64,000 nt of DNA from a virus: the IMG/VR virus record IMGVR_UViG_3300044638_004964, positions 1 to 64,000 of that record; one strand, given 5' to 3'. The translations under genes were made by a program, and so were the position numbers. The notes below the pieces were generated by a model. The model was not told the DNA's origin. It worked only from the letters and a program-made list of their open reading frames with translations, and did no database searches. Positions 1 through 64,000 of this stretch are shown here, one piece after another. Position 1 is the stretch's first letter, and each line of letters starts with the position of its first letter.

Positions 1-350
1 TAATTAATGGTCAGAAAACGGTCGAAACCCGCTCCTATCGACTCCCCACAAGATTAGAGGGAGTTGAGTTGGCACTAATTGAAACTCCGGGGAAATCGGC
101 TAAGTTTAAGAGTAGAATTATCGGAACCATAACTTTTAGTCATTGTTTTCAATATCAGAATAAAGGTCACTGGGCTTTTGATTATGAAAGACATTGTGTT
201 CATATTACTAATGAGTATGGTTGGAAAGATGATAAGCCTAAGTTTGGATGGGTTGTAAAATCTGTCAATAAATTTGAAAATCCAGTTGACCCTCCAGTTA
301 AACGTGGTATAATTTACGCTAAAGACTGCCTTTTGGAGAAATTTACATGA
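1..350 (+). CDS. ASCH/PUA-like domain protein (5' partial)
   Basis: Frame 3 is open from the window edge and reads INGQKTVETRSY, the ASCH GxKxxExR motif, then continues into ORF 69..350. Confidence 0.7.
   Translation, partial: INGQKTVETRSYRLPTRLEGVELALIETPGKSAKFKSRIIGTITFSHCFQYQNKGHWAFDYERHCVHITNEYGWKDDKPKFGWVVKSVNKFENPVDPPVKRGIIYAKDCLLEKFT
286..313 (+). promoter_or_regulatory. sigma70-like promoter TTGACC-N16-TATAAT (with TGn extension)
   Basis: Near-consensus hexamers upstream of ORF 347; same 16-nt spacer as five other sites. Confidence 0.55.
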
Positions 351-556
351 GATGGGTTTTTATTGTGGCTAGAAATTCAACTATCGAACAAGTGAAAGTA
401 TTTGACGATTATTTTCAGGGAGAGATTCATGCTAATGAGTATCTTAGGATAGGATTTGGGGTCAATGAAGTTGATTTTCCAGAATATCGTAAGGGAGAGT
501 ATTATCAAAGTGCTGATTCTGGAGTGAGCGTTGGTCTTTATAAGGACAATACCTAA
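347..556 (+). CDS. hypothetical protein
   Basis: GGAG SD, ATGA overlap with upstream gene. Confidence 0.6.
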   Translation: MRWVFIVARNSTIEQVKVFDDYFQGEIHANEYLRIGFGVNEVDFPEYRKGEYYQSADSGVSVGLYKDNT

Positions 557-565
557 AAATTCAAG

Positions 566-593
566 TTGACTGCTGAGTATGACGATGTATAAT
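566..593 (+). promoter_or_regulatory. sigma70-like promoter TTGACT-N16-TATAAT
   Basis: Intergenic, near consensus. Confidence 0.65.
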
Positions 594-642
594 GCAAGGG
601 TATCGAAAGGTTATTTTAACAAACACAAACCGGAGTTTTATT

Positions 643-813
643 ATGAGCGTTTTTAAGATTAGTGTTTTGGTTGCTGCTTTTTTGAGCTTTGCTCTTAGTG
701 TTGGTCTTTGGTTCAGTGGTATGCCAGAGGCTAAAGATAGTGGACTTTTTGTAGGTTTGTGGGTTCCTAGTATTCTTAGTCTTGGTAATCTATTCTCTTA
801 TAAGGGAGATTAA
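643..813 (+). CDS. small two-TM membrane protein
   Basis: GGAG SD before ATG 643 (downstream of the promoter); two hydrophobic segments. Confidence 0.6.
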   Translation: MSVFKISVLVAAFLSFALSVGLWFSGMPEAKDSGLFVGLWVPSILSLGNLFSYKGD

Positions 814-815
814 TC

Positions 816-1025
816 ATGGAAATGTTTATTTTTTTTGCAGGACTGATTATTGTTTTGATTGTTAGTTCTGGTTTAGCTATTAGTATTTTGTTTTTGGGTG
901 ACATGAATCCAGACTCTAAACAAAATCGAAGAGTTAATTATACGTTGTCTGATCTGAAAGACAGTGATAATCTTAAAAAACTCATAGCAGAAGTAAAGGA
1001 CTACAAAGAAAAAGTTCCTAGTTGA
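816..1025 (+). CDS. small membrane protein
   Basis: GGGAG SD; N-terminal TM helix. Confidence 0.6.
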   Translation: MEMFIFFAGLIIVLIVSSGLAISILFLGDMNPDSKQNRRVNYTLSDLKDSDNLKKLIAEVKDYKEKVPS

Positions 1026-1041
1026 TTTTTAAAGTTGGTTG

Positions 1042-1069
1042 TTGACAAAAACCGATACTCTAGTATAGT
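1042..1069 (+). promoter_or_regulatory. sigma70-like promoter TTGACA-N16-TATAGT
   Basis: Intergenic, precedes ORF 1094. Confidence 0.65.
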
Positions 1070-1093
1070 AGGGCATACCTTGGAGAAAATCTA

Positions 1094-1258
1094 ATGAGTC
1101 CAACAGTTAAACAAAAAGTTCAAAATTTACTTGATAAGTATTTTATTGGTCAGAACAACTGCGAGTTGGTTATTAAACAAGATGATCTGAATAGTTTTTT
1201 GTCAGAGTATAATACTATTATTATCACTCGCACAGTGGAAGTTTGTGGTCTACACTAA
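1094..1258 (+). CDS. hypothetical protein (54 aa, MSPTVKQKVQ...)
   Basis: Read manually; GGAG SD; below ORF-track cutoff. Confidence 0.55.
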   Translation: MSPTVKQKVQNLLDKYFIGQNNCELVIKQDDLNSFLSEYNTIIITRTVEVCGLH

Positions 1259-1275
1259 TTATATTGGAGAAAAAC

Positions 1276-1605
1276 ATGACAGTTCAACAGCTTCGTAATA
1301 ATGGATATAAGGTTAGGGTTCTTCATAATAGACTTTATAATGGTAGATTTAAGTGGCAAAATCGTAAAATGGTTTTTGAATCGCCCAATCGTGTTATGTA
1401 TAGAGTTGATAGTTCTATTGAACCAGATACTAAAGGTGGTTCCACACACATTATAATTGATAGTCCATCTGGCGATCATTATGAAGGAGTAGCTCTTTGT
1501 AGTATTAAGGATAACTACAATAAGAAACTGGGCGTTAGAATTGCTCTTGGGCGATGCAATATTAAACAACCTATTTATGTTAAAGTTGAGGTTGAAAATG
1601 ACTAA
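1276..1605 (+). CDS. hypothetical protein, paralog of 7263..7505
   Basis: GGAG SD before ATG 1276; shares LRNxGYKVxVxH, TKGG, CS..D.(F/Y)NKKLG.RIA.GR with 7263. Confidence 0.7.
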   Translation: MTVQQLRNNGYKVRVLHNRLYNGRFKWQNRKMVFESPNRVMYRVDSSIEPDTKGGSTHIIIDSPSGDHYEGVALCSIKDNYNKKLGVRIALGRCNIKQPIYVKVEVEND

Positions 1606-1759
1606 TGAAGAAAAACTTGAAGAAATTAAGCTAATGTGCTTGGGCATTATGCAAAAATGGAGCCAAAAATCTTCATATAATGATCCTTATGAAGATGGTA
1701 GAATTGTTGGTCGATCCACATTAGCAGAAACTATTCTGGAGATCATTAATAATGGCTAA
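1598..1759 (+). CDS. hypothetical protein
   Basis: GAGG SD, overlapping operon organisation. Confidence 0.5.
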   Translation: MTNEEKLEEIKLMCLGIMQKWSQKSSYNDPYEDGRIVGRSTLAETILEIINNG

Positions 1760-1952
1760 AAATTTTGAAGATTTGATGAAGAAAACTTGTTCCAAAGATG
1801 TGATCGTTCAAGGATACAAGAAAACTATGAACTATTTTGCAGAATATATTGGACTTCATAAGAATGAATACAATTTATTGCCGGATGGTTTTTCTAAAAT
1901 TACAACCAAGGGAAAGAAACCAAAAAGGCGTGACCCGTCACGAAGATGGTAA
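1752..1952 (+). CDS. hypothetical protein
   Basis: GGAG SD, overlapping operon organisation. Confidence 0.5.
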   Translation: MAKNFEDLMKKTCSKDVIVQGYKKTMNYFAEYIGLHKNEYNLLPDGFSKITTKGKKPKRRDPSRRW

Positions 1953-2224
1953 TGAGAACGTATAAAGAAAAAACTATAAAAGTTGTTGATACGATCATGT
2001 GTGATGTCTGTGGCAAAAATTGCACAGATGATTATGGTAATCATGAAAATGCCACGCTTGAAGCTTTGTGGGGATATTCAAGTCGTAAAGATAATCAAAG
2101 ATTTGAAATTCATCTTTGTGAATATTGCTTTGATGAAACACTAGACCTTTTGAAAAAGAAAAGAAAAAGTATTTTGGGGCCGTTTAGTTATCCTTATGAA
2201 ATTGACCCTTTGGATGGAGTATGA
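1946..2224 (+). CDS. zinc-finger protein
   Basis: CDVC ... CEYC Cys pairs. Confidence 0.55.
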   Translation: MVMRTYKEKTIKVVDTIMCDVCGKNCTDDYGNHENATLEALWGYSSRKDNQRFEIHLCEYCFDETLDLLKKKRKSILGPFSYPYEIDPLDGV

Positions 2225-2826
2225 ATAATTCAATAACTCTTGTCGGGGATATCCACGGCAAATATAAGCGTATGCACGAAATTATTCGTGAGAAAAACAA
2301 ACACGAATATATAGTTGCTTTAGGCGATGTAGGATTTGACTTTTCCACATTGAATAATGTTGATCCAGATAAATTCAAAATTGTTGGTGGCAACCATGAC
2401 AATTATGATAAAATAATTAACATTCCCCATTACTTGGGAGATTATGGATATACAACTCTTAATGGAATATCATTCTATTTTTATAGAGGAGCCTATTCTA
2501 TTGATCGTCAATATCGTACTATAGGTATTGACTGGTGGGAGGATGAACAAAATAATATTGAAACTTTTATGAAAGCTAGAGAACTATACAGAGAGATCAA
2601 GCCAGATATTTTTTTAGCTCATGCTTGTCCAGATTTTATGGTTCCTGAATATATAGGACCATATGCCAAAAGATATGAGAATATTACTGGCTGGGCTTTA
2701 GGAGAATTGTATAAAATTCATCAACCAAAGCTTTTTATTCATGGTCATTATCATGTTAGTAAGAATACCCAATATGGGGACACTAAATTTGTTTGCCTTA
2801 ATGAATTAGAAACCTATAAAATATGA
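2221..2826 (+). CDS. calcineurin-like metallophosphoesterase
   Basis: GDIHG, GDVG, GNHD, AHA and HGHYH motifs. Confidence 0.9.
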   Translation: MNNSITLVGDIHGKYKRMHEIIREKNKHEYIVALGDVGFDFSTLNNVDPDKFKIVGGNHDNYDKIINIPHYLGDYGYTTLNGISFYFYRGAYSIDRQYRTIGIDWWEDEQNNIETFMKARELYREIKPDIFLAHACPDFMVPEYIGPYAKRYENITGWALGELYKIHQPKLFIHGHYHVSKNTQYGDTKFVCLNELETYKI

Positions 2827-2876
2827 TTTTTGGTGTATGGATATATGTACCCAATCATAACACAGGATCTTAAAAA

Positions 2877-3674
2877 ATGGAAAAGACATTAAAAAAGCTA
2901 TTCATAACAGAGCAAAAATCTGCACCAGAAATTGCCAAAATATTAGGATTTACTACAAATCAGATATATGGTAAATTGAGTAAATATGGTATAAGAAAAA
3001 ACAAACCCAGAGTTACTCAATGGTTCAATAAGACGTTGAAAAATTTAACAGATGAAGATATTTACTTGTTGGGATTTTTATGGGCAGATGGATATTTAAA
3101 TGCTCAAAATGCTAAAACAAATAACTATCACAATCTACAATGTACAATAGTTTATAATGATTTCCTAGATCTTAAACCAATCTTTAATAAGGTAGGTAAT
3201 TGGGGAGAATACATAAAAGAAGCAAGTATAAAAGATGGAGTATGTAGACAAAAATCAATTATTTTAACAATAAGCGATACTAAGTGGAACAGTATATTAT
3301 GCTCTGTAGATTTTGACAAGAAAGGATATGTTTCTCCAACCAAGCTATTAAAAAAAATACCAAAAAAGAAACACTATCTTTTTTATAGAGGATATGTTGA
3401 TGGTGATGGCTGTTTTTACATCACAGATAAAGCAAAACATTTTTTTATAGGTAGTACATATAATCAAGATTGGTCACATATAGAATCTTTATTTACAAAG
3501 TTGAAAATTAAACACTACAAAATAAAAAAATATGTATCAAAAACTGGCTATAAAGATTCAAGAATCAGAATTTCTAGTATTGATGGTATTGAAAAAATAG
3601 CAAAGTACCTCTATCAAGATAGATTAGATATGGGACTAAAAAGAAAATACGAGAAAGTTAAAGTTTATTGTTGA
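2877..3674 (+). CDS. free-standing double-motif LAGLIDADG homing endonuclease with N-terminal HTH
   Basis: YLLGFLWADG and FYRGYVDGDG motifs; LKRKYEK C-terminus; KSAPEIAKILG HTH. Confidence 0.8.
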   Translation: MEKTLKKLFITEQKSAPEIAKILGFTTNQIYGKLSKYGIRKNKPRVTQWFNKTLKNLTDEDIYLLGFLWADGYLNAQNAKTNNYHNLQCTIVYNDFLDLKPIFNKVGNWGEYIKEASIKDGVCRQKSIILTISDTKWNSILCSVDFDKKGYVSPTKLLKKIPKKKHYLFYRGYVDGDGCFYITDKAKHFFIGSTYNQDWSHIESLFTKLKIKHYKIKKYVSKTGYKDSRIRISSIDGIEKIAKYLYQDRLDMGLKRKYEKVKVYC

Positions 3675-3698
3675 CAAATGACTATAAAGAGATACAAT
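3671..3698 (+). promoter_or_regulatory. sigma70-like promoter TTGACA-N16-TACAAT
   Basis: Near consensus; predicted start site coincides with a structured element at 3705. Confidence 0.65.
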
Positions 3699-3704
3699 CA
3701 GAAT

Positions 3705-3804
3705 GTTGATGCCGAAAGGTCGGGGTAGCGGGTATCCTCACAATCAACTTCCGTAGGTTTTGTTTGCAGAAAAGTTTTCGTAAATTAACCAAAACCAATT
3801 CTGC
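3705..3804 (+). ncRNA. candidate structured leader or small RNA
   Basis: GTTGAT/ATCAAC stem enclosing GCC-GAAA-GGT and GGGGTA/TATCCT hairpins, then a GGTTTTG/CAAAACC hairpin. Confidence 0.4.
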
Positions 3805-3823
3805 TTTAATATAAGGAATAATT

Positions 3824-3979
3824 ATGAGTGAAGATGAAAGGTTTGTCCTATTTTGGCTATACAATACCGTTGCTAAAAAGATGCCAGAAAATCCCTATGG
3901 TTCTAATGATATTATACTGAATGGAATTAATATTACAGAAACCGTTAGAGAATTACCTAAAGATAGGATATTTATATGA
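3824..3979 (+). CDS. 51-aa protein, paralog of 5483..5641
   Basis: AAGGA SD; MSEDERFVLFW...DIILNGINITETVRELPKDRIFI. Confidence 0.65.
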   Translation: MSEDERFVLFWLYNTVAKKMPENPYGSNDIILNGINITETVRELPKDRIFI

Positions 3980-4413
3980 GAGACTCCAATAAACTAACTT
4001 ATGACGAGTTAGTTCAAATAAATGACGAACTAAGATATATCATAGCTGACTTGAAAAAAGAAAAAGCAGAATTTGAAAAATGCACAGCCAGAGTTTATTC
4101 ACCTAATAAAAGTTATAAAGACTTAGAAGAAAAACTAGCAAACTCAGAAGAGCAAAGAAAAAAAGATATAGATGAATTATGGACAACAAGAATAATCCCT
4201 TTACAAAAGAAAACTGAAGAACAAGATATTAAACTTAATAATGCATTTAAGTCTGATCTTAATAATTTGCAACGAATTAAAGACTTGGAAAGAGTGATAG
4301 AGAAACAAAATGTTGTTATTAATCTTGCTGCTGGCTACATTAGTTCAACTCCTCAGTTTAGTAATGAGCATCCTATCAATGTAAAAAAGTGGTTGATGGG
4401 AGGAATGGAGTGA
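3976..4413 (+). CDS. coiled-coil hypothetical protein
   Basis: Heptad-like charged sequence; ATGA overlap. Confidence 0.6.
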   Translation: MRDSNKLTYDELVQINDELRYIIADLKKEKAEFEKCTARVYSPNKSYKDLEEKLANSEEQRKKDIDELWTTRIIPLQKKTEEQDIKLNNAFKSDLNNLQRIKDLERVIEKQNVVINLAAGYISSTPQFSNEHPINVKKWLMGGME

Positions 4414-4622
4414 AATATATTTGTTTATTGATTCTAATACTAATGCCTATTGGTCAACACTATACTTTACAGCATAATACTCCAGTATGGTTTTGTATTC
4501 CAGATGAACTAGGTTGGACAAGAGGTAATGTGGTATACTTATGGGGATATTACCCCATGATACATAGCGAAATAGGATTAATGGAATTTAATGATGTTAT
4601 ATGGGAAACAAGATATGAATAA
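4410..4622 (+). CDS. hypothetical protein with hydrophobic N-terminus
   Basis: GTGA overlap with GGAGG upstream; in frame with track ORF 4389. Confidence 0.45.
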   Translation: MKYICLLILILMPIGQHYTLQHNTPVWFCIPDELGWTRGNVVYLWGYYPMIHSEIGLMEFNDVIWETRYE

Positions 4623-4851
4623 ATATAAAATATGTAAATTTGTTAATGATAACGATGAAGAATGGTATCAAATTTTAAAAAAGGGATGGTTATTCTGGTC
4701 TTATATGTCATCGTATACAGGAGTTGGGCCGCTTAGAACCATTGATAAATTCTCTAATATAGAACAAGCACAAAAACATATTAATGATGATATAAAATAC
4801 GATAAACGTAAAATAATTAAGAAAGTAGAGTGTTTTGATTATGGACTTTAA
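4615..4851 (+). CDS. hypothetical protein
   Basis: Likely start ATG 4615 in track ORF 4591. Confidence 0.55.
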   Translation: MNKYKICKFVNDNDEEWYQILKKGWLFWSYMSSYTGVGPLRTIDKFSNIEQAQKHINDDIKYDKRKIIKKVECFDYGL

Positions 4852-4978
4852 AAACTATACTGATCCAGTAACTACTTTTGTGGTTTTTTTCGTAGCCAGT
4901 TTTGCCGTATTGGGAGTAATAACGGCATTATGTTTGATTGGACTAGGAATATGGAAATTTGTGGAGTTAATATCGTGA
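4841..4978 (+). CDS. small membrane protein (MDFKNYTDP...)
   Basis: Read manually; long hydrophobic stretch; fills the gap between overlapping genes. Confidence 0.45.
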   Translation: MDFKNYTDPVTTFVVFFVASFAVLGVITALCLIGLGIWKFVELIS

Positions 4979-5490
4979 ATACTAAAATAGAACCCTATCA
5001 ACAGCTTCTTATAGTATCCGCTATAATTTTGTTCATATTATCATTTTTTATACCTGAAAAATATAACTTATATGACTATCTAAAATCTATACGATTACAA
5101 TCTTATAACGAGAAACATAAAGAAATCTTCATCAAATGCTTGTATTGTAAAGGTACTGGGGAACGAGAAGAAGATGTTAATGAACTAATGTATCAAGCCA
5201 AAATGGCATTATGGTTCAATAAACACATCAATATTGACAGATGCAAAGTTTGTGATATGATTGAAGACAAAGATCAATATCCTTTTGGTGGTAAATTTCT
5301 TTGTTCATTAGCTCAAACCACATTTATGAATATGATGAAAGAATATGCTGAGATGGGGCCAAAAGTAGAAAAAACAGGCTGTAGTAAATGTATGGGTATG
5401 GGAACATTCTCAAGTTTTGATATGAAAACAGGAAAGTATTTAACTCAAGAAGAATACGAACTTAAAGAAAAGGCTAAATCAAATGACTGA
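4975..5490 (+). CDS. membrane-anchored DnaJ-type zinc-finger protein
   Basis: N-terminal TM; CLYCKGTG and CSKCMGMG (CxxCxGxG) plus CKVC. Confidence 0.55.
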   Translation: MNTKIEPYQQLLIVSAIILFILSFFIPEKYNLYDYLKSIRLQSYNEKHKEIFIKCLYCKGTGEREEDVNELMYQAKMALWFNKHINIDRCKVCDMIEDKDQYPFGGKFLCSLAQTTFMNMMKEYAEMGPKVEKTGCSKCMGMGTFSSFDMKTGKYLTQEEYELKEKAKSND

Positions 5491-5641
5491 AGATGAAAAA
5501 TTTGCAATTTTTTGGTGTTTTAATCGGGCTATGGAACGTGTAGAACAAAGTATAGTCACCGATTATAGAGATATTATTGTTGATGGTGTTAATATACATG
5601 AAACAATAAAAGAATTACTACAGGATAGGCTGTTTGTATGA
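5483..5641 (+). CDS. 52-aa protein, paralog of 3824..3979
   Basis: MTEDEKFAIFW...DIIVDGVNIHETIKELLQDRLFV. Confidence 0.65.
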   Translation: MTEDEKFAIFWCFNRAMERVEQSIVTDYRDIIVDGVNIHETIKELLQDRLFV

Positions 5642-5757
5642 GCGAAGAACTACCAGACAGTAAAATACCTTGGTTTGATAATGAGTATGAGGGTGTGTAT
5701 AGTGATGATCCAGAACATGGATACCCATATGATATGGGAACAAAAGTACAGGAATAA
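5638..5757 (+). CDS. small acidic hypothetical protein
   Basis: ATGA overlap; fills the gap to ORF 5760. Confidence 0.45.
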   Translation: MSEELPDSKIPWFDNEYEGVYSDDPEHGYPYDMGTKVQE

Positions 5758-5759
5758 CT

Positions 5760-5969
5760 ATGCTTAAAAACAAGAACCCAATGTTTGATATGGACAATTA
5801 TATTAATCAGTTACAAAAGACTATTGATCAACAAAAATATATCATAGAATCTCTTAAGACTGAGATTAAAACTCAAAGAAAAGAAATAGCAGCACTACGT
5901 GAAGAGCGTAGGCATTTCCTAAAAGATGATCAACCACCAAATTTTGACTACAACCCATCAATTGAGTAA
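5760..5969 (+). CDS. coiled-coil hypothetical protein
   Basis: ORF track; AGGA SD. Confidence 0.55.
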   Translation: MLKNKNPMFDMDNYINQLQKTIDQQKYIIESLKTEIKTQRKEIAALREERRHFLKDDQPPNFDYNPSIE

Positions 5970-5975
5970 ATTATT

Positions 5976-6251
5976 ATGAATGAAAATGCTACACCATTAG
6001 ATGCTATAATTGATTTTGCTTTGAAGTCTGGCGCTAGTTTATTTATTACAAACAACGCCAAAGATGAACTAAAGAGACTGCGTGAAGAGGTCGATAATCT
6101 TCATAGTCAGCTTGACAAACCAGTAGCATGGGCTAGAATAAACAAACGAGGAGACTTGTATGATCTTAGACTATGTTTAAACCCATACATCAATCCCCAA
6201 GAAATCGTACCACTTTACGCAAACAGAAAAGGATACAACAATGAAACTTGA
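5976..6251 (+). CDS. hypothetical protein
   Basis: ORF track; operon context. Confidence 0.55.
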   Translation: MNENATPLDAIIDFALKSGASLFITNNAKDELKRLREEVDNLHSQLDKPVAWARINKRGDLYDLRLCLNPYINPQEIVPLYANRKGYNNET

Positions 6252-6447
6252 AGTTTATAGCATTGGCAGCAAGGTTAAGCTGGCAGAGGACGTTTATGGA
6301 ACTATAAATAGTATTGCTATTCATGGTGATAATAGCGTAACATATGAATGCGGATGGTGGAATGGTCGCTCATACGATACTAGATGGTTTTATAATGATC
6401 AAATTGAAGTAACAATTGCTGAAAAGACAAAGATAGGTTTTGCTTGA
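6241..6447 (+). CDS. small SH3-like hypothetical protein
   Basis: AGGA SD; IGSKVKL ... YECGWW pattern. Confidence 0.55.
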   Translation: MKLEVYSIGSKVKLAEDVYGTINSIAIHGDNSVTYECGWWNGRSYDTRWFYNDQIEVTIAEKTKIGFA

Positions 6448-6451
6448 AAGC

Positions 6452-6523
6452 GGCCCCATAGTTAAATGGATATAACAACTTTCTTCTAAAAAGTGATTAG
6501 GGGTTCGATTCCTCTTGGGGCTA
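6452..6523 (+). tRNA. tRNA-Arg(UCU), CCA not encoded
   Basis: Acceptor GGCCCCA/TGGGGCT; D stem GTTA/TAAC; anticodon stem ACTTT/AAAGT with loop CT-TCT-AA; T arm AGGGG-TTCGATT-CCTCT. Confidence 0.93.
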
Positions 6524-6527
6524 TAAT

Positions 6528-6827
6528 ATGTTTGAACCAGAATGGATGGAATATTTTCAAAGAGAATCACCATTTTCGTATTATTGTGTTATATTTTTAT
6601 GGTACTTAGCCAAGATACTATTTTATTTTTCTTATCTAGTTCTACTGTTTCTTTTAATGGTTCCTTTCTTTATGATATATTCTGGCACCAAAGCAATTAA
6701 AATTAAACTAATAGAAGACAAGCATCATAAAAAACTACGCAAAGAAAAAGAAAAGCATCAAGAGATTCATCAAAAATTATATTTTGACCATTTAGATAAA
6801 AATATAAACAAGAAGAAAAAACACTAA
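6528..6827 (+). CDS. membrane protein
   Basis: Long hydrophobic segment followed by a basic tail. Confidence 0.55.
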   Translation: MFEPEWMEYFQRESPFSYYCVIFLWYLAKILFYFSYLVLLFLLMVPFFMIYSGTKAIKIKLIEDKHHKKLRKEKEKHQEIHQKLYFDHLDKNINKKKKH

Positions 6828-7108
6828 TGAAAATACAAACAACAGCAACATATGAGTATGATCTTGTGCGTACTTGTTTTGCTTGCCCAGAACAATACGA
6901 AGTATATGATAAAAATAATAAACGAGTTGGGTATCTCAGACTCAGACATGGAGAATTTACAGCGGAGTATCCATACTGTGGCGGGAAAACAGTTTATGAG
7001 TCGTATCCAGATGGAGATGGAATCTTTGAAGAATATGAAAGAATGTTTGAACTAACAAAAGCTATAGAAGCAATTCATGCACAGCTAGTTATAGATAATA
7101 AAATATGA
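6827..7108 (+). CDS. hypothetical phage protein
   Basis: TCFACPEQY...VGYLRLRHG; TAATG overlap. Confidence 0.6.
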   Translation: MKIQTTATYEYDLVRTCFACPEQYEVYDKNNKRVGYLRLRHGEFTAEYPYCGGKTVYESYPDGDGIFEEYERMFELTKAIEAIHAQLVIDNKI

Positions 7109-7262
7109 TAGCACAAGTTTCTATAGTTCGTCGCCCAATATGTCCGACATTTATTCATGATGACACAACAAGAATAATAGTATGTTTAATTGGATTAATT
7201 GTTTGCTGCACGATCTTTTACAAGATAGCAAAAAATTTTAATAAGTAATTGAAAGGAACAGT

Positions 7263-7505
7263 ATGTATATACCAAGTGTTGATGATCTTAGGAATATGGG
7301 ATATAAGGTGAAAGTTATTCATCAGAGAAATAAGGATAATGATGGCACAATCATGACAAAGGGTGGAAAAACAATTATTTTTATTACTGATGAACATGGG
7401 AATACTATTGAATCTCATGCAAGGTGTTCAAGTTTAGACGGTTTTAATAAGAAGCTTGGTATTAGAATTGCTATCGGGAGGGCTTTAAGTCAGATAAATA
7501 AATAA
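7263..7505 (+). CDS. hypothetical protein, paralog of 1276..1605
   Basis: AAGGA SD; shared motifs with 1276. Confidence 0.7.
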   Translation: MYIPSVDDLRNMGYKVKVIHQRNKDNDGTIMTKGGKTIIFITDEHGNTIESHARCSSLDGFNKKLGIRIAIGRALSQINK

Positions 7506-7555
7506 ATAGGTGTATTATAATTTAGGGACGAATATTCCTTAACATAGGAGTCTCT

Positions 7556-7897
7556 ATGAGTAAATCAAGTTTAACAACCGTGTTATTACTATCATGTTTA
7601 ATGTTTATGGCAAGTGTTCAAGCAAAAGATAATAGAAAAGTATTAATAGTATTTTCAGCATCTTGGTGCCAATCGTGCCAAATTGCTAAAAATGACATGG
7701 AAGTTGATGAGAATCTTGTAGAAACTTTGAAAAATTATGAGATCATCGAAGCGGATTATGATGTTGACAAAGACCTAGTACAAGGCTATAATATCAAAAC
7801 GATACCAACGTTTGTGGTATATAGCGGTGGAAAAGAAATTAAAAGAAAAGTTGGATATGACGGGAGAGCTAAAGGATTGAATAGCTTTCTCAAATAA
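7556..7897 (+). CDS. exported thioredoxin-like protein
   Basis: Signal peptide ending VQA; FSASWCQSC active site; IPT cis-Pro motif. Confidence 0.85.
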   Translation: MSKSSLTTVLLLSCLMFMASVQAKDNRKVLIVFSASWCQSCQIAKNDMEVDENLVETLKNYEIIEADYDVDKDLVQGYNIKTIPTFVVYSGGKEIKRKVGYDGRAKGLNSFLK

Positions 7898-7903
7898 GAA
7901 AGA

Positions 7904-8253
7904 GGGCCAGTAAAGGTATCGACAGGTAAAATAGATATAAACTGCATTAACTGGTTAATCGAATGGCCAGTATAAAAATCGATTAAAACTGTTAATTGGC
8001 GAAGTAACTCTCGCTCTCGCTGCCTAATTAATTAGGTAATGAGTGGGGCGGCATGAGCCTTATTACCAAATCATGCTGACGCAGATAATCTGATATGGTA
8101 GCCTTACCAGACATAAATAGGGATGATGATTGTACTCAATCTGACTCAGATAATTCTGATAGCTTTGTTAATTGTGCGATAACAACTAACTAATAATGTA
8201 GAAGTTTATATTGATGTTTATTCTGGACAGGGGTTCGACTCCCCTCTGGTCCA
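7904..8253 (+). ncRNA. ssrA: tmRNA, tag peptide (A)GEVTLALAA at 7998..8027
   Basis: 5' GGGCCAG...TCGAC; 3' GGACAGGGGTTCGACTCCCCTCTGGTCCA; acceptor stem with G3-U wobble (Ala identity); tag ORF ending LAA-stop. Confidence 0.92.
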
Positions 8254-8267
8254 CTGTTTTGGTTTGA

Positions 8268-8283
8268 ACCACATGGATGTGGT
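8268..8283 (+). promoter_or_regulatory. CsrA/RsmA-type hairpin ACCAC-ATGGAT-GTGGT
   Basis: Matches ACANGGAUGU with GGA in the loop, just upstream of the SD of ORF 8308. Confidence 0.4.
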
Positions 8284-8307
8284 ATAGTTTTTAACTTAGG
8301 AGAATTT

Positions 8308-8523
8308 ATGAAGACTTTTATTACATGTGTTGCTCTTTGTTTTTGTGTCAACGCCGCTAGTGCTGGCGAATGTGTTAATGGTAGCTGTAATCTTCGCAGC
8401 CGTACTGTTACCGTAGCCCGTGAGCTTATTAGTGTTCCTGTTGAGGTAACACGACGCACGGTGGAGGCTACACGAAATGTTGGTCGCCGCACGGTAGCTC
8501 GCGTTCGAAGCGTTGTTCGTTGA
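8308..8523 (+). CDS. small secreted Arg/Val-rich peptide
   Basis: AGGAG SD; signal peptide ending ASA; CVNGSC motif; Arg-rich C-terminus. Confidence 0.75.
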   Translation: MKTFITCVALCFCVNAASAGECVNGSCNLRSRTVTVARELISVPVEVTRRTVEATRNVGRRTVARVRSVVR

Positions 8524-8528
8524 TTCTA

Positions 8529-8603
8529 ATGTGGTTCTCACATAAAGGTTGAGATTAAATCTGACGCCGATTCCCCAATAAGGAAATAAAAGCAGAGCCA
8601 CGT
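8529..8603 (+). ncRNA. candidate three-way-junction RNA
   Basis: ATGTGGTTCT/AGAGCCACGT closing stem with two inner hairpins. Confidence 0.35.
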
Positions 8604-8675
8604 TCAAACTGGTACAATATGTCTGGAACCAAAGCTTAGGTATAACTTTTATGATTACTTACCGATAGTGAGGTA

Positions 8676-9095
8676 ATGATGTTTTATTGGGGTAGTTATC
8701 GACCTATACTGAGATTGATCAATCAATTGCGAAAAATGGATATGCGAACAATCCATCCAATAGCATTTAAATCCACGCTTGTTCGTAAAAAAGAGGGTAA
8801 CATGTCACTAGTTTATAATGTAACCGCTGGGCCAGTTGTAGATAACGATGTTGTCGAGCGTAGGCTAACAGTAACTGTTAATGGTGAAGTATCACAGGTA
8901 GCCACAAACTCAAATGATACTACTTCATTCGGAGAGTTTTCCTTTGCAGAAAATGACAACGTTGTTCTAACACTGGTTGACGTTGATGATGCTGGAAACG
9001 TAAGTTCCCCAGCAGTATTAGAGTTTACCGCTGCCGATACCATTCCTCCAGCAAAGCCGGGAGAATTTGGAGTAACTTTGGTACGAGAAGAGTAA
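8676..9095 (+). CDS. beta-rich (Ig/FN3-like) hypothetical protein
   Basis: GAGGT SD; VDDAGNVS and DTIPPAKP motifs typical of Ig-like domain ends; alternative start at 8802. Confidence 0.55.
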   Translation: MMFYWGSYRPILRLINQLRKMDMRTIHPIAFKSTLVRKKEGNMSLVYNVTAGPVVDNDVVERRLTVTVNGEVSQVATNSNDTTSFGEFSFAENDNVVLTLVDVDDAGNVSSPAVLEFTAADTIPPAKPGEFGVTLVREE

Positions 9096-9120
9096 AAAAG
9101 TCAATTTATTGGCACAGATA

Positions 9121-9153
9121 AGGGGATAGCCAATTGGCTATCCCTTTACTGTT
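9121..9153 (+). terminator. intrinsic terminator-like hairpin
   Basis: AGGGGATAGCC-AATT-GGCTATCCCTT followed by a short T-rich tract. Confidence 0.7.
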
Positions 9154-9212
9154 ATATGGAAAGGTGTATATAGTATTGGTAATTTCATAACTGGCACCGA
9201 AAGGATATCGCC

Positions 9213-9983
9213 ATGAAAAAGCTAATATTAATACTTTTCTGTCTATTTCTAGAGAATAATTTGATAGCTGGCACAATAGATCAAAACGTGCCAGATTCTA
9301 AATATGTTGAATATGGCGATAAGCATGAGTCAGTAGTAAAGCAAGAAGGAAATCACGACAACAAGGATAATACATATTTTTACGCATCAGCAGTAATTAT
9401 TAAACCTAGATGGTTATTAACCGCCGCCCACGTAATTAAAGGTAGTAAAAATTGTAGAATTGTTGTTGGTAAAAAAACTATACCAATAGACTTCATAAAG
9501 CATCACGCCTCATATGAAGAAAATAAATTTGGAAAATACGATATTGGAATAGGGCATTTAAAAGAAGATGCTGACATATCTTTTTATCCAGAATTATATA
9601 GTAAAAATGACGAAGTTGGTAAGATTTGTAGCATGGCTGGATATGGTATTACTGGAACATTTCAAAGCACAGAAAGAAAAGTAGACGATCTAAAAAGAGC
9701 GGGATCAAATATAATAGAAGCAACCGACAAAGACTTATTGATATGTTCTTTAAAGGATGGCCCAAGAACCAGTTTAGAATTCTTAATATGTCATGGTGAC
9801 AGTGGTGGTGGTTTATTCATAGATAAAAAACTAGCAGGAATAAATTCTTGTATTCTTACGGAAGATAAAAAATTAGATTCAAATATTAATGATTGGTCAG
9901 GACACACCAGAGTTAGTTTATTTATTGATTGGATAAAAGAGGTAATGGATACCATAGAAAAGGCAGAACAAGCCAAACCATGA
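9213..9983 (+). CDS. secreted trypsin-like (S1) serine protease
   Basis: Signal peptide; LLTAAHV, YDIG and GDSGGG catalytic triad motifs. Confidence 0.9.
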   Translation: MKKLILILFCLFLENNLIAGTIDQNVPDSKYVEYGDKHESVVKQEGNHDNKDNTYFYASAVIIKPRWLLTAAHVIKGSKNCRIVVGKKTIPIDFIKHHASYEENKFGKYDIGIGHLKEDADISFYPELYSKNDEVGKICSMAGYGITGTFQSTERKVDDLKRAGSNIIEATDKDLLICSLKDGPRTSLEFLICHGDSGGGLFIDKKLAGINSCILTEDKKLDSNINDWSGHTRVSLFIDWIKEVMDTIEKAEQAKP

Positions 9984-10303
9984 TTTTTCAAAAACTACTA
10001 CAGTATTTTTTCAGAACAGACGAATATGGTGCTAGGTCGCCACGATGGGCTATAATAAGGAGAGAGCATCTAGAAAATAATCCACGCTGTGCAGCATGTG
10101 GAAGAAATAAAAAGATAGAGGTTCATCATATAAAACCATTTCATTTAAATCCAGAATTAGAATTAGATCCAAATAATTTGATTTCTTTATGCGACGATCC
10201 TTGTCACTTTGTGTTTGGTCATTTAATGAATTATAGGAGTTGGAATACCAATGTTATCGAAGACTGTAAAAGATATCTTGACAGAATTAAAAATAGGCCA
10301 TAA
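9980..10303 (+). CDS. small HNH endonuclease
   Basis: CAAC, EVHHIKP, NLISLC, CH motifs; ATGA overlap start. Confidence 0.8.
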   Translation: MIFQKLLQYFFRTDEYGARSPRWAIIRREHLENNPRCAACGRNKKIEVHHIKPFHLNPELELDPNNLISLCDDPCHFVFGHLMNYRSWNTNVIEDCKRYLDRIKNRP

Positions 10304-10427
10304 ATTTTATATAGTATTGAGTATACAGGGTTTTTGTTTAGGATATATGATTGGATTTTTAATGTCTTATTTTGAAATTCTATAACTTGCTATTGACAAA
10401 ATTGACTTGGTGGGCTATCATAGTTAG

Positions 10428-10721
10428 ATGCAAGCTCACCCAAAAGAAAAATTGAACATGTTAGACTTAAGAGAATACAACAAAGCTCCCTCTAGTTATT
10501 TAGAGGATAAGCAAAAAATTAAAAAATTGATATCAGATGTTGGTTATAAACATCTTCTTGAATATCTTATCGAAGATATAGATAACTATGAAATCCTTGG
10601 TCACGATGACTTATGGATATTAAGGATGGCAGAAAGTCTAGAAGATGCTTACAATGTATTTATGCAAAAGTATAAGGACGAAGACAACATAGATAGTAGG
10701 ATAACACCAAATGAGAATTGA
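10428..10721 (+). CDS. hypothetical protein
   Basis: ORF track; TTGACA upstream at 10393. Confidence 0.5.
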   Translation: MQAHPKEKLNMLDLREYNKAPSSYLEDKQKIKKLISDVGYKHLLEYLIEDIDNYEILGHDDLWILRMAESLEDAYNVFMQKYKDEDNIDSRITPNEN

Positions 10722-11067
10722 TCATGCATTAAATGTTAAGGTTGGAGATCATCTAATGAATACATTCTTGGATGATGTTGTTGTAACCAGTATATACAAA
10801 GAAGGTGGAGTCATTGTGTTTGGCACAATCGACACAAGACTAAGACAAGTAGCTTACTCTTATGATTATGTATACTTAGTCGATATTGGTCCAAATGATA
10901 TTTCTGATGAAGAATCTAGTTTTATAAATTGGGCTAGAGAAAATAGAGAAAGCATAGAAGAACAGTTAGAAAATCTAGATTTAATAAAACGGTCTTATAT
11001 GCAGGGGTTTGGCATGGGCTATGCTTACAAAAAAATAATGTCCCATGAGGAGTTAATGCAGAAATGA
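10711..11067 (+). CDS. hypothetical protein
   Basis: ORF track; overlaps thyX start. Confidence 0.55.
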   Translation: MRIDHALNVKVGDHLMNTFLDDVVVTSIYKEGGVIVFGTIDTRLRQVAYSYDYVYLVDIGPNDISDEESSFINWARENRESIEEQLENLDLIKRSYMQGFGMGYAYKKIMSHEELMQK

Positions 11068-11720
11068 GCTATGTAAAATTAATCAGCATTACCGCAGACT
11101 GCGAAAAACTAATGGCATACTGTGCTAGAGTCTCAAATCCAAGCGGACAAAATAATGACAGTATTGCAAAACTCTTAAAGTATTGCATCGCTCATGAACA
11201 TTGGAGTATTTTTGAGCAGGGCTTTATGACAGTAGAGATTAATACTACAAGAGGTATTGCCGCACAGATTCTTCGTCATCGTAGTTTTACGTTTCAAGAG
11301 TTTAGCCAAAGGTATGCTGACGCTACGCTTTTATCAGAGGATATTCCACTTTTTGAATTAAGGCGACAAGACAACAAGAATCGCCAGAATAGCATAGATG
11401 ATATATCTAATGAGACTAAAGTAAAATGGAATGCTCAAATTCGTGAACATTTTTCTAAAGCCAAGGCTATTTATGATGGCATGATTGCTGATGGAATAGC
11501 TAAAGAGTGTGCAAGATTTGTATTACCATTAGCTGTTCCAACAAGATTATATGTTAGCGGTTCAATAAGATCATGGATTACATATATAGCATTAAGAGAA
11601 AAGCACGGTACTCAAAAAGAACACATTGATATTGCTAAAGGCTGCAAAAATATATTTTGCCAGCAATTACCATTAACTTCTGAAGCTTTGGGAGGGTTTG
11701 AAAAAGAATGGTGTATATAA
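11064..11720 (+). CDS. thyX: flavin-dependent thymidylate synthase
   Basis: RHRSFTFQEFSQRY signature; HWSIFE; KECARFVLP. Confidence 0.96.
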   Translation: MSYVKLISITADCEKLMAYCARVSNPSGQNNDSIAKLLKYCIAHEHWSIFEQGFMTVEINTTRGIAAQILRHRSFTFQEFSQRYADATLLSEDIPLFELRRQDNKNRQNSIDDISNETKVKWNAQIREHFSKAKAIYDGMIADGIAKECARFVLPLAVPTRLYVSGSIRSWITYIALREKHGTQKEHIDIAKGCKNIFCQQLPLTSEALGGFEKEWCI

Positions 11721-11761
11721 GAATGTATACTATACATATATACATTCTAGGAGACACTATT

Positions 11762-12364
11762 ATGCCAAGGAATAAAAGTCTAAAAATAGGTGATATTATA
11801 GGTTATGATAATTTAGAAGTAATAAATACAAAAACTATAATAGAAGGTAAAACTCAAACAAAACGTGCATGGTCTGAAGTTTATTGTAGATTGTGCGGAA
11901 AAAAGAAATGGATGAGAAACAACATCTTAAAAAGAGAAAGAACTTCAAGTTGCGGATGTGCTTCCAGAGATTCTAAAACATGGAAAATAAAAAAAGATAG
12001 GAATATGACTTGGCAGTTAGATCAAGGAGAATCAGCATTCAATAATTTATATTATCAGTATCTTAAAAGTGCAGAAAAAAGAAATTTATCTTTCGCATTA
12101 TCAAAAATAGAGTTTAAACAATTTACAAAAAATCCATGCTATTATTGCGGGAGAGAACCTCATAGAATAATAAAAGGTCAAGGTAAAACTAGTGGAGATT
12201 ATGTATACAACGGTTTAGACAGAATCGATAATAACGATGGGTACAATTTAGATAATATTGTTAGTTGTTGTTTTGATTGTAATTCTAGCAAAAGAACATT
12301 TTCGCAAAAAGATTTTTTTGCACATGTAAAACGAATCTATGATTTACATCATGAAAAAATGTAA
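11762..12364 (+). CDS. HNH-like homing endonuclease
   Basis: CRLCG...SSCGC N-domain; CYYCG, GLDRIDN, NIVSCCFDCN; GGAG SD before ATG 11762. Confidence 0.8.
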   Translation: MPRNKSLKIGDIIGYDNLEVINTKTIIEGKTQTKRAWSEVYCRLCGKKKWMRNNILKRERTSSCGCASRDSKTWKIKKDRNMTWQLDQGESAFNNLYYQYLKSAEKRNLSFALSKIEFKQFTKNPCYYCGREPHRIIKGQGKTSGDYVYNGLDRIDNNDGYNLDNIVSCCFDCNSSKRTFSQKDFFAHVKRIYDLHHEKM

Positions 12365-12385
12365 TAAAATTTATTTAGGTGAGAA

Positions 12386-12685
12386 ATGATCAAACTTGAA
12401 ATGTCTGAAAGCGATATTATTAGGGCGGTTAAAAATCCAGCCACATCCCCGCTACAATATTTAAGTGCCAGAATCTTTAAAAGAGATGTGCGGGATATTG
12501 ATGTTGGAAGAGATGGGATTATAATCTGGGAAGATTATATAGATGACTATATTTCTTATAGATATTGTGAAGAGGATATTCAACTCTTAGATCAATTCCT
12601 TTATGAATGGGAAGAGTTTGTTGATGGGGAAATAAGTGATTTTGACTTAGAACCCATATCTTTTTGCGTATATCAGAACGGCTGA
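12386..12685 (+). CDS. hypothetical acidic protein
   Basis: AGGTG SD; ORF track. Confidence 0.55.
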   Translation: MIKLEMSESDIIRAVKNPATSPLQYLSARIFKRDVRDIDVGRDGIIIWEDYIDDYISYRYCEEDIQLLDQFLYEWEEFVDGEISDFDLEPISFCVYQNG

Positions 12686-12706
12686 AAAATTTTTTAAGTC
12701 TGCTGC

Positions 12707-12734
12707 TTGACAACGCCGATACATGGTGTAGAAT
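12707..12734 (+). promoter_or_regulatory. sigma70-like promoter TTGACA-N16-TAGAAT for rIIA/rIIB
   Basis: Intergenic, near consensus. Confidence 0.7.
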
Positions 12735-12778
12735 CAAAGCACATTCAGCCACTTAGCACTTTTAGGAGATAAGCAATT

Positions 12779-14887
12779 ATGAAACTTCACGCTAGCACCA
12801 ACGTCATTGAAAAGTCTGGTAACTTTGAAGAGTCGAAGTTCAGCATCGAAGCTTCGTCCAAGGCGTTTTTCATTCTGTCTGACGGTCTTTATTCTAACAA
12901 GATTCTCGCGGTTGTTCGTGAGCTTTCTACCAATGCGTATGATTCGCACGTTGAGGCTGGCAAGGTCAGCGTTCCGTTCGATGTTCATCTGCCCACGCAG
13001 CTTGAGCCTACGTTTTTTATTCGTGACTATGGCACCAGCATGGATCATGATAGCTGTATGCAACTTTATACAACGTATTTCCGCAGTACGCGAAACAATA
13101 GTAATGACGCTGTAGGTTGTCTTGGTCTTGGTAGCAAGGCTCCCTTTGCTTATTCTGATAGTTTTACTGTCGAGGCTTTCCTTGATGGTAAGCGTAGGCT
13201 TTATGCTGCCTATAAGAATGAGGATGGTAGCCCCGTGTTCTCTCTGATGGACACTTTTGAAACAACTGAGCCTAATGGCATTAAGGTTTCTATCAATGTT
13301 CAAGATGGCGACGTTAATCGATTCATTCGCGAGGCTCATAAGGTTTATGAGTTCTTCAAGGTTCGCCCCAAGTTTATCGGTGAATCTATTTCTTATGAAA
13401 ATCCCAACAAGGTTATTGAGGGAACCAACTGGTATTTTGATGATAACAGTTCCGATAATCTGATCATCATGGGTCAGATTGCGTATCCTCTCGACCACTA
13501 TCAGCTTATGAATAGCGGTTTTGATAATAAGACTGTTAGCTTTATTCAAGATTCCAGCGGTCTGCGTCTTTTCGTAAAGATTGGTGATGTTGACATTACT
13601 CCCAGCCGCGAATCCTTGTCTTATAGCAAGGAAACCAAGACTAATATCGTCAACATGGCACGTACCATCGCTGAAGAAATTGCGGTTAAGATTCAAGAAG
13701 AAATTAAGAGTCAGCCGTCTTTGTTTAAAGCGCGTAAGAAATATGTACAGGTTAGCGACCAGTGCCACTCTATCAAGACTGCCGTTGAATCGCTGCACAA
13801 ATCTCTTACTTGGAATGATACCAAGCTTTTTGATAGCAATGCTGCTGAAAGTGTTGGTATCAAGGGTTGCAGCGTAGATATCTTTGAAAAGTCTCAGTGG
13901 CGTAAAAAGATTGAAGTTAAGAAAAATACCGAGCATATGTTCTTCGGTACTAAAACTAAATTTATTGTTGACGATCTTAATCGCGGTGGAGTTAGTCGAA
14001 TTCGTCAAATGATGCGTGATGCTAATAATAGTCAGGTCTGCTACTGCTATAAGCTTTCTGAAGGAGAGACTGTTGACAGTTGCAAGCTGTATGATATCAT
14101 GGGTGGAGCAACCAAAGAGGATGTGATCCTTACATCGAATCTTCCCAAGGTTGAATACAATCGTCAAAGCTATGGTAATTCAGACGGTTTGCCCGCTGTT
14201 CAAATTCAAGTCTATAATGAAGAAACTGGCAAGTTTGAAGTGTGTAACATGAGCGTAAAGTTTGAAAACGCCCACTACTTCATTGAATCGAAAGATACTA
14301 TCAAGATCGGCTACTCACATGTCGATACTAGGTATCTGCAAGATGTACTGACTTGGGTTCATCAACACTATAGTGAAGTTGTTAGCGATGCCACGTTTTA
14401 TATTGTTAAGCCTTCTGTGGCTAAGAATCGTAAACTGGAACAGCGAGACAACTGGACTAATGGTTGCAATTTGCTTGAGACTGTTTTTGCAGATGCTGTT
14501 GAAAAGCACCGCGAAGATATTATCACTGTGAATACTCGCAGCCCATTGTCTGCCTCTAGGAATGATCGCTGGATTGATATTCTCAACATGACTAAGACTA
14601 ATTGCAAAGCAAAGCAGATTGCGACAGAGTATAATGAATACAGGAAGAGGATTGACAACATCTCAGCCGACATGTATACTATTCAAGGTATGGCAGAAAA
14701 ACTGCACAACGTTGAAGCAGTCAATTTTAGCAACGTGAAGATCAACACTGATAAGTTTTCGAAAGAATTTGATAAGGAAATGATGAAGTATCCCATGCTT
14801 AAGTTCGCCGCCAATGTCTGGGGCGAAGCTGATAAGCAACTTGTGGCCGATTATATCGACTGCATTGAGAACAATAACACACTGTGA
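12779..14887 (+). CDS. rIIA: rIIA-like protein (GHKL ATPase N-domain)
   Basis: LYSNKILAVVRELSTNAYDSH, IRDYG, GCLGLGSKAPFAY; adjacent to rIIB. Confidence 0.88.
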   Translation: MKLHASTNVIEKSGNFEESKFSIEASSKAFFILSDGLYSNKILAVVRELSTNAYDSHVEAGKVSVPFDVHLPTQLEPTFFIRDYGTSMDHDSCMQLYTTYFRSTRNNSNDAVGCLGLGSKAPFAYSDSFTVEAFLDGKRRLYAAYKNEDGSPVFSLMDTFETTEPNGIKVSINVQDGDVNRFIREAHKVYEFFKVRPKFIGESISYENPNKVIEGTNWYFDDNSSDNLIIMGQIAYPLDHYQLMNSGFDNKTVSFIQDSSGLRLFVKIGDVDITPSRESLSYSKETKTNIVNMARTIAEEIAVKIQEEIKSQPSLFKARKKYVQVSDQCHSIKTAVESLHKSLTWNDTKLFDSNAAESVGIKGCSVDIFEKSQWRKKIEVKKNTEHMFFGTKTKFIVDDLNRGGVSRIRQMMRDANNSQVCYCYKLSEGETVDSCKLYDIMGGATKEDVILTSNLPKVEYNRQSYGNSDGLPAVQIQVYNEETGKFEVCNMSVKFENAHYFIESKDTIKIGYSHVDTRYLQDVLTWVHQHYSEVVSDATFYIVKPSVAKNRKLEQRDNWTNGCNLLETVFADAVEKHREDIITVNTRSPLSASRNDRWIDILNMTKTNCKAKQIATEYNEYRKRIDNISADMYTIQGMAEKLHNVEAVNFSNVKINTDKFSKEFDKEMMKYPMLKFAANVWGEADKQLVADYIDCIENNNTL

Positions 14888-14910
14888 AAGGTCTAAACTA
14901 GGAGTATATC

Positions 14911-15777
14911 ATGAAATATATTATTGCAAACGACGGTAACGTTACAGCGGTGGTCAGCAGTCAAACGTATAACTTTGGCAAGGCTCACCCAAATTATAAT
15001 AAGCTGGTCAATCATCTTAAGAATAATAATGTTGAGCATTTCGAAGCTTGCTACGATATCGTGTCTCATCTTAATTCTTATTGCGAGGGCTATGTGAATT
15101 GTGCGGACGGTGTTCTGAATTGGGACGGTATTAAGATGCCCAACATGTTCACCAGCACAATTCTGGATATGGTCAAGCAGGGTTTTCCTTTTGAGCCGAT
15201 GCTTAACTTCCTTGATAATATGAGCCAGAATCCTTCTGACCACGCTATCGTTGAATTGTTCGACTTCATGGAGAATAAGCATATGCCTATTACTATGGAT
15301 GGACACTTCTTGGCATACAAGGCTGTTAAGAATAATTTCAAAGATATTTACTCTGGCACGTTTGATAATTCAGTTGGTAGCGTATGCTCTGTGCCTCGTA
15401 GTCAGGTTGATGGCAATCGTGATAATGGTTGCGGCAAGGGATTGCATGTTGGTGCTATCGACTATGCCAAGTCTTATGGCGGTATTAATCTTGATGAAGA
15501 TGGCGATAACGACGGTGGTAATCAGCTTATGATTTGCAAGGTTAATCCCCGTGACGTTGTTAGCGTTCCTACAGATCATAAGTTTCAAAAGCTTCGTACT
15601 TGTCGATATGAAGTTGTGTCTAAGTTTGATAGTGTTTTTGATAAGATCATCCATATGACAGAGCAGGACAAGGCTTATATGGCAACCAAGAAGCGTAACC
15701 GCGAATGGGTTGTTGAAGTCACAGCAAAGCTTGACAAGATTAATTTGGTTCTTAGTAAGAAGTTGATGAGTGTGTGA
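14911..15777 (+). CDS. rIIB: rIIB-like protein
   Basis: DGHFLAYKAV, DIYSGTFDNSVG, CGKGLHVG, KVNPRDVVSVP, RTCRYEV. Confidence 0.88.
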   Translation: MKYIIANDGNVTAVVSSQTYNFGKAHPNYNKLVNHLKNNNVEHFEACYDIVSHLNSYCEGYVNCADGVLNWDGIKMPNMFTSTILDMVKQGFPFEPMLNFLDNMSQNPSDHAIVELFDFMENKHMPITMDGHFLAYKAVKNNFKDIYSGTFDNSVGSVCSVPRSQVDGNRDNGCGKGLHVGAIDYAKSYGGINLDEDGDNDGGNQLMICKVNPRDVVSVPTDHKFQKLRTCRYEVVSKFDSVFDKIIHMTEQDKAYMATKKRNREWVVEVTAKLDKINLVLSKKLMSV

Positions 15778-15787
15778 TTGAATGTTT

Positions 15788-15829
15788 GAGAGTATAACGG
15801 GGATGGGGAAACTCACCCCGTTTACTCTT
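15788..15829 (+). terminator. long GAAA-capped hairpin after rIIB
   Basis: GAGAGTA(T)AACGGGG(A)TGGG-GAAA-CTCACCCCGTTTACTCTT. Confidence 0.65.
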
Positions 15830-15945
15830 AAAATAATTACTGTCTTACCTTTTCCATCAAGATTATTTATAAAACTATGGATCTATTAAAATACCAGTTA
15901 TTGTGTAGATAAATATATGATCGGTACACAGCAAGAGGTATTAAA

Positions 15946-16479
15946 GTGAAAAATAATATAGGCGACAAAAAATATAATCTTCAAATATTAGAAATTATAA
16001 GAGAAAATAACAAAATTTCAAAGTATAAATGTATTTGTGAATGTGGTAATGAAAAGACGATACCAACAAATAAGTTTGGAGTAACAAAAACGTGCGGTTG
16101 TAGAAAAACAACAATAGGATCATTGCATAGAAAATGGAAGGGATATAAAGACATACAGGGTGGAATATGGTATCAATATATTAGAAATGCAAACAAAAGA
16201 AATATTCTATTTGATTTAAATATTAAAGACGCTTGGGATATATTTGAACAACAAAATCAAAAATGCGCATTATCTGGTTTAGATATAAAATTTGGACGAA
16301 GAGGAAAATTGCACCATAGAATAGAAACCACAGCATCTCTAGATAGAATAAATAACGATATGGGATATACTAAAGATAACGTGCATTGGGTACATAAAAA
16401 AATAAATCAGATTAAAATGGATATGAGTATGCAAGAATTTATAGAATTATGTAAGAAAGTTAGCAATGAAAATAAATAA
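15946..16479 (+). CDS. HNH-like homing endonuclease
   Basis: CICECG...TCGC; KCALSG; ASLDRINNDMGY...NVHWVHKKIN. Confidence 0.8.
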   Translation: MKNNIGDKKYNLQILEIIRENNKISKYKCICECGNEKTIPTNKFGVTKTCGCRKTTIGSLHRKWKGYKDIQGGIWYQYIRNANKRNILFDLNIKDAWDIFEQQNQKCALSGLDIKFGRRGKLHHRIETTASLDRINNDMGYTKDNVHWVHKKINQIKMDMSMQEFIELCKKVSNENK

Positions 16480-17590
16480 TGACATAAAATTAGATTTTGA
16501 CGACGTTCTTTTGCTCCCAAAAAGAAGTATGGCAGCATCTAGAAAAGACGTAAATATTGAAAGAACATTTAATTTTTTCCACTCGTCACAACAATGGTAT
16601 GGAACGCCAATTTGTGCTTCAAATATGGATTCTGTTGGCACGTTTATTATGGCTGAAGCATTGCAAAAGTTTAACGCCATAACATGTCTACATAAACACT
16701 ATGCAATAGAAGAATATTGTGAAAATATTACAGATTTGAACACATACTGGTATAGCATGGGCATCAAAGATTCAGACATAGAAAAACTTTCTGTGTTAGT
16801 CGAAAAAATCCAAGACGTTCCTAATATTTGTATAGATGTGGCGAATGGCTATACTGATAACTTTGTGAATTTCTGTAGTAAAGTTAGAGAAACTTTTGGC
16901 AGTCGCCCCATTATAATGGCTGGAAATGTCTGCACACCAGAAATGGTACAAGAACTAATTCTTCATGGTGGCGTGGATATTGTTAAGATTGGAATTGGGC
17001 CGGGATCAGCATGTACAACCAGATTAAAAACTGGCGTTGGATATCCCCAGCTTTCAGCTATAATAGAGTGTGGACACGCCGCTCACGGTTTAAAGAGCGA
17101 AGATAAACGCATGGGGTTGATTTGTGCAGACGGCGGTTGTAGAACTCCAGCAGACGTTGTAAAGGCTTTTGCGGCCAATGCAGACTTTGTGATGCTTGGG
17201 GGAATGTTTGCTGGTGCGGATGAATGTGAAGGCGAGTGGGAATATGAATATCGTAGTGCAATCATTAATAATGATGGAACAACAAAATCAGAATGGTGGC
17301 AACCATTTGATCCCGGTTACAGCACAGAGACAAGAAAAAAGACACTTACATTCTATGGAATGAGTTCACACAAGGCTCAAAATAAATACGGTGGCATTAA
17401 AAACTATAGAGCTAGTGAAGGTAGGACTTTATCCGTTCCATACAAAGGATATGTTTCTGATATTATGTTAGATATATTGGGTGGAATAAGAAGTGCTTGT
17501 GCTTATGTTGGTGCAGACTCTTTGAAAGATTTACCAAAATGTGCTGAATTTATTCGTGTGAATAGGACTCACTTTGACAAGACACTCTAA
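16466..17590 (+). CDS. guaC: GMP reductase
   Basis: KLDFDDVLLLPKRS, SNMD, DVANGY, GIGPGSACTTR, GYPQLSA, FYGMSS, YRASEG. Confidence 0.93.
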   Translation: MKINNDIKLDFDDVLLLPKRSMAASRKDVNIERTFNFFHSSQQWYGTPICASNMDSVGTFIMAEALQKFNAITCLHKHYAIEEYCENITDLNTYWYSMGIKDSDIEKLSVLVEKIQDVPNICIDVANGYTDNFVNFCSKVRETFGSRPIIMAGNVCTPEMVQELILHGGVDIVKIGIGPGSACTTRLKTGVGYPQLSAIIECGHAAHGLKSEDKRMGLICADGGCRTPADVVKAFAANADFVMLGGMFAGADECEGEWEYEYRSAIINNDGTTKSEWWQPFDPGYSTETRKKTLTFYGMSSHKAQNKYGGIKNYRASEGRTLSVPYKGYVSDIMLDILGGIRSACAYVGADSLKDLPKCAEFIRVNRTHFDKTL

Positions 17591-17748
17591 TGGCAGCAAT
17601 AGTTAGTATTATAATTTCAACAGTATTATACATGATAAATTCAATATCATGTTTTATACAAAAAGATTATTCTCACTCATTAATGTGGGCTGGATATTCA
17701 TTTGCAAATTTAGGATTATTATGGTATGAATTTAACAAATTGGGATAA
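17590..17748 (+). CDS. small membrane protein
   Basis: Read manually; TAATG overlap; WAGYSFANLGL. Confidence 0.55.
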   Translation: MAAIVSIIISTVLYMINSISCFIQKDYSHSLMWAGYSFANLGLLWYEFNKLG

Positions 17749-18172
17749 GAGATTTTTAGAATTAGCTGAACTGGCATCATCTTGGTCAAAAGACCCTTCA
17801 ACAAAAGTTGGAGCAGTTATAGTTGATGACCAAAATATTATTGTTTCAGTTGGATTTAATGGTTTTCCAAAAGGCATAGAAGATAACGATAGATTAAATC
17901 ACCGAGATTCAAAATATCAAATTATAGTTCATGCTGAAAATAATGCCTTAATGTTTGCGAAGCGTCCTCTTGATGGTTGTACAATATATACTTATCCTTT
18001 TATGCCATGTCCAAGATGTGCTGGTATGATTATTCAATCTGGAATTAAAAGAGTAGTGTCATACAAGAACACAACAGATAGAATGAGATGGGAGCTTGAT
18101 TTCTCAATATCAAGAGAGTTATTTAATGAAGCTAACATACAACTGGAAGAGTGGGAAAATGGAAGAAAATAA
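17726..18172 (+). CDS. dCMP deaminase
   Basis: SKDPSTKVGA, GFNG, HAENNA, PCPRC. Confidence 0.93.
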   Translation: MNLTNWDKRFLELAELASSWSKDPSTKVGAVIVDDQNIIVSVGFNGFPKGIEDNDRLNHRDSKYQIIVHAENNALMFAKRPLDGCTIYTYPFMPCPRCAGMIIQSGIKRVVSYKNTTDRMRWELDFSISRELFNEANIQLEEWENGRK

Positions 18173-18368
18173 AAAAGATGTAGATGAGATGATACAGTTA
18201 ATAAAAGAGTGTATCAAGAACAACAATTTAGTTTTTATTGCCACACTAGTTTGTAAACTTCAAAATGATTATCAAGATCTTGCTAAGTTAAGCACAGATG
18301 GTAACTATCAACCAAATTGGACACACAAACAAGTATTAGATTACCTAACATACGAACAAAAATTTTGA
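18159..18368 (+). CDS. hypothetical protein
   Basis: Likely start ATG 18159 within track ORF 18096. Confidence 0.5.
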   Translation: MEENKKDVDEMIQLIKECIKNNNLVFIATLVCKLQNDYQDLAKLSTDGNYQPNWTHKQVLDYLTYEQKF

Positions 18369-18414
18369 TTGCATCCACCACATCTAGGCAGTATAATACT
18401 TCAAAGGAGACATT

Positions 18415-18591
18415 ATGACGATACAAGTTTTACAAGAAATGGCTGCTGCTCACCTAGAAAATGTTAAGAGAAAAATTAACGAACTTAGGGCGCAGCAGCA
18501 AATTCTAGAAGAAGAAGTTAACAAGTTGATTGAATACTACGAATCTCACAGTAAAGAGTTGCAGAATAGTTTTCAAGTTCCAGTAGAATGA
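18415..18591 (+). CDS. small coiled-coil protein
   Basis: Read manually; AAGGAG SD; TATAAT at 18392. Confidence 0.6.
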   Translation: MTIQVLQEMAAAHLENVKRKINELRAQQQILEEEVNKLIEYYESHSKELQNSFQVPVE

Positions 18592-18618
18592 TCTAGTAAT
18601 ATATTAGGAGAAATTATT

Positions 18619-18936
18619 ATGAATTACAGTCAGTTTTTTGATCGATTGGAAAATGTTGCCAATGCTTACCATTGGGATGTTAGTGATAATAAAGTTCTTG
18701 CCACTATTCAGAGTGGAACATTCAAGGGCTTTACTTTGAATCCAATCACAGCTTTAGCTCATAAGTCTGGCTATGGCTTTTTTGATAACACAAGAGAGGA
18801 TACAGAATTTGCAGCAAGGATTCTAGGACTCTCAAGAAATTTTGCTAGGAATATTTATAGTGCCACGCTAGGTACTTATAATCATGGCAATACTCAGGTA
18901 GTTCGTGGTAGAATTCGTTCAGCACTGGAGGTATGA
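18619..18936 (+). CDS. hypothetical protein
   Basis: AGGAG SD. Confidence 0.65.
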   Translation: MNYSQFFDRLENVANAYHWDVSDNKVLATIQSGTFKGFTLNPITALAHKSGYGFFDNTREDTEFAARILGLSRNFARNIYSATLGTYNHGNTQVVRGRIRSALEV

Positions 18937-18940
18937 AAGT

Positions 18941-19273
18941 ATGAATATTAATACATGGCTAGGGTGTGGTCGTTTAACAAAGGATGCAGAGCATAGCGTT
19001 ACCCAGAAGGGTACAACTATGGCTAAGTTTAGAATGGCGGTCAATGACCGAAGGAATGATGAAACATTGTTCCTTAATGTTCTATGCTTTGGTAAGATGG
19101 CAGAAGCTCTAAAGGATCATCTCACAAAAGGTCGTTTAGTCGGAGTTCAAGGAAAGATTAAAATTGATGATTATCAGGATAAGGAAGGTAATACTAGGAA
19201 TTCCGTTTGCGTAATGGCAGATGAAATTTCTCTTGGACCGTCTAATACTGTATCTCAAGAAATTAAAGAGTGA
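18941..19273 (+). CDS. ssb: single-stranded DNA-binding protein
   Basis: GRLTKD, FRMAVN, FGKMAE, LTKGRLVGVQG OB-fold pattern. Confidence 0.88.
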   Translation: MNINTWLGCGRLTKDAEHSVTQKGTTMAKFRMAVNDRRNDETLFLNVLCFGKMAEALKDHLTKGRLVGVQGKIKIDDYQDKEGNTRNSVCVMADEISLGPSNTVSQEIKE

Positions 19274-19299
19274 ATTCAGTTAGCTAAATTCTATTGTGG

Positions 19300-19342
19300 A
19301 AAAGTGGCCCGATTCGCAGAAATGCAGTCGGGCCATTTTTTT
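19300..19342 (+). terminator. intrinsic terminator
   Basis: AAAAGTGGCCCGATT...GAAA...AGTCGGGCCA followed by TTTTTTT. Confidence 0.85.
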
Positions 19343-19354
19343 CAAGTTTACCCA

Positions 19355-19382
19355 TTGACTTTGACGAAAGATACCGTATAAT
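19355..19382 (+). promoter_or_regulatory. sigma70-like promoter TTGACT-N16-TATAAT
   Basis: Immediately after the terminator and upstream of ORF 19420. Confidence 0.7.
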
Positions 19383-19419
19383 GATCTTTATTGTTGCCGA
19401 ACTATACAGGAATACAAGT

Positions 19420-19779
19420 ATGAATCCTCAACCATCTCAAGAAATCGCACAGGTCTTTGCGACCATAGCATTTTTAATTGGAGCATTTTATGCTTTCATG
19501 GCATATAATAATGTTATGTCTGGTTCTATGTCGGCACCGAACTATGATCTATTTACTCTTGGAGCTATTGAAGATAGTCCAAATCAAGTCGTTGTGGTCG
19601 AAACAGCTAAAACAAACTCATTCGAATCACAGCAATTGTACATTGATTGTATAGATACGCTTGTTGCGATTGGCTATAAAAAGACTGAAGCTAAGAAGAG
19701 AGCAAAAGCAATTTTTAGTAAGCACAAGCCAACACCTACTAATGTTCAAGAATTCCTCAATATAGTAATGCAAAAATGA
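19420..19779 (+). CDS. membrane protein with RuvA C-terminal-like domain
   Basis: TM helix; DCIDTLVAIGYKKTEAKK resembles RuvA domain III (EAxxALxxLGYxxxEA). Confidence 0.5.
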   Translation: MNPQPSQEIAQVFATIAFLIGAFYAFMAYNNVMSGSMSAPNYDLFTLGAIEDSPNQVVVVETAKTNSFESQQLYIDCIDTLVAIGYKKTEAKKRAKAIFSKHKPTPTNVQEFLNIVMQK

Positions 19780-20183
19780 ATATAATAGATCAATCGTTTG
19801 AAATAGCACTAACCCTTCTGCCAAAAGCCAAAATAAATAGAAACACAAAAAACAAATTTTTTCATTTTGCATTTGGATACAAGAAAAACAAATTACTTGC
19901 TATAGGTCAAAATAATCCAGAAAAAACTCATACACAAGCACTACTATTATCACAAAGATTTAATATAGACAATGATTATCCATATCTACACGCTGAAACA
20001 GATCTAATATCCAGACTGTGGGGAAAACATTACATAGACAGTAGCCTAAAAATGGTGATCGTTAGACTTAATAAACGCGGTCAATTAAGATGCAGTAAAC
20101 CATGTGAGAAATGCGAACAAATAATAAACGCTTTAGATATCAAAAAAGTCTGGTGGAGTATAGATAATGGATTCAATAAATAG
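19776..20183 (+). CDS. cytidine/deoxycytidylate deaminase-family protein
   Basis: HFAF, LHAETD, SKPCEKC zinc motifs. Confidence 0.8.
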   Translation: MNIIDQSFEIALTLLPKAKINRNTKNKFFHFAFGYKKNKLLAIGQNNPEKTHTQALLLSQRFNIDNDYPYLHAETDLISRLWGKHYIDSSLKMVIVRLNKRGQLRCSKPCEKCEQIINALDIKKVWWSIDNGFNK

Positions 20184-20712
20184 GTTGAGAAATACAAAAA
20201 CATACCTAGTTGGAGCTATGGATAGAGTTCCTGACGGTGGAGTAACATGGAGAAATAAAATATGTCCAACTCTTAAGTCTTTAGGTGTAAAAATTTTAGA
20301 CCCATGCAAAAAACCAGTAGTAAATTCTTTAGAAGATGATTATACTCGTCAATGGATTGAGTATTATAAAGAAACAGGCCAATATGACAAAATTAAAAAG
20401 AACTATGCTATAATTAGGCGTGCGGATTTAAGATGCGTTGATGTGTCTGATTTTATTATTGCTCATATTGATTTAAATGTACATGCCTGTGGCACATATG
20501 AAGAAATTGTTACCGCTAATAGACAAAAAAAACCCGTACTAGTATGGTGCGAACAGGGTAAATCAAAAGCTCCAAATTGGTTATTTTTTATGTTGCCACA
20601 TCAACATATCTTTGGAGACTGTGGATCGCTAATAAATTATTTAGGCCATGTTGATTCAATATCAAATATTAATGATTTTGGGCGATGGGTCTTTTTCTCC
20701 AATCAAGGATAA
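20167..20712 (+). CDS. nucleoside 2-deoxyribosyltransferase (NDT)-like protein
   Basis: TYLVGAM, WR, LDP, DLRCVDVSD, CGTYEE, KPV. Confidence 0.75.
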   Translation: MDSINRLRNTKTYLVGAMDRVPDGGVTWRNKICPTLKSLGVKILDPCKKPVVNSLEDDYTRQWIEYYKETGQYDKIKKNYAIIRRADLRCVDVSDFIIAHIDLNVHACGTYEEIVTANRQKKPVLVWCEQGKSKAPNWLFFMLPHQHIFGDCGSLINYLGHVDSISNINDFGRWVFFSNQG

Positions 20713-20715
20713 TTT

Positions 20716-21633
20716 ATGAATACAGATTTTCCAGAAGATATATTTAGCCCGCCATCAAATACATCTCTTTATAAGTATAAACTTGAGCAGGGAAACAATA
20801 TATGCAAAACAAAATCGATACTTTTTTGTGGCATAGGAAGAAATATAGGAGCAAATCTAGACTTAAATATACAAAGGCTACATAGAACTGGAAGTATGTT
20901 TAAGTCATATAAAATATTTATCTATGAGAATGATTCAAATGATAATACTTTAGAAATATTGCAAAAGAATAGATCGAATACACTTACTTTTTTGTCAGAA
21001 CGCAGAGAAGATCAAGACTATCGATCAAAAATAGAATCTGGTGAAGATACTTGGCATTATAATAGGTGTATTGTTTTATCAGAATGTAGAAATAAGTATT
21101 TATCGTATATTGAAAATATAGATGAAAAATTCGATTACACATGTGTTTTGGATTTGGATCTATGTGGAGGATGGTCCTACGATGGCATAAAACATGGTAT
21201 TTTCACATTAGAAAATGATAAATCACATGCGGCAGCTACTTCTTATGGAGTATTAGCTGACAAATTAGATACTCTATCTTTAGAAGATACATCAAAAAAT
21301 GAATACGTCATGTATGATAGCTTTGCTTTTAGGCCAAAAAACTGGAACATAGGCTTACACTTATTATCAACTCCAGTTTTCAATTCTGTTAGAGTAAGTC
21401 GTGGAGATGATCCCATTGAAGTTCATTCAAACTTTGGTGGAATGGCGATTTACAAGCAAGACGCTCTACTAAACAAAAGGTATGGTGCTAAACAGTGGGC
21501 TTATGGATACGTAGATCCAGATCACGTTGTTTTACATAATCAGATGGTACAAGATGGATGGAAAATTATTTTTGATCCCAGTATGATAGTATCATACTCA
21601 CACCACAAATATTCAAAGGTGATTAATGATTAA
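20716..21633 (+). CDS. glycosyltransferase (GT-A, CAP59/GT69-like)
   Basis: YENDSNDNT, LSECRNKYL, VLDLDL, YDSFAFR, SNFGGMAIY. Confidence 0.7.
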   Translation: MNTDFPEDIFSPPSNTSLYKYKLEQGNNICKTKSILFCGIGRNIGANLDLNIQRLHRTGSMFKSYKIFIYENDSNDNTLEILQKNRSNTLTFLSERREDQDYRSKIESGEDTWHYNRCIVLSECRNKYLSYIENIDEKFDYTCVLDLDLCGGWSYDGIKHGIFTLENDKSHAAATSYGVLADKLDTLSLEDTSKNEYVMYDSFAFRPKNWNIGLHLLSTPVFNSVRVSRGDDPIEVHSNFGGMAIYKQDALLNKRYGAKQWAYGYVDPDHVVLHNQMVQDGWKIIFDPSMIVSYSHHKYSKVIND

Positions 21634-22696
21634 TGTTGTAGGTCCAATCAATCAATTGGGATATGGTATAACATCTTTAAATTTAGTTAAATCTCTGGCA
21701 AAAAAAACTCCAGTTTGTTTATGGGTTATCGGTCAACCGCAAGTAACAAATCAAAGCGATGCTGAATTAATATCAACATGCTTGCAAAATAGAAACTATT
21801 TAGATTTTGATGCTCCATGTATAAAAATATGGCATCAGAATGATATGACACAATTTGCCGGTAAAGGGAAAAGAATAGGTTTTCCTATTTTTGAGCTTGA
21901 TGAATTTAACGAGCTAGAAAAACACCACCTAAACTCATTAGATAGTATATTTGTTTGTTCTAACTGGGCAAAAAATGTTGTACTAAATAATATTAACATA
22001 AGTCCTGACAATGTTTATGTTATACCATTGGGTGTTGATCAAAAAATATTCAAAATTGATGAAACTAAACAGCAAAACGATAAAACTATTTTTTTAAACT
22101 GCGGAAAATGGGAAGTTAGAAAAGGTCATGATATTCTATATAAAATCTTTAACATGGCGTTTGAAAAATCCGACAACGTAGAACTTTGGATGCTTTGTGA
22201 AAATCCCTTTCTAAAGCCAAACGAACAACAAGAATGGATAGATTTATACCTAAATTCAAAATTGGGAGATAAAATTAAGATAATTCCACGCCAGCAAACT
22301 CAGCAAGAAGTGTATAATATAATGAGAAATGCTGATTGTGGAGTATTTCCATCTAGAGCAGAGGGCTGGAATTTAGAACTATTAGAAATGATGGTCAGTG
22401 GTAAAAGTGTAATAACGACAAATTATTCTGCCCACACGGAATTTTGCACAAGATCAAACGCTAGACTTGTCGATATACAGGATGTGGAACTGGCCTATGA
22501 CGGCAAATGGTTTCATGGAAAGTGCGGAAACTGGGCAAAAATTGACGATCAAGCTATAGAACAATTTGTTAACCACTTAAGAGAAGTCCACACCCTAAAA
22601 CAGTCGAACTCCTTAGTATTAGATAACTCTTCTCTTAAGAATATTGAATATTTTAATTGGGATAATTCAGCAGACTTGGTAATCAAATATGTTTAA
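21626..22696 (+). CDS. glycosyltransferase family 4 (GT-B)
   Basis: IPLGVD, RKGHD, PSRAEGWNLELLEMM. Confidence 0.88.
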   Translation: MINVVGPINQLGYGITSLNLVKSLAKKTPVCLWVIGQPQVTNQSDAELISTCLQNRNYLDFDAPCIKIWHQNDMTQFAGKGKRIGFPIFELDEFNELEKHHLNSLDSIFVCSNWAKNVVLNNINISPDNVYVIPLGVDQKIFKIDETKQQNDKTIFLNCGKWEVRKGHDILYKIFNMAFEKSDNVELWMLCENPFLKPNEQQEWIDLYLNSKLGDKIKIIPRQQTQQEVYNIMRNADCGVFPSRAEGWNLELLEMMVSGKSVITTNYSAHTEFCTRSNARLVDIQDVELAYDGKWFHGKCGNWAKIDDQAIEQFVNHLREVHTLKQSNSLVLDNSSLKNIEYFNWDNSADLVIKYV

Positions 22697-23057
22697 CTTC
22701 TTCAAGAAAAAACAAATAAAAACCGAAGAAATTATCGTTAGTGATAATAAATTACCAATAGTCTCCATAACATATAACATCAATCAAAAGCTTGAAACTA
22801 GTGTTGATATTTTAATGGATGATTATGGTGCTGAATCTATAAATGCTATATGCAAACTCCTAGACACTCTCTCTAGTGATAGTTTTTATATAGAAACCGT
22901 CAATATGCTAAAGCAAGGGCTTATTAACGATGATCAGCAAGAAATATTGCTAACTATTTTAACCCACGTTGGTCAACAGGCCAGATACAAAATAATACAG
23001 TCCCATAAAGATAGTACAAAGGACGAGCCTTGCATTAAACCTTCCGATATGCTATAA
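22689..23057 (+). CDS. hypothetical protein
   Basis: ORF track; overlapping. Confidence 0.55.
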   Translation: MFNFFKKKQIKTEEIIVSDNKLPIVSITYNINQKLETSVDILMDDYGAESINAICKLLDTLSSDSFYIETVNMLKQGLINDDQQEILLTILTHVGQQARYKIIQSHKDSTKDEPCIKPSDML

Positions 23058-23076
23058 TGGCAAAAGGAGTTCCGGT

Positions 23077-23508
23077 ATGCAAAAGTATACTAAAAAAATT
23101 GGATGGCAAAAGTACGAAGATTTTCTAGAAAAGCAATTCTCATCACCGCTACTAAATACAATTATACAAAACATCGCTATGCAGAATTTGACTTTAGAGG
23201 ACGATGATGAAGAAAGTGAAATGGATGATATTGATACTGAAGAAAAAGATAGCTCTCATTTAAATATGATGCTTCCAGTTACAAGGCAATTAATAGAAGA
23301 TGTTACAATGCTATCTAGTTTTGACTGTTGGATAGCTCATACAAACTTTGATATAACTCCCAGAATAAAGGATAAATTAAATTCTATACCCGGAATAGAG
23401 TTACTCAAAATTTGTAGTAGATATAGATTCTTTATAGGAATAGGTCAGATGTTTGATTTCAAAGAAGTAAGAAATAAAATTGAAGAAAGCTTAATAAAAG
23501 GAGATTGA
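23077..23508 (+). CDS. hypothetical phage protein
   Basis: AAGGAG SD; CWIAHTNFDIT...GIE.L...SRYRF. Confidence 0.6.
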   Translation: MQKYTKKIGWQKYEDFLEKQFSSPLLNTIIQNIAMQNLTLEDDDEESEMDDIDTEEKDSSHLNMMLPVTRQLIEDVTMLSSFDCWIAHTNFDITPRIKDKLNSIPGIELLKICSRYRFFIGIGQMFDFKEVRNKIEESLIKGD

Positions 23509-23509
23509 T

Positions 23510-23980
23510 ATGAGTTGCATTGATGATAAAATTGAAGGCGCACTAAAAGATACAAATATAGTCAAAATAATGAATAGGGCTTCCAAGAGGTTTAAGGGTC
23601 AGCTAGATAATGATACTATCTATACTTGCCAAATAAATGCTCTCTGGAAGGCTTTCTTGAACCATGATCCAAATAAAGCGGCTAAATTTACAACATATTT
23701 GTATAATGGTGTTTTTATAGAATGTATGAAAGAGATAAAGTTTAAGAATAAGTCTAAAAGATACGGTGGCAAATTGCATGATAATATCTCTGATAATAAA
23801 GATCCATTTTTGATGGTCGATATAATGGACGAGCTTAACGAAGAAGAAAAGCAAATCTTTGTCGATAAAGCAAGCAATATGACTATTTCAGAAATGGCTC
23901 AAAAGTATGGCACTAACAGGGAAAGTACTAGAAGAAAAGTGCATAAAATTATCCGTAATATTAATAAAAAATTCGCATAG
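23510..23980 (+). CDS. phage sigma70-family factor
   Basis: Region-2-like ALWKAFLNHDPNKAAKFTTYL; region-4 HTH MTISEMAQKYGTNRESTRR. Confidence 0.75.
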   Translation: MSCIDDKIEGALKDTNIVKIMNRASKRFKGQLDNDTIYTCQINALWKAFLNHDPNKAAKFTTYLYNGVFIECMKEIKFKNKSKRYGGKLHDNISDNKDPFLMVDIMDELNEEEKQIFVDKASNMTISEMAQKYGTNRESTRRKVHKIIRNINKKFA

Positions 23981-24064
23981 TTGTGTATTAATATCTAGGA
24001 ACAGGACTTTGTAAGGACATGGATATGACAAATTTACTAAATTATTTTACTAGGAGAAATATCT

Positions 24065-24688
24065 ATGTCAGATACAACAGCCAAAGCTGGTGCAAAAAAC
24101 AACAACGGTGGAACAATTGTTCATGCCGGTAATGTTAGTGGTAACACCAAAAATCTAGAACTAAATAATATTAATGCTTCAGTTAACAACGGTTATGGCT
24201 CAAAAGTATACGTAAATACAGCTACCAGTAATGGAACTAGTGACCCTTTCGGTATCGCTGTTGCCAAAGATGGCGGTGGTGGAATTGCTTACAATCCCGC
24301 TCCCGGCACAAACTATATAATGGTAAACGCTGGCGACAACGCTGCTAAAATTAATAATGTAACATCAACAGTACTAACCATCCCCGGCGGTGCTACCAAT
24401 GTAACAATGAATAAACTTGTTACAACTCGTCAACTTGGTACATACGCCACTGCCGCTTTCGACATTCTCGCTGTACCAAATGGTGGTAAGATTGTTCCCG
24501 GTCGAACTAAGGGTAGCGGTGCTGGCACACTTGTTAGATACGTTAAGGCCGAAGATGGCACTACAGCCGCAACAGACGCTGCTGCAAGTGTTGGCCGTGC
24601 GGTTCCCGGCAATCTAACCTACTTCTTTGGTTATCTATCCGGTCCATCGACTGTTTCTTATAAAGCTAAGAACACTTACGAGTCTTGA
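24065..24688 (+). CDS. Gly/Ala/Thr/Asn-rich probable virion protein
   Basis: AGGAG SD; composition typical of structural proteins; flanked by the GTGTAT motif and a 3' hairpin. Confidence 0.5.
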   Translation: MSDTTAKAGAKNNNGGTIVHAGNVSGNTKNLELNNINASVNNGYGSKVYVNTATSNGTSDPFGIAVAKDGGGGIAYNPAPGTNYIMVNAGDNAAKINNVTSTVLTIPGGATNVTMNKLVTTRQLGTYATAAFDILAVPNGGKIVPGRTKGSGAGTLVRYVKAEDGTTAATDAAASVGRAVPGNLTYFFGYLSGPSTVSYKAKNTYES

Positions 24689-24706
24689 TATTTGTAATAG
24701 ATTAAA

Positions 24707-24737
24707 GGTGCCTCATAGCATTAAGTTGTGAGGCACC
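24707..24737 (+). terminator. stable hairpin (terminator or mRNA stabiliser)
   Basis: GGTGCCTCATAGC-ATTAA-GTTGTGAGGCACC; no U-tract on the + strand. Confidence 0.55.
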
Positions 24738-24765
24738 AATAATCGCTTTCGCTCTTGGAGAAATC

Positions 24766-25359
24766 ATGATAGATTTTAAAAATCCAGAGTATATTACTCT
24801 TATTTTAAGTTTACTTGGTGGTTTAGGCACCTTTTTGAGTTTGGTATGGGTAAAAGTTGTTGTCCCAGTTATTAAACTTATGAATGGTCAAGAGCTAGTA
24901 AGTAAAGGAATAAATGATATTAAAAAGGAACTTACCACAAATGGTGGAAATAGCCTAAAAGATGCTGTAATTGATTTAAGAACTACTTGTCATAGAATGG
25001 AAATGCGCCAAAAAATTATCGAACAAAGAACAAAAGCCGCTTTACATTATAGTTTAGTATCCTTGTTTGAAACCGATAGTAAAGGCAGAATAACTTGGTC
25101 TAATGAAAACTTCTGTAAACTAACATCTGATAAGCTTCAACATGCCGAAGGATTTGATTGGGTTTTATACATTGACGAGGACGAAAGAGAAGAATTCCTA
25201 ACAGAATTTAAATCTTGCCTAGATATGAATCGCAAATTTATGCGAATTAGCAAAAACTGTGATGGTAAACTTGTTCAGATGGTAGGATATCCCTACAAGA
25301 TTAATGAACATGAACATGGTGGTTTTTTAGTCAGTGTCTCAGAACTCAAAGAGGTATAA
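24766..25359 (+). CDS. membrane-anchored PAS-domain protein
   Basis: N-terminal TM; ELTTNGGNSLKDAV; PAS pattern LFETDSKGRITWSNENFCKLT...GFDWVLYIDEDERE. Confidence 0.75.
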   Translation: MIDFKNPEYITLILSLLGGLGTFLSLVWVKVVVPVIKLMNGQELVSKGINDIKKELTTNGGNSLKDAVIDLRTTCHRMEMRQKIIEQRTKAALHYSLVSLFETDSKGRITWSNENFCKLTSDKLQHAEGFDWVLYIDEDEREEFLTEFKSCLDMNRKFMRISKNCDGKLVQMVGYPYKINEHEHGGFLVSVSELKEV

Positions 25360-25360
25360 T

Positions 25361-25570
25361 ATGTTAGACTCTAAAGCTTTCGAATTTAATAAAAATGACT
25401 TTTTATCATTGGCCAAAAATGCTTTATTAGTAGGTTTGGCTGCTGTTTTAACTTATGTTGGTCAGAATTTATCTCACATCGATCTTGGCGCTGGTACAGC
25501 TTTAGTTGTTCCAGTTATAACAATTATGATTGATTCAGCAGTAAAATGGGTCAGAGATAACACAAAGTAA
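25361..25570 (+). CDS. holin-like two-TM protein
   Basis: 69 aa, two TM segments, charged C-terminus; GAGG SD. Confidence 0.5.
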   Translation: MLDSKAFEFNKNDFLSLAKNALLVGLAAVLTYVGQNLSHIDLGAGTALVVPVITIMIDSAVKWVRDNTK

Positions 25571-25580
25571 GGAATATGTA

Positions 25581-26498
25581 ATGTTTAAAACTCCCAATGA
25601 GCTATTAAAAGCTTACAAAGATGGTTTCAATGGCTCTTGGTGCGATCCAGAGGATGTGGCGAAACTCTTAGGGGAATTGCCACACCCTCTATTCGGCGCA
25701 TCTGCCTATAATTTATCTGGCACAGGCGAAGGTAAGCTCGCTCTATTATTCAAGTCAATTATGAAACATGATCCAGATTTTGGGCGGTCTGAAAGACAAG
25801 TCCAAGGGGATTGTGTGAGCCATGCAACGCGAAATAGCGTTGATATTACACGATGCTGCGAAATAATAGGTGGCGAAAAAGAAGAATTTGTTGCCAAAGG
25901 AGCGACAGAAGCTATTTATGGATCAAGAGGTTTTGGTGGAGAAGGAATGAGTTGTTCTGCTGCCGCAAGATTTGTTAATAAAACTGGCGGCATATTACTA
26001 CGCAAAAAATATGGCGAAATAGATCTATCAGAGTATAGTGCTATTGGTGGCAAATGGGGAAGTCGCGGAGTTCCAGAAGAATTAGTAAAAGAAGCTCAAA
26101 AACATCAAGTAAAAACAATAAGTTTAGTTAATACCGTCGCCCAAGCTAGAGATGCTCTAGCCAATGGTTACTCAATTTCTGTGTGTAGTAATTCTGGATT
26201 TTCTTCTCGTAGAGATAAGCATGGAATAGCTAAAAGAAGTGGAAATTGGGGCCACGCGATGGCATGGGTAGGAATGGACGATACACGCGAAATACATAAT
26301 GAAACATTATTTTTGGTCCAAAATAGTTGGGGAATTTGGAATGGTGGTGATAAACGTCACGATCAACCAGATGGAAGTTTTTGGATTAGACAAAGCGATG
26401 CTGAAGAAATGTTGGCCGCTAATGGTTCTTGGGTATTTAGTGATGTAGACGGTTTTCCTGCACGTAAAATAACTTGGACAATTAACGAAGTATTTTAA
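25581..26498 (+). CDS. papain-like (C1) cysteine protease
   Basis: QVQGDCVSHA (Gln, Cys), GHAM (His), QNSWG (Asn). Confidence 0.85.
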   Translation: MFKTPNELLKAYKDGFNGSWCDPEDVAKLLGELPHPLFGASAYNLSGTGEGKLALLFKSIMKHDPDFGRSERQVQGDCVSHATRNSVDITRCCEIIGGEKEEFVAKGATEAIYGSRGFGGEGMSCSAAARFVNKTGGILLRKKYGEIDLSEYSAIGGKWGSRGVPEELVKEAQKHQVKTISLVNTVAQARDALANGYSISVCSNSGFSSRRDKHGIAKRSGNWGHAMAWVGMDDTREIHNETLFLVQNSWGIWNGGDKRHDQPDGSFWIRQSDAEEMLAANGSWVFSDVDGFPARKITWTINEVF

Positions 26499-26519
26499 CA
26501 GTTAAATAAAGGGTTTAAT

Positions 26520-26804
26520 ATGTCAACAGATTATTCAAAAATACAACTTAGAAGAGCAACAGAAGCTCAGTTTATAGCCGCAAATACTATGCTGGCATCT
26601 GGCGAACCCTCGTTTGCGACAGATACAAAAATAATTAAAGTAGGTGACAGCGTTACAGCTTGGCAAAACTTGCCAAATACAGTTATTAGCAATGTTAGCG
26701 GCATAACAAACGCTTCTGGGGTATATAATCTAGTAGCTATGAGTCAATCAGATTATGACGGACTAGGCTCATATAACCCTAAAACCATTTACTTTATAAG
26801 ATAA
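26520..26804 (+). CDS. short tail-fibre-associated protein (Mtd/hyaluronidase N-terminal-like)
   Basis: IQLRR...LASGEP..ATDT..IKVGD...W..LP; C-terminal MSQSDYDGL...TIYFI. Confidence 0.7.
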   Translation: MSTDYSKIQLRRATEAQFIAANTMLASGEPSFATDTKIIKVGDSVTAWQNLPNTVISNVSGITNASGVYNLVAMSQSDYDGLGSYNPKTIYFIR

Positions 26805-26809
26805 TAATT

Positions 26810-28933
26810 ATGCTTAAAATTGGTAGCACAACAGTAACTAAATCCTATATTGGATCAGTAGAATTATCAGCTATTTATGCTGGTAATAATTTGATTTATT
26901 CGTCTGTTCCAACAACAACTAGTGCGCCAACCACAACAACGACTACTACGGCAACGCCAACAACAACAACAACTACTGCACCTACTACCACCACGACCAC
27001 CACAACAACATCAACCACCACCACCACCACGACCACCACAACAACATCAACCACCACCACCACCACGACCACCACAACAACATCAACCACCACCACGACC
27101 ACCACAACAACATCAACCACTACTACCACCACCACTACCACTACCACCACTACAACTACGGCAGAGCCAACAGTTGACCCGTTTTTCAGCAACGTCGCCC
27201 TATTGCTACATATGGACGGCAACTTAAGTACGTTTACTGACTCGTCTTCCACTCCGAAGACAGTAAATGCCATTGGTACAGCTACGCAATCCACAACACA
27301 AAGTAGGTGGGGCGGTAAGAGTGGTTATTTTGGCGGCGATGGCGACCGTCTTACCATTCCCGATGCGACTTCGTTTTATTTCGGAAGCGGAGATTATGTT
27401 GTAGAAGCGTGGCTGTATATCCCCATCCTAAATACTGAAGGCGGCGGGTATTTTTTCTCTCAGTCAGCAAACATATCAGATAATAACAACAGGCAACATG
27501 CTTTTAGCGTTAATTCTACTGGCTTGTCTGTGTATTTCACTACAAGCGGGGGTAACGATAACTCTATCTCATTCTCAGCCACAATTCCTACTAACCAATG
27601 GTTTCACGTAGCGTTTAGTCGAAGTAGTCAAATGCTTAGTGCTTATTTAAACGGTGAGCGCGTAGGCGAGCCTATTTCGAACAACGCGACTTATTACAAT
27701 AGTTCAGCAAATGTATGTGTTGGGTCTTTTGGAGAATACGCACAAAATGGATACGAATATTTAGATTTTACGGGCTTCATAGATGACTTGCGTGTTACTA
27801 CAGGGAGCAACAGGGGTTACGTTGGAGCTACAATCACGGTTCCAACAGCCGCGTTCCCAGATTCCGCCCCTCCTACTACTACCACTACAACTACAACTAC
27901 GACCACGGCAGATCCAACAATTGGCGACCCGCTGTTTAGCAGCGTGTCACTTCTTCTCCACATGGACGCCTCGCCATTTGTTGACTCGTCTGCAAATGAT
28001 GTGGACATTGAAAGCAACAGCGTATCGGCAGACACTTCTATTAAGAAATTTGGCAACGCTAGTATGCAGGGGAACTCCAGCTACCTATCTATTTTAGATG
28101 CGTCAGCAGTAGATTTCGGCAATTACGGAACCTTTACCATCGAAATGTGGTATCGCAGAAGCGCATCGCAGTCGGCAGATGACACCCTTTATCAGACGTT
28201 TACCAATACAGGATCGAATTCGGGGCATATAGTCGCTGTGAATACGTTAGGACAGCTTATCGTATATGAGCGCGAGCGTTATTTAGTACAGAACGCTGCG
28301 GCTTTTCCAAACACCGATCAGTGGTATCACTTCGCGATCTCCGTCCAAGCTGGGGCTTTGTCGGCATATGTAGATGGCGCACTCGTTGCCACCGGCTCGT
28401 TCACATCAAACGGCGGTGCTGGAACGATGTCTACTGATCGGAATTGGATTGGGGGAAACATTTACGGCGGGAGACTCGCGGGCTGGATTGACGATTTTCG
28501 CGTCACCAAGAATCACGCCCGCACCATTACAGTACCCACAGCCCCATACCCAGATTTCGGCCCGACAACAACAACCACAACAACCACAACAACGACTGCC
28601 GCTCCCGCTGTGTCGCTATCAACACCATACGGTGCTGTTACTGGCTCTGGCACAGTGTCATCTAAATGGACATGGCAGTCGGGTTCTGGATTTTCGGAAG
28701 GAACTAGTGCAAAACTTCTTACAGCGAATAGCAGTATCACTTTACAAGCAACTCTCACTCAAACCGGGGGCGGAAACTGCGATAGAGGCGAGACTCTAAG
28801 TCTGGGGATTTATTCCGCCGCAGATGTTCGGGTCAGGACTATGTCGGGCAGCGCAGAAACTCTCACGGCAGGTCAATACATTTTTATGGAACTAGACTGC
28901 GCACACGCAAGAGCGGAGGTGTGGGTTGTTTAA
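26810..28933 (+). CDS. fibre/receptor-binding protein with two LamG (ConA-like) modules joined by poly-Thr linkers
   Basis: Two DP.FS.V.LLLHMD...E.W...W.H.A...G.IDD.RVT modules; three Thr tracts. Confidence 0.85.
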   Translation: MLKIGSTTVTKSYIGSVELSAIYAGNNLIYSSVPTTTSAPTTTTTTTATPTTTTTTAPTTTTTTTTTSTTTTTTTTTTTSTTTTTTTTTTTSTTTTTTTTTSTTTTTTTTTTTTTTTAEPTVDPFFSNVALLLHMDGNLSTFTDSSSTPKTVNAIGTATQSTTQSRWGGKSGYFGGDGDRLTIPDATSFYFGSGDYVVEAWLYIPILNTEGGGYFFSQSANISDNNNRQHAFSVNSTGLSVYFTTSGGNDNSISFSATIPTNQWFHVAFSRSSQMLSAYLNGERVGEPISNNATYYNSSANVCVGSFGEYAQNGYEYLDFTGFIDDLRVTTGSNRGYVGATITVPTAAFPDSAPPTTTTTTTTTTTADPTIGDPLFSSVSLLLHMDASPFVDSSANDVDIESNSVSADTSIKKFGNASMQGNSSYLSILDASAVDFGNYGTFTIEMWYRRSASQSADDTLYQTFTNTGSNSGHIVAVNTLGQLIVYERERYLVQNAAAFPNTDQWYHFAISVQAGALSAYVDGALVATGSFTSNGGAGTMSTDRNWIGGNIYGGRLAGWIDDFRVTKNHARTITVPTAPYPDFGPTTTTTTTTTTTAAPAVSLSTPYGAVTGSGTVSSKWTWQSGSGFSEGTSAKLLTANSSITLQATLTQTGGGNCDRGETLSLGIYSAADVRVRTMSGSAETLTAGQYIFMELDCAHARAEVWVV
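26993..27118 (+). repeat. tandem repeat, 4 copies of ACGACCACCACAACAACATCAACC(ACC)n, inside the poly-Thr tract
   Basis: Copies start at 26993, 27029, 27065 and 27095 (periods 36, 36, 30). Confidence 0.9.
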
Positions 28934-29330
28934 TCACATAGCTTTGCCTCCTAAACCAACCAGCTTTCTGCCTCGCGGTGTTGCAACTGATCCGCTAACT
29001 GTTCCACCGCTACAAGACGTTCCTACGGCTGAAAACGGATTGTTTTCTGGCTCATGTGCTAAAGACTTGTACGGCGAGTCATGTACAAACGTAATCTGGT
29101 ATCCTCCCGGTGGCTGGATGGATTGGCACACAAATAGCAATAATCCCGGCAAGCGATTATATGTATCATGGAGTGAAACGGGTAAAAGTGGGATGAGATG
29201 GCTTAACAAGAAAAATATTGTTGTTGAAGATCCAGATAAACCCGGATGGAACATAAGAATTTTTAATACACCAGAATGGCATATGGTATATGCAGATTGC
29301 TGGCGATTTAGTATAGGATGGAAACTATAA
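28926..29330 (+). CDS. cupin / 2OG-Fe(II) oxygenase-like protein
   Basis: YPPGGWMDWHTN, WH and RFSIG pattern. Confidence 0.5.
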   Translation: MFNHIALPPKPTSFLPRGVATDPLTVPPLQDVPTAENGLFSGSCAKDLYGESCTNVIWYPPGGWMDWHTNSNNPGKRLYVSWSETGKSGMRWLNKKNIVVEDPDKPGWNIRIFNTPEWHMVYADCWRFSIGWKL

Positions 29331-29521
29331 TGAAACATTTAGCAGAATTTTTAATTTGTGGAACCATTGGCACCTACTGTGTTTTACGGTTCGTATCTCT
29401 GATGCCTCGCGTGATCGCAGAAGCGCAGACATTAGTACGTGTAGCTACAGAGCGCCGTCAAGAAATTGAAGAATTATCAGATGATATAGATAACTCTAAA
29501 ATACATGATTATGGTTGGTAA
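29330..29521 (+). CDS. small membrane protein
   Basis: TAATG overlap; one hydrophobic helix. Confidence 0.45.
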   Translation: MKHLAEFLICGTIGTYCVLRFVSLMPRVIAEAQTLVRVATERRQEIEELSDDIDNSKIHDYGW

Positions 29522-29543
29522 CTAAAATACAAAGGAGATAATT

Positions 29544-29762
29544 GTGGCAATAACAACAACAGACGTAGTAACAAATGTGGTTCCCGGTAATGAAGTAATT
29601 AAAAACGCTTCATGCGTAGTATATTGTTTTAATACTGGAAATTATGGATCAGTACAAAGTACATTCCAAGGATCATTCACATATGATGAATTAGAAGATA
29701 AATATACAAGTCGTTTTGATAACATTAGCTACTACAATGCCGTAGATGGTGGTGGACCATGA
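29544..29762 (+). CDS. hypothetical protein
   Basis: AAGGAG SD, GTG start. Confidence 0.55.
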   Translation: MAITTTDVVTNVVPGNEVIKNASCVVYCFNTGNYGSVQSTFQGSFTYDELEDKYTSRFDNISYYNAVDGGGP

Positions 29763-30061
29763 GATATCTATTATTAATTTTATTACTTGCTGGATGTTCA
29801 ACAAATAATTGTAAATCTCTTCCAAATACAGAAATTACAGAAATGTATTCTTCTTATGTTGAAGAATGGAAGCAGCAAGCACAAACATCTTTCAAAGAAG
29901 CTGAAGATAAAATCTTTGTTGTAAACCCATTACCAAAACCAGATATTAATGATGGTACAAATCCAGATCCCGCAAAATGTATTTGCAAAGGCACAGGAAT
30001 TATTGTCCAAGGAGATGGACACAAAACAGCATGTCCGTTTCACAGTAAGTCACAAAAGTAA
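29759..30061 (+). CDS. lipoprotein with a Cys/His C-terminal motif
   Basis: Lipobox LLAGC; CICKGTG...GDGH..CPFH. Confidence 0.7.
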   Translation: MRYLLLILLLAGCSTNNCKSLPNTEITEMYSSYVEEWKQQAQTSFKEAEDKIFVVNPLPKPDINDGTNPDPAKCICKGTGIIVQGDGHKTACPFHSKSQK

Positions 30062-30075
30062 TTTAGGAGATTAAA

Positions 30076-30393
30076 ATGAATATTGAGCTTGTTCTTAGGA
30101 TTTTAGCAATCGTTGCCGGTTTATTATTAGTAGCATCTTGCTATTGGGTAGATTTTAATTATCTTTTAGCTAAAATGCTATTAAAGAAAAAACCAGTAGT
30201 AGAAAAAGACGTTGAAGTTGTTGTAGATACTGGTGATCAATTTTTACACATCATTGATCTATGGTATAAGCTACGTGCCCAGTGTGTAGATGCTAAACTA
30301 GATTCTGCCACACAAAAGCTAGACGAAGTTTTTCCACTTTTAAACAAGACTGAAGTCACAATAACCCCTGCTCCGGTAGCAAAGGTAGAATAA
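30076..30393 (+). CDS. membrane protein
   Basis: AGGAG SD; N-terminal TM. Confidence 0.6.
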   Translation: MNIELVLRILAIVAGLLLVASCYWVDFNYLLAKMLLKKKPVVEKDVEVVVDTGDQFLHIIDLWYKLRAQCVDAKLDSATQKLDEVFPLLNKTEVTITPAPVAKVE

Positions 30394-30394
30394 C

Positions 30395-30853
30395 ATGGTT
30401 AAAAAATTAATTGCGGCACTATTAATTGCCTATGGTATTTTTGGTTTAGGTTTTCTTAAAAATATACCTATTCCAAAACCAAAACCAGAACCAGTTGTAA
30501 TATTAAACGTTGATAAGCCTAATCAAGAGGTAATAGACTCTGTTAAAAACTTATCATCTTTGGTTACTGATCCATTAGATAGAGCCAAAATAGCTATTTT
30601 TAATTATGAGTTTGCCACCAGAGTAAAAAATTATAATACAGATTTGCAAAAAGTAAATGATGTTTATACCTTGGCTGGCAAAACTTTTTTTAAAAATGAA
30701 TTGGTTGGTAAATATAATGGACTTGGTGAGGGCGTAGTCAAACTAATAACAAGTCTTGTTTCAGATGATAATCACGACCTATCTCAAGAAGGAAAAGACA
30801 AAATTAGCGAACATTTTATGGGGCTAGCTTGGTCTTTACTACAAAAAGAGTAA
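30395..30853 (+). CDS. membrane-anchored protein with Pro-rich linker
   Basis: Signal anchor followed by IPIPKPKPEP. Confidence 0.6.
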   Translation: MVKKLIAALLIAYGIFGLGFLKNIPIPKPKPEPVVILNVDKPNQEVIDSVKNLSSLVTDPLDRAKIAIFNYEFATRVKNYNTDLQKVNDVYTLAGKTFFKNELVGKYNGLGEGVVKLITSLVSDDNHDLSQEGKDKISEHFMGLAWSLLQKE

Positions 30854-30857
30854 TAAA

Positions 30858-31496
30858 ATGAATTACGACATAAGCAAGGTAAAAGATATTTTTAAGTCTG
30901 TTTTTTCAGACATGGGATATGAGACTAGTGGAATGTCTTTTAAATGCCCATCACCACTTGGCATATCAATTGCCGATTCAGCAGACGCAATTGATATAAA
31001 CTTTACAAATAGTAAAAACTTACCCGTTGCAACCGTTAGGAAATTAATCAAGTTTAATTTAGATATTCTTGGTGTTAATTTAGGACCAACTGGTGGAGTA
31101 ATCAAAATAAAGTTCTTCCCAGATATCAAATTTGATTATAATGGGTCTGTCAAGTTTGGTGATTGCTCAAATAATATGGCTTATGAACTAATTTCTCAGG
31201 AAATCGATGATGAGTATGGCGATCCAGAAAGAAAAAAAATTGCTCAAAGATGCTTGCAATATGGTAGTGAATGGGCTACAATAGTCAGTGCCTCACAAAC
31301 AGAGCCAGTGACTTATTCAGAACGAGAGAAAAGAACACTAAGAAAACAATGCTATAATTTCATTTATGAAAATATAAAGAATGACAAAGAGATAGAATGC
31401 AAGTTTGTTATCTTAGGCGTTCTATTTTTAAACTTTGTTCTCCCAGTGATAATTGGTTGGATAGTCACGAAGATATTGAATCACTGGTTTAAATAA
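30858..31496 (+). CDS. protein with C-terminal membrane anchor
   Basis: Hydrophobic C-terminus FVILGVLFLNFVLPVIIGWIV. Confidence 0.55.
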   Translation: MNYDISKVKDIFKSVFSDMGYETSGMSFKCPSPLGISIADSADAIDINFTNSKNLPVATVRKLIKFNLDILGVNLGPTGGVIKIKFFPDIKFDYNGSVKFGDCSNNMAYELISQEIDDEYGDPERKKIAQRCLQYGSEWATIVSASQTEPVTYSEREKRTLRKQCYNFIYENIKNDKEIECKFVILGVLFLNFVLPVIIGWIVTKILNHWFK

Positions 31497-31534
31497 TCAA
31501 TCTTACCACGATTTAACGAAACGATAGGGATAAT

Positions 31535-33760
31535 ATGCAAGTTCAGAAGAGAAATGGAAATCTTGAAAAATATAACGTAGAAAAAATTCATAAAGTGGTA
31601 GAGTGGGCGATCAAGGATATCAATAATGTTTCTTGGTCAGATATAGAAATGAACGCCAAGCTTTCTCTTAGAGATGGCATCACAACACAAGAAATTCACC
31701 AAATTCTTGTCAAGTCAGCAAATGATCTGACTTCTCCAGCAAAGCCAAACTATCAGTATGTTGCTTCTAGATTATTGAATATGTCTTTACGTAAAGACCT
31801 GTGGGATAGATACGATAATCCACCATCACTATCTAAGCATATTAAATCAAATATTGAAAAGGGAGTTTATGACCCAGTATTATTTGAAAAGTGGTCAAAG
31901 GAGGATATCAAAGAAATAGAGTCCTGCATAGATCACGATAGAGATTATTTATACACATATGCTGGTCTACAGCAAATGATAGATAAATATCTTGTAAAGA
32001 ATAGAGCTACTGGCGAGATGTATGAAACTCCACAGTTTGCTTATATGGCTATTGCTATGGCTTTATTCAACGTTGTTGATGAAGTTAAGGATGCCTATGA
32101 ATGCTTCTCAACATTTAAAATTAATCTTCCAACCCCAATTATGGCTGGAGTTAGAACTAAAATCAAGCAATTCGCTAGTTGCGTACTAGTTGACGTTGAA
32201 GATGATTTAGATTCTATCTTTTCTAGTATTCATGCTGTTGGTAAATATACTGCCCGCCGTGCGGGAATAGGATTAAATGTTGGGCGAATTCGCCCAATTA
32301 ATTCTAGCATAAGGGGCGGTGAAGTTATTCATACTGGTCTTATCCCTTATCTTAAGATATTTGAATCAACGGTTAAGGCCACTAGTCAGAATGGTATTCG
32401 TGGAGGTTCAGCCACTGTACATATTCCATTTTGGCATTATGAAATTGAAGATGTAATGGTTCTTAAGAATAACGCTGGAACAGACGATAATAGAGTACGA
32501 AAGCTAGATTATTCCGTTCAGTTTAATAAGTTATTTTATGAACGACTAATTAAGAATGAAGATATTACACTATTTAGTCCAGAAGAAACTGGTGGACTAT
32601 ATAGCTCTATGAATAATAACGAAGATTTCAAGAAGCTTTATGAAAAGTATGAGAATTCTCGAAATATTAAAATGAAAAAGAAAATCAACGCTAGAAAGCT
32701 AGCAGAAATTTTCACTAAGGAAAGATTAGAAACTGGGCGAATCTATGTTATGAATATAGATAATGCTAATGAGCATGGATCATGGGATGCTCCAGTTTAT
32801 ATGAGTAATCTTTGTCAAGAAATTATTCATCCCACAAAGCCAATTAATTCTATTGAGGATAAAGAGGGCGAGATTGGTATTTGTATTTTATCAGCACTTA
32901 ATCTAACAGAACTAGATAGTGATGATGATATTGCTAATGCTTGCAGAATAGCTGTAAGAACTCTTGAGTCAGTTATAGATTATCAAGATTATCCAGTAGC
33001 TGCTGGAGAAAATTTCACAAAAAATCGTAGATCATTAGGTATTGGTATTACCAATTTAGCTGGTTTCTTAGCTAAGAATAAGTTAAAGTATGATGATCCA
33101 AATACTCTACAGCTAGTACATTCTACTATGGAAAAGATTCAATGGAATCTATTAAATGAATCATGCCGTTTGGCAGCAGAGCTTGGTTCTTGTAATAAGT
33201 TTAATGAAACAAAATATTCTAGAGGTTTACTACCGCTGGATTGGTATAAAAAAACAGTTGACGAACTGGTTAAGCCAGAGTATAATATGGATTGGGAGGG
33301 TCTAAGAGCCAGAATTAAAGAATATGGACTAAGACACTCAACCCTAACCGCTATAATGCCATGTGAGTCCTCTAGCGTTATCCAGAACAGCACAAATGGC
33401 ATTGAGCCTGTCAGAAGTCTACTTTCTTACAAGAAGGCTAAAAACGGCGTTCTAAAGCAGTTGGTGCCAAACTATGCGTCACGTAAAAACTATTATTCAT
33501 TAGCTTGGGAAATGGAAGATAATAAAGCTATACTTAATATATGTGCAATTCTACAAAAATTCGTAGATATGAGTATTAGCGTAAACTTATACTATAATTA
33601 TGCTCACTTTCCAGAAGGTAATATACCCTTGAGTGTTTTGATCAAAGATCAAATTTATGGTTTTAAATATGGTATTAAAAATTTTTACTATTGCAACACT
33701 CCAGATGGAGATGGAGCAACGGAGAAAGAAACCTGTGAAGGTGGATCGTGTGCAATTTAA
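31535..33760 (+). CDS. nrdA: class Ia ribonucleotide reductase alpha subunit
   Basis: ATP cone (VQKRNG), QFASC, SNLCQE, MPCESSS, C-terminal CEGGSC. Confidence 0.97.
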   Translation: MQVQKRNGNLEKYNVEKIHKVVEWAIKDINNVSWSDIEMNAKLSLRDGITTQEIHQILVKSANDLTSPAKPNYQYVASRLLNMSLRKDLWDRYDNPPSLSKHIKSNIEKGVYDPVLFEKWSKEDIKEIESCIDHDRDYLYTYAGLQQMIDKYLVKNRATGEMYETPQFAYMAIAMALFNVVDEVKDAYECFSTFKINLPTPIMAGVRTKIKQFASCVLVDVEDDLDSIFSSIHAVGKYTARRAGIGLNVGRIRPINSSIRGGEVIHTGLIPYLKIFESTVKATSQNGIRGGSATVHIPFWHYEIEDVMVLKNNAGTDDNRVRKLDYSVQFNKLFYERLIKNEDITLFSPEETGGLYSSMNNNEDFKKLYEKYENSRNIKMKKKINARKLAEIFTKERLETGRIYVMNIDNANEHGSWDAPVYMSNLCQEIIHPTKPINSIEDKEGEIGICILSALNLTELDSDDDIANACRIAVRTLESVIDYQDYPVAAGENFTKNRRSLGIGITNLAGFLAKNKLKYDDPNTLQLVHSTMEKIQWNLLNESCRLAAELGSCNKFNETKYSRGLLPLDWYKKTVDELVKPEYNMDWEGLRARIKEYGLRHSTLTAIMPCESSSVIQNSTNGIEPVRSLLSYKKAKNGVLKQLVPNYASRKNYYSLAWEMEDNKAILNICAILQKFVDMSISVNLYYNYAHFPEGNIPLSVLIKDQIYGFKYGIKNFYYCNTPDGDGATEKETCEGGSCAI

Positions 33761-34404
33761 AACGCATGTGTAATATATGTACTATTGAAAAACCATTAAC
33801 ATCAGAATTTTTCCATAAAAAATTAGACACTTTTCATTCTATATGTAAGGAATGTAGAAAAACTCAAGAAAAAACTAGATATTTAAAACAAAAAGGCAAA
33901 AAGAATATACAGAGTAAAGAGTATTATCAGAGCCACAAGGATAAACTTAAGTTATACGCCAAAAATTATAGACAAGAAAACACAGAAAAATTAGCAAATT
34001 ATGAAAAATTAAGGTATAAGAAAAAATCAGAAAAAAGAAAAATCTTAGCCTCTAAAGATGGTTCATCAAAAATACTACATAATATGAGAGTGTGTATTAA
34101 TAGGTGTGTAAGAAATAAACAAAAGTCATCACCAACACTCAAGTATCTGGGATGTTCTTTAGAGGAATTTAAAATACATTTGGAGTCAAAATTTGATGAA
34201 AACATGAATTGGTCTAATTATGGAAGACCAACAGGAACAAATCGGGATGGCTGGCACATAGATCATATTAAATCATTATCATCATTTAAATTTAGTAATA
34301 ATGATACATCAGAGCAATTTGAAGAAAAACTTAAATTAGCTTGGCACTATACAAACTTACAGCCCCTTTGGGGTCTGGATAATATATCAAAAGGGAAAAA
34401 ATGA
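33748..34404 (+). CDS. HNH-type homing endonuclease between nrdA and nrdB
   Basis: CNIC...CKEC; LGCS..EFK.HLE...MNWSNYG...WHIDHIK...HYTNLQPLW..N. Confidence 0.8.
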   Translation: MCNLKRMCNICTIEKPLTSEFFHKKLDTFHSICKECRKTQEKTRYLKQKGKKNIQSKEYYQSHKDKLKLYAKNYRQENTEKLANYEKLRYKKKSEKRKILASKDGSSKILHNMRVCINRCVRNKQKSSPTLKYLGCSLEEFKIHLESKFDENMNWSNYGRPTGTNRDGWHIDHIKSLSSFKFSNNDTSEQFEEKLKLAWHYTNLQPLWGLDNISKGKK

Positions 34405-34805
34405 AAAAATTAGACTTAATTTATAAGGTTGATGCTAATATGGATTGCCCGCCAGCTACTCAGGATATTGCTGTAAATCTAAAAAATAGGCAATATGCTA
34501 TAAATGTAGCTAATTATGGTCCAGCCAATCCAAACAATGAAGATGAAGAATATTGGCAGAAAAAAGCAGACCAGTTTAAAACATCCATAGATCAAGCTAA
34601 AACTATGAGATGTTCCAACTGTGCGGTCTTTATTATCAAAGAAAAAATGATGAATTGTATACAAGTTGGTTTAGCATCAGAAATGGAAAACGCTAAAAAG
34701 ATGATGGATTTAGCAGATTTAGGTTATTGTGAATTATTCGATTTTAAATGTGCCGGTAGTCGCACATGTGACGCTTGGGTGGCAAATGGACCTCTAAAAG
34801 ACTAG
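34401..34805 (+). CDS. Cys-rich hypothetical phage protein
   Basis: CPPATQD, CSNC, GYCELFDFKCAGSRTCDAW. Confidence 0.65.
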   Translation: MKKLDLIYKVDANMDCPPATQDIAVNLKNRQYAINVANYGPANPNNEDEEYWQKKADQFKTSIDQAKTMRCSNCAVFIIKEKMMNCIQVGLASEMENAKKMMDLADLGYCELFDFKCAGSRTCDAWVANGPLKD

Positions 34806-34824
34806 TGGAGAAATCTTTAAGATA

Positions 34825-35904
34825 ATGAAAACTATATTGAATAAAAATAATATCGACTACCTAACACAACCACTATTTCTAGGAGAGGATCTTTCTCTAC
34901 AGAGATATGACAAGTTTAAATATCCTGTATTTTTTGATCTCTTTAAGAAACAAATGGAATTCTTTTGGAGGCCAGAAGAAATTGAATTGAAAAAAGATAG
35001 AAACGATTTCAAGAATGACGATATAATGTCAGATAATGAACGCTTCATCTTTACATCTAATTTGAAATATCAAACCATGATGGATAGTGTTATCTGTCGC
35101 GGTGTTCCCACGCTGCTAGAATATGTTTCTAATCCAGAACTAGAAGCATGTATGAATGTGTGGCAATTTTTTGAACAAATCCATAGTTATAGCTATACCT
35201 ATATTATTAAAAATGTGTATAGCAACCCAAGCGATATTTTAGATAGTTGTTTAACAGACAAAGAAATTCTCAAACGAGCTAATGTTGCTATTAAAGAGTA
35301 CAATACTTTAAGAGACTTGAAAAAGTCTGGAACAACAAAAGACATTAAGAAACAAATATACTTAACACTAGTTAGTGTAAATATACTTGAAGCTGTGCGT
35401 TTTTATGTTTCATTTATTTGCGCTTTTGCTTTCGCAGAGAATAAGAAAATGATTGGTAATGCTGATATAATTAAGCTAATTAAAAGAGATGAGGCATTAC
35501 ATCTATATAATACTCAAGAAATTATTAAAATTTTGCACACTGTACCAGAAGAAGGATTTGTTAAAATAGCAGAAGAATGCCAAGAAGATGCTATTAAAAT
35601 GTTTGAATCAGCAGCAGCAGAAGAAAAAGCTTGGTCAGAATATCTATTTAAAGATGGGTCTATTATTGGACTTAACGAAAAAGTTATGGCTCAATATGTA
35701 GATTGGCTTTGCATGACCAGAAGAAAGAATATAGGTCTACCATACGATAAGGGTTGCAAAAATCCAATTGCCGGATGGACTGATCCGTGGATGAATAGCG
35801 AAGCTGTTCAAGTTGCTCCACAGGAACATGAGATTACTTCATATAAAATTGGTGCTAGCACAAACGATCTTGAGGATACAGACTTGGGAGGATTTGATCT
35901 ATGA
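34825..35904 (+). CDS. nrdB: ribonucleotide reductase beta subunit
   Basis: FFWRPEE, EQIHSYSY, EAVRFYVSF, RDEALH, APQE.EITSY. Confidence 0.97.
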   Translation: MKTILNKNNIDYLTQPLFLGEDLSLQRYDKFKYPVFFDLFKKQMEFFWRPEEIELKKDRNDFKNDDIMSDNERFIFTSNLKYQTMMDSVICRGVPTLLEYVSNPELEACMNVWQFFEQIHSYSYTYIIKNVYSNPSDILDSCLTDKEILKRANVAIKEYNTLRDLKKSGTTKDIKKQIYLTLVSVNILEAVRFYVSFICAFAFAENKKMIGNADIIKLIKRDEALHLYNTQEIIKILHTVPEEGFVKIAEECQEDAIKMFESAAAEEKAWSEYLFKDGSIIGLNEKVMAQYVDWLCMTRRKNIGLPYDKGCKNPIAGWTDPWMNSEAVQVAPQEHEITSYKIGASTNDLEDTDLGGFDL

Positions 35905-36347
35905 TAAATACTAAAGATCTTGCTTGGACTGTGTGGTGCAAGCAAATTGAAACAAATGCAAAAACTCCAACTAAAGCCAACACAAATGATGCTGGATGGG
36001 ATTTGTATTCAACTATTGACACCATTCTTCCACCAAAACAAAGAAAAACTGTCAAAACGGGGATAGCACTAGAGATGCCAGAAAATATGGCTGGATTAAT
36101 TTGGCCACGATCTGGACTATCTGTAAAACAAGGGATTGACGTACTAGCTGGAGTTGTAGACTCTGGCTATAGGGGAGAAGTCATGGTTTGTTTATACAAT
36201 ACCTCTGATGAGAATGTATCGATAAGCTGTGGGGATAGAATCGCGCAGATTATATTCCAAGAGGTTCCTCGCGTCATGATGATTAATCAAGAAGGGCTAG
36301 GTTCCTCGCAACGGGGAGACAACGGCTTTGGCAGCAGCGGCAAATAA
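35901..36347 (+). CDS. dut: trimeric dUTPase
   Basis: AGWDL, PRSGLS, GVVDSGYRGE, DRIAQ, RGDNGFGSSG. Confidence 0.97.
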   Translation: MINTKDLAWTVWCKQIETNAKTPTKANTNDAGWDLYSTIDTILPPKQRKTVKTGIALEMPENMAGLIWPRSGLSVKQGIDVLAGVVDSGYRGEVMVCLYNTSDENVSISCGDRIAQIIFQEVPRVMMINQEGLGSSQRGDNGFGSSGK

Positions 36348-37029
36348 TAAATACGACAAATCGAAGAATACCAATAAAGAAAACCGTAAGAAGCAAAAAA
36401 CTTCTCAAACTAATGTTCTTGTCGCCAAAACGGAGAATCAAAAAGATTACATCAGATCTATTATAGAAAATGATGTTACGTTCTGCACTGGACCGTCTGG
36501 TACTGGCAAATCTTTTATAGCTGCCGGTATTGCTTCTGATCATATTCAGAAAGATAAGATTGACTCTATCATTGTTACTAGACCGCTAGTATGTACTGGT
36601 AAAGATATTGGATCATTACCGGGAGAATTAAATGATAAAATCAAACCATATCTGGCCCCGATGGAAGAAAATCTTAAGTATTTTCTAGGAAGAGATAAAT
36701 TTGGATTGTATTATAATACCAGAAGAATTCGTTTTGAACCATTAGAAACCATGAGAGGGGCAACCTTTCATAACGCCTATATGATTCTTGACGAAGCTCA
36801 GAATTGTACTCTTGATCAAATCAAGATGTTTATTACAAGAATGGGCGAAAATTCGAAGGTAATTATTAACGGTGATACTAAGCAAACCGACCTATATAGA
36901 GATAGTGGTTTATATTACTGTCTTGAAAGACTTGCTGGATTGCAAGGTATAGGAATTTGCACTTTAGATTACCAAGATATCCAAAGAAATGGTATAATAG
37001 GAAGGGTCTTGATGGCTTTAGAATCATAA
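36328..37029 (+). CDS. phoH: PhoH-like ATPase
   Basis: GPSGTGKS, VTRP, GSLPG, MRGATF, DEAQN, GD..QTD; TTG start with GGGGAG SD. Confidence 0.93.
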   Translation: MAAAANNKYDKSKNTNKENRKKQKTSQTNVLVAKTENQKDYIRSIIENDVTFCTGPSGTGKSFIAAGIASDHIQKDKIDSIIVTRPLVCTGKDIGSLPGELNDKIKPYLAPMEENLKYFLGRDKFGLYYNTRRIRFEPLETMRGATFHNAYMILDEAQNCTLDQIKMFITRMGENSKVIINGDTKQTDLYRDSGLYYCLERLAGLQGIGICTLDYQDIQRNGIIGRVLMALES

Positions 37030-37038
37030 GGAATTTAT

Positions 37039-37401
37039 ATGTTGTATGATTATTATTGTGAAGAATGTGGCAATGAACTAAAAGACGTTCAGCAGTCTAT
37101 CAAGGATGATGCTCTAATCACATGTCCCGACTGTGGAAAAGATGCCCTAAACAGGGTAATATATGGTGGGATAGGCTGCTTCGTCAAGGACATGAAAACG
37201 CTAGGACAGATTGGCGATAAGAACTGGTCCAATATGGGTCACTACAAGAGATCCGAAATTGAAATGGCCGCGAAGGAGAAAAGTGAGAAGGAAACTCCTT
37301 ACTTTTCTTCTTTCGGTTCAGCGACTCCCGCGAATAGAAAACAAATTAATAAGATGACACCGGCACAGAAAAAGAAATATATCATGGGAGGGGAAACATG
37401 A
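37039..37401 (+). CDS. FmdB-family zinc-ribbon protein
   Basis: YDYYCEECG...CPDCG...RVI. Confidence 0.75.
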   Translation: MLYDYYCEECGNELKDVQQSIKDDALITCPDCGKDALNRVIYGGIGCFVKDMKTLGQIGDKNWSNMGHYKRSEIEMAAKEKSEKETPYFSSFGSATPANRKQINKMTPAQKKKYIMGGET

Positions 37402-37733
37402 AATTTGTAGAAAGCTTTAATAAAGAAGACTTTGTAAAACCATCGGAATCATTAATGGTTGATAGGGTTGGTAAAAATACCGATGATGAAAAGAAGGCTT
37501 TTGCTAAATCTATGATTATAAGCCTTGGTGACACAAATCAAACCAAGTATTTTGTAAGAACACACAATAACGTGCCATACGATCCAAATGGTCAATATAG
37601 CCATAGAGAATCATATTTAAGAACAGAATTAAAACCTGTAACAAAACAGACTTTTGAAAGTTATGTTGCATATCTACAAACAAAGAATCAATTACACATG
37701 ACAAAGGCTCAAAGGAGTTTTATCAATGGCTAA
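37398..37733 (+). CDS. hypothetical protein
   Basis: ORF track; ATGA overlap. Confidence 0.6.
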   Translation: MKFVESFNKEDFVKPSESLMVDRVGKNTDDEKKAFAKSMIISLGDTNQTKYFVRTHNNVPYDPNGQYSHRESYLRTELKPVTKQTFESYVAYLQTKNQLHMTKAQRSFING

Positions 37734-38028
37734 TAAAAAAGGACCGCTAAGTAAAGTTGAATCTTTTTATGTTGAAGCTCAAGTTAAACTTGGCACTAGC
37801 GTAGAGGATATAGCTACTGATTTAAATAGACCACAATCATCAGTAGAAAGCTATATAGCTAAAACTTCTAAGAAAAAAGAAGCTACAGCAACGAGCGATC
37901 AGTTTGCTAGACAAAGTGGCGCAACAATTATGACAGAAAATGCTTCATCAATGATCGACGCAAAGAGAAAGAAACCATCACTGCCAGCAAAAACAATGTC
38001 TTGTGTTACTAGAATAAAAAACGTATGA
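37726..38028 (+). CDS. HTH-containing protein
   Basis: TSVEDIATDLNRPQSSVESYI. Confidence 0.55.
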   Translation: MANKKGPLSKVESFYVEAQVKLGTSVEDIATDLNRPQSSVESYIAKTSKKKEATATSDQFARQSGATIMTENASSMIDAKRKKPSLPAKTMSCVTRIKNV

Positions 38029-38663
38029 CTAGAATTGCTCTGTTCACAAGTATTTCTGCTAATATCGCAGAAATTGCTCATTTAACAACGCCAAACAAGC
38101 TAGAGTATTGTTTAAAACACGACTATTCTTTAATAATTGATAATCAAAAATATGAAGAAGCTATTGATAGAGTACACTCAATTATACATCTATTTGATGA
38201 ATATGATATTGTGTGGACACTTGATGCTGATGCTATAATTACAAATATGAGTATCCCCTTTCATACATTAGAATGTTTGGGAGATAATATAACAGTGTGC
38301 GAAGAGGGGATGGTTTATTGGAATATAATTAATTGTGGGTCAATGATTATGAAAAACACCCTTCAAACAAAAACTCTCCTACAATTAATCAGTATTAATA
38401 AAAGTAACTGGAAAAATTTACCAGCGTCGTGGCAAAGCTGGTTAGGATTGAACGCTGATGTATTTAGTAATATGTTAACCATTGCTCCTGTTGGATCGTT
38501 CAATTCTGTAGAATGGAATCTACCCGCTAATTCAGCAGCTTGGGGGCCACCGGGAAGCAATTGGAAAAATGGACATTTGGTATATCATCCATGCAGTATT
38601 TTCCCTAGAGAAGAACGTATTAAATATTTAAAAAACGCCCTAGAAACTAAAGTGATAAGATGA
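38025..38663 (+). CDS. glycosyltransferase (GT34-like)
   Basis: NKLEYCLKHDY, WTLDADAIITN, INCGSMIMKN. Confidence 0.65.
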   Translation: MTRIALFTSISANIAEIAHLTTPNKLEYCLKHDYSLIIDNQKYEEAIDRVHSIIHLFDEYDIVWTLDADAIITNMSIPFHTLECLGDNITVCEEGMVYWNIINCGSMIMKNTLQTKTLLQLISINKSNWKNLPASWQSWLGLNADVFSNMLTIAPVGSFNSVEWNLPANSAAWGPPGSNWKNGHLVYHPCSIFPREERIKYLKNALETKVIR

Positions 38664-39091
38664 ATAACTTTATAACATCTCATGAATGTTGGCTTGTTGA
38701 ATATCGTAAAGATAAGTATAATGTTTGGATTAGGGCAACCCTTTCTAACGGAATAGAATATTATTTACCTAATCATGAACAATGGTTGGAATTAAAAACT
38801 TTGTGTGATCAGAAACATCTTAAAGTACAAAAACTTGGGTTGCAGTATCGTTCACACTTTGTTGAGGTTGACATGGGCGATGCAGAAGGTGTATACTTGG
38901 TTCGATCCCTCATCGGAAGAATGGGAGAAAATAGCAAACAGGCTATAACAATTGGAAAAGTTTATGGGAACATTGTTAAAAAGACGATGTGGGTAACTCC
39001 AGAGTTAGTTGAGGATTTGTCAGACGAAGATCCGGTCGAAAATTGTTTTATGGAAGCATTGATATTATATGACAAAGAAGAAAACAAATAA
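38660..39091 (+). CDS. hypothetical protein
   Basis: ORF track; overlapping. Confidence 0.6.
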   Translation: MNNFITSHECWLVEYRKDKYNVWIRATLSNGIEYYLPNHEQWLELKTLCDQKHLKVQKLGLQYRSHFVEVDMGDAEGVYLVRSLIGRMGENSKQAITIGKVYGNIVKKTMWVTPELVEDLSDEDPVENCFMEALILYDKEENK

Positions 39092-39593
39092 ACCAGAATT
39101 ATTCAACAAAGATTACCAAAAAGAATGGTCAGAAACTCATAAGTACAAACATATCCACACTGGTGAACACTGTACTTTCGAAGCTTACGTTGCAGAATAT
39201 ATAGTATTGAGAAGGGCTGAAAAGCTCAACGATGGAAAACCATCATATAAATTTTGGACAAAGGGAGATCCCTTACACTGGTTGTGGAAAAAGCAACACG
39301 GTGCAGCTTTGCAGCTTAAAAAGAAATATAGCGAAGAAGCTATACTGTCGGCTATCAAGTCAAAAGATTTTGATAGACTGCTTGTTTTAGGGGTCCAGAA
39401 TGGGCGAGGATATAAAATAAATCCAGAAGCTGAAAAAGTCATAGCTAAACATCAAAGATATATAGACGAGCAGCAAAATAAACTAACTGTCAATCTAGAG
39501 CAAGAAGTTGAAGAAAAGAATCTTGAAACCAGAGCTACTCAGAGCTATAATAAAGGAAAGAAACCAACCATCAGTCAATTGAGGAATCTATGA
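39069..39593 (+). CDS. hypothetical protein
   Basis: ORF track; overlaps recA start. Confidence 0.6.
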   Translation: MTKKKTNKPELFNKDYQKEWSETHKYKHIHTGEHCTFEAYVAEYIVLRRAEKLNDGKPSYKFWTKGDPLHWLWKKQHGAALQLKKKYSEEAILSAIKSKDFDRLLVLGVQNGRGYKINPEAEKVIAKHQRYIDEQQNKLTVNLEQEVEEKNLETRATQSYNKGKKPTISQLRNL

Positions 39594-40693
39594 GCAAAGT
39601 TAAGAAAGCAAGTAAGTTTACAACAGATTTGGTAAGTAATAATATCGTAAATAAATATGGCGATGTTGTTAGAAGTGGAACGGAAGTTTTAGAAAATATC
39701 AACAATCTTAATGTCATTGGAGTATCTCCAGCATTAGATATTGCTTTGGGTGGCGGTTTACGCGAAGGCTCAGTGGTTGTAATGACGGGCGATCCTAAAA
39801 GTGGAAAGACTACAACCGCATTACATTTTGCAGCTAAGTGTCAGCAAAAGAGTAAAAGAGTAATCTATGTAAATACAGAGGGCAGATTATCTAAGCAAAA
39901 CTTTGTTGGCATTAAGGGGCTTAACTCTGATAATATTCTTATTATTGAATCAACTGATGAAAGAGTTTTATCGGCAGAAGACTTTCTCAACATCATTGAA
40001 AGCTATATTAATAATGATCCCGGCTGCTTGATTATAGCCGACTCGCTATCAAATATGGTTCCAGCAGTTGAGCTTGAGGGTGAAGTACGAACCGGCGTTA
40101 GAAATGCTCTACCACGACTTCTTTCCATGTTCTTCAAAAGAATCAGCGGAACACTCATGAAGAATAAGACCATCCTAGTTTGTATTACTCATAACATTGC
40201 TAATACTGGTGGTTCACCATACGCCCCACAAAAGATGGCAGATTGTGGCAATATGTTGCAATATCAAGCTGGCACCAATATGGTTATTACTCATAGAGGC
40301 AAGTGGCAAGTTCCAAAAGATACTGGCCCACACGTTGGTCAGATTGCAAACTGGTCTATTAAAACTTCATGTGCTGGCGGTAGACCTAATAGCACAGCGG
40401 AGAGTTGGATTAAGTATGGGATAGGCATTGATGAAGTTCAAGAGATTATTCATATCGCTTGTGAATTTAGACTTATCAAAGCTGCTGGTGCTTGGTATAC
40501 TATTCAGTGTGCGGTTGATGATCTAAGCAATCCAACCGTGAATGAAATGCTAGAAGAAAATAAGGTAGCAAAGACTCCAGAGGATATTGAAAGATTTTTT
40601 AAGTTTCAAGGCGTTAATGCTGTAGCTGATTTCTTGAATAATAATCCAAAGATGGCATCTTTTGTTTATGAAAAGATCAAGGAGTTGCATTGA
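39590..40693 (+). CDS. recA: RecA/UvsX-like recombinase
   Basis: LDIALGGG, GDPKSGKTT, IIADSL, YGIGID, AGAWY. Confidence 0.9.
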   Translation: MSKVKKASKFTTDLVSNNIVNKYGDVVRSGTEVLENINNLNVIGVSPALDIALGGGLREGSVVVMTGDPKSGKTTTALHFAAKCQQKSKRVIYVNTEGRLSKQNFVGIKGLNSDNILIIESTDERVLSAEDFLNIIESYINNDPGCLIIADSLSNMVPAVELEGEVRTGVRNALPRLLSMFFKRISGTLMKNKTILVCITHNIANTGGSPYAPQKMADCGNMLQYQAGTNMVITHRGKWQVPKDTGPHVGQIANWSIKTSCAGGRPNSTAESWIKYGIGIDEVQEIIHIACEFRLIKAAGAWYTIQCAVDDLSNPTVNEMLEENKVAKTPEDIERFFKFQGVNAVADFLNNNPKMASFVYEKIKELH

Positions 40694-41112
40694 AAGTTAA
40701 AGGAATTAATGGGAAAGAATATATTTGGAATCTTACGAAGTACGATATATTCTACGATGATGCTCGTAAGCGTTCAAAATATCATATTCGTGCTAGAAAC
40801 TTATTAAGAGAAATATTTCACAGCTATAGAATTCTTGAGGAAGTTAAACTACCGGGAAGCACAGCATTAAATAGAAAATCTGTTCTTTACCTTGACTTCT
40901 ACATTCCATCCACTAAGATGGCGTTTGAAGTTCACGGTGAACAGCACTATGAATACTGCCCATTTTTTCATAAGAGCAAAGCAGATTTTTTGAAGGCAAA
41001 AGCCCGCGATGAAGATAAGATAGAGTGGTGCAACATTAACGATATCCAGATTGTAATCTTAAAATTTTCAGAAAGTGATCATGAGTGGCGAGAACACATT
41101 GAGGGCATCTGA
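40690..41112 (+). CDS. Vsr/DUF559-like PD-(D/E)XK nuclease
   Basis: LYLDFYIP, FEVHGEQHY, RDEDK.EWC. Confidence 0.7.
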   Translation: MKVKGINGKEYIWNLTKYDIFYDDARKRSKYHIRARNLLREIFHSYRILEEVKLPGSTALNRKSVLYLDFYIPSTKMAFEVHGEQHYEYCPFFHKSKADFLKAKARDEDKIEWCNINDIQIVILKFSESDHEWREHIEGI

Positions 41113-41557
41113 GAAACTCTCAGAACACCTAAGTCAAATAACATCATATATTGATCTCAGTAACACAAAGTTTTCTTCATTCAGAGAAGAATATTTGCTG
41201 GTTGCAAATTTATCATCCGACGAACTTAAAAAGTTAACTCAACAGGAAGCATTTGATACAGCCTATTTGCTATATGGATATTCTACTTATATTCAAGATG
41301 AGATAAACAAGAACAAAATAGCATTAGCTTGGTGTAATGATCAGCTTGAAAAATTAGTGGTTGCTCATAACGACGAGTTTGGTCAATATACTAAACACGA
41401 AGTTAAACGACAAATTATCATTAAGGATAATAATTATGCAGCTTCAGTAGATAAAATGAGAGAGGTTGCAGAAGCAAGATTACAAGCACTAGATGGTAAA
41501 GTATATGAACTGAAACGCAAAGCAGACATTCTATTAGAAAAAGCTAAGAGGATATAA
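41081..41557 (+). CDS. helical protein, possible recombination mediator (UvsY-like)
   Basis: Size, coiled-coil character and position near recA/dnaB; function inferred only. Confidence 0.35.
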   Translation: MSGENTLRASEKLSEHLSQITSYIDLSNTKFSSFREEYLLVANLSSDELKKLTQQEAFDTAYLLYGYSTYIQDEINKNKIALAWCNDQLEKLVVAHNDEFGQYTKHEVKRQIIIKDNNYAASVDKMREVAEARLQALDGKVYELKRKADILLEKAKRI

Positions 41558-41988
41558 TGGATCTTAATAATTTTTTAAATTCACTAAGTGACGAACAGAA
41601 GAAGCAATTAGCTGGAGCTTTATTAAGTTCAGTAGAATCAGAAAATCCTCCAGTTAAAAAAGAAAAAAAGCCAAAAATAAAGCAAACAAAACCAAAAGAA
41701 CCACCATCAATTATTGTAGATGATAATTTCACAGTAACTAGAGCAGAATCAAAAGATTCTCAAAATAGGAGAAAAGAACCCGTGAGAGCCAGAAAGAATG
41801 AGTGGAAAGACACAGGCGAATTTAGGGATGTTAATTCCTCAGATTACGACCTAGCGCCTAGCCCAAGAAAACGCGAAGCACCAAAAAAGATTGATGTAGA
41901 CTGTCATGTTTGTGGCAGGTCATTCAAGGCCGATCAAAGATTTGTATTTGGAGAATATCACCGCTGCAATAGGTGCGTTGGAAAATAA
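41557..41988 (+). CDS. hypothetical protein with C-terminal zinc finger
   Basis: CHVC...CNRC. Confidence 0.6.
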   Translation: MDLNNFLNSLSDEQKKQLAGALLSSVESENPPVKKEKKPKIKQTKPKEPPSIIVDDNFTVTRAESKDSQNRRKEPVRARKNEWKDTGEFRDVNSSDYDLAPSPRKREAPKKIDVDCHVCGRSFKADQRFVFGEYHRCNRCVGK

Positions 41989-41990
41989 TT

Positions 41991-43472
41991 ATGGATATTA
42001 AACTAACAGATATTGGTGCAGAACGAGCAGTCTTAGCGTCACTATTGCAAAATGGTATAGACGCATATGTATCAATATCGCACCTTATTAGTCATAAAAC
42101 TTTTGGTCATGCCAATAATCAGATTCTATATAAATGTATAGAGCGGATTATCACTAACGATCAAAAGGTGGATATACCATCTATTCTATCGGCAGCTTCT
42201 CAGTTGAATTTATCAGAAAGTATAAATACAACACAAGAGTTAAAATACATCAAATCTCTTTTCGACTTCCCAGTTAATAAAGATAATGCTCTTAGCTTTG
42301 CGATACAAATTAAGAAGTTTGAATTTGCTAGAAAGATTAAAGCACTAACAGCAAAAATACATAAAGATGTTGATGATGTTACTGGATCTGAATCTATCAA
42401 TGATATTATTCAAATTCTAGAAAACCCAGTTACAGACTTTCTAAGAGAAGATGACGGTGGAGACACTCCAAAGAAAATTGGAGAAAACATCGGAGATTAT
42501 ATTACATTCTTAGAGGAGAATAAGTGTGATATCATTGGTATACCAACAGGATTCAGCAGATACGACGAGGCCATTGGCGGTGGTCTTAGACGTAAATGTG
42601 TTGACCTTGTTTCTGCTAGACCAAAAGTTGGCAAGTCAGTATTTGCTGATAACGTGGCTCTAAATGTTTCTTCTAAAAACGTTCCGGTTCTTATGCTAGA
42701 TACTGAAATGAGCAAAGAGGATCATTTGAATAGATTGTTGGCAAATATAAGTGGTGTTCCGATCAATGAAATTGCTACTGGTAAATTCGTAGATGATGAC
42801 GAAAAGAGAGAAAAGGTTCAAGATGCTGTTAAGCATATAGAATCTATTCCTTATTGTTACGTTAGCGTTGCTGGAAAGCCATTTGAACAAATCCTCAATC
42901 TTATTAAGAGATGGATTATTCAAGAAGTTAAGATGGATCAGTATGGCAAAACCAATGATTGTTTAATTATCTATGATTATTTGAAGTTAATGTCATCTAG
43001 TTCTATTACCAATAATATACAAGAATATCAAGCTCTTGGTTTTCAAATTACCGCACTTCATAATTTGTGCGTCAAGATGGATTTTCCATGTTTGTCATTT
43101 GTGCAGTTGAACAGAGATGGTATAACCAAAGAAAGCACCGACGCTGTTTCTGGATCAGATAGACTTATCTGGCTATGCACATCGTTCTCTATATTTAAAA
43201 TCAAATCTCCAGAAGAATTAGCAGAAGATGGACCCAGTGCTGGAAATAGAAAACTTGTACCAATTGTTTCAAGACACGGTGGCGGGCTAGACGATGGAGA
43301 TTATATTAACATGGTCATGGATGGATCTCATGCTAAATTAAAAGAACTAAAAACACGCAACGAATTTAAAAACCAACCAACTGGTGATACTGGATTAGCA
43401 GATTCAGATTCACTAATTAAAATAAGAATACAAGATGGACTTACACAAGCTCAAGATTCTATTGAACAGTAA
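41991..43472 (+). CDS. dnaB: replicative DNA helicase
   Basis: AERAVL N-domain, GIPTGF, ARPKVGKS, DTEMS, YDYLKL, QLNR. Confidence 0.93.
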   Translation: MDIKLTDIGAERAVLASLLQNGIDAYVSISHLISHKTFGHANNQILYKCIERIITNDQKVDIPSILSAASQLNLSESINTTQELKYIKSLFDFPVNKDNALSFAIQIKKFEFARKIKALTAKIHKDVDDVTGSESINDIIQILENPVTDFLREDDGGDTPKKIGENIGDYITFLEENKCDIIGIPTGFSRYDEAIGGGLRRKCVDLVSARPKVGKSVFADNVALNVSSKNVPVLMLDTEMSKEDHLNRLLANISGVPINEIATGKFVDDDEKREKVQDAVKHIESIPYCYVSVAGKPFEQILNLIKRWIIQEVKMDQYGKTNDCLIIYDYLKLMSSSSITNNIQEYQALGFQITALHNLCVKMDFPCLSFVQLNRDGITKESTDAVSGSDRLIWLCTSFSIFKIKSPEELAEDGPSAGNRKLVPIVSRHGGGLDDGDYINMVMDGSHAKLKELKTRNEFKNQPTGDTGLADSDSLIKIRIQDGLTQAQDSIEQ

Positions 43473-44454
43473 AGCTGAAACTATCTTTAAGAAGCTAGGC
43501 ATGGACTGTGAAGTGCTTGGAGATAATATTTACTCCAAATGTCCAATTCATGAAGGTAGCGACAACCCAAGAGCATTCTCATATTCTATAGAAAGAGGAA
43601 TATGGAAGTGTTGGACTAGAGATTGTCAACATCAATACAATAACGACATATTTGGACTAATAAGAGGTTCGTTATCGAATAGCGAAGGCGTAGATGTTGG
43701 CTTTAAAGAAGCTTTAAAGTGGTCCTGCGATCTATTAGATTTAAAACGCGGCAAGGTGCATAGTAAACAGGTAGTAGAAGAGCCGAATGAATTTGTTGAA
43801 CTTGTATCATTGCTAAATCACTCAATAGTTCAAAAAGAGCATAGTGAAATAGATGCAGAATGTGATCTAGCAATACCTTCACCGTATTTTATATCCAGAG
43901 GTTTCAAAAAAGAAACCCTAAATTATTTTGAAGTTGGGGACTGTGTTAATCCTAAGTCTAAGTTGTATGATAGAGCAATAATACCTATTCATAACGACGA
44001 TGGAGCCAAACTGGTTTCATTAATAGGAAGATCAATGAAGGAATATAAATTACCCAAATTCTTATTTAGCCCCAAGGGATTTGACAAAAGATATTTTTTT
44101 TACAATCTTCACAGAGCAATCAACAAAGCTAAAGAAACCGGATGTTTATTTCTTGTTGAAGGACAGGGGGATGTTTGGAGATTATATGAATCTGGGGTGC
44201 ATAATGCTGTTGGAATATTGGGTAAAACAATCACAAAAGAGCAAGAAGATAAACTATTAAAAATGCCAGTAACTCATCTTATTATATTAACTGATAACGA
44301 TCAAGCTGGAAGAGAATCAAAAACGCAAATACAAAGACAATTGGGAAGAGTTTTTAAACTAACATTTCCTAAAATTTCAACAAAAGACATTGGCGAAATG
44401 ACAACGGACCAAATCAAAAGTAAAATACTACCACAAGTTAAAGGAACTTATTAA
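43435..44454 (+). CDS. dnaG: DNA primase
   Basis: CPIH...WKC..C zinc finger; LVEGQGD and DNDQAG TOPRIM motifs. Confidence 0.9.
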   Translation: MDLHKLKILLNSKAETIFKKLGMDCEVLGDNIYSKCPIHEGSDNPRAFSYSIERGIWKCWTRDCQHQYNNDIFGLIRGSLSNSEGVDVGFKEALKWSCDLLDLKRGKVHSKQVVEEPNEFVELVSLLNHSIVQKEHSEIDAECDLAIPSPYFISRGFKKETLNYFEVGDCVNPKSKLYDRAIIPIHNDDGAKLVSLIGRSMKEYKLPKFLFSPKGFDKRYFFYNLHRAINKAKETGCLFLVEGQGDVWRLYESGVHNAVGILGKTITKEQEDKLLKMPVTHLIILTDNDQAGRESKTQIQRQLGRVFKLTFPKISTKDIGEMTTDQIKSKILPQVKGTY

Positions 44455-45194
44455 TGGCTAAGATTATAGGCATATCTGGGCGAAAGCAATCTGGGAAAAA
44501 CACAGTAGCTAATTACATAAATGGGTCCGTGCTAATTGGTAAGGAAATGGTAAAAGACTTCTTTATTAACGAAGATGGTCAGCTTGTTATCAAAACAACT
44601 AATAGTAATGGTGAAGATGGGTATGGAATATTTGATGTCACCAGAAAAGATGATACATTTATTGAGTATGCTAGTAGAGAACTGTGGCCATATATTAAGA
44701 CCTATCATTTCGCAGATTTGCTAAAGAACATATCAATTCATTTGTTTGGATTAAGCCCAGCAGAGGTTTATGGTACAGATGATGACAAAAACAAAGAAAC
44801 AAATTTGCTATGGGAAAGTATGCCAACGAAAGAAAAGAAAACTGGCAATGTAACGAATAGAGAATTTCTAGAATACTTTGGGACAAAAATTGTTCGCAAA
44901 ATTAAGCCAGAGGCATGGGTTGAGGCAACAATGAATAATATTCTTAAAGAAAATTCTGAAATAGCAATTATACCGGATGTTAGATTTCCAAACGAGGTCA
45001 ATGCTATAAAGAATGCTGGTGGCAAAGTTATCAGATTGACTAGAAACATTCACGATAGTAAGATAGAGTGCGAAACAGCACTGGACGAAAAGAATTTTGA
45101 TTGGTCACTATTCGACCATGTTATAGATAATTCTAATTCATCAATAGAAGATCTATGTAGCAGTGTAAACAATCTCAAACAGTATTGGAACTAA
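44454..45194 (+). CDS. deoxynucleoside monophosphate kinase
   Basis: IIGISGRKQSGK, FADLLK, REFLEYFGT, DVRFPNE. Confidence 0.88.
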   Translation: MAKIIGISGRKQSGKNTVANYINGSVLIGKEMVKDFFINEDGQLVIKTTNSNGEDGYGIFDVTRKDDTFIEYASRELWPYIKTYHFADLLKNISIHLFGLSPAEVYGTDDDKNKETNLLWESMPTKEKKTGNVTNREFLEYFGTKIVRKIKPEAWVEATMNNILKENSEIAIIPDVRFPNEVNAIKNAGGKVIRLTRNIHDSKIECETALDEKNFDWSLFDHVIDNSNSSIEDLCSSVNNLKQYWN

Positions 45195-45195
45195 T

Positions 45196-46218
45196 ATGCT
45201 AATAACATACATAAGATCTTCAAGTTATAATAATTATTCTTACTGCCAAATGCAGTATTTTATAACATATGTTTTGGGCCATCAGTCAACCAGCGGCAAG
45301 AAAGCAGAACTTGGAACTATTGTTCACAAGGTTATGGAAACACTAGCTGGTTTTAAAAAGTATCACCAAGACAATCCACGTAAACATAACCTATATGTAA
45401 AAGATGATGCCTTGGGCGATGTTGAAATTAAAAAATCAGAATTATTGAAGGACAGTATCGTTGTAGACTTACTTGATAAAAGCTATAATTTTTATACATC
45501 TGGATCATCTCACGCTTTTACAAAGGGTGATAAAGATACCTGTATGGGTCTTGTGTGGGACACATTAAGATATAATCATGGTCAATTTGACCCAAGACAC
45601 AGAACTGTAGTTGCCCCAGAACCTCATTTTGATATTCCAATTGATGAAGATTGGGCGCATTATGAATATGAGTTTCCAGATGGTAGAAAAATCAAGGGAC
45701 AATTAGCTATTAAGGGAACTATAGATCTAGTTACAGAAACAGCTAAAGACACTATTGAAGTAGTCGATTGGAAGACGGGTAGACGTTTAGATTGGGCCAC
45801 TGGCGAAGAAAAGACATATGAAAAACTATGCTCAGACCCTCAGTTATTACTATACAATTATGCCATTTCGAAGCTATTTCCTCATTATGACCACACGATA
45901 ATGTCTATATTTTTTATTAAAGATGGTGGACCTTTCTCTATGTGTTTTGACAAAGCAGATCATGGTAGATTCTTAAAAATGCTTAAGAATAAGTTTGAAG
46001 ATATCAAGGCGAATAATACACCAAAACCCCTGTCACAAAGTAGAGATAGCTGGAAATGTACTAAGTTGTGCCATTTTTACAAAAACAACTGGCCGGGAAC
46101 AGACAAAAACATGTGTATATACATAGAGAATCACCTAAAGGACGAAGGTATGGAGAATACCCTTAAAAAGTGTACAAGAGAAGGTTTTGACATTGGTTTT
46201 TATTCCGCTCCCGGTTGA
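45196..46218 (+). CDS. Cas4/AddB-like PD-(D/E)XK exonuclease
   Basis: N-terminal Cys, GTIVH, GTIDL, VVDWKTG, QLLLY, three C-terminal Cys. Confidence 0.8.
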   Translation: MLITYIRSSSYNNYSYCQMQYFITYVLGHQSTSGKKAELGTIVHKVMETLAGFKKYHQDNPRKHNLYVKDDALGDVEIKKSELLKDSIVVDLLDKSYNFYTSGSSHAFTKGDKDTCMGLVWDTLRYNHGQFDPRHRTVVAPEPHFDIPIDEDWAHYEYEFPDGRKIKGQLAIKGTIDLVTETAKDTIEVVDWKTGRRLDWATGEEKTYEKLCSDPQLLLYNYAISKLFPHYDHTIMSIFFIKDGGPFSMCFDKADHGRFLKMLKNKFEDIKANNTPKPLSQSRDSWKCTKLCHFYKNNWPGTDKNMCIYIENHLKDEGMENTLKKCTREGFDIGFYSAPG

Positions 46219-46230
46219 AAGAAAGATATT

Positions 46231-47085
46231 ATGAAATTAACTATTGGTATGGCCACTTATGACGATTTTGACGGTGTGTATTTTACGATACAGGCTCTCA
46301 GAATGTATCATGATATATGTCAGTCAAATGATGTAGAATTTATAGTTCTAGATAATAACCCCAACGGTAAACATGCACAAACTCTTTCTGGGTTTGTAAA
46401 TGGATGGACCGGCGGAAAAGGTAAATATATACCAAAAAATGATAGAGCTTCATCTTTTAATAAATACAGCATAGTCGAACACGCCTCTGGGCAATACGTT
46501 CTTATTATAGATTGTCACGTACTGTTAGTCAAAGATTCTTTAAAGCATTTAATGGATTACTATGATAGTCATCCAGACTGTAAGGATTTAATCCAAGGTC
46601 CACTACTTTACGATGATCTACAAAATTATTCCACAGAGTTTGCTCCGCAATGGAGAGGCGACATGTATGGAACTTGGGATACAAACAGAGAAGCTCACGA
46701 TGCCGGATTACCATTTGAAATACAATTACAGGGCATGGGATTATGTTCTTTTGAAAAAAAGAACTGGCCGGGAATAAATCCACACTTTAAAGGATTTGGT
46801 GCAGAAGAAGGGTACATATCTGAAAAATTCAGAAGAAATGGTGGGAAAAATATTTGTATCCCACAATTAAAATGGGTTCATCGATTTGGTCGCCCAGACG
46901 GTGTAAAATACCCATTAATTTTAGAGGATAGAATATGGAATTATTTTATCGGATGGTTGGAAATAACAAAAGACCCAAATCACGAAATGATAACATCAGC
47001 ATATGAACATTTTAAGAATAAAATCCCGCCGGGAAGTATAGATAACATTTTAAATCAAGCTAAACACTTAATTTTGGAGAATTAA
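46231..47085 (+). CDS. glycosyltransferase family 2
   Basis: LTIGMATY, VLDNN, IIDCH, FKGFGAEE. Confidence 0.75.
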   Translation: MKLTIGMATYDDFDGVYFTIQALRMYHDICQSNDVEFIVLDNNPNGKHAQTLSGFVNGWTGGKGKYIPKNDRASSFNKYSIVEHASGQYVLIIDCHVLLVKDSLKHLMDYYDSHPDCKDLIQGPLLYDDLQNYSTEFAPQWRGDMYGTWDTNREAHDAGLPFEIQLQGMGLCSFEKKNWPGINPHFKGFGAEEGYISEKFRRNGGKNICIPQLKWVHRFGRPDGVKYPLILEDRIWNYFIGWLEITKDPNHEMITSAYEHFKNKIPPGSIDNILNQAKHLILEN

Positions 47086-47087
47086 TT

Positions 47088-47990
47088 ATGCCCATTCCAA
47101 ATAGACGAAAAGATGAAGATAAGAATAAATTTGTTGCCAGATGTATGGGTGACAAGGTTATGAAAAAAGATTATCCAAGCAATAGCCAAAGAGTTGCTAT
47201 CTGCTTGGATCAAGCAACAGCCGATTGTGACTGTGTAGAAGCTGCTGATTTTAAAATGCAATTAGAAAATTATGGCTATGAAGAAGATGTTAATGATGAC
47301 AATTTTTATATTCCAACACAGGCAGAATATGAAGACTTTGGCGAAGAAACAGAAGAGTGGGATATTGCTGAAGCAAAACCGGGACTATGGGAAAATATAA
47401 GAAAGAAGAAAGATCGATTAGGCAAAAAATATAAACCAGCAAAGCCGGGAGATCCAGATCGCCCAGATAAAGATGCTTGGAAAAAAGCTCAGTCTGGTGA
47501 TAGCGAAATGGCTATTGATCAAATAATGAAAATGAGCGATCAGATCATGGAAGTGGTTGCTAGACTAAAAACTATGCAGATACCAGTAGAATTTCAAGAT
47601 TGGACAAAAGACATGATTTCCAAAGCTGAAATCTATATACAGAACGTGTATGACTTTGTTAAGTATTACGAGCCGGGTAAATATGAAGATGAGTATACAA
47701 AAGAAGTAGATGAGCCATCAGAAATGGAAACTGAAGATTCTTATGCTTCAGAATATCAAGGTCGCAAAGTGACATTAAATAAACCATTTAGAACATCAAA
47801 TGGCCCAAAGAAGTTTGCAGTATATGTTAAGAATGAAAGTGGCAACGTTGTTATTGTTAGATTTGGCGATCCAAATATGACAATCAAGAAGAATATTCCA
47901 GAACGACGAAAAAGCTTTAGAGCTAGACACAACTGTGAGAACCCCGGCCCAAAATGGAAGGCTAGATATTGGGCTTGTAAAAGCTGGTAG
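47088..47990 (+). CDS. modular phage protein with basic modules and acidic linkers
   Basis: FVARCM..QRVAIC; KPGLWENIRKKK; EYQGRKVTLNKP...RFGDP...RRKSFRARHNC...ARYWAC. Confidence 0.65.
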   Translation: MPIPNRRKDEDKNKFVARCMGDKVMKKDYPSNSQRVAICLDQATADCDCVEAADFKMQLENYGYEEDVNDDNFYIPTQAEYEDFGEETEEWDIAEAKPGLWENIRKKKDRLGKKYKPAKPGDPDRPDKDAWKKAQSGDSEMAIDQIMKMSDQIMEVVARLKTMQIPVEFQDWTKDMISKAEIYIQNVYDFVKYYEPGKYEDEYTKEVDEPSEMETEDSYASEYQGRKVTLNKPFRTSNGPKKFAVYVKNESGNVVIVRFGDPNMTIKKNIPERRKSFRARHNCENPGPKWKARYWACKSW

Positions 47991-48068
47991 TTGAAGTAAA
48001 GTTGTTGGTTCGGCGGTATAATAGTTTGATAGCAGTCGCATACACATTGAAATTGACAAGGACAATAT

Positions 48069-49673
48069 ATGTTGAATTGGTGCCCACTAAGGAATTACAC
48101 TCATTACAGTTTATTGAGGGGTTTTTCAAAGCCAGACGAGTTAGCAGCAAAGTGTAAAGAAGAAGGATATACTGCTTGCGGTATTGCTGATTATAAGACA
48201 ATATCTGGGGTTGTATCTTTTTATCAAGCTTGTCAAAAGAATGGGATAAAACCTATCATTGGTTGCTCATTTGATGACTGCGCTTTGTTTGCTAAGAATA
48301 GTGCCGGTTGGCATGATCTTATTCACCTAGTATCATCTATAGATGATGAAGGTAATATATCTAGCACTATTTGGTCAAACACTCTAAAGAAGGGCAATGT
48401 AATAAAGGTGTCTAATGATGCCTCACTATTTCCCATTAGTTATTATGTTAAAAAAGAAGATGCGACATTGCATCGTATACTATTATGCTCTGAATTAAAA
48501 ACCACACTTCCAAAGATTCAGAAACAAATACGCAATGGTGATCTACCAAAAGATATAGAATATCAATTTACTCACGACGATAAAAACGTTTGGTCAAAGG
48601 AAGAGGCACAAAAAGCAATTAGCTCAACATCATCCAAAAATCTAGATAATATTTCTAGTATTATAAATGAGTGTGAGAGCTATAATATTCTAAGCAAGCC
48701 CAATCTTCCAAAGTTCGCTTGTCCAAATAATCAATCAGAAGAGGATTATTTGAAGGAACTATGTCGCGTTGGCTGGAAAAATATATTAATAGATGGTGAT
48801 AAGGTTTCTAAACCAGAAGATAAAGAAAAGTATCTAGAAAGATTCAAGGAGGAATTTGATGTTATTAAGGGTGCTAATCTATTCGGTTATTTCCTCATTG
48901 TTAGAGACATTATACACTATTGCGAAAGTCAAGGTTGGTTGTGTGGTCCCGGTAGAGGTTCAGCGGCTGGATGCCTAATCTCATATCTTATTGGAATCAC
49001 AAAGATTGATCCAATAGAATTTGACCTACTGTTTGCTAGATTTTATAATGCTGGGCGAAATAGTGAGGACCATATCTCACTTCCAGATATTGATATGGAC
49101 GTTCCCGGCAAGAAGCGTGACGAAGTTATATCTTATCTTAAGAATAAATATGGTCATGATCACGTTAGTCAAATGATTTCGTTTGGTAGGCTACAGGGAA
49201 GAAGTGCTATAAAAGAAGTTTTACGCATAAATGAAGCGTGTTCTTTTGGTGAAATGAACACTATAACAAAGAGTATTCCTAACGAAGCTGAAATTTCTGA
49301 CCAACTTGCCGACATGGATGACGATAATAGATCTATTATACGTTGGGCACTAATTAATAATGCCAATGAATTAAGGGATTTTTGCCACATAAACGAAGAT
49401 GGTAAGCTAGAAGGAAATTATGCTGAGTATTTTGATCAAGCTATAAAGATTGAGGGAACATTTAAAACACAGGGAAAACACGCCGCCGGTGTTGTTATAT
49501 CAGCTAAGAAATTGAATACCGTTTGCCCGATGGTTAAGCAGCGTGATTCATCTGAAAAGATTGCGGGATTAGAAATGGCAGACCTAGAAGCTCTAGGACA
49601 TGTCAAGTTTGACGTTCTAGGAATTAATTTACTAGATAAAATTATGATGATACAAGACTTAACTGGAGTATAA
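48069..49673 (+). CDS. dnaE: DNA polymerase III alpha, N-terminal half (PHP, palm, thumb)
   Basis: KPIIG, GPGRGSAAGCL, PDIDMD, GKHAAGVVI, KFDVLG. Confidence 0.93.
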   Translation: MLNWCPLRNYTHYSLLRGFSKPDELAAKCKEEGYTACGIADYKTISGVVSFYQACQKNGIKPIIGCSFDDCALFAKNSAGWHDLIHLVSSIDDEGNISSTIWSNTLKKGNVIKVSNDASLFPISYYVKKEDATLHRILLCSELKTTLPKIQKQIRNGDLPKDIEYQFTHDDKNVWSKEEAQKAISSTSSKNLDNISSIINECESYNILSKPNLPKFACPNNQSEEDYLKELCRVGWKNILIDGDKVSKPEDKEKYLERFKEEFDVIKGANLFGYFLIVRDIIHYCESQGWLCGPGRGSAAGCLISYLIGITKIDPIEFDLLFARFYNAGRNSEDHISLPDIDMDVPGKKRDEVISYLKNKYGHDHVSQMISFGRLQGRSAIKEVLRINEACSFGEMNTITKSIPNEAEISDQLADMDDDNRSIIRWALINNANELRDFCHINEDGKLEGNYAEYFDQAIKIEGTFKTQGKHAAGVVISAKKLNTVCPMVKQRDSSEKIAGLEMADLEALGHVKFDVLGINLLDKIMMIQDLTGV

Positions 49674-49674
49674 A

Positions 49675-50280
49675 ATGGCCACTCAGTGTGGAAAATATAT
49701 TGGTCAAAAATTTGGAATGTTAACTGTTCAAAAAATTACTAGTAAAACCAAAAAATCTCATTATAGGGCCGAATGTTTGTGTGATTGTGGTAATACTGTT
49801 ATACGCCGCATAGATTCTCTAGTACACGATAAATCAAAAAGTTGTGGGTGTTCAGCATTCAAAACAGGGTGCGAACATGCCTTATATAGAGGATACGAAG
49901 GTTTGAGCCTGAGACGCTGGTCTAAAATCAAAACAATGGCAAAAGATCGTGGATATAATGTCAAAATAGATATTAAATATGTCTGGGATTTGTATGAAAA
50001 ACAGGGAAGAAAATGTGCGATAACTGGAGTTCCCATTATCTTCTCTAAACAAAACAAAGACAATGTTGGCACAACAGCATCTTTAGATAGGATAGATAAT
50101 AATAGAGATTATATTGAAGGAAACGTACAGTGGGTGCATAAACGTATAAACATAATGAAAGGTAATATGAATACAAATGAATTTTTAAATATTTGCGAGG
50201 CTGTAGTTGCAAAAAATAAAGAAGAAGATATATTTGAGACACCAGTACACTATACAAGAAAGATGTTTTATGGCAAATAG
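49675..50280 (+). CDS. HNH-like homing endonuclease
   Basis: CLCDCG...SCGC; KCAITG; ASLDRIDNNRDY...NVQWVHKRIN. Confidence 0.8.
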   Translation: MATQCGKYIGQKFGMLTVQKITSKTKKSHYRAECLCDCGNTVIRRIDSLVHDKSKSCGCSAFKTGCEHALYRGYEGLSLRRWSKIKTMAKDRGYNVKIDIKYVWDLYEKQGRKCAITGVPIIFSKQNKDNVGTTASLDRIDNNRDYIEGNVQWVHKRINIMKGNMNTNEFLNICEAVVAKNKEEDIFETPVHYTRKMFYGK

Positions 50281-50950
50281 AGATTATATTATATTCGACT
50301 TTGAAACAGGCTCAAGAAATCCTCACAAAACCCAACCAACTCAGATTGCAGCAATAGCTCTAGATGGTAGAAACTTATCAGTTAAGGGACAATTTAATAG
50401 TGAAATCAAGCCCATATTTGACGATGAAGAGGCTATATCTCTTGGGCTAGATCCACTTCAAGATGAAGCTTTAAAGATAACTGGAAAAACTAGAGAGGCT
50501 CTAGCTGAAGCTCCCTCAATTAAATCAGTATGGTCTAAATTTGTAAAGTTTGTTGATCAATATAATTGGAAGGGTGATCCATTTTTTGCTCCAATTCCAG
50601 TTGGATTTAATATCCTTGGTTTCGATATGCACATTGTTAATAGGCTATGTAGAGAATATGGTCCTTGGGATAAAGAGCGAGAACAACAAAAACTATTTAG
50701 TAAAGTCTATAAAGTTGATATCATGGACAATGTTTTCGTATGGACAGAAAGTGATCCATCAGTTAAGTCTATTAGCATGGATTCGCTACGAGAAAGAATG
50801 GGTCTTAGCAAGGAAAATGCTCACGATGCTCTACAGGACGTTAAGGACGAGGCCAATATATTTATCAAGCTCATGAAAACCCATAGATCTGTTTATCAGA
50901 ATATTACTTTTGATAAAGCTTTTGCTAATGGTGGACTGTATGTTAAATAA
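50270..50950 (+). CDS. dnaQ: DEDDh 3'-5' exonuclease (Pol III epsilon-like)
   Basis: FDFETG, GFNILGFD, HDALQD. Confidence 0.88.
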   Translation: MANRDYIIFDFETGSRNPHKTQPTQIAAIALDGRNLSVKGQFNSEIKPIFDDEEAISLGLDPLQDEALKITGKTREALAEAPSIKSVWSKFVKFVDQYNWKGDPFFAPIPVGFNILGFDMHIVNRLCREYGPWDKEREQQKLFSKVYKVDIMDNVFVWTESDPSVKSISMDSLRERMGLSKENAHDALQDVKDEANIFIKLMKTHRSVYQNITFDKAFANGGLYVK

Positions 50951-51308
50951 AGTTTGCAACAAGTGTAAAAAGGAATTACCAATTGAACATTTTAGCAAAC
51001 ATAGCGGCAGCAATTATTTAAGACCAGAATGTAAATCTTGCAATAATTTGCTAAGTAAAATACGAAGCAGTCTCAGGAAAAAGCATGAAACCCCTCCAGA
51101 AAATTATCAATGTCCAATTTGCAATAGAAGCGAGCATGAGATATCTTCTGGTGGAGGAAATAAAAAAAGCAAGTGGGTGCTAGACCACAATCACCAAAAT
51201 AATAATTTTAGGGGATGGTTATGTCACACATGTAATATGGGTATAGGTTCTTTTTCTGATAATATTGATACATTGTACAAAGCTATAGAGTATTTAAAAA
51301 ATGATTGA
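50940..51308 (+). CDS. endonuclease VII-type nuclease
   Basis: CNKC...CKSC; CPIC; LDHNH...RGWLCHTCN.GIG.F.D....L..AIEYL. Confidence 0.85.
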   Translation: MLNKVCNKCKKELPIEHFSKHSGSNYLRPECKSCNNLLSKIRSSLRKKHETPPENYQCPICNRSEHEISSGGGNKKSKWVLDHNHQNNNFRGWLCHTCNMGIGSFSDNIDTLYKAIEYLKND

Positions 51309-52863
51309 CTACAACGACAAGAAGACTTGGCAATTATTTGCAGAAGGTAAAACTAAGGGTATCTTTCAGTTAGAAAGTAATCTTGGTAAGGCTTGGGCTA
51401 AAAAAGTTGCTCCAACAAATATTGAAGAATTATCTGCTCTTATTGCTATTATTAGACCGGGAACGTTAAAAGCTTTCGTTGATGGAAAGTCTATGACCCA
51501 GCATTACGTTGACAGAAAGCACGGCAGAGAAGAGGTTGTATATTTGCATGAATCTCTGGAAGAAATCTTAAAGCCAACGTATGGGGTTCTAGTTTATCAA
51601 GAGCAGTCCATGCGTATAGCTCAAAAGGTCGCTGGCTTCAATCTACAAGAGGCCGACGTTCTTCGTAAGGCCATTGGAAAGAAAAAGGCTGACCTCATGA
51701 ATGAAGTTAAGAAATCATTTATTGAGGGGTCACAGCGAGTTGGAATGGTAACAAAGGAAGAAGCGGAACAGATTTTCGGATGGATTGAGAAGTCTGCACG
51801 ATATGCTTTCAATAAATCCCACAGTATATCTTATGCCGTATGCTCATATTGGAGTGCCTATTATAAAGCCCACAATACTCCAGAATTCTTTTTATCGTAT
51901 CTGTATTATGCTAATGAAAAGCAAGATCCACACCAAGAAGTTTATGAACTTATTTCTGAAGCAAAGCTATTTGATATACAGGTAAGAACACCTAGTCTTG
52001 CCAATTTCGATACAAAATTTAACTTTAGACATGGGAAGATATACTTTGGGATTAAGGATATCAAATCTCTCACTGGTAAAACTGGCGATAAATTGATAGA
52101 AGCGGTCGAAGAATCAGAAAAGCTTGCTGGTAAAAAAATTACTAAATTCTCATGGTTAGAGTTATTGATATATTTTAGCCCCAATATAAGTTCCACTTCT
52201 TTTAAAGCTTTAGCCTCAATTGGTTTTTATAGAGACTTTGCAGAAAAGATTAGTAGAAATAAAGCGCTGTATGATTATGATATATTTAAGAATTTAACAC
52301 AGGCTGAGAAAACTTGGGTTTTAACTCAATACCCGACTAAAAAGTGGTCAACATTTATGGATTGTTTGAAGGATTTGGCACCAACTAAAAAAGAAGGTGG
52401 TGGAACTAGCAAAGCCGATAGAAGACAATTTATAGAGAATGAACTACAATTATTAATAAATCCACCATACGACTTGGAGGATGAACCAAGCTGGTTAATA
52501 GATCAAGAAATTAAATTCTTAGGCTGTCCAGTTACAATGACTAAAATTGAAACATCCGATACTTCCGCAGCTAATACAACATGTAAAGATGTTGTTAACG
52601 GAAAAAAGGGTAAGGACTTGTGCATAGTTGCCAATGTCCAAAGAGTTTCGGATTATAAAATAACAAAGGGTGAATCAAAAGGCCAAATGATGTCATTTCT
52701 AACAATAGAAGATGATTCATGTATCCTTGATAGCGTTATAGTATTTCCAAAAGTTAGAGATAAGTACAAATATGTGCTTTACGAAGGAAATAATCTAATT
52801 TTCTGTGGGAATGTAGCCGACCACGACTCGTCCTTTATAGTGAACCAAATTCATGAGATTTGA
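51301..52863 (+). CDS. dnaE: DNA polymerase III alpha, C-terminal half (fingers, HhH, OB)
   Basis: GIFQLES, IIRPG, TYGVLVYQEQ, ADVLRKAIGKK, YAFNKSHS, C-terminal OB fold. Confidence 0.93.
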   Translation: MIDYNDKKTWQLFAEGKTKGIFQLESNLGKAWAKKVAPTNIEELSALIAIIRPGTLKAFVDGKSMTQHYVDRKHGREEVVYLHESLEEILKPTYGVLVYQEQSMRIAQKVAGFNLQEADVLRKAIGKKKADLMNEVKKSFIEGSQRVGMVTKEEAEQIFGWIEKSARYAFNKSHSISYAVCSYWSAYYKAHNTPEFFLSYLYYANEKQDPHQEVYELISEAKLFDIQVRTPSLANFDTKFNFRHGKIYFGIKDIKSLTGKTGDKLIEAVEESEKLAGKKITKFSWLELLIYFSPNISSTSFKALASIGFYRDFAEKISRNKALYDYDIFKNLTQAEKTWVLTQYPTKKWSTFMDCLKDLAPTKKEGGGTSKADRRQFIENELQLLINPPYDLEDEPSWLIDQEIKFLGCPVTMTKIETSDTSAANTTCKDVVNGKKGKDLCIVANVQRVSDYKITKGESKGQMMSFLTIEDDSCILDSVIVFPKVRDKYKYVLYEGNNLIFCGNVADHDSSFIVNQIHEI

Positions 52864-52914
52864 TGTGTTTTTTCAGCCTGTACCTGCTAATATACAAAGA
52901 TAGGAGATCAATAG

Positions 52915-53226
52915 ATGAATATATGTTGTTTTACTGGATATTTGCTAGAAGACCCTCGCATATCCGACATTGATGGTGTTACTCTTGCGGAATTTGTCAT
53001 GGTTGTCTATACTTATAGAAAAACCAAGAGTGGAGAAAAGAACAGAATACCAACATATGTTAGATGCGAAGCTTGGCATACTGGTGCTGAAACACTAGAA
53101 AAATATGCCACCAAGGGAACTAAGCTAAATGTTCACGCTTCTGCCAAGAATGTTTCAAAAGAAGATCAAAGAGTTTTGTTTAGAATTAACGAATTCGACT
53201 TTTGTAATCAAGACTTTGAAGACTAA
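52915..53226 (+). CDS. second SSB-like OB-fold protein
   Basis: FTGYLLEDP, CEAWHTGAE, TKGTKL. Confidence 0.7.
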   Translation: MNICCFTGYLLEDPRISDIDGVTLAEFVMVVYTYRKTKSGEKNRIPTYVRCEAWHTGAETLEKYATKGTKLNVHASAKNVSKEDQRVLFRINEFDFCNQDFED

Positions 53227-53882
53227 TGACCATACCAAATAATATTCTTTTAACTTGGAAAGATCGTCAAATTCCAAATTATGTTATTAGCAATATTACA
53301 AAAATCAATCCTAATATAAATATTAGCTTCTTCGATGATAATGATATTAAGAATTTTCTTGAAAGTCATTACGGAAGAAACTATGTGGATTTTTTTAATT
53401 CAATAAAGCTTGGTTATAACAAGGGCGATTTCTTTCGATATTGTTATCTATATAAATATGGTGGATATTATTTTGATATTGATATAGAACATGTTTTACC
53501 AATTTCTGAAATAGTGGATAAAGATACAACATTTTTTAGTATTATATCAGCATTACTTCCGGGACACATATTTCAAGCAATATTATTCTGTGAACCAAAT
53601 CATTTAATTATCAAAAAATGTATAGATGACATGTTTAAGTTTGGCCCAAATCCTCCAATAACTTCATCGTATATTGGTCACACAACAACTTGTATGTTTA
53701 ATAATATAGGATCTTTTTTAGAAGATGTTCCAAGAGAGGGTATCTTCACTAGCAATAAAGAAAAAATATGTTTGGGAAAAGAACGTATGTATAATAGTAG
53801 ATACGTATGTACTTATCAAAATAAAATAATAGCCTTTTCAAGATACAAAAACTATAATAGAGAAATGGGATTTTTAGAATGA
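53226..53882 (+). CDS. glycosyltransferase GT32 (Och1/DXD type)
   Basis: IPNNILLTW, GDFFRYCYLYKYGGYYFDID. Confidence 0.85.
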   Translation: MTIPNNILLTWKDRQIPNYVISNITKINPNINISFFDDNDIKNFLESHYGRNYVDFFNSIKLGYNKGDFFRYCYLYKYGGYYFDIDIEHVLPISEIVDKDTTFFSIISALLPGHIFQAILFCEPNHLIIKKCIDDMFKFGPNPPITSSYIGHTTTCMFNNIGSFLEDVPREGIFTSNKEKICLGKERMYNSRYVCTYQNKIIAFSRYKNYNREMGFLE

Positions 53883-55534
53883 GAAAAAAGAGAATTCTAT
53901 TTTGTAGCGAAGCGACATTTTTAAATACAGGATATGCTACATATACTAGAGAGATATTGAATTATCTACATAGTACTGGTAAGTATGAATTAGCGGAAAT
54001 GGCTTCTTATGGTGAAAAAAATGATCCCAGAGCAGCAAATATTCCTTGGAAATTTTATGGTGTTATTCCACCAAATAATGCTAGCGAGGATGAGAAAAAA
54101 CAATATCACTCCTTTCCAACAGCGCAGTTTGGAGAATTAGCATTTGAGCCAACGTGTTTGGATTTTAAACCAGACGTTGTTTGTGATATAAGAGATTTTT
54201 GGATGTTGGATTTTGCTGAACGATCACCATTCAGACCATTCTTTAAATGGTGCATTATGCCAACGGTCGATGCTCGACCACAAGCTAGACAATGGATAGC
54301 AACATACCAATCAGCAGATGCTTGTATAACATATTCAGAATGGGCTGGAGATGTATTAAAAGATCAATCTGGTGATAATATTAACTATTTAGGGATATCG
54401 CCACCATCGGCACATCCAGCATATCAACCAATTGATAATAAAGAAGCGCTGCGTCAAAGTTATGGTATCGATCCAGATTTAAAAATTGTTGGAACAGTTA
54501 TGCGTAATCAAAGACGCAAGCTATACCCAGATCTATTCCAAGCTTTTAAAACTTTATTGGATAGCGTTGATGATAGTTCGAAATATATGTTGTATTGCCA
54601 CACAAGTTATCCAGACTTAGGTTGGGATATTCCAGAATTGTTACAACAATACCAGCTATCGTCCAAAGTATTATTTACATACATATGCGCCCAGACAGGT
54701 AAACCATTTCCATCTTTATTTAAAGGTGCTATTGCTCAATCTCCATTTACTGGTCAGTATGGAGCAACTCTATCCAATGTAAAGCAAGGTGTTGACTATG
54801 AAGATTTATCTAAGATTATAAATCTATTTGATATTTATATTCAATATGCTAATTGTGAAGGATTCGGTCTACCACAGGTAGAAGCTGCCGCTTGTGGCGT
54901 TCCAGTAATGTCCGTTGACTATTCAGCTATGGAAAGCGTTGTTAGGAATTTAGGTGGCATACCATTAACGCCAAAAGCTTTGTACAAAGAATTGGAAACG
55001 GGATGCTTAAGGGCGGTTCCAGATAATGATCTAACGGCCCAAAAATTAATTGAATTTTTTAATCAACCAATTAGCATAAGAAGAAAACATGGATTTGAAA
55101 CTAGACAAGCGTTTTTAAGATATTATCAGTGGAATAAGAGTGGAAAAGTTTGGGAAGATTATTTTGATAGCGTAGAAATACTTCCAGAAGAATTAACTTG
55201 GAAATCTAAACCTAGAATTATACAACCACAACCAAAACCACAAGAAATACCAAAAGGAATGACCCATGAAAGTTTAGCTAGATGGTTGATAACAGACGTT
55301 TTATGTGAGCCAGACAAAGTTAATTCATTTATGGAAGCTAGATTAATAAGAGACTTGATGTATCAAACATCAACAGCTACAACTGGTGGAATGTATTTTA
55401 ATGAGAGCGCTGCCGCTTTTGATGGTAAATTGTCAAGAAGTCCATTTAATTTTGATATAGCATATAATCACATGGCTAACTTGTGTAATAGAAGAAATCA
55501 CTGGGAACAAATAAGAACCAATTACAATAAATAA
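53879..55534 (+). CDS. glycosyltransferase family 4
   Basis: TGYATY, RNQRRK, EGFGLPQVEAAACGVP. Confidence 0.88.
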   Translation: MRKKRILFCSEATFLNTGYATYTREILNYLHSTGKYELAEMASYGEKNDPRAANIPWKFYGVIPPNNASEDEKKQYHSFPTAQFGELAFEPTCLDFKPDVVCDIRDFWMLDFAERSPFRPFFKWCIMPTVDARPQARQWIATYQSADACITYSEWAGDVLKDQSGDNINYLGISPPSAHPAYQPIDNKEALRQSYGIDPDLKIVGTVMRNQRRKLYPDLFQAFKTLLDSVDDSSKYMLYCHTSYPDLGWDIPELLQQYQLSSKVLFTYICAQTGKPFPSLFKGAIAQSPFTGQYGATLSNVKQGVDYEDLSKIINLFDIYIQYANCEGFGLPQVEAAACGVPVMSVDYSAMESVVRNLGGIPLTPKALYKELETGCLRAVPDNDLTAQKLIEFFNQPISIRRKHGFETRQAFLRYYQWNKSGKVWEDYFDSVEILPEELTWKSKPRIIQPQPKPQEIPKGMTHESLARWLITDVLCEPDKVNSFMEARLIRDLMYQTSTATTGGMYFNESAAAFDGKLSRSPFNFDIAYNHMANLCNRRNHWEQIRTNYNK

Positions 55535-55538
55535 TAAC

Positions 55539-56657
55539 ATGAAAATACTATACATTGGACATTATAAAGAAGGAAGTGGCTGGTCTAAAGCTGCTATAGA
55601 TTTGATATTATCTATGCACAGCGTTGGTCTTGATGTTACTTGTAGGAATATAAAGTTAACAAATAATAATCCAGAAGTAGATCCAACGATTATAGAATTA
55701 GAAAATAAACCATTATCTGATATAGATATTTGCATACAGCATGTGTTGCCACACCACATGGTAGGCACTCAGAAATTTAAAAAGAACGTCGCCTATTTTG
55801 TTGCAGAATCTAGTACAACTCTATATAATCCTTGGTTTATTTGTTTGCAACACATGGACGAGGTTTGGGTTCCTAATAAGAATTTGATGGACAATTTGAT
55901 TAATGATGGACTAAATAAAGAGGTCAGGGTTGTTCATCATGCGTCAAACAATTCAAAAATGATTCAGCCAGATATTAAATTTACATTCCCTAACAACAGT
56001 AATTTTAAATTTTATTATATTGGTGAATTAAATGATAGAAAAAATGTTGAATCAATTATTAGGTCTTTTCATAGCGAATTCGCAAACTTTGAGCCAGTAT
56101 CTCTAGTATTAAAAATAAAAAAGCATGGAGTGTCTGCACAAGAATTAACAAAATACTGTGAACAAATATGTACAACTATTAAAAAAGAACTTAGGATGCA
56201 CAAGGATGTTGATAGTTATCACAAAGAACTTATTATTGCTGATGATATTGACGATAAGCATATAGATATATTGCACAATTCGTGCGATTGCTTTGTTGCC
56301 CCAAGTCACGGGGAAGGATGGTCTATACCAGCTTTTGACGCTATGAGATATGGTAAAACTCCCATATGTAGCAATGAGGGTGGCCCAAGAGAGTTTATAG
56401 ATAGCAACGATAAGAACACTGGCACTCTTATTAATGGCATATACTCTACGTGTAATCATTCTGATCCAGCCTTTATGGATATATTTACAGGTAGAGAAGA
56501 TTGGTTTATTCCAAGCGAATATGAAATTAAAAAAGCCATGAGATTTTACTATGAAAATCGTGACAAGATAGACAGGAAAGCTGGCTTTAAAACATCAGAG
56601 AAATTTTCATATAAAACTATTGGTAATACGATAAGGGACATTCTAAATGATAAATAG
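55539..56657 (+). CDS. glycosyltransferase family 4
   Basis: DRKNVE, PSHGEGWSIPAFDAM. Confidence 0.85.
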   Translation: MKILYIGHYKEGSGWSKAAIDLILSMHSVGLDVTCRNIKLTNNNPEVDPTIIELENKPLSDIDICIQHVLPHHMVGTQKFKKNVAYFVAESSTTLYNPWFICLQHMDEVWVPNKNLMDNLINDGLNKEVRVVHHASNNSKMIQPDIKFTFPNNSNFKFYYIGELNDRKNVESIIRSFHSEFANFEPVSLVLKIKKHGVSAQELTKYCEQICTTIKKELRMHKDVDSYHKELIIADDIDDKHIDILHNSCDCFVAPSHGEGWSIPAFDAMRYGKTPICSNEGGPREFIDSNDKNTGTLINGIYSTCNHSDPAFMDIFTGREDWFIPSEYEIKKAMRFYYENRDKIDRKAGFKTSEKFSYKTIGNTIRDILNDK

Positions 56658-57642
56658 TATAAAAAGGATAATCAACTGCTGTAATAGAGATATTAATGCG
56701 GGATTTAATATATTAACGTTTCCAACCCACGAAAGATATGAAAGTCAGTTAGCAAAAACTGGGCATAATTTTTATTCATTCAATATCAAGGATGGCAAAA
56801 AGTGGAATAGGGAACAAATAACTCCTCCAGAAAATTATCATATTCTTCCAGAAGGATATATTTGCGAATACATACCTTATGATTTTATTTTGGTGCAAAG
56901 TAAATTTTGGCAATATCAAGTCGCACAGCAAATTAATCAAACTCTGATGCTTCCGATAATTGTATTAGAACACACTTTACCAACACCGCAGACAATATCA
57001 GAACAAAATATACAAATAATGAAAAAAATGGTAGGAGATATTAATATTTTTATCTCTGAATATTCTCAAAAAGAATGGAATATAGAAGCTGCATCTAATG
57101 TTATTCATCATGGCATAGATACTAATACTTTTAAGCCATTGGATTTGGATAAAGAAAATACCATACTGACTGTTGCTAATAATTTTGTTAATCGTGATTA
57201 CTGTCTAAATTATAGCGGGTGGAAAAGAGTAACTAATGGATTACCAGTAAAATTGATTGGGGACACAAAAGGATTATCAGTATCAGCTTCGTCTACAGAT
57301 GAACTTGTTGAGGAATACAATAAGTGCGCTGTTTATTTTAATAGTTCAACAATTAGTCCAATCCCAACATCTTTACTTGAAGCCATGTCTTGCGGTTGTG
57401 CCATTGTGTCCACTGCAACCTGTATGATACCAGAAATTATACAGAATGGAATAAATGGATTTATATCAAACGATGAAGAAGAATTGAAAGGCTATATTAA
57501 AATATTACTAGAGGATGAAAACTTGAGAAAGAAAATCGGAAATGAAGCTAGAAATACTATACTAGAAAAGTTTTCTCAAGATACATTCATAAACCAATGG
57601 AATAACGTGTTCAATAAAATTTACGAGGTTTCTACAAAATGA
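56647..57642 (+). CDS. glycosyltransferase family 4
   Basis: IHHGIDTNTF, PTSLLEAMSCG, IQNGING. Confidence 0.85.
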   Translation: MINSIKRIINCCNRDINAGFNILTFPTHERYESQLAKTGHNFYSFNIKDGKKWNREQITPPENYHILPEGYICEYIPYDFILVQSKFWQYQVAQQINQTLMLPIIVLEHTLPTPQTISEQNIQIMKKMVGDINIFISEYSQKEWNIEAASNVIHHGIDTNTFKPLDLDKENTILTVANNFVNRDYCLNYSGWKRVTNGLPVKLIGDTKGLSVSASSTDELVEEYNKCAVYFNSSTISPIPTSLLEAMSCGCAIVSTATCMIPEIIQNGINGFISNDEEELKGYIKILLEDENLRKKIGNEARNTILEKFSQDTFINQWNNVFNKIYEVSTK

Positions 57643-58067
57643 AAATTCATATAACAGAGAATATTGAAAATATAATTGAGGGCTATAATATGTCTCCTAT
57701 TATATATGGAAAAGTAGATATAGATAAATATCCAGATAATTCTGTAACAGAAATTATAGCCATAGACGCTATAGGTTCTATTCCAGTAGAATTATTGAGT
57801 AATTTCTTAGATCAAGTTGTTAAAAAGATGAGAATGGGTTGTACTATGACTATTGGTGGCATTGAATTGGGCTTATTAGCCAGAAATGTTGTTAATGGAA
57901 GAGTAAATAGTGAAACATTCAATGGCTTGGTATTTAAAAATAAATCTATATTTAGTTCTGTGGATATTGTTAATATGTTAACACAACGTAATCTTGTTAT
58001 AGACAACGTAAACATAATAGGAAATAATTATGAAATCAAGACCTCAAGACCCACAAATAAAAACTAA
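57639..58067 (+). CDS. degenerate methyltransferase-fold protein
   Basis: YPDNSVTEI...FLDQVVKKMRMG resembles class I MTase elements but lacks the GxG motif. Confidence 0.35.
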   Translation: MKIHITENIENIIEGYNMSPIIYGKVDIDKYPDNSVTEIIAIDAIGSIPVELLSNFLDQVVKKMRMGCTMTIGGIELGLLARNVVNGRVNSETFNGLVFKNKSIFSSVDIVNMLTQRNLVIDNVNIIGNNYEIKTSRPTNKN

Positions 58068-58767
58068 TTGCAAAACTTGTCAGTGTGCTATATATGAAAA
58101 TAATACTCAGATAGGATGTTCTTTTAATAGAATACAAAAGTTTGGCGACAATGTAATCGAAGCATACGATGATGAAAAAGAATTCTATATCATCAAACGT
58201 TTCTGTAATTATTTTAGAAATCAGAATTGGAATAATGGCGTTTTAGATCTTGAGAAAATTAAGCATGAGTCATCTGTAAGTTTTGATATTATTATTGATT
58301 GCAGCAATCTAGATACGGAGATGGATACTGAAAGCGTTATACAAATATTGAGTGATATGAACTATTATACAAATAAAGTAAATATCATACTTTTGCATCT
58401 CACATCGTGCGATAAAAATATCAGAAAAAATATTTTCAAGGTGTTCTGCTCTAAAAAGTGTCAAATTGTTGAAACTGTTGACTTAAGTGAATATCTGCAT
58501 TCTTTTGCAATTTCTTCAAAGTCAACGTATCATATCTTGGTAGATATGTCCAACAAGTCGCAACTATTGAAACTACATAAATTAAATGATGCAATCAATG
58601 ATGACATTAAGCAAGCTATAGTATTCAATATAAACACAGTTAGGGCTATATCAAATATTGTCTATAGAATAGAAAGTTTGTCAAACGAACAGTCCGATTA
58701 CAAAGTTAATGTATCCAGCATTGTTAAGAAATCTTTAGAATCCAATTTATCAATAGATATATTATGA
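58030..58767 (+). CDS. hypothetical protein in glycosylation cluster
   Basis: N-terminal CKTCQC...C...C; ORF track. Confidence 0.55.
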   Translation: MKSRPQDPQIKTNCKTCQCAIYENNTQIGCSFNRIQKFGDNVIEAYDDEKEFYIIKRFCNYFRNQNWNNGVLDLEKIKHESSVSFDIIIDCSNLDTEMDTESVIQILSDMNYYTNKVNIILLHLTSCDKNIRKNIFKVFCSKKCQIVETVDLSEYLHSFAISSKSTYHILVDMSNKSQLLKLHKLNDAINDDIKQAIVFNINTVRAISNIVYRIESLSNEQSDYKVNVSSIVKKSLESNLSIDIL

Positions 58768-59501
58768 TTAAAAATAAGTGTATAACGTCTCCCAAAGCTA
58801 AAAAAGCAATACAAAAAAATTCAGATTTTATCACTGTTATTTTACTGTGTGATTCTCCGGGATATAGAATGAGGTCTTATGGGCCAACTTCTCTGATCTC
58901 CATATCTAATAAAAAACTAATAGATATTCAAATAGAAGCGATAAAACAAACATTTGATAATTTTGAAATAATATTGTGTGTTGGCTTTGATGCTGAAAAA
59001 ATTTGTAAATATGTTAGATCGAAGTATTTTAATTTAAATATAAGGTTAGTAGAGAATCAGCTATTTAAGAATTCTAACTCATGTGAGGCAGCTAGACTAA
59101 CCATGAACAATACTAACAACACAAAAATAGTTATGTGCGACGGTAATTTATTACTTAATTCCAACGTATTGTCTATGGTTGAGGATGTTGATTCGTGCGT
59201 TTTTACAGAATCGTCGCCATGCGTAAATTTGGAAGTTGGCCTAAATATAGATGAAAAAAATCAAGTGCAATATTTTTCATTTGGTGCGCATAAAACTTGG
59301 TCAGAAATACTATACTTAAATAATATAGAGATTATTGAAACATTTAGAAAAATTGTATCCTCTCAGGACTATAAGAATAAGTTTATTTTTGAAGCACTTA
59401 ATGAGCTTATTAAAACTAAACACAAGTTAAGATGCTTTACTAACGATAAAAGCGTCAAGAAAATAAACAACATTAAAACATATCATTCAATAACGAGGTA
59501 G
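58764..59501 (+). CDS. sugar-phosphate nucleotidyltransferase-like protein
   Basis: VILLC..PGYRMRSYGPTSLI, CVGF, VEN..F..SNS (LicC/NTP-transferase-like, divergent). Confidence 0.65.
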   Translation: MIKNKCITSPKAKKAIQKNSDFITVILLCDSPGYRMRSYGPTSLISISNKKLIDIQIEAIKQTFDNFEIILCVGFDAEKICKYVRSKYFNLNIRLVENQLFKNSNSCEAARLTMNNTNNTKIVMCDGNLLLNSNVLSMVEDVDSCVFTESSPCVNLEVGLNIDEKNQVQYFSFGAHKTWSEILYLNNIEIIETFRKIVSSQDYKNKFIFEALNELIKTKHKLRCFTNDKSVKKINNIKTYHSITR

Positions 59502-60358
59502 TGATGAAAGTATTAGTAGAAAATTATTCATCTGTATATTGCACAGAACCTTTGTATCTAAGCACAACCATAGACTCTATAGACGGCTGTTCCTCTGCTA
59601 TATTTCCGTCTGATAGCAAGATGAGTGTTTATGATAAATTTGACTTAAGTAAGCCAAATGTCTACATAACACACGCGATGTTGTTAAACAATGATATTAT
59701 ATCTTATCTTGTGGAAAATAAAGGTATCGATATTATTATGAATATTAGCGGTTTAGATCAAGAGCAATTATCTCAAGCTGAGAAATTGTTTTTGTATCAT
59801 AATCTCAAACCCCTTTTATTTTTTATCAATTATTCTCATCATGGCCTTGTTAGTAAAAATTTTAATATTTTTACACTCCCACACTGTGCAGATATATACT
59901 TAGGCGTGAATAAGAAGATGACATATAATATAGAAAATGGTATTTTGGTTTCTGATAAATCTCAAATATCAAAAAGAGAAGGAACCTATCACTATATAGC
60001 AATCAATAGGAGTTTGAGTAACGATGTTGATATTTGTATGTCAACTATTCAGTTATCAAATATTTACGCAAATTATGATCGCCTAGTAATTAAACCTTTT
60101 AAAAAAATAGTCCCTCAATATTTCTATGATGCTGTATTTTATGGAAAATCGGTTGTTTATGAAACCGACAAAGCTGATGATCCAATGATAGATATTCTAA
60201 GGGCGGCATTCAAAGATTTAGATCCACAAGCTCTAAAAACAACCGTAAAAAGTAAACATACATGTTTAAATAGAACAAAATCATTATTGTCGCAATTGCC
60301 ATGCAACGATATTGTCATTAAACTAGGCAAAATGATGGAGACAATACAATGGGAGTAA
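59501..60358 (+). CDS. hypothetical protein in glycosylation cluster
   Basis: ORF track; C-terminal KHT..NR resembles GT-B ends. Confidence 0.5.
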   Translation: MMKVLVENYSSVYCTEPLYLSTTIDSIDGCSSAIFPSDSKMSVYDKFDLSKPNVYITHAMLLNNDIISYLVENKGIDIIMNISGLDQEQLSQAEKLFLYHNLKPLLFFINYSHHGLVSKNFNIFTLPHCADIYLGVNKKMTYNIENGILVSDKSQISKREGTYHYIAINRSLSNDVDICMSTIQLSNIYANYDRLVIKPFKKIVPQYFYDAVFYGKSVVYETDKADDPMIDILRAAFKDLDPQALKTTVKSKHTCLNRTKSLLSQLPCNDIVIKLGKMMETIQWE

Positions 60359-61101
60359 CAGTTATATTAAGTGGATATAAAAGACCATATACTTTACAGG
60401 CTCAATATGATGCTATATTAAGGCAGACTTATAGACCACAATCTATAATGTTATGGGTGAATGTAGTAGAAGATCTAAGTAACTATCCCCAAGAAGTTAT
60501 TAATAATTGTGAATCAATTGTTTCTAATGGTAATTATGGGGTATGGGGAAGATTCTCAATGGCTCTCAATGCTAGAACGGACTTTATCAATATTATAGAT
60601 GATGATACCATTCCCGGCGACAGATGGTTAGAGAATTGTATCAATACAGTAAATATTCAAGATGGTATTTTGGCAACTAGGGGCGTTATAGCAGATAAGC
60701 AAAATGATAAGAGTTATCCAGCACCTCAAAGTTATAAAGCTATTGGATGGTGTGACCCTAACGAAGAAACAACTAGAGTTGATATGGGTTGTCATTCTTG
60801 GTTTTTCGCCAAACCAATTCTAAGAGCATTTTGGGCTGAGATGCCACTTAATATTCCAATGAATTATGGCGAAGATATGCATCTATCATATATTGCTCAA
60901 AAACATTTTGGATTATTTACATACGTTCCCCCACACCCAAAAGATAATAAAGAGTTGTGGGGATCTATGCCAGATACAGCATCTAAGTATGGAGAGGACA
61001 AAGCGGCCATATCTTGGAGTGGAGAAGCTAATGCTGGAATGAATAGATACTGGAATTTTATTAGGAATAACGGTTATAAAACTATAGCAGATGAATCATG
61101 A
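60349..61101 (+). CDS. glycosyltransferase family 2 (GT-A)
   Basis: VTVILSGYKR, IIDDDT, GEDMHLS. Confidence 0.8.
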   Translation: MGVTVILSGYKRPYTLQAQYDAILRQTYRPQSIMLWVNVVEDLSNYPQEVINNCESIVSNGNYGVWGRFSMALNARTDFINIIDDDTIPGDRWLENCINTVNIQDGILATRGVIADKQNDKSYPAPQSYKAIGWCDPNEETTRVDMGCHSWFFAKPILRAFWAEMPLNIPMNYGEDMHLSYIAQKHFGLFTYVPPHPKDNKELWGSMPDTASKYGEDKAAISWSGEANAGMNRYWNFIRNNGYKTIADES

Positions 61102-61835
61102 AACTAACTACTCCACCAAATAAAAGTTACCAAGAAGATATCAAGATATTCCATAAAGCATTGCTAAATAAAGAAAACTTTAGTTTTTCCAAGTTCTGCG
61201 ATGGAGAATGGGCTGTTATAAAAAATCAAGCAATAAATAATAAAGAATTTTGGTTTGATCCAAACAATGCTAAAGATCAATATAAACGATCTAGTTTAAT
61301 AAACGCTTTCCAGTTTGATCACCCAAATTATTTTGTTGGAGTAACTTGCGTTAATGTATTCGGATTAGAAACTCACAAAGCAATGAAGCAAATATGCGGG
61401 CTTCCAGAATATAGATTGACATGGGCAGATATTTGGGTAAACTCAAATTATTCATTTTATCTCAGAAATATAATTCCAATTTATAGAGAAAGACAAACAG
61501 TTTTATTTTGCAATTCTCAGTCTCAAGTATCTAATTTACCATTTGAGCCAAGAGCAGTATTCAATATCTCTTATAATGCTTGGGAAAACGATTGGTCAAC
61601 AATAGAAGAAGCGAAGAAATATATTACTCAGAATAATATACAAGATCATATTTTCTTGTTTTGTTGCGGTCCTTTTGGTAATATACTATGTCATCAATTA
61701 ACACAATTTAATGATAGAAATACATATTTAGATATAGGATCGACATTAAATCCTTTATTGAAATCCGCTGGATTTGAGAGAGACTATTATATGGGCAACA
61801 ACTTTTTTTCAAACTTAATAGGAGCTTGGGAATGA
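61098..61835 (+). CDS. GT-D fold (DUF1792)-like glycosyltransferase
   Basis: FSFSKFCDGE (cf. RFGDGE), LFCCGP, YLDIGS (cf. IDIG). Confidence 0.6.
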   Translation: MKLTTPPNKSYQEDIKIFHKALLNKENFSFSKFCDGEWAVIKNQAINNKEFWFDPNNAKDQYKRSSLINAFQFDHPNYFVGVTCVNVFGLETHKAMKQICGLPEYRLTWADIWVNSNYSFYLRNIIPIYRERQTVLFCNSQSQVSNLPFEPRAVFNISYNAWENDWSTIEEAKKYITQNNIQDHIFLFCCGPFGNILCHQLTQFNDRNTYLDIGSTLNPLLKSAGFERDYYMGNNFFSNLIGAWE

Positions 61836-62317
61836 ATCTAGGAATTTATATCAATAGTCTTGATAATCATGCTCAATTAAAACATGTGGCAAAAATAATT
61901 AATAATTCACTAGGATCAGAGATTAATGATGCTAGCATATTTTTTGACGGTGTTGCTAGCGTTCCATTTAAAATAGATTGTGGGCTTTTCAATTCAACAG
62001 ATTTATGGAATTTTAATGGATGCTTAATAACAACATCTTTGGACAATGCTTTTACAGCACTTAAAATAGTCAACAATATAGAACTGTTTTATTATTATAA
62101 TTGGGGAGAGAATAAAAATATTCTTTCTTTAATCAAACTACTTAAGAATAACGTCAAGGTTATATGTAGAAACCAAGAAGATGCTGATGAATTATATAGA
62201 CTAACAGGAAAAAAATGCGTAGGAATTTCTGAAGACTTCGATAATATAGTTACTATCATAGCGGAGAATACTGATGGACGATTTAAAGATCGTGAAAATG
62301 TATGTAGATCAGCATAA
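61832..62317 (+). CDS. hypothetical protein in glycosylation cluster
   Basis: AGGAG SD; ATGA overlap. Confidence 0.55.
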   Translation: MNLGIYINSLDNHAQLKHVAKIINNSLGSEINDASIFFDGVASVPFKIDCGLFNSTDLWNFNGCLITTSLDNAFTALKIVNNIELFYYYNWGENKNILSLIKLLKNNVKVICRNQEDADELYRLTGKKCVGISEDFDNIVTIIAENTDGRFKDRENVCRSA

Positions 62318-63041
62318 GAGTACATACGAAATTGCTGAAGAATGCAATACTTATCCAAATAAGATAAGGCGTATTCTTTTAAAGAATGGCGTTGCGCTCA
62401 AAACTAAAAGTGAGGCGCAAAAGAATGCTATTGAGCAAGGCACAGCTATTCATCCAACTAGTGGTAAAAAAAGAACAGATACTGAAAAACTAAAAATCAG
62501 TTCTGGTCTTCAAAAATATTGGGATAATATGAGTGAAGAATTATATGACTGTAGAATTAAGCAAGCTAAAACAAGATGGCAGAATATGTCAGAAGTTGAG
62601 AAAGATAATATGCTTTCATCAGCAATTAAAGCTATTCAATTAGCTGGCAAAGAAGGATCTAAATTAGAAAAATATTTACAAGCAGAATTGGGCAATGCTG
62701 GCTATAGGATTGAGTATCATAAAAAGGGCTTGATAGTCAATGAAAATCTAGAAATCGACATGTACATCCCAGCACTCAAGACTATAATAGAGATAGACGG
62801 ACCATCCCACTTTCTTCCAATATGGGGAGAAGAAAAACTGCAAAAACAAATTAAAGCAGATTTTCATAAAACAGGCTTGATTCTAAATAAGGGCATGGTA
62901 ATTATTAGGGTTAAGAACTTGTCAGATTCTGTATGTTTGGCAAGCAAAGAAAAATTGAGGCTTGACATTCTTAAGCAGTTGAGTAAGATAGAGAAGTCGT
63001 TCCCAAGTAAATCAGAAAGGTACATTGAGATAGAAATATGA
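62274..63041 (+). CDS. HTH/NUMOD3 plus Vsr-like endonuclease
   Basis: KSTYEIAEE HTH; GKKRTDTEKLKIS; EIDMYIP, IEIDGPSH. Confidence 0.65.
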   Translation: MDDLKIVKMYVDQHKSTYEIAEECNTYPNKIRRILLKNGVALKTKSEAQKNAIEQGTAIHPTSGKKRTDTEKLKISSGLQKYWDNMSEELYDCRIKQAKTRWQNMSEVEKDNMLSSAIKAIQLAGKEGSKLEKYLQAELGNAGYRIEYHKKGLIVNENLEIDMYIPALKTIIEIDGPSHFLPIWGEEKLQKQIKADFHKTGLILNKGMVIIRVKNLSDSVCLASKEKLRLDILKQLSKIEKSFPSKSERYIEIEI

Positions 63042-63802
63042 ATACCACACAAGATGAAGATTTGTTCGTTGGTGTCGAATTGCAAACAGCTTCCAATACT
63101 GACACATCCGTTAAGAATGTTGCTCAATCCAATATTCCATCAATGCTTTCGTCAGAATGGCATGATTACGCAATGACATTGTTTGATCCATCAGAATTGA
63201 TTGATGGTCATCCTCTAGTCGCTGGTCTAAGGCGAGTGTCAGAGCTTGTACTTGGTCCAATTGTTTTTAGCGGACCAACACAGGTCTTTCCAGTTCAAAG
63301 AGAAGATCATCATGGTCGAGCAACTGTTGTATTCTCAGTAGAATTTGCAAATGGCATGAGATATGCTGAAGTTGCTGATTCTTGGGAAGGTAATACCGAT
63401 GATATGTTCTGTGCGTTCGCGGTTGCTATCGCCAGCACAAGAGCAGAAGCTAGAGCTTTGCGAAAGGCTCTCAAGATTAAGGGTGTTGCTGCCGAAGAAC
63501 TTACTAAGAAGGATACCGCGAAGATCGTTCGTGATATCTCTAACACAAAGGCGAGTAGCGATGGAGATTATAATGAACAAAGTCGCATGAGCGATGCACA
63601 ATATAACTTCATGGATATAAAGTGTAAGCAACTCAATATTGATGGACAGAAACTATTCAAAGAATTTAATGTTGATAGTGGCAAGAAGGTATCTAAGAAA
63701 GTCGCTAGTGATATTATTGATAGACTCAATGATTACCAGCGGGACAAAAACTCAATTCCAGCATCTATAACAGGTTATAAAGAAGGGTGGCGTGACTCAT
63801 GA
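63038..63802 (+). CDS. hypothetical protein, possibly Rad52/Sak-like annealing fold
   Basis: ATVVFSV...AIASTRAEARALRKAL...AEE; C-terminal SDAQ...ASDII..L. Confidence 0.4.
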   Translation: MNTTQDEDLFVGVELQTASNTDTSVKNVAQSNIPSMLSSEWHDYAMTLFDPSELIDGHPLVAGLRRVSELVLGPIVFSGPTQVFPVQREDHHGRATVVFSVEFANGMRYAEVADSWEGNTDDMFCAFAVAIASTRAEARALRKALKIKGVAAEELTKKDTAKIVRDISNTKASSDGDYNEQSRMSDAQYNFMDIKCKQLNIDGQKLFKEFNVDSGKKVSKKVASDIIDRLNDYQRDKNSIPASITGYKEGWRDS

Positions 63803-64000
63803 AAATTTCATATACAACAAAGAATGGTAGAATCCAAGCAGAGTTTAATGGTGAATCAGCTAAGGATCTATTTACAGATATTAACAGATTCCAAGAAGTC
63901 TTTGAGGAAGATACTTGCGGAAAGTGTGGCAACACTGATGTAAAGTACGTTGTTCGAACTGTCGATGATAACCAGTACTACGAACTTCGCTGTGGTAGTC
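63799..64000 (+). CDS. zinc-ribbon protein (3' partial)
   Basis: MKISYTT...CGKCG...YELRC runs off the window end. Confidence 0.6.
   Translation, partial: MKISYTTKNGRIQAEFNGESAKDLFTDINRFQEVFEEDTCGKCGNTDVKYVVRTVDDNQYYELRCGS

Follow-up and report, generated by a model that had tools for sequence, protein, structure and literature searches.

The described systems closest in layout to the locus analysed here are the lambda S-R-Rz/Rz1 cassette and the pinholin/SAR systems, in which, as here, a small protein with two transmembrane (TM) segments is encoded directly upstream of a leaderless enzyme; again as in our phage, additional genes for inner-membrane proteins and lipoproteins follow. The SAR endolysins (phage 21, P1 Lyz) find a parallel in fused, N-terminally anchored forms of the protease discussed below, some of which have a small 2-TM gene beside them (locus L090), and thiol chemistry also matters in the activation of P1 Lyz. 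In terms of fold, xylellain (3OIS) and the C1A peptidases (cathepsins, Der p 1, C. difficile Cwp84) are the nearest relatives of the phage protease, with which they share the overall structure (Foldseek E from 7e-8 to 1e-4), the catalytic Gln, Cys, His and Asn-Ser-Trp-Gly and an N-terminal stretch of some 70 residues that precedes the catalytic Gln, like that of the short bacterial forms. The PAS sensors (NifL FAD-PAS 2GJ3, LOV and SrrB heme-PAS) have the five-strand fold in common with a further protein of the locus (TM-score 0.6-0.7 on the target). Lastly, the clan-CA lysins named in a review (CHAP, NlpC/P60, Amidase_5 and the pseudomurein endoisopeptidases PeiW/PeiP; PMC10318531) are used by phages on wall peptides through the papain-like Cys-His catalysis that the phage protease also has, which shows that such chemistry suits lysis.

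The locus belongs to a large, uncultured aquatic phage, IMG/VR record IMGVR_UViG_3300044638_004964 (106 kb, 67% complete), and the window analysed is the stretch of 64,000 nucleotides from position 1 to 64,000 of that record. All the ORFs that an initial annotation had described between 24766 and 31496 are real and correctly placed (Table 1). The core of the module consists of the protease, TM152, the Cys-knuckle lipoprotein, TM105 and a small 2-TM protein, which remain together in three distinct gene orders among related loci. Synteny holds for this core; it does not extend throughout to the PAS gene or to the fibre block. The latter (a 94-aa Mtd_N/Phage_tail_C stub, a 707-aa poly-Thr protein with two Laminin_G_3 domains, a 134-aa ORF and a 67-aa TM ORF) has a GC content of 43% against about 33% in its surroundings, and in many related loci it is different in content or missing at the same position. 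Judging from these comparisons, the fibre genes form an insertion that varies between loci and lies outside the core. Among the accompanying genes, the 72-aa soluble protein, which matched no family, occurs in 21 loci and also in the third gene layout, and the 212-aa tail-anchored protein in 18. Our literature search found no paper describing the protease module.

Table 1. Features of the locus, with positions in the window.
Feature	Position	Strand	Characteristics
Membrane-tethered PAS protein, 197 aa	24766..25359	+	N-terminal TM, long helix, C-terminal PAS fold, no output domain
Holin-like 2-TM protein, 69 aa	25361..25570	+	K/R-rich N- and C-termini, uncharged loop
Papain-fold (C1A-like) cysteine peptidase, 305 aa, leaderless	25581..26498	+	Catalytic residues, predicted structure
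Variable fibre insertion	26520..29521	+	Outside core module; content varies between related loci
Conserved soluble protein, 72 aa	29544..29762	+	Accompanies module in part of clade
Exported Cys-knuckle lipoprotein, 100 aa	29759..30061	+	Lipobox LLLAGC, C-terminal knuckle motif
TM105, N-terminal TM protein, core member	30076..30393	+	Soluble part predicted cytoplasmic
TM152, N-terminal TM, Pro/Lys-rich linker, ~110-aa helical domain	30395..30853	+	Domain predicted periplasmic
Tail-anchored protein, 212 aa, C-terminal TM	30858..31496	+	Subset of relatives with same layout

The protease scores 20.1 bits against Pfam Peptidase_C1, just below the cut-off of 20.7. Its AlphaFold2 model (pTM 0.81) has xylellain 3OIS as top Foldseek match (E 7e-8), followed by many cathepsins, procathepsins and Cwp84, and the catalytic set (Gln73, Cys78, His225 and Asn248-Ser-Trp-Gly) is invariant in 22 aligned sequences. 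These results confirm the papain-like C1 protease that had been proposed: model and sequence identify a true cysteine peptidase of papain fold (C1A-like), and an active-looking one. Two homologue searches returned 1503 and 1494 homologues, and compared with the adjacent genes the protease is the best conserved of its neighbourhood. Among 150 representative homologues, 50 carry inteins at catalytic residues and 13 have an N-terminal TM and a TM152-like domain fused ahead of the protease; moreover, Tat signals (RRxFL) are found in four homologues and a lipobox in one. Lone leaderless homologues occur in surroundings that resemble Pirellulales chromosomes, and therefore the family also has a non-phage role.

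TM152, which matched no known family, is present as one copy in each of the 25 protease-bearing phage records. Its family aligns with the N-termini fused to proteases (hhalign 98.7%, E 1.6e-16), and the positive-inside rule predicts the C-terminus outside in 18 members against 2; charge bias places both TM152 and the fused protease outside the cytoplasm. We infer that TM152 docks the protease at the membrane or otherwise acts as its partner. The family of the Cys-knuckle lipoprotein is found in 73 of 83 loci, with an invariant C-terminal motif (C-x-C-x-G-x-G...GDGH...CP) and a lipobox in only a subset of its members, most being without one. Three members (L051, L171 and L005) bear a C-terminal thioredoxin domain (WCGPC) above the Pfam cut-off, and in five cases (P0165, with E 4e-11, P0218, P0233, P0162 and P0191) the knuckle follows the protease as a C-terminal fusion, which is consistent with a role as thiol-redox partner of the latter. 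The Rz-like PHROG match of the lipoprotein (E 0.039) spans the signal peptide only. The genes initially read as a spanin-like set, one being fused to the protease in other phages and the other linked to thioredoxin, suggest a docking protein and a redox partner and not Rz/Rz1. Because TM152, knuckle and thioredoxin domains are fused or adjacent to the protease in other phages, and some homologues have a Tat signal or a lipobox, the enzyme would work together with these proteins outside the cytoplasm; gene fusions and export signals show this for the homologues, and the phage studied here would probably follow them. TM105, found in 64 loci and without a family match in Pfam or PHROG, has a predicted cytoplasmic C-terminus in 53 of these 64 (positive-inside rule).

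The 2-TM gene starts 1 nt past the PAS stop codon, at an ATG also used by gene callers, and ends 10 nt ahead of the protease start. Its product is a predicted N-in/C-in hairpin with charged ends, matching no Pfam or PHROG family and no holin family; its 42 homologues, all annotated as "hypothetical", are confined to this phage clade. In the type B layout the same slot is filled by a 58-aa 2-TM protein that is not related to it (hhalign probability 0.2%), and for all five of the members tested of that family the best matches are PHROG holin families (best E 4.3e-4).

The window was reported to lack a muramidase and an amidase, and the same holds for the entire record and for complete relatives. 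Fourteen hydrolase families (PF00959, PF01510, PF01464, PF13539, PF01551, PF01520, PF05838, PF00182, PF00877, PF05257, PF01183, PF08291, PF18013 and PF07486) were searched with Pfam profiles in six frames, an approach that would miss a divergent or novel hydrolase, and no significant match was obtained in the 106-kb record, including its part outside the window, or in four relatives, among which is a 173-kb genome that is complete and has terminal repeats; the sole matches were two fragments well under the cut-offs, both in the relative G004. Seven of the 14 families were also without a match in another 19-28 records, the largest of 244 kb; of these records, 11-13 have a completeness of at least 90%. 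As far as profile searches reveal, this is a phage lineage without a recognisable peptidoglycan hydrolase.

Taken together, these data support the idea of a coherent membrane/periplasm module around a papain-type protease and beside a holin-like protein, as well as the absence of known hydrolases; sensor gating and the spanin-like set are parts of the initial interpretation that were not supported or need correction. We suggest that these phages carry a conserved module for attack on the envelope, which in a large clade of uncultured, low-GC phages from aquatic habitats most likely serves as the lysis system, and that the widely conserved block of protease, membrane dock, thiol-redox partner and holin-like protein probably opens the host envelope. 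Protease-based lysis with a redox partner is, in our opinion, the best reading and slightly more likely than not. The protease, which has no signal sequence, would accumulate in the cytoplasm until, late in infection, the adjacent hairpin protein, to judge from its topology and position, opens the inner membrane. The enzyme would then reach its periplasm-facing partners, with TM152, anchored in the inner membrane, serving as dock, and the knuckle lipoprotein would hold the catalytic cysteine in the reduced state, or restore it to that state, against the oxidising conditions of the periplasm, or else reduce the substrate. Finally, the protease would cut a peptide or protein component holding the envelope together, candidates being the peptide links of peptidoglycan, wall-to-outer-membrane tether proteins or an S-layer. 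In this sub-clade only, the PAS protein and TM105, both predicted to face the cytoplasm, may modulate timing. Several points count against lysis: no C1A peptidase is known to cut peptidoglycan or to serve as a phage lysin; the protease is unusually conserved, whereas endolysins are usually variable; the 2-TM protein of this phage resembles no holin family; the lysin searches used Pfam profiles on a record of 67% completeness; and the protease family also has a role outside phages.

According to the initial annotation, the PAS protein would sense a ligand or redox signal and gate the holin, thereby setting lysis timing, which we regard as doubtful. The PAS fold itself is real: the AlphaFold2 model (pLDDT 81; helix 7-94, then five strands) retrieves NifL 2GJ3 (E 4e-5) and then LOV domains, so that its nearest structures, SrrB included, are flavin- or heme-binding. 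The membrane tether, the gene end 1 nt ahead of the 2-TM gene and a predicted cytoplasmic PAS domain (C-in in 21 of 26 members, positive-inside rule), which fits an antiholin-like regulator, speak for gating, and the invariance of Cys151 in the PAS fold and of the E-x3-NGG-x-S-x-KD motif in the long helix indicates that some specific function is conserved. The motif, which the initial annotation likened to one of small membrane proteins in phage lysis regions, is a constant of the PAS-protein family; a link to such small proteins was not supported, a search with residues 1-95 for shorter ones giving only four, probably fragments. However, adjacency is the sole link to the 2-TM protein, no cofactor-binding residues were identified, and the protein (20.5 bits against a Pfam PAS cut-off of 22.6) and its family members alike score below that threshold. 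The gene occurs in six of the 25 protease-bearing records (two of the 13 with a completeness of 90% or more), is missing from the other 19, of which 11 reach that completeness, from about half of the 83 loci and from every locus of type B or type C layout; therefore, gating is not part of the basic mechanism, and by its distribution the PAS gene is a clade-specific accessory and not a general gate.

A rather unlikely explanation is that the periplasmic protease complex has a non-lytic function, trimming host surface or periplasmic proteins (as in receptor destruction against superinfection or against progeny sticking to debris) or processing exported phage proteins, with lysis carried out by something else. 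Action outside the cytoplasm, the repeated insertion of tail-fibre genes in or beside the block and the lone homologues on what seem to be planctomycete chromosomes, which show non-lytic uses of the family, would agree with it, as would the case of phage T5, where a receptor-blocking lipoprotein gene adjoins that of the receptor-binding protein. Exclusion functions, however, are normally accessory and patchy, and a set that is universal in the clade (25/25), highly conserved and host to inteins suggests a core function; in addition, a holin-like gene always accompanies the module, and the profile searches of 13 near-complete genomes revealed no other lysin. It seems quite unlikely, too, that a divergent hydrolase cuts the wall and leaves to the module an accessory last step, the severing of wall-outer-membrane tethers in the manner of a spanin or disruptin. 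This would account for an inner-membrane-anchored periplasmic protein together with an outer-membrane-type lipoprotein (the latter in this phage) where no Rz/Rz1-type spanin is otherwise visible, and profile searches cannot exclude novel hydrolase folds; yet none of the 14 families searched gave a match above its cut-off, the protease directly follows the holin-like gene, in the usual endolysin slot, and the scarcity of lipoboxes in the knuckle family implies that an envelope-spanning bridge is not conserved. As for a role in virion maturation (as prohead protease) or in host takeover within the cytoplasm, the missing signal peptide, the very high conservation and the lack of Peptidase_S78, the only prohead family searched, in five records would be compatible with either; both are made highly improbable by homologues with Tat signals, lipoboxes or N-terminal anchors, fused to exported domains, and by a gene that lies among membrane proteins and outside the minus-strand structural module (64.5 to 106 kb of the record).

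The module departs from each of the systems it resembles. With respect to the PAS sensors, the phage protein has a single-pass membrane tether and lacks both an output domain and, on reading its sequence, the LOV-type NCRFL motif. In comparison with canonical lysis cassettes, the enzyme is a C1A-type protease and not a glycosidase, an amidase or a known peptidoglycan endopeptidase, and in place of spanins there are a predicted docking domain and a protein of the Cys-knuckle/thioredoxin family. The clan-CA lysins belong to other families with other topologies, two of which (PF05257 and PF00877) are absent here, and none has been reported with a dedicated thioredoxin-type partner or membrane dock. 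Xylellain and the C1A peptidases, lastly, are only 12-18% identical to the phage protease, which lacks the I29 propeptide and a signal peptide and differs from them in being phage-encoded, in having dedicated membrane and redox partner genes and in the inteins that many of its homologues carry at the catalytic residues.

The protein encoded downstream of the small two-transmembrane (2-TM) gene (see table) would, judging from its residues and from its modelled fold, work like a papain-family peptidase. In an alignment of 22 diverse homologues, Gln73, Cys78, His225 and the stretch Asn248-Ser249-Trp250-Gly251 are invariant; the residues that distinguish the family (MEROPS C1/PF00112), a Cys-His dyad, a Gln in the oxyanion hole and the Asn within Asn-Ser-Trp-Gly, are thus all present and in the right order. 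By sequence the assignment is borderline, the match to Pfam Peptidase_C1 (PF00112; 20.1 bits, E 7e-4) falling narrowly under the gathering cut-off of 20.7; the relative P0260 scores 25.8 bits, and a match to the same family is precomputed for another relative, P0061. The AF2 model (pTM 0.81) exhibits the two-lobe papain fold, and its best Foldseek match is xylellain (3OIS, E 7e-8), followed by many cathepsins and by C. difficile Cwp84; the fold has 181 matches in the PDB at E<=1e-3, and those listed are without exception C1 peptidases. Searching the PDB with the protease sequence or its profile gave nothing significant, the fold search alone being successful. In BFVD the top matches to the fold are proteins of uncultured phages that bear the name 'Peptidase_C1'. 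At rank 16 lies A0A6J5MXS7, a 484-aa protein of an uncultured tailed phage named 'Peptidoglycan binding-like', one domain of which has a C1-like fold (E 7.8e-5); this protein may combine a papain-fold enzyme with a domain that binds the wall. Among 20 long homologues of the protease, none was found to be fused to a peptidoglycan-binding domain.

Features of the region and of its surroundings, with positions in the window
Feature	Positions	Remarks
tRNA-Arg(TCT)	6452-6523	
tmRNA	7904-8256	Rfam RF00023, 96.5 bits, full length
Sigma-like gene and Gly/Asn/Thr-rich gene	23510-24688	156 aa, sub-threshold Sigma70_r4 match; 207 aa, without family
PAS protein	24766-25359	197 aa
2-TM protein	25361-25570	69 aa; start 1 nt after PAS stop
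Protease	25581-26498	305 aa; start 10 nt after 2-TM gene
Fibre block	26520-29521	GC 43% vs ~33% around
p72	29544-29762	
Cys-knuckle lipoprotein	29759-30061	
TM105	30076-30393	
TM152	30395-30853	
Tail-anchored protein	30858-31496	

All the ORFs listed in the initial annotation were found in the window, whose GC content is ~34% and which represents the first 64 kb of a linear IMG/VR record of 105,961 bp (67% complete according to CheckV); beyond 64.5 kb the minus strand carries structural genes, including those for giant tail proteins. The presence of a tmRNA gene, together with that of tRNA-Arg, in this phage record points to a bacterial host. The region has no cultured relative and no deposited phage resembles it: when 24000-31900 was compared as DNA with the deposited phages, the sole match was to the ribonucleotide reductase (RNR) gene of cyanophages, and tblastn with the protease gave no match in 50,697 phage records. 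The related contigs in the genome collection are all MAGs, and since their bins disagree in taxonomy (SAR202, Dehalococcoidia, Flavobacteriales, Promethearchaeota) they are probably mis-binned phage contigs. One of them, VFHP01000007.1 (L171; 152,655 bp, SAR202 bin), harbors the complete module adjoining RNR, in the gene order of the window (type A, below), and has the appearance of an almost complete phage genome that ended up in a bacterial bin. A promoter and terminator scan of 22500-32000 revealed no difference from shuffled sequence.

The comparison of 83 related IMG/VR loci by family profiles revealed five genes that are kept together, i.e., those for the protease, the lipoprotein family (73/83 loci), TM105 (64/83), TM152 (70/83) and a small 2-TM protein, in three different layouts. 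In type A (about 40 loci; the layout of the window) the order is sigma-like gene, Gly/Asn-rich 207-aa gene, PAS, 2-TM, protease, zero to six fibre genes, p72, lipoprotein, TM105, TM152, tail-anchored protein and RNR; in type B (also about 40 loci) it is protease, lipoprotein-family gene, 58-aa 2-TM gene, TM105 and TM152, with no PAS gene; in type C it is TM105, TM152, protease, small TM protein and knuckle protein. At the level of whole records, one TM152 copy accompanies the protease in 25 of 25 protease-bearing records, 13 of 13 when those at least 90% complete are considered. Protease identity is 84% where that of the neighbours is 47-63%. Close relatives have different fibre genes at this position, and given that the layouts of related loci differ there the fibre block of the window is an insertion; it resembles an exchangeable host-range cassette, separating the protease from its partner genes. 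The sigma-like gene and its 207-aa neighbour are kept together in 61 related loci, 5' of the module in one layout and 3' of it in another.

A search over 1.8 billion cluster representatives yielded 1494 homologues of the protease, the best 150 of which were examined. Inteins, mostly with LAGLIDADG homing endonucleases, interrupt 50 of these 150 (e.g., P0121, P0124, P0127, P0128, P0142 and P0143), with two inteins in 7 cases. They occupy four sites (the slash marking the insertion), each at most two residues from a catalytic residue: TGD/Cys78, where the catalytic Cys78 also serves as the +1 splice nucleophile; His225/Cys; HAM/Cys, two residues past His225; and Asn248/Ser249. Sitting at each of the catalytic residues, the inteins mark the protease as a core gene of these phages; the window copy has none. 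Lone, leaderless homologues (32-48% identity) were also found in four Pirellulales MAG contigs, L177-L180, with a GC content of 64-68%. All the phage partner genes are absent there; gatC is close to one homologue and a large multi-TM transporter to two of them, and synteny was seen between two of the loci. These contexts look like bacterial chromosomal ones, and the protease family would therefore also occur in Planctomycete genomes.

Gene fusions supply concrete, testable partners for the protease. Among the best 150 homologues, an N-terminal TM and a TM152-profile domain are fused ahead of the protease in 13, the C-terminal Cys knuckle of the lipoprotein is fused behind it in five, a twin-arginine (Tat) signal stands at the start of four and a lipobox in one. 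When profiles were compared, the TM152 family matched the N-terminal portion of the fused proteins with a probability of 98.7% (E 1.6e-16, 114 columns); TM152 has no relative in Pfam, the PDB or the ESM-Atlas. A role of TM152 in trans, as a propeptide of the I29 kind, was considered and dropped, no evidence for it having been found. The lipoprotein family shares the invariant motif C-x-C-x-G-x-G...GDGH...CP, and a thioredoxin domain with WCGPC, scoring 32.7-41.9 bits and hence above the Pfam cut-off, is present in the knuckle relatives of L171 and of two other related loci (L051 and L005); of these two elements the window lipoprotein has the Cys knuckle alone. From the charge bias around the TM segments, TM152 and the fused protease are predicted to lie outside the cytoplasm and the PAS domain and TM105 within it, the 2-TM proteins having an N-in/C-in topology. 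It follows that in the homologues the protease acts outside the cytoplasm together with TM152 and the knuckle/thioredoxin protein, and we infer that the enzyme of the window might do the same with its own partners. Since this enzyme is leaderless, an exit route would be required, for which the adjacent 2-TM protein would be the obvious candidate. Hundreds of environmental phage contigs carry this conserved cysteine-protease system, which would be periplasmic and equipped with a redox partner.

The initial annotation had described the 2-TM gene as holin-like. Its product is a hairpin of two TMs with K/R-rich ends, including a charged C-terminus, and an uncharged loop, so that size, topology and position next to the protease agree with that description; however, the window protein matches no holin family, having no hit in Pfam or PHROG. 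In the type B family the best PHROG matches are holin families in five of five members tested, weak though they are (best E 4.3e-4). Homology of this family to the 2-TM proteins of type A was considered and rejected; two unrelated families fill the same slot.

The same annotation had proposed that lysis is gated by a sensor. The PAS protein has an N-terminal TM, a modelled helix over residues 7-94 and a C-terminal domain whose AF2 model (pLDDT 81) is the five-strand sheet with flanking helices of the PAS fold; the best Foldseek matches are NifL and LOV (E 4e-5, target TM-score 0.67), along with SrrB. The window copy scores 20.5 bits against a Pfam PAS gathering cut-off of 22.6, and 10 of 26 family members match at E<=0.01 (best 7.9e-5). 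The PAS part of the proposal thus stands. Cys151 and the motif E-x3-NGG-x-S-x-KD are invariant in the family, and the predicted position of the domain is cytoplasmic, which would suit an antiholin-like regulator. Gating as a general feature does not hold, as the PAS gene is present in only 6 of 25 protease-bearing records (2 of the 13 at least 90% complete); moreover, no motif for a cofactor or ligand site was recognised, and sensor gating appears unlikely, at best a feature of one sub-clade. The NGG-type motif had been likened to one of small membrane proteins in lysis regions, an idea that found no support, since the N-terminal module of the PAS protein was not found as a separate small-protein family.

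The initial observation that the window has no muramidase or amidase proved correct, and it can be extended. In six-frame searches of the whole record and of four relatives, among them a complete genome of 173 kb that has terminal repeats, none of 14 peptidoglycan-hydrolase Pfam families reached its cut-off; one relative record (G004) gave two fragments of 13-16 bits, the sole matches, and no canonical endolysin was recognised. For seven of the 14 families the search covered another 19-28 protease-bearing records, up to 244 kb long and in 11-13 cases at least 90% complete, and was negative there too. The negatives for PF05838 and PF00182 carry little weight, as the control genomes gave no match either.

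On balance, we lean slightly towards a lysis system as the function of the module. This is suggested by the absence of the hydrolase families searched for in these records, by the holin-like gene that always accompanies the set, its slot being filled by two unrelated families, by the weak similarity of the type B members to holins, and by the universality and strong conservation of the set. Yet the 2-TM protein of the window has no known relative, conservation this strong is unusual for lysins, and we know of no C1A enzyme acting as a lysin; furthermore, the lone leaderless homologues with 47-48% identity (L177-L179) lie in chromosomal-looking Pirellulales contexts, and searches with profiles would miss a hydrolase whose fold is new. 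A non-lytic role in the envelope is unlikely in our opinion. The module might also be an accessory that cuts tethers beside an unrecognised hydrolase, which we regard as quite doubtful. A maturation or cytoplasmic role of the protease, whose fused homologues are predicted to lie outside the cytoplasm, seems highly improbable.

To our knowledge, host lysis by the well-studied tailed phages of bacteria always relies on a peptidoglycan hydrolase, and none was recognisable in the 13 near-complete genomes tested. We tentatively advance, as a possibility somewhat short of probable, that a papain-family protease with a dedicated membrane dock and a thiol-redox partner constitutes an undescribed class of phage lysis effector, replacing peptidoglycan hydrolases in a large and abundant clade of uncultured aquatic phages (100-244 kb); it may attack protein rather than glycan and, in one sub-clade, the membrane-tethered PAS protein would be the first sensor-domain regulator of a holin. 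If this is true, the known lysis enzymes would gain one class and a new kind of lytic enzyme would become available; it would also suggest that the envelope of an abundant aquatic host has a weak spot not known before.

A literature search found no description of the module. The clan-CA lysins named in a review (PMC10318531), i.e., CHAP, NlpC/P60, Amidase_5 and PeiW/PeiP, belong to families other than that of its C1A-like protease. The layout of the block is like that of holin-endolysin(-spanin) cassettes, but the members that define them differ: the enzyme has no recognised peptidoglycan-hydrolase domain, and the 'spanin-like set' (Rz/Rz1) of the initial annotation is not borne out, as not all members of the knuckle family have a lipobox but just some of them (window copy included), relatives carry thioredoxin and TM152 is elsewhere fused to the protease; the PHROG Rz-like match of the lipoprotein (E 0.039) covers the signal peptide region only. 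A further likeness, which also speaks for lysis, is that between the fused, membrane-anchored protease forms, some with a small 2-TM gene alongside (locus L090), and the pinholin and SAR-endolysin systems.

Follow-up and report, generated by a model that had tools for sequence, protein, structure and literature searches.

A two-gene DnaE polymerase with an exonuclease gene between its halves in uncultured aquatic phages

A replicative C-family DNA polymerase is regarded as one large chain. In the E. coli Pol III core, alpha (DnaE) is joined by epsilon (DnaQ) and theta. The locus analyzed here lies in a 64,000-nucleotide stretch of DNA (positions 1 to 64,000 of IMG/VR record IMGVR_UViG_3300044638_004964; hereafter the window) from an uncultured aquatic phage, and it resembles that core in its palm Asp triad, fingers, HhH and OB regions, as well as in an inactive PHP domain and a DEDDh 3'-5' exonuclease encoded on a separate chain. 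In contrast to E. coli, the phage alpha consists of two chains, and their genes flank that of the exonuclease, which in E. coli is encoded at another site. Moreover, the phage exonuclease (Exo) is not a dnaQ equivalog, the PHP is short by ~100 residues, a tau-binding C-terminal domain is lacking, and no gene for a clamp was found in complete relatives. PolC of Firmicutes likewise carries a DEDDh exonuclease ‘inside’ a C-family polymerase coding sequence; however, the PolC exonuclease is an in-frame domain within the PHP of a single chain, whereas the phage exonuclease has a gene of its own, in another frame, at the palm/fingers boundary.

Three described systems split comparable enzymes. Aeromonas phages 25 and 44RR encode their B-family polymerase as gp43A and gp43B, and phage Aeh1 has an NrdA split by mobE, arrangements termed ‘genes in pieces’; the split gp43 and NrdA halves co-purify and are active (PMC2988022). 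As in those phages, an essential replication enzyme is encoded here in two intein-less cistrons, with homing endonuclease genes (HEGs) at the break in some genomes only. Unlike them, the enzyme belongs to the C family, is broken between palm and fingers, has a conserved Exo gene nested in the break and is known from its genes alone, and the arrangement is ancient and spread over hundreds of uncultured phages. In the cyanobacterial split DnaE and in metagenomic ‘fractured genes’, a split intein occurs together with a free-standing HEG (Dassa et al. 2009, PMC2677866). These loci also have two genes, the fractured ones with a HEG between the halves, and one relative of our locus (L088) matches them, being broken between FNK and SHS; at the N/C break described here, in contrast, there is no intein, the site is a different one and the halves cannot be ligated. 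Finally, group 2.2 jumbo phages encode a minimal Pol III alpha as stand-alone N- and C-terminal proteins that are predicted to reconstitute (Iyer et al. 2021, PMC7824862). Both cases distribute a phage C-family catalytic module over two proteins, but the jumbo-phage version is minimal, encoded at distant loci and found beside a family B replicase, whereas the one described here is near full-length, encoded by adjacent genes and apparently the sole polymerase.

DnaE is encoded in two genes

The genes of the locus are listed in Table 1. The two DnaE ORFs lie in different frames, 1.6 kb apart, in place of a single chain of ~1000-1200 aa, and the same is true of 112 related loci. The initial annotation had described them as a split DnaE, and both the Pfam domains and the alignment of each half to E. 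coli alpha agree with it. DnaE-N matches the whole DNA_pol3_alpha profile (PF07733, residues 227-518, profile 2-260/260, E 2e-69), preceded by a partial PHP match (PF02811, residues 7-96, profile 2-100/164). All three catalytic aspartates, D340, D342 and D515 (PDIDMD, KFD), are in the N-half, as had been claimed, and are invariant in alignment A1. Alignment with A1 and E. coli alpha further shows that ~100 residues of the PHP domain are deleted and that LRNYTHYS stands in place of LHxHxH, the HxH histidines being gone; a complete PHP with the metal-binding HxH is absent from the window. DnaE-C matches DNA_pol3_finger (PF17657, residues 2-146, E 8e-49) and, weakly, HHH_6. Its OB-like C-terminus gives a weak match to E. 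coli alpha 983-1059, and the AF2 model of an unsplit relative (P0123) shows the strand pattern of an OB fold. We conclude that DnaE-N and DnaE-C together make up a whole DnaE-type C-family polymerase, encoded in two genes.

Table 1 Genes of the split polymerase locus and its neighbours
Feature	Position	Strand	Remarks
PD-(D/E)XK nuclease gene, conserved upstream neighbour	45196..46218	+	Pfam PF12705; synteny
dnaE-N	48069..49673	+	534 aa; degenerate shortened PHP, palm, thumb; ends ...KFDVLGINLLDKIMMIQDLTGV before the stop
HNH-type free-standing homing endonuclease gene, junction J1 (N/Exo)	49675..50280	+	PHROG 3322/374 HNH endonuclease
DEDDh 3'-5' exonuclease (Exo), putative proofreader	50270..50950	+	226 aa; Pfam RNase_T
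EndoVII-like (HNH-superfamily) free-standing homing endonuclease gene, junction J2 (Exo/C)	50940..51308	+	Pfam PF02945
dnaE-C	51301..52863	+	520 aa; fingers, HhH/beta-binding region, OB fold; begins MIDYNDKKTW..GIFQLES
SSB gene, downstream neighbour of cassette	52915..53226	+	Pfam PF00436

The break was said to fall at the palm-fingers linker and to leave the YAFNKSHS site intact, and this proved correct. The N-half aligns with E. coli alpha ~8-564, with 10 further residues to ~574, and DnaE-C with residues 590-852, which maps the break between ~575 and 588; YAFNKSHS is undisturbed within DnaE-C. Since, in the alignment with unsplit relatives (A1), the N end and the C start lie within 1-2 columns of each other, no residue has been lost or added at the break. 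In the AF2 model of P0123 (pLDDT 90.6), the break corresponds to loop 533-542, a 10-residue surface loop between helices 521-532 and 543-551. This loop separates palm from fingers and lies just past the helix that comes next to the KFDxLG catalytic strand on its C-terminal side.

The split recurs in related phages. The order N-Exo-C is constant in the 112 viral and metagenomic loci, whose N-halves are 48-95% identical, and it occurs in lineages with a truncated PHP and in those with a full PHP alike. All N-half homologues among the matches listed (120/120) are stand-alone proteins of 515-557 aa. An SSB gene follows DnaE-C in nearly all loci that reach that far, with no SSB match in three loci encoding a whole DnaE (L089-L091), and the PD-(D/E)XK gene directly adjoins dnaE-N in some relatives. 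The dN/dS values (N, 0.04-0.10; Exo, 0.01-0.06; C, 0.03-0.08), approximate because dS is near saturation (0.8 to >2), indicate that all three genes are under strong purifying selection.

The window’s own record contains a single DnaE. As that record is ~67% complete, the proposal that the split DnaE is the phage’s only DNA polymerase rests on relatives; five that are 93-100% complete encode no family A or B DNA polymerase. Among cultured phages, a tblastn search of 50,697 phage records with N, C and Exo returned nothing above 33% identity, and scans of viral contigs with P0123, alignment A2 and P0134 gave no matches. The arrangement is not described in the full-text literature that we searched, most subscription journals lying outside that search.

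Genes between the halves

Exo begins at ATG 50270 (MANRDY..., conserved among relatives) rather than at 50267. The DEDDh pentad (motif residues of FDFET, GFD and HDALQD) is invariant in 30 orthologues, and the AF2 model (pLDDT 93.8) confirms the DEDDh fold. The initial annotation had named the gene a dnaQ proofreading exonuclease. Motifs and fold bear out the exonuclease, but not its assignment to dnaQ: Exo scores far below the curated NCBIfam cut-offs (28.2 vs 222.7 for TIGR01406; 24.7 vs 196 for PRK05711), and its best NCBIfam match is ‘3'-5' exonuclease’, at 38 bits vs a cut-off of 189. Foldseek matches comprise the DnaQ domain, PolC-exo, ExoI, RNase T, DinG-exo and ERI-type enzymes, without epsilon standing out. 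Exo is, by these measures, a generic DEDDh enzyme whose identity as epsilon/DnaQ is not established, and a proofreading role is putative, drawn from the gene context. Epsilon docks on the PHP domain of alpha by a C-terminal segment and raises fidelity. In Exo, a C-terminal tail, F(E/D)KAFAxGxLY, is conserved in the orthologue alignment, which suggests a docking peptide.

The genes between the halves abut or overlap, as had been noted. The N stop codon (49671-49673) is separated by one base from the HNH ATG, the HNH stop (50278-50280) and the Exo start overlap by 11 nt, the Exo stop (50948-50950) and the EndoVII ATG by 11 nt, and the EndoVII stop (51306-51308) and the DnaE-C ATG by 8 nt. The two endonucleases are not machine parts; both are sporadic. 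The HNH gene is found in only 3/8 of the closest loci, and the EndoVII family occupies J2 in 17 loci and is missing in most; dN/dS is 0.30-0.34 for HNH and 0.27 for EndoVII. The first codons of EndoVII (MLN) reuse the DnaE-C start of endonuclease-free relatives. In other loci, J1 and J2 hold HNH, EndoVII, FkbM/TylF methyltransferase, GT, UDG or DUF4326 genes, unknowns, or nothing. Unrelated genes of 0.2-1 kb fill the junctions in many loci, and the N-to-C gap ranges from 0.7 to 2.7 kb. The comparison of loci indicates that the HNH and EndoVII genes are sporadic selfish later arrivals of the homing-endonuclease type, outside the polymerase machine.

A probable replicase from three cistrons

We consider it probable that the replicase is formed from the N, Exo and C cistrons, as separate chains that assemble non-covalently, with the endonuclease genes excluded. 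A three-chain replicase had been put forward in the initial annotation; the intein-less halves and the exonuclease as separate genes stand, while the identification of the exonuclease chain as epsilon is not established. Our model suggests that one message yields dnaE-N (inactive PHP, palm, thumb), Exo and dnaE-C (fingers, HhH, OB) as three individually translated polypeptides. Compact loci have the Exo start 8-11 nt ahead of the N stop and the C start 11-20 nt ahead of the Exo stop; AGGAG-like motifs lie upstream. In endonuclease-free relatives, translation would probably be coupled through start/stop overlaps of 8-20 nt and internal Shine-Dalgarno sequences. As the break lies in a 10-residue loop, either half could fold on its own and pack against the other as palm and fingers normally do, and the products would come together as a Pol III-alpha-like polymerase carrying a 3'-5' exonuclease. 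In the window, promoter-less free-standing endonuclease genes have invaded both junctions (HNH at N/Exo, EndoVII-like at Exo/C) while preserving the overlapping start/stop layout.

Two other readings of the break were weighed. The halves might be rejoined into a single alpha by trans-splicing, RNA splicing, ribosomal bypass or frameshifting. Bypass has a precedent in T4 gene 60, which exemplifies the process; relatives, L088 included, carry inteins elsewhere in DnaE; and DnaE of cyanobacteria and of metagenomic ‘fractured genes’ (PMC2677866) is the classic split-intein host. Nevertheless, rejoining is very unlikely here. The halves had been called intein-less, and a Pfam scan upheld this: they contain no intein domain or motifs and no additional residues compared with unsplit relatives. 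A genuine split intein in the same gene looks different, L088 having IntN after FNK, then a homing endonuclease gene, then IntC ending in ...SN before SHS. An intron would bring a ribozyme core beside the inserted ORFs, for which the locus was already said to have no room; indeed, no Rfam family matched at E<=1 across 47500-53500, and the 8-11 nt gene overlaps leave no non-coding space. Fusion by frameshifting or read-through was rejected on the unrelated junction genes: with a 0.7-2.7 kb gap that holds a conserved, selected gene and cargo varying from locus to locus, a fused, spliced or read-through product cannot be required. Even less credible is that the split is a recent lesion from homing endonuclease insertion, or an assembly artefact, with the gene decaying and host Pol III replicating the phage. 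Two endonuclease genes do sit precisely at the window’s junctions; however, dozens of endonuclease-free relatives (for example L008, L017, L018, L037 and L059) have the same break. Gene decay and misassembly, the outcomes that would have undone the original reading, were looked for and rejected, as more than 100 independent contigs share the arrangement, no ORF is disrupted and dN/dS does not exceed 0.10 for N, Exo and C. As for the origin of the split, homing endonucleases as its cause are not supported. HEGs are present in the window and one-piece relatives exist; however, the break always holds Exo and most split relatives are HEG-free.

Alternatively, the split polymerase could be real and the nested DEDDh gene a nuclease that merely shares the operon and acts in recombination, RNA processing, host DNA degradation or anti-defence. 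The generic family membership, the NCBIfam scores far under the cut-offs and the mixed Foldseek matches would fit this, and lineages with a full PHP retain the PHP HxH and might proofread with it. We regard this as rather unlikely, although less so than the two readings above. The gene abuts dnaE or sits inside it in 122/122 loci, in both layouts and across deep divergence, and the trees of Exo and of the polymerase agree, so the cassette is inherited as a unit. Moreover, the window’s PHP lacks the HxH and ~100 residues, which leaves no other proofreader, and the conserved C-terminal tail is what a docked subunit might carry.

One-piece and three-piece layouts

Ten related loci keep a one-piece DnaE, and the orthologous Exo abuts its start. 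The one-piece layout reads [small ORF]-Exo-DnaE and the three-piece layout N-[small ORF]-Exo-C, and the two have interchanged at least 2 times (AU p=0.017). Degeneration of the PHP domain as the force behind Exo nesting was rejected, since each PHP state, degenerate or full, occurs with each of the two layouts. Horizontal homing spread of the nested Exo, as an explanation of the polyphyletic split, was not supported, the Exo and polymerase trees being congruent. Tentatively, and with more doubt than confidence, we hypothesize that the layouts have interconverted repeatedly at the same loop, that nesting persists because it builds, out of separate chains, a PolC-like enzyme with the exonuclease in the middle and that ordered, coupled translation loads the proofreader onto the assembling polymerase. 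Such a toggle at one loop would imply recurrent gene fission or true re-fusion of a split essential gene. Within this hypothesis, the small ORF beside Exo in other lineages, which has no Pfam match and no informative Atlas match, is possibly a theta-like fourth subunit.

A large, globally distributed group of aquatic phages with genomes of 150-175 kb appears to use a two-piece, non-covalent alpha with a co-encoded exonuclease. If confirmed, this would identify a place between palm and fingers at which Pol III alpha naturally tolerates a split, of use in structure-function studies and protein engineering, and it would indicate that gene order can set the stoichiometry of polymerase and proofreader. 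The related loci also form a natural series, from one-piece through three-piece to intein-bearing three-piece versions, for comparing a gene break, homing endonucleases, inteins and ‘moron’ cargo within a single essential gene. For annotation, pipelines call the halves ‘PHP domain-containing protein’ or partial DnaE, and they can be confused with pseudogenes.

The break in DnaE and its gene context

The initial annotation proposed that DNA polymerase III alpha is carried here as two genes, DnaE-N and DnaE-C, with an exonuclease gene (Exo) between them. The gene map, the alignment to E. coli alpha and the alignment to one-piece relatives agree on this layout. On the E. coli protein, the N-half reaches residue 564 and runs on for 10 further residues, while the C-half starts at residue 590. 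Aligned with the one-piece phage relatives P0121-P0123 (1052 aa, 54% identical), the N end and the C start are separated by at most one or two columns, so no residues were lost or added. In the confident AF2 model of P0123 (pLDDT 90.6), the break corresponds to loop 533-542, which connects the helix after the KFDILG strand to the first finger helix. No intein domain was found at either half by Pfam search, and no Rfam family around the cassette; together with the lack of added residues, these results uphold the proposal of an intein-less, intron-less break.

Every gene in 44-56 kb lies on the + strand, within an IMG/VR virus record of 105,961 bp (estimated completeness 67%). Read from the DNA, a 1 nt gap separates DnaE-N from the HNH gene, and the successive genes through Exo and EndoVII to DnaE-C overlap by 11, 11 and 8 nt. 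Compact loci have the Exo ATG 8-11 nt ahead of the N stop and the DnaE-C ATG 11-20 nt ahead of the Exo stop, with AGGAG-like motifs upstream, which suggests that the cistrons are translationally coupled. The 300-aa protein encoded just 5' of dnaE-N is kept at the same position in the eight closest relatives (61-88%) and matched nothing in Pfam or NCBIfam.

Features of the window (plain positions) and of related loci (L-prefixed positions)
Feature	Position	Strand	Remarks
300-aa protein	47088-47990		acidic linkers, basic C-terminal module
Replication module	upstream of cassette		RNR, PhoH, RecA-like, DnaB, primase, dNMP kinase, PD-(D/E)XK nuclease
DnaE-N	48069-49673	+	534 aa; PHP partial (profile 2-100/164), DNA_pol3_alpha complete
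HNH-type gene	49675-50280	+	PHROG HNH endonuclease; between DnaE-N and Exo
DEDDh exonuclease (Exo)	start ATG 50270	+	MANRDY...; Pfam RNase_T; start common to orthologues
EndoVII-family gene	between Exo and DnaE-C	+	PF02945
DnaE-C	51301-52863	+	520 aa; finger domain, weak HhH match, OB-like end
SSB gene	begins 52915	+	next after DnaE-C
Small ORF 5' of Exo	L130:7907-8134; L094:2986-3216; L101:3968-4174; L103:5088-5294
One-piece layout	L089:7042-7722; L089:7722-10874		Exo; DnaE
Junction cargo	L149:8139-8720; L023:8623-9294; L135:8780-9547; L041:9226-9936; L080:8633-8881
DnaE-C with two inteins	L088:9479-13112		free-standing endonuclease gene 11098-11985
In-gene insertions	L103:8397-9668; L108:7176-8319		~1.2 kb; one-piece relatives

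Intein-less split phage enzymes are known, among them gp43A/B of Aeromonas phages, the mobE-split NrdA and T4 gp39/60 (PMC2988022), as is a minimal split Pol III module of jumbo phages (PMC7824862). Our literature search found no paper on a near full-length DnaE broken between palm and fingers with a nested exonuclease gene.

Conservation and changes of layout

The split DnaE cassette is a real, conserved feature. The comparison took in 170+ loci on viral and metagenomic contigs, 122 of which span the cassette region; the same split recurs in related phages, with the N-Exo-C order in 112 of the 122, N-half identity to the window falling to about 48%, and SSB next in nearly all loci reaching further. 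Among the matches listed, all 120 N-half homologues stand alone (515-557 aa). DnaE is in one piece in 10 of the 122 loci, where an orthologous Exo (44-60% identical) lies upstream, abutting the dnaE start; in some (L101, L102), homing endonuclease genes lie between the two.

The PHP domain of the window is missing about 100 residues as well as HxH (it reads LRNYTHYS; 48069-48450 versus L130:6001-6700), whereas split relatives with a full PHP retain LHLHTHYS. The split is present in both kinds of lineage, and PHP loss and gene splitting are independent traits.

With bacterial DnaE as the root, the polymerase tree requires the layout to change at least twice; it thus changed repeatedly, by either fission or re-fusion. 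Constraining the split rows to one group lowers the log-likelihood by 35 units (AU p=0.017), a test weakened by the choice of that group with the tree already in view. Trees of Exo and of the polymerase are congruent, so the cassette was inherited as a unit. In full-PHP lineages and in L094-L097, an ORF of 71-96 aa always directly precedes Exo, nested or not: split loci have it between N and Exo, one-piece loci 5' of Exo. Consequently, the mobile block is this small ORF together with Exo. The ORF matched no Pfam or Atlas family, has no counterpart in the window's clade or record, and might encode a small subunit of the replicase or be what is left of an endonuclease.

The exonuclease and the probable replicase

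No DEDDh residue varies among 30 Exo orthologues, and the C-terminal tail F(E/D)KAFAxGxLY is kept in both layouts. The AF2 model of Exo is confident (pLDDT 93.8). Foldseek gave similar scores to DnaQ-domain, ExoI, RNase T, DinG-exo and PolC-exo matches, and NCBIfam dnaQ models scored far under their cut-offs. Exo is therefore a DEDDh exonuclease, and the name dnaQ used in the initial annotation is not supported by these scores. From its constant linkage to dnaE and the dead PHP domain in the window's lineage, we infer a proofreading role.

The window's record holds one DnaE copy, and no family A or B polymerase was found there or in five relatives 93-100% complete (154-174 kb; the records of L021, L085, L068, L057 and L088). 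The beta-clamp N-domain (PF00712) was likewise not detected in the record or in these five genomes; presumably, the split polymerase relies on the clamp of its host or on a processivity factor not yet recognised.

Cargo at the junctions and other mobile elements

In other loci, the junctions N|Exo (J1) and Exo|C (J2) carry genes for HNH and EndoVII-like proteins (the latter family at J2 in 17 loci), FkbM and TylF methyltransferases, a glycosyltransferase, UDG, DUF4326 and unknowns. This heterogeneity rules out obligatory N/C fusion, splicing or bypass, and J1 and J2 are ordinary intergenic sites acting as cargo sites. The UDG (family-4-like), the glycosyltransferase (GT34-like), the methyltransferases and DUF4326 lie between essential replicase cistrons.

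The window's EndoVII gene opens with the MLN codons that form the DnaE-C start in endonuclease-free relatives, and its end overlaps a new DnaE-C start. Such behaviour is that of promoter-less cassettes, described in T4 for the seg and mob genes (PMC2988022). Between the window and six relatives, dN/dS values, approximate because dS is high, came to 0.04-0.10 (N), 0.01-0.06 (Exo), 0.03-0.08 (C), 0.30-0.34 (HNH) and 0.27 (EndoVII). The cassette of L004 (8001-12206) is a mosaic relative to window 48069-52863 (N 79%, Exo 97%, C 94% identical), which points to recombination at J1. That exchange point is the site of the HNH gene in the window.

In this phage group, DnaE is a hotspot for mobile elements of several kinds. 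Both DnaE with a split intein and 'fractured genes' have been described before (PMC2677866). In L088, DnaE-C is broken at two more places: at IRPG|C by an in-frame intein that contains HNH, and at YSFNK|..|SHS by a true split intein, where a 295-aa free-standing endonuclease gene gives the 'fractured gene' layout. One gene thus combines a break of the split-intein type with an intein-less one. One-piece relatives carry in-gene insertions of about 1.2 kb (L103, L108), and intein Pfam domains are present in the database homologues P0125, P0132, P0139, P0140 and P0151.
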